Positions 1 through 10,527 are shown, counted from the first letter of the stretch. The stretch is DNA of 10,527 nt from Nanobdellota archaeon (GCA_038046345.1 JBBSWJ010000012.1:1-10527); one strand, 5' to 3'. Notes: generated from the sequence alone by a model not told the origin. Numbers and translations are program-made.

Positions 1-1
1 T

Positions 2-199
2 TACCCTTTATACGTAAAAGATAAAAAAGTATATTTTGATGGTGATGAGCATAAAAAACTTAATGCAGCAAAGGCAGTAAGGAATTACTATGGGACTGTT
101 GTTGATCCTTCACTAGCACAAACATCTGATTCCATACTTGCAAGCTTAGATCAGTCTATAGCAAAAGCAGCAGAAACCGGGCCTAGTCGCGAGTTTTAG
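2..199 (+). CDS. 3' end of a hypothetical protein, truncated by the window edge
   Basis: Frame 2 is open from the window edge (YPLYVKDKKVYFDGDEHKKLNAAKAVRNYYGTVVDPSLAQTSDSILASLDQSIAKAAETGPSREF) to TAG at 197-199. Read by hand; it is not in the ORF track. No family recognised. Confidence 0.7.
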   Translation, partial: YPLYVKDKKVYFDGDEHKKLNAAKAVRNYYGTVVDPSLAQTSDSILASLDQSIAKAAETGPSREF

Positions 200-225
200 A
201 ACAAGTATCATTATTAAACTTGTTC
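199..225. terminator. Candidate hairpin just after the stop codon, between convergent genes
   Basis: Perfect 8-bp inverted repeat GAACAAGT (199-206) / ACTTGTTC (218-225) with an 11-nt AT-rich loop, starting at the last base of the TAG. A terminator role is inferred; there is no clear oligo-T tail. Confidence 0.3.
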
Positions 226-379
226 AGAGGATCCCACCAACTAGCAGCCACGCGTAAGATTTTTATCTAAATTCTTGCAAAAAGTTATCTGTTGCCCAGC
301 TGTTATAGAATTATTACAACATAAGTAAATATACATTGTAATAAACTTGTTAGCCAAGTTCACAAAAATAATCCAAGAA

Positions 380-2950
380 CTAGCTACTGTTCTTACCTTT
401 CTTCTCAAGATCTTCGACTTTTTTATCAATCTTATTATAGCCAACTTCTCTTAACTTCCTCCATTTGCTGCGTACAAATAACCATGATATCCCTGCCAAT
501 ACCACCGCTCCAGCACCAGTAGCTACAGCACCAAATGGAATATTAGCCAGTTTGATTGTATCTAACACACTTCTACCAGTGATAATATTTTCTGGTTCTG
601 TTTCAGTTACCGGTTGTTTCACAACTTCTGTAGGTTTTTCTTCTACGACTTCAACTTTTTCATTTTCTGTTTTAACGTCTTCCTCAGTTTCAGCTACATT
701 ATCACTAAGCTCATTAGTCTCACTGCTAGCTCCGCCTCCGCCATCACTGCTTGTAGATGCGCCGCCGCCGCTACCTCCGCTATCACTACTACTTTCAGTT
801 GGTTCTGGCACAGCAATGCTAAATGTTCTTGTTTCTGACAGCCCAAATTGGTTTGCTAAATCAGTACATTGTACCATCCAGTTATATGTGGTATTATCAC
901 TAAATGTATTTGAAAACCTTTCACTACCACCTGAACTGCTTAAACTAGCAGACTTAGAGAAACTATTATCTATAAACAGACTACAATTCGCTATATTTGT
1001 GTCAATAGGAGTATAATCTAGGTTTACTTGGGTTGATGTTTGAGCTGCCCCATCGCTTGGAGATGATAAACTTACTGTTGGTATTGTCTTATCAACATGT
1101 AATATTCTTTTTTCAGAGGTTATATTTGAATTACCAGATCCATTGCAGCTTATTTGCCATGTTGCTAAACCTTCATCTAAGCTGATTGTAAAATTAGTAA
1201 GTTGATAACTAAGCGTAGATGTATTTGTTTGGTTGTAGAGATCATTAATATAAAGCGAGCAATTAATTACCTCACTGTTATTATCACTTGCATTAAATCT
1301 GAAATTTATGCTTGAGTAATTAAGATAAGTATCATTATCTGGGAATATCAGTTCAACATTTAATGGGTTTGGTATGCTTTGCACAGTAAAAGATTCTTGA
1401 GCTGTGTGATTTTGGTTTTCATTGTCATCAATTGCTATAAACCTATAACTAACAACCTTGCCTGGAGTAAAATTCCCGCCGTAAACAAAGAAAGAATAAT
1501 TGCCTGCTTCTTTAATCATGGTGTAATTAGTCATATTTTCTTCGAAATTACTTTCAAATAGCACATCTGACAAGTGTGTATCGCTGGTTGTTACGCTAAA
1601 TGTAACATTGGTATTGTTTGTTACGTTTTCTACATCTCTAGTCCAATTAGTCATGACTGGTGGTTGCTTATCTAGGAGTATTATTGCATTATTAAGCTCA
1701 ACTCGTGAGAATGTATAGTTAGTAACATTATCCTTAACCTTAACACCACTCTGATTTAATATTGCCCATGCTATTGTATTATTGAGTCTTTCACCATTCT
1801 CTAATAATGTGTATTGGTACATCACTGAAAGCATTCCTGCTACAAATGGTGTTGCCATGCTTGTTCCAGATCTGTCTTCAGTACTCCCGTCATAACTCAG
1901 AGATGTAATAATTGCTCCAGGAGCTAATATATCCAAGTTTGATGCTCTATTACTAAAGCATGTAAGTAAATCTGCATAAGTTTCTGCATCTGTGCACCTA
2001 TTGCTTGATACGCATGGACTTTTCAGGCACCAACTTCTTGACCCTATATCCTTATCATAAGTAGCACCAACACTTATCACATTGTCAGCGCATGCTGGAT
2101 GGCTTATTCCCTCAGTATAGTTTTCATTACCAGAGCTAGCAACTACAGTTATGTTTTTGCTCACTGCAGTTAGTATCTCAGTATCCCAATCACTCGGGCA
2201 TGTTGCATTAGTGTAAGATGCTCCATCTCCGAGGCTCATGCTGATTACAGAGATATTATACTGTTCAGCATATAACGTACACCATTCTATACCAGCTTTT
2301 ACATCTGCATCACTACAAACTCCAGAACTATCACAAACTTTTGCTATAGCTAAACGCGCATCCGGCCCAATACCTATCACACTTCCATTTGCGGCAGCAA
2401 TTCCAGCTACATGTGTTCCATGCCCTTGATCATCATATGGGTCATTATCAGAGTTTACAGTATCAGTTCCATTGATTATTTTTGAACAATTCCCTGCTAG
2501 AAAATCTCCGCGTGCGCACGAACCAAAGCTTTCATGTGTATAATTAATTCCTGTATCAACAATGCAGATTGTCTGTCCGCTGCCGGTTAGATTCATATTT
2601 TTTAATTGTCTTTGATGTACTATACTTGCATTTATTAGTTTTATCCCTTCTGTTATGTCTATATAATAATTCTTTGTTGGTTGTACAAGTTTTATTCTTG
2701 GATCGTTCTCTAATTGTTTAATACCATCTGGTGTTACCTCAGCAGAGAATCCGTTATAAAATTTGTATTCATGTTTTATGTCTATTTCATCATTGGGTAT
2801 GTTCCTTATCACAGAGTCTATTACCTTGGAGTTACTGTCTACATGATCTTCAAACGTGACTATAACATGGGTTATATCTTGCAATCCTGTTGCCGCACTT
2901 ACCTGAGTTATTAAAAGTATTATGAACAATAAGTATTCTCTTTTTCTCAT
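380..2950 (-). CDS. Secreted, C-terminally membrane-anchored subtilisin-like serine protease (S8) with an I9-like prodomain and Ig-like stalk domains
   Basis: 856 aa. N-terminal signal peptide (MRKREYLLFIILLITQVSA) and I9-type propeptide (YKFYNGFSAEVTPDGIKQLENDPRIKLV). Intact catalytic triad: IVDTG (Asp codon 2555-2557), HGTHVAG (His 2420-2422), GTSMATP (Ser 1859-1861), plus oxyanion SSGNE. These are followed by beta-rich repeats, a Ser/Gly linker, an acidic stretch, a hydrophobic helix and a basic tail. Confidence 0.96.
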   Translation of the reverse strand: MRKREYLLFIILLITQVSAATGLQDITHVIVTFEDHVDSNSKVIDSVIRNIPNDEIDIKHEYKFYNGFSAEVTPDGIKQLENDPRIKLVQPTKNYYIDITEGIKLINASIVHQRQLKNMNLTGSGQTICIVDTGINYTHESFGSCARGDFLAGNCSKIINGTDTVNSDNDPYDDQGHGTHVAGIAAANGSVIGIGPDARLAIAKVCDSSGVCSDADVKAGIEWCTLYAEQYNISVISMSLGDGASYTNATCPSDWDTEILTAVSKNITVVASSGNENYTEGISHPACADNVISVGATYDKDIGSRSWCLKSPCVSSNRCTDAETYADLLTCFSNRASNLDILAPGAIITSLSYDGSTEDRSGTSMATPFVAGMLSVMYQYTLLENGERLNNTIAWAILNQSGVKVKDNVTNYTFSRVELNNAIILLDKQPPVMTNWTRDVENVTNNTNVTFSVTTSDTHLSDVLFESNFEENMTNYTMIKEAGNYSFFVYGGNFTPGKVVSYRFIAIDDNENQNHTAQESFTVQSIPNPLNVELIFPDNDTYLNYSSINFRFNASDNNSEVINCSLYINDLYNQTNTSTLSYQLTNFTISLDEGLATWQISCNGSGNSNITSEKRILHVDKTIPTVSLSSPSDGAAQTSTQVNLDYTPIDTNIANCSLFIDNSFSKSASLSSSGGSERFSNTFSDNTTYNWMVQCTDLANQFGLSETRTFSIAVPEPTESSSDSGGSGGGASTSSDGGGGASSETNELSDNVAETEEDVKTENEKVEVVEEKPTEVVKQPVTETEPENIITGRSVLDTIKLANIPFGAVATGAGAVVLAGISWLFVRSKWRKLREVGYNKIDKKVEDLEKKGKNSS
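722..793 (-). repeat. Ser/Gly low-complexity linker within the subtilase
   Basis: Encodes SSSDSGGSGGGASTSSDGGGGASS, a GC-rich patch with GGGAS twice. Confidence 0.8.
812..1363 (-). repeat. Two tandem Ig-like domains of about 90 aa in the subtilase stalk
   Basis: Unit 1 (1091-1363): LNVELIFP...NCSLYIN...WQISC...RILHVD. Unit 2 (812-1081): PTVSLSSP...NCSLFID...WMVQC...RTFSIA. Both share the V-x-L-x-x-P, NCSL(Y/F)I and W-x-(I/V)-x-C pattern, suggesting one disulfide per unit. The Ig-like fold is inferred. Confidence 0.75.
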
Positions 2951-2972
2951 TAGTAACTAAACACGTTTATAG

Positions 2973-2980
2973 TTTTTAAA
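2973..2980 (-). promoter_or_regulatory. TATA box for the subtilase (probably leaderless mRNA)
   Basis: TTTAAAAA on the minus strand at -30 to -23 from the ATG at 2950. Confidence 0.6.
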
Positions 2981-2982
2981 CA

Positions 2983-3552
2983 TTAGCTAACTAATCTTAA
3001 TCCGGTTTTTATAAACCCAACCTTGTCCTGAACTATTTTTTCAATGTTGCTCAATGCTTCCTTTGCTTCTTTTGGGGTCATGCCTATTATTTTTCCAAAT
3101 TGCTGCAGTTCGTATGCTGTCTTCTGATCATATATCGTTTCTGCAAAGCTTGCAAGTATCATTGTTGCTTTATATTTTCTGCATATAACAACATTTTGTT
3201 TCATCCTGCCAAGTATTTGGGCTCTTTCTACGCCTTTTGTTTTAATTAGCTCTTGTATATTAAATCCTATGCTTATACCATTCTTTCTGGCGAGGTTACA
3301 TAGAACCTGATTAAGCCCTGAATTTCTCTGATTCAGCATATCACTCCTTTGAGTTTTTTCAGGACTAACTAGCATGTCAATACTCTTTGTCTCAAGGATT
3401 TCTCGGTTATAATTACAGCCTTCAATAATATTGATATCAAATTTAGTTTTTTGTAAGTCTTTGGGGTGTTTAATCTTCATAATTTTAACTGCTATATTTC
3501 GTTTAAAATCAGGCAATATTTCTAATTTTTCGTTAAGAACTAAATCTATCAT
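2983..3552 (-). CDS. rnp3: Ribonuclease P protein component 3 (Rpp30)
   Basis: 189 aa with Rpp30-typical segments: NSGLNQVLCNLARKNGISIGFN, ILGRMKQNVVICRKYKATMILASFA and IIGMTPKEAKEALS. Confidence 0.9.
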   Translation of the reverse strand: MIDLVLNEKLEILPDFKRNIAVKIMKIKHPKDLQKTKFDINIIEGCNYNREILETKSIDMLVSPEKTQRSDMLNQRNSGLNQVLCNLARKNGISIGFNIQELIKTKGVERAQILGRMKQNVVICRKYKATMILASFAETIYDQKTAYELQQFGKIIGMTPKEAKEALSNIEKIVQDKVGFIKTGLRLVS

Positions 3553-3571
3553 GCTATTAGTTAAACATAAT

Positions 3572-3580
3572 GTTTAAAAT
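3572..3580 (-). promoter_or_regulatory. TATA box for rnp3
   Basis: ATTTTAAAC on the minus strand about -28 to -20 from the ATG at 3552, preceded by an A-rich BRE-like AAAAAAG. Confidence 0.55.
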
Positions 3581-3593
3581 ACTTTTTTATTAT

Positions 3594-4013
3594 CTAACCA
3601 TCTGGATCAAAGATACCATTATCATCATAAATGGTATAAGGACATTGCCCGCCTACATATTGATTAAACCATTCAGTTAATACTTCAGTAGGTACTATTT
3701 CATTTGTACCGGAAAAACGAATGGTATTTGAACCGTCCATATAACTTCCATTTGGGCTCAAAACATTTATAGTATGTATAAACCACTCTAGCTTTGTTAT
3801 TTCTTTATCGCAGTTAAAATCACCATATCTAAACACGGAATTAGATAAAGCAGTAACCCATTGCTCTTCACCGACTAATCTCTGAAGATTATTTTTAACC
3901 AAACCGCCTCCAAAGTGAATAGCAGCCACAGCCAATCCACCAATTGCAACGCTGCATAATCCAGCAATGATCCTAGTACTTTTTTTATGATTAAATATTT
4001 CAGATTCAACCAT
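3594..4013 (-). CDS. Hypothetical protein with an N-terminal transmembrane or signal segment
   Basis: 139 aa. Basic residues (HKKSTR) are followed by hydrophobic IIAGLCSVAIGGLAVAAIHFGGGLV. An SD-like GTGAT lies about 8 nt upstream of the ATG. No family recognised. Confidence 0.75.
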   Translation of the reverse strand: MVESEIFNHKKSTRIIAGLCSVAIGGLAVAAIHFGGGLVKNNLQRLVGEEQWVTALSNSVFRYGDFNCDKEITKLEWFIHTINVLSPNGSYMDGSNTIRFSGTNEIVPTEVLTEWFNQYVGGQCPYTIYDDNGIFDPDG

Positions 4014-4037
4014 TTTTTTTCATCACAAGATTTTAAA

Positions 4038-4072
4038 CCCTAGCAGGTCATCCATAGGACAACCTGCTGGGG
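4038..4072. other. GC-rich stem-loop upstream of the 139-aa gene
   Basis: CCCTAGCAGGT (4038-4048) pairs with ACCTGCTGGGG (4062-4072): 11 bp with one G-U on the + strand or one C-A mismatch on the - strand. It is capped by a 2x2 internal loop and TCC-ATA-GGA. Confidence 0.7.
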
Positions 4073-4107
4073 AAAAAAGAGGTGATAATAATAGTAATAC
4101 TCACCCC

Positions 4108-4115
4108 TATATAAA
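4108..4115 (-). promoter_or_regulatory. TATA box for the 139-aa gene, implying a leader of about 70 nt
   Basis: Consensus TTTATATA on the minus strand. The spacing used by neighbouring genes predicts a transcription start near 4085. Confidence 0.5.
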
Positions 4116-4241
4116 GCTTACTGTTTTAACCACTTAAAAGTAGTCATCAATAGCGCTCAAAACACCCTTTAGGCACCATAAAATTTTCTACAGCCATTTT
4201 GGTTATTACAAGCTAAAATCAATTTATAACACTTACAAAAC

Positions 4242-4249
4242 TTTAAAAG
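4242..4249 (+). promoter_or_regulatory. TATA box for scpA (probably leaderless mRNA)
   Basis: TTTAAAAG at -29 to -22 from the ATG at 4271, preceded by BRE-like ACAAAA. Confidence 0.6.
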
Positions 4250-4270
4250 TAACACAAATATTTAGTTCTT

Positions 4271-4978
4271 ATGAATGACCGGCTCTATGACTTTCTAATG
4301 AAAGAAGATGAAATAACATGGCAAACCATTATTCTTGACTTAATAAAAAGTGAAGAATTAAACCCTTGGGATGTAGACATCGGCGCTCTCACAAAAAAGT
4401 ATATTTACACCATAAAGAAAATGAAAGAAACAAACTTGTTCATATCAGGAAAAGTTATACTTGCTGCAGCTCTTTTATTAAGGATTAAATCAACAAAATT
4501 ATTAGAAGAAGATATTGCAGAATTTGACCAGCTATTATTCCCTCAATCCATTGAAGATTTCGACGAATTTATTGAACCAGAAAAAAACAGGGTAAATGAT
4601 ATACCACGCCTGGCCATAAAATCACCGCAAGCCAGAAAACGTAAGGTAACAGTTAAAGATCTTTTAAACGCATTACAAAAAGCATTAGAATTCAACAGGC
4701 ATCGTGTCAGAAAGCGTTTAATTGAAGCAAGGTACAACGCTCCAGAAATACCAGAGAAAAAAATAGACATAACTAAACTAATTGACTCTTTATATGAAAA
4801 AATAATAGATTTACTCTCAAAACAAGAAACAGTATTATTTGATCACCTCGTTCCATCTGATAAAAGAACAGACAAAATATTAACTTTTGTACCACTGCTA
4901 CACCTAAGCAATCAACAACAGATTTTACTTGAACAAGGAGATCCATTCGGTGCTATAAAAATCCAAAAATATTGTTAG
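4271..4978 (+). CDS. scpA: Segregation and condensation protein A (kleisin subunit of the SMC complex)
   Basis: 235 aa. N-terminal kleisin motifs LIKSEELNPWDVDIGALTKKY and SGKVILAAALLLRIKS, central RKVTVKDLLNAL, C-terminal winged-helix FVPLLHL...LEQGDPFGAIKI. Its stop overlaps the convergent gene by 4 nt (4975-4978). Confidence 0.95.
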   Translation: MNDRLYDFLMKEDEITWQTIILDLIKSEELNPWDVDIGALTKKYIYTIKKMKETNLFISGKVILAAALLLRIKSTKLLEEDIAEFDQLLFPQSIEDFDEFIEPEKNRVNDIPRLAIKSPQARKRKVTVKDLLNALQKALEFNRHRVRKRLIEARYNAPEIPEKKIDITKLIDSLYEKIIDLLSKQETVLFDHLVPSDKRTDKILTFVPLLHLSNQQQILLEQGDPFGAIKIQKYC

Positions 4979-6015
4979 ACCTCCTTCTTTACAGCATGTA
5001 ATAACACTTTATTAACAATATCCTCTTTCAAATGTATTTCAACATAAGTTTTATACTTCACCGTAACAGATCCACCATCACTGCTTACAAAATATTCTTC
5101 TCTCCATGTCCCTGTATTAACAAAATAACCACCCTTCTTCCTTTGTAGTTTTGCCTCATGGCTATGCCCCGCAACAACAACTTTGATTTTATTATCAGTT
5201 GCAAGCACTTCTTTTAATTGATCTTCAAATAGTAATTCATAATTATTTTGTAATAATCGTTTCAAATAATTAAACATTGTTTTAAAGGATAAACGATAAG
5301 TTAAGTCATGGTAATAACGCACTTGATTTATGACCGCTGTTTTTATTAAATATTTAAACGCACCAAAATTTAATTCTTTTACTAGTTTAGAGTATTTCTG
5401 AAGTATAAGATTTCTTGGGTAAATTCTATCAAGCATTGGATATCTTACTTTGTATTGCATATAATACTCAAACAATCCGTATGTCATCCATGGCAGGTTT
5501 AATATCTTTTTACCATTATAATCTATGAATATGCGTCTTGGATTTATATAAAATAATGAATCATACTGCGAACCATGCTCAAAATGTACTGAGCTTTTAT
5601 CATAAGAAAATCCTGGAAATTGCACACTTTTATTTATGTATTCCCTTAACTTTTTTTGGACGTCTTTAAATGCCACATCCATATCGTGATTTCCTAAAAC
5701 AAACACCAAAGTATTTTTTTTAATGGAACTAAATTTTTTATAAGAATCAAATACTTTTTTATGAGCCTGATAAATTCTTTCTAGTTTCCATAAAGACACT
5801 TCTGTAGTGATATACCGAGGATATTTTTCTTTATACGAGGACCTTATAAAATCAAATGAATCCCCATTAACCACCAAAGTAATTGGAATGTTTTTATATT
5901 TTTTACTACAAAAACCTAAAATTGTTTTCGATAATAAATCGTCACTTGCAAAATCATCTGTCTGCGACCCATCTCCAAGTTCAATGTCACTCATCCCAAA
6001 AATTATTTCTTTCAT
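4975..6015 (-). CDS. Calcineurin-like metallophosphoesterase (LpxH-like motif layout), substrate unknown
   Basis: 346 aa with all five motifs in order: SDIELG (DxE in place of DxH), NGDSFD, LGNHD, FEHGSQYD and AGHSHE. Confidence 0.9.
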   Translation of the reverse strand: MKEIIFGMSDIELGDGSQTDDFASDDLLSKTILGFCSKKYKNIPITLVVNGDSFDFIRSSYKEKYPRYITTEVSLWKLERIYQAHKKVFDSYKKFSSIKKNTLVFVLGNHDMDVAFKDVQKKLREYINKSVQFPGFSYDKSSVHFEHGSQYDSLFYINPRRIFIDYNGKKILNLPWMTYGLFEYYMQYKVRYPMLDRIYPRNLILQKYSKLVKELNFGAFKYLIKTAVINQVRYYHDLTYRLSFKTMFNYLKRLLQNNYELLFEDQLKEVLATDNKIKVVVAGHSHEAKLQRKKGGYFVNTGTWREEYFVSSDGGSVTVKYKTYVEIHLKEDIVNKVLLHAVKKEV

Positions 6016-6037
6016 AGATAGTTTGTGTAAGCTAAAT

Positions 6038-6045
6038 CATTTAAA
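6038..6045 (-). promoter_or_regulatory. TATA box for the 346-aa metallophosphoesterase
   Basis: TTTAAATG on the minus strand at -30 to -23 from the ATG at 6015, right after the stop of the upstream gene. Confidence 0.55.
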
Positions 6046-6047
6046 GT

Positions 6048-6743
6048 TTATGCTTGAGCTATCTTGTTATCAGTTCTACCTTGAATTGAACCACCGATCA
6101 TTGTTTTATACTTCTCGCCTATTATGGGAAATACAGTACCTTGCAGTGGATAAACCTCAGTATTACGCGCTACTAAAACAGTCTGATTACCAAAATCACC
6201 CACTAGATCAGACAGAGCAGCCTTACTTGAGCTATAACCTCTTTCGTTTGCTAGATTAAACTCTACAGGTCTATCAACCACCTCTGTAGAGACATCTAAT
6301 GAAAAAGCAAAACCATAATGCTTCACAGTTCCATCAAGCGCGTAAGGCATGACTAATAAACCTTTTGCTGTAAACACCACACAATAAATACTGCCAATTT
6401 CTCTAGGTACCGGCTCTATTTTTATATCTTTTTGGATTATTTTTTCTAAATAACTAAATCTTCTATTCCACCATGATAATGATGGTGCATATTTAACAAT
6501 AAACTTTCTTACTGCTTTCAGATTTGGTTTTACAACTTCAATTTGCCGATTACTTCCAAATAAACGCAACAAATAAACATCCGGCGGTGTCACATCACCA
6601 AGCTCTTCTAAACTATCACTTGAATTAATAATAAGCCTACGCATAGGATAAAGCTCTCTTTCATCAAAAGCCAAAGTACAACTATCAAAACAATTTTCAA
6701 GAAATCCTTCTATTCCATTCAGATTATCTTCAAAATTACTCAT
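6048..6743 (-). CDS. Hypothetical protein
   Basis: 231-aa ORF filling the gap between two same-strand genes, with an ATG start and natural composition. No motif recognised and no clear transmembrane segment. Confidence 0.8.
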   Translation of the reverse strand: MSNFEDNLNGIEGFLENCFDSCTLAFDERELYPMRRLIINSSDSLEELGDVTPPDVYLLRLFGSNRQIEVVKPNLKAVRKFIVKYAPSLSWWNRRFSYLEKIIQKDIKIEPVPREIGSIYCVVFTAKGLLVMPYALDGTVKHYGFAFSLDVSTEVVDRPVEFNLANERGYSSSKAALSDLVGDFGNQTVLVARNTEVYPLQGTVFPIIGEKYKTMIGGSIQGRTDNKIAQA

Positions 6744-6760
6744 AGGACTATTATGATTCA

Positions 6761-6777
6761 GTATAAAAGTATAAAAA
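6761..6777 (-). promoter_or_regulatory. Tandem TATA-like elements upstream of the 231-aa gene
   Basis: GTATAAAA occurs twice in tandem on the + strand (6761-6776), reading TTTTTATA and TTTTATAC on the minus strand at -34 to -18 from the ATG. Spacing fits less well than for the other genes. Confidence 0.35.
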
Positions 6778-6791
6778 CTTAACCTTAACAG

Positions 6792-8390
6792 TTATTTTCT
6801 CCAGCGCCCGTTTATGATGGGGAGAGCTTGCATTAATCCACCAGGGTATAATACTCCATTACCAGCCATAGAAGTAGATGGAGCACCTAATTGATAATCC
6901 AACGGTATCTTAGAACTTGTTCCACAAGACATTGATTTGTGCCGCACCGCAGGCTGATGTACATGTCCCATCATGGCTCTTATATAACCATCGCTTAATG
7001 ATTTTAAACTACCTCTGCTATTATTTTTTCCACGGTCACCATGAGCTCCACATTGTACACCTTCATATATAGCATCTTCACCCAGCTTTAAAAACCGTAC
7101 ACGCGGTGGTAATGTACCTATCTCTTTTAAAGCTACCTCCAACACAGGCATATATTTTTGCATTTTTCCAAATATTAAACTTCCAAGCCTTGAATTTTTT
7201 GGATCGCGTCTATCTTCACCTTTTTCAAGCCAACGGCGTAACATATCATCATGGTTAGAGTAATTAATAACTATCTCCCCATCACCTAAATAGCTTGATA
7301 GCTCTACAAGGTAGTCCCGCACCCCAACTAGTTCTTTCTCAAGATCATCTTCGCCAGCTTCAGCTTTATACATAAGTTCAAGCGCCTTGTCTTTGTCATG
7401 GGGTGTTACACTCTGTGCATTAAAAATATCATTAACATGTAAATGTTTGGGTTTAAACCATGTTAGCATCTCTAAATTAGCCCTATGAGTGACAGGATCC
7501 ATTTCAGACACATGGGAATCACCAAACATCAGCACAATTGGCCTAATTTTTTCTGGATCTTTACCAAGAGCATATTTCATTCCTAAATCTACAAACATCC
7601 CATTCGCATTTGCCGGTACAAGTCTTGGTAGGTATAGTTTATCATCTAAAATATCAACTACAAAAAATCCAAGTTCATGCATACTATCTGCTGTAAATCC
7701 AACTCGGTTTCCACAATTGTAGTTACCTCTGGTTATAGCACCGCTAGCAAACATTAGTCGCGGAAAAACAGATGATTGCCCAGATGCAACTGGCTCCAAC
7801 ATTTGTTTCGTGCTGCCCATAACAAAAGATATCCCATTGTCCATTCTGGTATGAAGCGCCTTACCAGCTAAAGGATTTTGGTTTTGAGGTGGTTCTGGTA
7901 TTCCAAGTTCATGCATATTTGAGTTTAAGCGCTTTCCAGTAGCTTCATAATTTTCATCAGGTATTTCTTCCCAAAAATAGTGCATCGGCATTGACGCATC
8001 AAAATCAATCTCTCTTTCTTCAGCTTTTAACTTTCTTGCTTCCCACCCAGCTCTTTTAGCTCTTTCCTTTTCTCGGTCTATTGCTAATTTTGTTTTTGCA
8101 TTTTTCTCCATAAAAACGTCTGGTCTATCATGTAATATTGGATCAAGTGACCTTTCGCTTATATAAGACCCGGGAATTGCATCAATTCTTAACTCTCCAT
8201 TATTATCACCTACATAACGTTCTATGTTTTGTAATAATGATCGTATTACTTTCCCTTTTGAAGGATCTCTTCCATAAAGAAAAGCATGGTAAGGATTTTG
8301 TATTCCTTGAGCAGCGGTTATAACATATGTTTTTGGTTTAAACCTCGCGTCCTTAATTTTTCTACTTTTAACCTTTTTTCTAATACCCAT
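6792..8390 (-). CDS. Phage T5 A1-like metallophosphoesterase-fold protein, putative nuclease
   Basis: 532 aa. Metallophosphoesterase motifs are directly visible: FGDSH (GDSH at 7512-7523), HVNDIFN, YSNHD (SNHD at 7248-7259), CGAHGDRG and MGHVH (GHVH at 6957-6968). The non-catalytic segments YVITAAQ, NPLAG, RLMFASGAITRGNY, HELGFFVVDI, SNHDDMLRRWL, GVQCGAHGDRGKNNSRG and LYPGG...INGRW match the pattern I recall for T5 A1 and its phage homologs. The fold is confident; the A1 assignment rests on recall and needs a search. Confidence 0.8.
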   Translation of the reverse strand: MGIRKKVKSRKIKDARFKPKTYVITAAQGIQNPYHAFLYGRDPSKGKVIRSLLQNIERYVGDNNGELRIDAIPGSYISERSLDPILHDRPDVFMEKNAKTKLAIDREKERAKRAGWEARKLKAEEREIDFDASMPMHYFWEEIPDENYEATGKRLNSNMHELGIPEPPQNQNPLAGKALHTRMDNGISFVMGSTKQMLEPVASGQSSVFPRLMFASGAITRGNYNCGNRVGFTADSMHELGFFVVDILDDKLYLPRLVPANANGMFVDLGMKYALGKDPEKIRPIVLMFGDSHVSEMDPVTHRANLEMLTWFKPKHLHVNDIFNAQSVTPHDKDKALELMYKAEAGEDDLEKELVGVRDYLVELSSYLGDGEIVINYSNHDDMLRRWLEKGEDRRDPKNSRLGSLIFGKMQKYMPVLEVALKEIGTLPPRVRFLKLGEDAIYEGVQCGAHGDRGKNNSRGSLKSLSDGYIRAMMGHVHQPAVRHKSMSCGTSSKIPLDYQLGAPSTSMAGNGVLYPGGLMQALPIINGRWRK

Positions 8391-8456
8391 TTTAACGTAC
8401 TAAACCAATTCCTAGAACAAAATTAAAAGTGATTACTGAAATCAATTTAAAGTCAT

Positions 8457-8476
8457 AACTATACTTTGCTATAGTT
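8457..8476. promoter_or_regulatory. Perfect 7-6-7 dyad upstream of the A1-like gene (candidate operator)
   Basis: AACTATA (8457-8463), spacer CTTTGC, TATAGTT (8470-8476). It lies next to a TATA-like TTTAAATT (minus strand, 8444-8451). Confidence 0.35.
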
Positions 8477-8518
8477 TTGCTCTAATAATTCAAATGCTTA
8501 ATAATTAATATAATTTTC

Positions 8519-8538
8519 TAGTCATTCTCTTATGACTA
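8519..8538 (-). terminator. Candidate hairpin starting at the hisS stop codon
   Basis: Minus strand reads TAGTCAT-AAGAGA-ATGACTA, a perfect 7-bp stem whose first three bases are the TAG stop. The role is inferred. Confidence 0.3.
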
Positions 8539-9768
8539 CATTAATTTCTTCTTAACTTCCAACAAACTTAACCTTTCTTCTTTACCAGTAAGCATATTTC
8601 TCAAAGTATATTTTTTTTGACTTACTTCTTTTTCTCCAACTATTAATACATACGGTATCCATAACTTGCTTGCATAATCTAAGTTTTTGCTTACTCCTCT
8701 TCCTGTTAAATCCCAATCTGTGTTTACCCCATAATCTCTTAATTCTTGCACTATCTTAAATGATTCTTTTTCAGTTTTTATTGGGATTACATACACTTTG
8801 GTTATTGACTCATTCTCTTTTTTCTTTAATGCTAACGTTATTGGTACTAATCCAAAGCTTACTCCTACTGCTGGAACCTCCCTGCCGCAGTATCCGCCTA
8901 TCATCTTATCATATCTACCGCCCCCGCCTAAAGATACCGTTCTATCTTTTTTTGTGAAAACTTCTACAACCATCCCAGTATAATATGCTAATCCCCTTGA
9001 TAATGATGGCTCAAATGAAATACCTTTTGCAAATAATTTTTTTATTTCATCCAAACTGTCTTTGCTTACAAATTCTTGTAATACTTTTATTTTTTCTGTG
9101 TTAGTTCCTTTTGTTCCAATAAGCTCTAAAAGTTTTTTTGTGGTTTTACTATCAATTAATCCTTCTAACTCTTTTTGTACGTTTTCTCTGCCTATTTTTT
9201 TAAGTTTATCAATTACTAAAATTACTCTTAATTGTTTTTCTTTGGGTACATTAAACGATGTTAACAATTCATCAATTATTTTTCTGCTGTTAACTTCTAT
9301 AACAACAGGTATCTTTAATTTAGAAAATCCTTCCTGTAATAAGTTTATGCACTCAGCATCTGCTCTTATACTTGAAGTTCCAACAATATCAGCATCACAT
9401 TGTGTGAACTCTCTTTTTCTTCCTTTTTTTATTGGTCCATCCCTGAATACTTTTCCTATCTGATATCTTTTAAATGGTAACTTTAATTGTGGGTTCATTG
9501 CTATAAATCTTGCTAATGGGACTGTTAGATCATATCTTAATGCTAATTTTCGTTTACCTTGGTCTTGCAATGAGAAAGTTTCTTTAAGAATTTCTTCTCC
9601 TCCAGCATATTTTACTGATAATACATCAAACAGTTCTATTGTAGGCGTTTCTAATGGCTGAAATCCATATCTTTCAAAGGCTTTTTGAAGTACTTCTATC
9701 ACTTCTTGCTGTAATTTCTTATCAGCCGGTAATACATCCTCTGTTCCTCTTGGAGTTTGAAGTTTCAA
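8536..9768 (-). CDS. hisS: Histidine--tRNA ligase
   Basis: 410 aa with a TTG start (9766-9768). Contains TPRGTED, ALRYDLTVPLAR, motif 2 FRDGPIKKGRKREFTQCD, histidine-binding RGLAYYTG and GGGRYD, and a C-terminal anticodon-binding domain (YASKLWIPYVLIVGEKE). Confidence 0.98.
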   Translation of the reverse strand: MKLQTPRGTEDVLPADKKLQQEVIEVLQKAFERYGFQPLETPTIELFDVLSVKYAGGEEILKETFSLQDQGKRKLALRYDLTVPLARFIAMNPQLKLPFKRYQIGKVFRDGPIKKGRKREFTQCDADIVGTSSIRADAECINLLQEGFSKLKIPVVIEVNSRKIIDELLTSFNVPKEKQLRVILVIDKLKKIGRENVQKELEGLIDSKTTKKLLELIGTKGTNTEKIKVLQEFVSKDSLDEIKKLFAKGISFEPSLSRGLAYYTGMVVEVFTKKDRTVSLGGGGRYDKMIGGYCGREVPAVGVSFGLVPITLALKKKENESITKVYVIPIKTEKESFKIVQELRDYGVNTDWDLTGRGVSKNLDYASKLWIPYVLIVGEKEVSQKKYTLRNMLTGKEERLSLLEVKKKLM

Positions 9769-9776
9769 GTGTAAAG

Positions 9777-9848
9777 GGTGGTAAGGGAGAATCGAACTCC
9801 CGTTTGAAGAGCCACAGTCTTCTGTCCTACCATTAGACTACTACCACC
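9777..9848 (-). tRNA. tRNA-His (GTG), 72 nt, G-1 encoded, C73 discriminator, CCA not encoded, no intron
   Basis: Folded by hand: G-1; acceptor GTGGTAG/TTACCAC; D stem GTCT/GGAC with loop AATGGTA; anticodon stem GAAGA/TCTTC with loop CT-GTG-GC; variable AAAC; T stem GGGAG/CTCCC with loop TTCGATT; C73 at 9777, followed by CTT. Confidence 0.98.
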
Positions 9849-9872
9849 GTCCTCCATAAAGTTGTAACTAGC

Positions 9873-9880
9873 TAAATAAA
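9873..9880 (-). promoter_or_regulatory. TATA box for tRNA-His, and probably for hisS
   Basis: TTTATTTA on the minus strand, 25-32 nt upstream of G-1. Predicted transcription start near 9850. Confidence 0.55.
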
Positions 9881-10007
9881 GAATTCTATTGATGAATACA
9901 ATCATCTCGGGTGTTCATACAATAATTTGTCTAATCAAAGCTTATAAACATATCGATTCCGTCGTGGTCACAGCATCGGCCATAAGGTTTATTAGCAGTT
10001 TACATGC

Positions 10008-10454
10008 TCATACTATTCTGCATGACAGTAGATATTCATTGCCATTGATCCAGTCTTCTGTAGGATCAGCAAGTACTTCACCACAGTTTATTATGCCATC
10101 ATCATCTCGATCATAAACATACAATACCGGTGGGTTTACAATCACCGCCCAGTCTGATGATTCAAATCTCTGGTTGCTTATAGTATAAAAATCAGAAAAC
10201 CCATCATTATTTGTGTCATAGTAATCCATTACAACCTTGTAAAGTGGAATTCTAGCTACATGTTTAGCATCTTCAAAACTGGGAAAATTATAATAATTCG
10301 GACCGTCTAAGTTTAGTTCTAAACTATCGCTCACAATAGTTAGACTGCCTCTCACAGTATTGTCCGGTTTACCTAATACACTATGCCCGCTAATACAAGA
10401 CATTAATGCTAACAGCCCAATTCTTATTAAACGTTTATAACCACCCATTAACAC
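10008..10454 (-). CDS. Hypothetical secreted or membrane-tethered protein with Dx[DN]xDG calcium-binding-like loops
   Basis: 148 aa from GTG (10454), or 146 aa from ATG (10448), which has GGTG about 7 nt upstream. Signal-like KRLIRIGLLALMSCISG, then DTNNDGFSD (10191-10217) and DRDDDGIIN (10086-10112). Confidence 0.75.
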   Translation of the reverse strand: MLMGGYKRLIRIGLLALMSCISGHSVLGKPDNTVRGSLTIVSDSLELNLDGPNYYNFPSFEDAKHVARIPLYKVVMDYYDTNNDGFSDFYTISNQRFESSDWAVIVNPPVLYVYDRDDDGIINCGEVLADPTEDWINGNEYLLSCRIV

Positions 10455-10527
10455 GCACCGTTCATAAACAAAATTATCATTACCTTATAACAACATCACT
10501 ATCAGCTATTTAAACTTTAGCTTAACA

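Follow-up and report, generated by a model that had tools for sequence, protein, structure and literature searches.

The gene at the centre of this study (P0001) is a chromosomal member of the bacteriophage T5 A1 family in a DPANN archaeon, with its metallophosphoesterase (MPE) ligands intact, and sequence and predicted structure make its place in that family as firm as evidence of this kind can. By analogy with T5 A1, we hold with a little better than even confidence that it acts as a phage-derived, metal-dependent DNase used on foreign, probably bacterial, DNA. The window, by which we mean the whole 10,527-nucleotide stretch that was analysed, makes up a whole contig (10.5 kb) of a genome of 821 kb with 97% completeness, and its remaining ORFs encode a subtilase, RNase P p30, ScpA, HisRS and unknowns. 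Within 6792-8390 the sole long frame is a clean 532-aa ORF on the minus strand, and the GDSH, SNHD, HG and GHVH motifs that an earlier note on this DNA had read in it are all present. The coordinates of the gene, of its parts and of its neighbours are collected in Table 1.

Table 1. Features of the A1-like gene and its surroundings, numbered from the first letter of the window
Feature	Position	Strand	Basis or remark
A1-like gene P0001	6792..8390	(-)	532 aa; T5 A1 / 'DNA transfer protein' family
Basic tail, aa 1-19, Lys/Arg-rich	8334..8390	(-)	sequence; pLDDT <50 for residues 1-14
N-terminal half, aa 20-280, degenerate MPE-like fold without metal motifs	7551..8333	(-)	separate model and PDB fold matches
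Long charged helix, aa 96-125	8016..8105	(-)	secondary structure of model
C-terminal MPE domain, aa 281-532, putatively catalytic	6795..7550	(-)	structure comparison
MPE motif I, GDSH, aa 290-293 (D291, H293)	7512..7523	(-)	invariant, 38 archaeal and 7 phage sequences
MPE motif II, D321	7428..7430	(-)	invariant; aligned to T5 H339-D340
MPE motif III, SNHD, aa 378-381 (N379, H380)	7248..7259	(-)	invariant
MPE motif IV, HG, aa 450-451 (H450)	7038..7043	(-)	invariant
MPE motifs V/VI, GHVH, aa 475-478 (H476, H478)	6957..6968	(-)	invariant
231-aa gene P0062, family unassigned	6048..6743	(-)	48 nt downstream of A1-like gene, co-oriented
AT-rich spacer, 145 nt, hisS to A1-like gene	8391..8535	(-)	presumed promoter region
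346-aa metallophosphoesterase P0063, resident neighbour	4975..6015	(-)	profile and distribution; outside insertion
hisS, left anchor of conserved junction	8536..9768	(-)	profile; synteny
scpA, right anchor of conserved junction	4271..4978	(+)	profile; synteny

The earlier note had proposed a resemblance to T5 A1 from a series of motifs, and this resemblance held up, with each of the listed motifs aligned and with significant matches by family profile, by BLASTP and by profile-profile comparison. P0001 matches the PHROG family phrog_1745 'DNA transfer protein' with an E-value of 1.4e-57 (aa 168-531 against positions 171-541 of the 542 in the profile), and BLASTP against T5 A1 itself (NC_005859, T5.004, YP_006832) gives 24% identity at an E-value of 5e-29 (aa 168-530 against 181-554). 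The phage family profile matches P0001 from aa 168 onward only. When a profile built from 38 full-length archaeal homologues is compared by hhalign with 7 phage A1s, aa 16-532 align with T5 residues 92-556 (probability 100, E 2.3e-75), so that the similarity is near full-length and the homology takes in the N-terminal half. In the alignments YVITAAQ, GAITRGNY and HELGFFVVD of P0001 stand opposite RFIITSIQN, GTATLKNY and HNFGALIVE of phage A1, and the SNHDxxLxRWL motif, the CGxHG..G.N.SRG stretch and GHxH likewise have their phage counterparts. Residues D291, H293, D321, N379, H380, H450, H476 and H478 are invariant in the 38 full-length archaeal homologues and the 7 phage A1s, D321 being the presumed metal-bridging Asp from the standard MPE motif pattern, and in the N-terminal half YVITAAQ, TTGxxTxPNYN, HxxGF, R256 and GxFxDLG are conserved across the family of P0001. 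General domain models see little of this relationship, with no Pfam family matched at E ≤ 0.01, the Metallophos models included, none likewise in NCBIfam, and an E-value of 1.8e-4 for phrog_221 'metallo-phosphoesterase'. By tblastn, A1-like genes are found in 1128 phage records at 24-30% identity.

T5 A1 and P0001 are collinear homologues, alike in their conserved N-terminal motifs and in all six MPE motifs. They differ in that P0001 is without the first ~90 T5 residues and carries an extra charged-helix insert and a basic tail, aa 1-14 of which are predicted to be disordered from the low confidence of the model there. The charged helix is part of an insert of ~aa 96-150, which includes a PMHYFW motif and is specific to a 'long' archaeal subtype, appearing as alignment gaps in phage A1 and in the short archaeal type. 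P0001 also differs from T5 A1 in its setting, an archaeal chromosome with no A2, Dmp or first-step-transfer context: neither A2 of T5 or of a Vibrio phage nor T5 Dmp gave a tblastn match in this genome or in 26 archaeal loci, and T5.005 homologues were not found. The roles of T5 A1 in DNA injection and pre-early shut-off cannot apply to P0001.

The AlphaFold2 model of P0001 (pLDDT 91, pTM 0.89) matches models of phage A1-like proteins in BFVD over its full length, the TM score being 0.76 for one (521 columns) and 0.74 for another (556 columns), the partners in this comparison being predicted models of other phage A1-like proteins and not T5 A1. The top structural match, at TM 0.76, is a 608-aa viral protein, probably the A1-like protein of phage OC, and no PDB sequence matched P0001 below E 0.05. 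For the C-terminal domain (aa 281-531), VIA-align gave a Z-score of 13.1 with the 3'-5' proofreading exonuclease PolD DP1, 11.8 with Mre11, 11.5 with LpxH and 10.7 with SbcD, and many MPE structures scored in the range Z 10-13. The PolD small subunit DP1, Mre11 and SbcD have the fold and the binuclear metal site in common with this domain, but the likeness is one of fold only, with no sequence-level relationship, and P0001 is without OB or capping domains, having instead a second, degenerate MPE fold at its N-terminus. This N-terminal half, modelled alone, reached a pLDDT of 90.9, and in an exhaustive PDB fold search its best 50 matches were all of MPE fold (Vps29 with Z 9.0 over 169 residues, SapH with Z 8.5, YfcE with Z 8.0). 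Because the N-terminal half returns MPE folds only, without metal motifs, beside a C-terminal domain that is itself an MPE, we predict that A1-family proteins join a degenerate MPE fold to an active one in tandem, an architecture not stated in the literature on A1 that was examined. At the sequence level an internal duplication leaves no signal when the two halves are compared by hhalign (probability 0.3). In such a tandem the C-terminal copy, which keeps all the binuclear-metal ligands and is closest to nuclease-type MPEs, would carry out catalysis, and the N-terminal copy, with its metal ligands lost, would probably bind substrate or serve as a scaffold.

The family has its own archaeal branch. 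We found ~50 full-length homologues (38-56% identity), the named records being MAGs of Woesearchaeota, Pacearchaeota and Nanoarchaeota, and some of these genes are carried by archaeal contigs of 150-280 kb, in the company of genes for the proteasome, exosome, enolase, rpS2 and tRNA synthetases. Their distribution is patchy, an A1-like match being present in 14/201 genomes at the level of the order, in 0/16 from this genome's own family and in 11/20 from family f19, and, with the PHROG profile, in 20/401 sampled genomes (~5%) of the phylum. The A1-like family as a whole forms 2205 clusters at 50% identity, ~9 of them of the full-length long type, a count that carries no taxonomy. In an unrooted maximum-likelihood tree of 87 sequences the 12 bacteriophage A1s separate with a support of 100, the long archaeal type is a clade with a support of 100, and the 69 DPANN rows all fall to the same side of one branch (SH-aLRT 94), making up a clade with viral sequences as its nearest neighbours outside. 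These nearest non-archaeal rows comprise Ochrobactrum phage OC and the metagenomic proteins P0055 and P0057-P0060, of which P0059 and P0060, from the two contigs examined, are on phage-like contigs. The A1-like proteins of this branch, from phage vB_OspM_OC and the two phage-like contigs, reach up to 39% identity to the short archaeal type and differ in lying within phage genomes, surrounded by the replication genes PolB, DnaB, RecA and dUTPase.

Given that the nearest outside relatives of the DPANN clade sit in bacteriophage genomes, it is most likely that DPANN archaea acquired the family by capture from phages, after which it spread among them in a patchy manner; as the tree is unrooted, the direction from phage to archaeon that we infer rests on the far greater viral diversity. 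P0001 itself has a long terminal branch and its nearest relatives, at 55-57% identity, come from f19, which fits transfer within the order, with another of its lineages as the likely donor. The earlier note knew of no description of such a cellular role, and this agrees with our literature searches, which found no paper on archaeal A1 homologues and none that describes an archaeal branch in a family that is otherwise viral.

The position of the gene in the chromosome was compared with that in related genomes, with which the order hisS-scpA-RNase P p30 agrees. The earlier note had placed the gene between hisS and scpA, which is correct on the hisS side, where it adjoins hisS across the 145-nt gap, and needs amendment on the other, where the 231-aa gene and the 346-aa MPE separate it from scpA. 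In two genomes of the same family (G035 and G068) hisS and scpA are ~40 bp apart, and the A1-like and 231-aa genes are therefore lineage-specific additions. In G008 this junction is occupied by purA and in G080 by ~6 kb of sequence with EndoIV, PIN, TrxR-like and GDH genes, and P0001 and the 231-aa gene probably arrived together at this variable site. The 231-aa gene was not found in 16 sampled genomes of the same family and has no match in Pfam, NCBIfam, PHROGs, PADLOC, phage tblastn or the ESM Atlas; prediction of its complex with the A1-like protein was uninformative, with a score of 0.00. Its homologues in families f15 and f22 occur with no A1-like gene nearby. A three-gene module of the A1-like gene, the 231-aa gene and the 346-aa MPE was ruled out by this finding, by the distribution of P0063, a homologue of which is found in 4/16 genomes of the same family (f1), 9/21 of f4 and 0/20 of f19, 11 of these last carrying A1, and by its position in G092, where it lies beside scpA without an A1-like gene there.

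A decaying provirus remnant, or a viral contig that has been mis-binned, might be suspected from a contig of only 10.5 kb, from a family that is overwhelmingly viral and from the GC content of the A1-like gene, which at 0.383 stands at the 96.8th percentile of the genome. We regard this as very improbable, because synteny with relatives contradicts it: the flanking hisS, scpA, p30 and tRNA-His match genomes of the same family in order, at 45-60% identity. There are, moreover, no viral genes around the insertion and no flanking repeats or att sites, with only short repeats at chance level, the invariant residues are kept, and homologues occur on the long archaeal contigs described above. The GC3 of the gene is equal to that of its neighbours, from which it follows that the transfer into this genome is not recent. 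On both points the earlier note read the surroundings well, the chromosome being that of a DPANN archaeon with no provirus, and no other phage gene being found nearby, as no other window gene has a significant PHROG match (a weak one, E 0.004, is to P0063) and phage tblastn with the 231-aa and 346-aa genes gave no match.

What the protein does has to be read from its phage relative. T5 A1 is necessary and sufficient for degradation of the host chromosome in vivo; on its own it brings about loss of the chromosome with rRNA spared, and it is toxic when expressed alone (bioRxiv 10.64898/2026.04.02.716235). The evidence for this DNA degradation is from in vivo work, in vitro nuclease activity being unpublished. 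By analogy, P0001 is most likely a Mn2+/Mg2+-dependent DNase, against which it must be set that the non-nuclease MPEs LpxH and Ap4A hydrolase, at Z ~11.4, score near DP1 in comparison with the C-terminal domain. Most probably it would be turned on foreign DNA, whether environmental or that of a bacterial host or prey, to supply a cell without purine synthesis. However, P0001 has no recognisable signal-peptide-like hydrophobic stretch in its sequence, which counts against such a use unless there is another route to foreign DNA; a means of sparing the cell's own DNA would also be needed. Of the overall reading in the earlier note, an A1-family gene in a DPANN chromosome, with ligands intact and in a clade adjacent to viruses, stands, whereas the scavenging of host or environmental DNA, or defence, is a proposed role. 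Of the context described below, the pilin and SLT operon of the nearest relatives, the AbrB-PhoU regulator, DeoC and nucleoside-deoxyribosyltransferase-like gene of other loci and the lack of PurD in this genome would fit scavenging or an attack on a host.

The genes found beside archaeal A1-like genes were surveyed in 27 archaeal loci, which were collected with archaeal motifs, so that it is the archaeal copies that are covered. In 9/27 of them, spread over four separate parts of the tree, the A1-like gene stands next to the gene for an AbrB-PhoU regulator, which matches AbrB in 9/9 cases and PhoU in 7/9. Such a neighbour would suit a phosphoesterase acting in a phosphate-starvation response on a substrate other than DNA, such as nucleotides, dinucleoside polyphosphates or cyclic nucleotides, as would the standing of Ap4A hydrolase, LpxH and YfcE near nucleases in the fold-search scores and the fact that DNase activity of A1 is unproven in vitro. 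We think it improbable, as the loss of the chromosome with rRNA spared under T5 A1 alone speaks against it, and a polymeric substrate would be in better keeping than a small molecule with the large N-terminal MPE-like domain and the basic tail.

The most frequent of the recurrent neighbours is a LigD_N 3'-phosphoesterase gene, found at most a few genes away in 12/27 loci and often as the immediate neighbour. Together with a catalytic domain nearest to DP1 and Mre11, it could point to a DNA-repair or end-processing exonuclease, Mre11- or DP1-like, that works with the LigD-type 3'-phosphoesterase. In the order to which this genome belongs, however, the two never co-occur, with LigD_N in 0/14 A1-positive genomes and A1 in 0/16 LigD_N-positive genomes, which weakens any general partnership with LigD_N; this genome is without LigD_N and has its own DP1 (C20:21742-22392), and the phenotype of T5 A1 is bulk DNA destruction. 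A repair enzyme therefore seems to us distinctly unlikely.

Other recurrent neighbours are a 153-aa protein of unknown family (c7), just upstream in 6/27 loci and, at a distance of ~6.5 kb, encoded in a seventh (L038), which has no Pfam, PHROG, PADLOC or PDB match and no relation to family c17; DeoC, which flanks the A1-like gene in 4 loci; and a 121-aa protein in 4 loci with a weak match to nucleoside 2-deoxyribosyltransferase (Pfam E 0.039, PDB E 0.035). DeoC, RuBisCO and PurD were, like LigD_N, not found in this genome, which does have a ribonucleotide reductase and a staphylococcal-type nuclease. None of the suggestive partners (pilin/SLT, AbrB-PhoU, DeoC, NDT-like) is encoded within the window.

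The pilin/SLT association is found in the nearest relatives of P0001 (G148/L031, L032, L046 and G118), where the A1-like gene comes first in an operon, 62-81 nt upstream of and co-oriented with the gene for a 657-aa protein with a class-III (prepilin-type) signal, the further partner being a giant protein of 1988 aa that ends in an SLT domain. For small Pacearchaeota and Woesearchaeota, giant murein hydrolases of this kind have been proposed to serve in episymbiosis with bacteria (PMC8204110), and it is the operon of such fam00969 giant murein-lytic-transglycosylase proteins (Castelle et al. 2021, PMC8204110) that the A1-like gene heads in these relatives; no phosphoesterase or nuclease is mentioned in that paper. 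This raises a tentative and rather doubtful extension of the DNase reading, in which DPANN archaea living on bacteria would have domesticated a phage host-takeover weapon: with a pilus-like apparatus and giant murein hydrolases opening the wall of the bacterial partner, the A1 DNase would degrade its DNA for a cell without purine synthesis, and the copy in the window would be a relocated member of this toolkit. It counts against the DNase reading that the pilin-operon link is seen in one genus-level group alone and that this genome has its pilin and giant SLT genes elsewhere, at C20:32081-39480 on another contig, where they have no A1-like gene with them.

The A1 alleles in that operon slot are very divergent, with 33% identity as against 61-88% for their neighbours. 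Divergence of this kind, as under an arms race, would be expected of a nuclease for antiviral or anti-plasmid defence, in which a captured phage enzyme destroys invading DNA, or the cell's own DNA in abortive infection. The patchy distribution of the gene, its place at a variable junction where a relative carries a PIN gene, the toxin-antitoxin genes HepT/MNT and PemK/VapB near the A1-like gene in two loci (L021 and L022) and the toxicity of T5 A1 expressed alone all lean the same way. We nevertheless consider defence unlikely, given that neither P0001 nor the 231-aa protein has a PADLOC profile match (P0063 has a weak one, to PDC-S10, at E 1.4e-5), that many copies sit among the housekeeping genes rpS2, enolase, Rpb6 and exosome, and that there is no conserved sensor or immunity partner.

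A1 is the poorly understood protein by which phage T5 destroys the host chromosome, and the authors of a 2026 study regard it mainly as a marker of the family Demerecviridae (bioRxiv 10.64898/2026.04.02.716235). A stable cellular clade in DPANN archaea, with its ligands intact, raises the question of how a 0.8-Mb genome can retain a protein that kills E. coli, and the archaeal homologues offer diverse, small and well-folding material for biochemical and structural work on the A1 family. For DPANN episymbionts, P0001 and its relatives are a candidate enzyme for the nucleic-acid scavenging that has long been assumed of them, physically linked in some lineages to a proposed operon for attack on bacterial cell walls. 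If the domestication of a phage weapon is the true reading, a gene would have passed from a bacterial virus to an archaeon and been re-used there for parasitism or predation.

The junction between hisS and scpA, which holds the A1-like gene in the window, varies in gene content within the window's archaeal family (loci L054, on G080:C23; L055, on G008:C2; L056; and L057), with no gene between the two anchors in two genomes, purA in one, and EndoIV, PIN, TrxR-like, GDH and unknown genes filling the space in another. In the window, hisS itself adjoins the gene of its cognate tRNA, tRNA-His (GUG). The 346-aa metallophosphoesterase is weakly matched by the PADLOC candidate PDC-S10 (E 1.4e-5), and its family is confined, within the window's order, to f1 (the window's own family) and f4. 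The 856-aa subtilase is probably a secreted protease.

Further features of the window
Feature	Position	Strand	Remarks
856-aa subtilase	380-2950	-	I9 propeptide and Ig-like (Big_7) domain
346-aa metallophosphoesterase	4975-6015	-	neighbor of the A1-like gene region
tRNA-His (GUG) gene	9776-9847	-	8 nt upstream of hisS, same strand

Among other A1-like loci, L031:7983-17533, L046 and L008 represent an operon in which the A1-like gene is accompanied by those of a 657-aa prepilin-signal protein and a giant SLT protein; in the window's own genome the latter two genes lie at G000:C20:32081-39480, with no A1-like gene. The alleles in the A1 slot of this operon are only 33% identical, compared with 61-88% for the neighboring genes, a disparity that suggests either replacement or very rapid divergence.

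In four phages, namely Sphingobium phage Lacusarx, Cellulophaga phage phi17:2, Caulobacter phage phiCbK and Brevundimonas phage Papperlapapp (loci L026, L027, L058 and L059), a DNA methyltransferase gene lies immediately before the A1-like gene, and phiCbK and Papperlapapp carry an additional methylase gene further downstream of it. The arrangement hints that phage A1s may tell self DNA, marked by methylation, apart from that of the host. A1 of Lacusarx and of Vibrio phages has a Dmp or polynucleotide kinase gene beside it.

A different row of genes, consisting of DeoC, a 153-aa unknown, the A1-like gene and a 121-aa gene weakly resembling nucleoside deoxyribosyltransferases, occurs at four loci (L021:8618-11976, L034, L036 and L041); in L021 the A1-like start codon directly follows the stop codon of the 153-aa gene. 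This row may represent a route from DNA through dNMP and deoxyribose-phosphate to central carbon metabolism.
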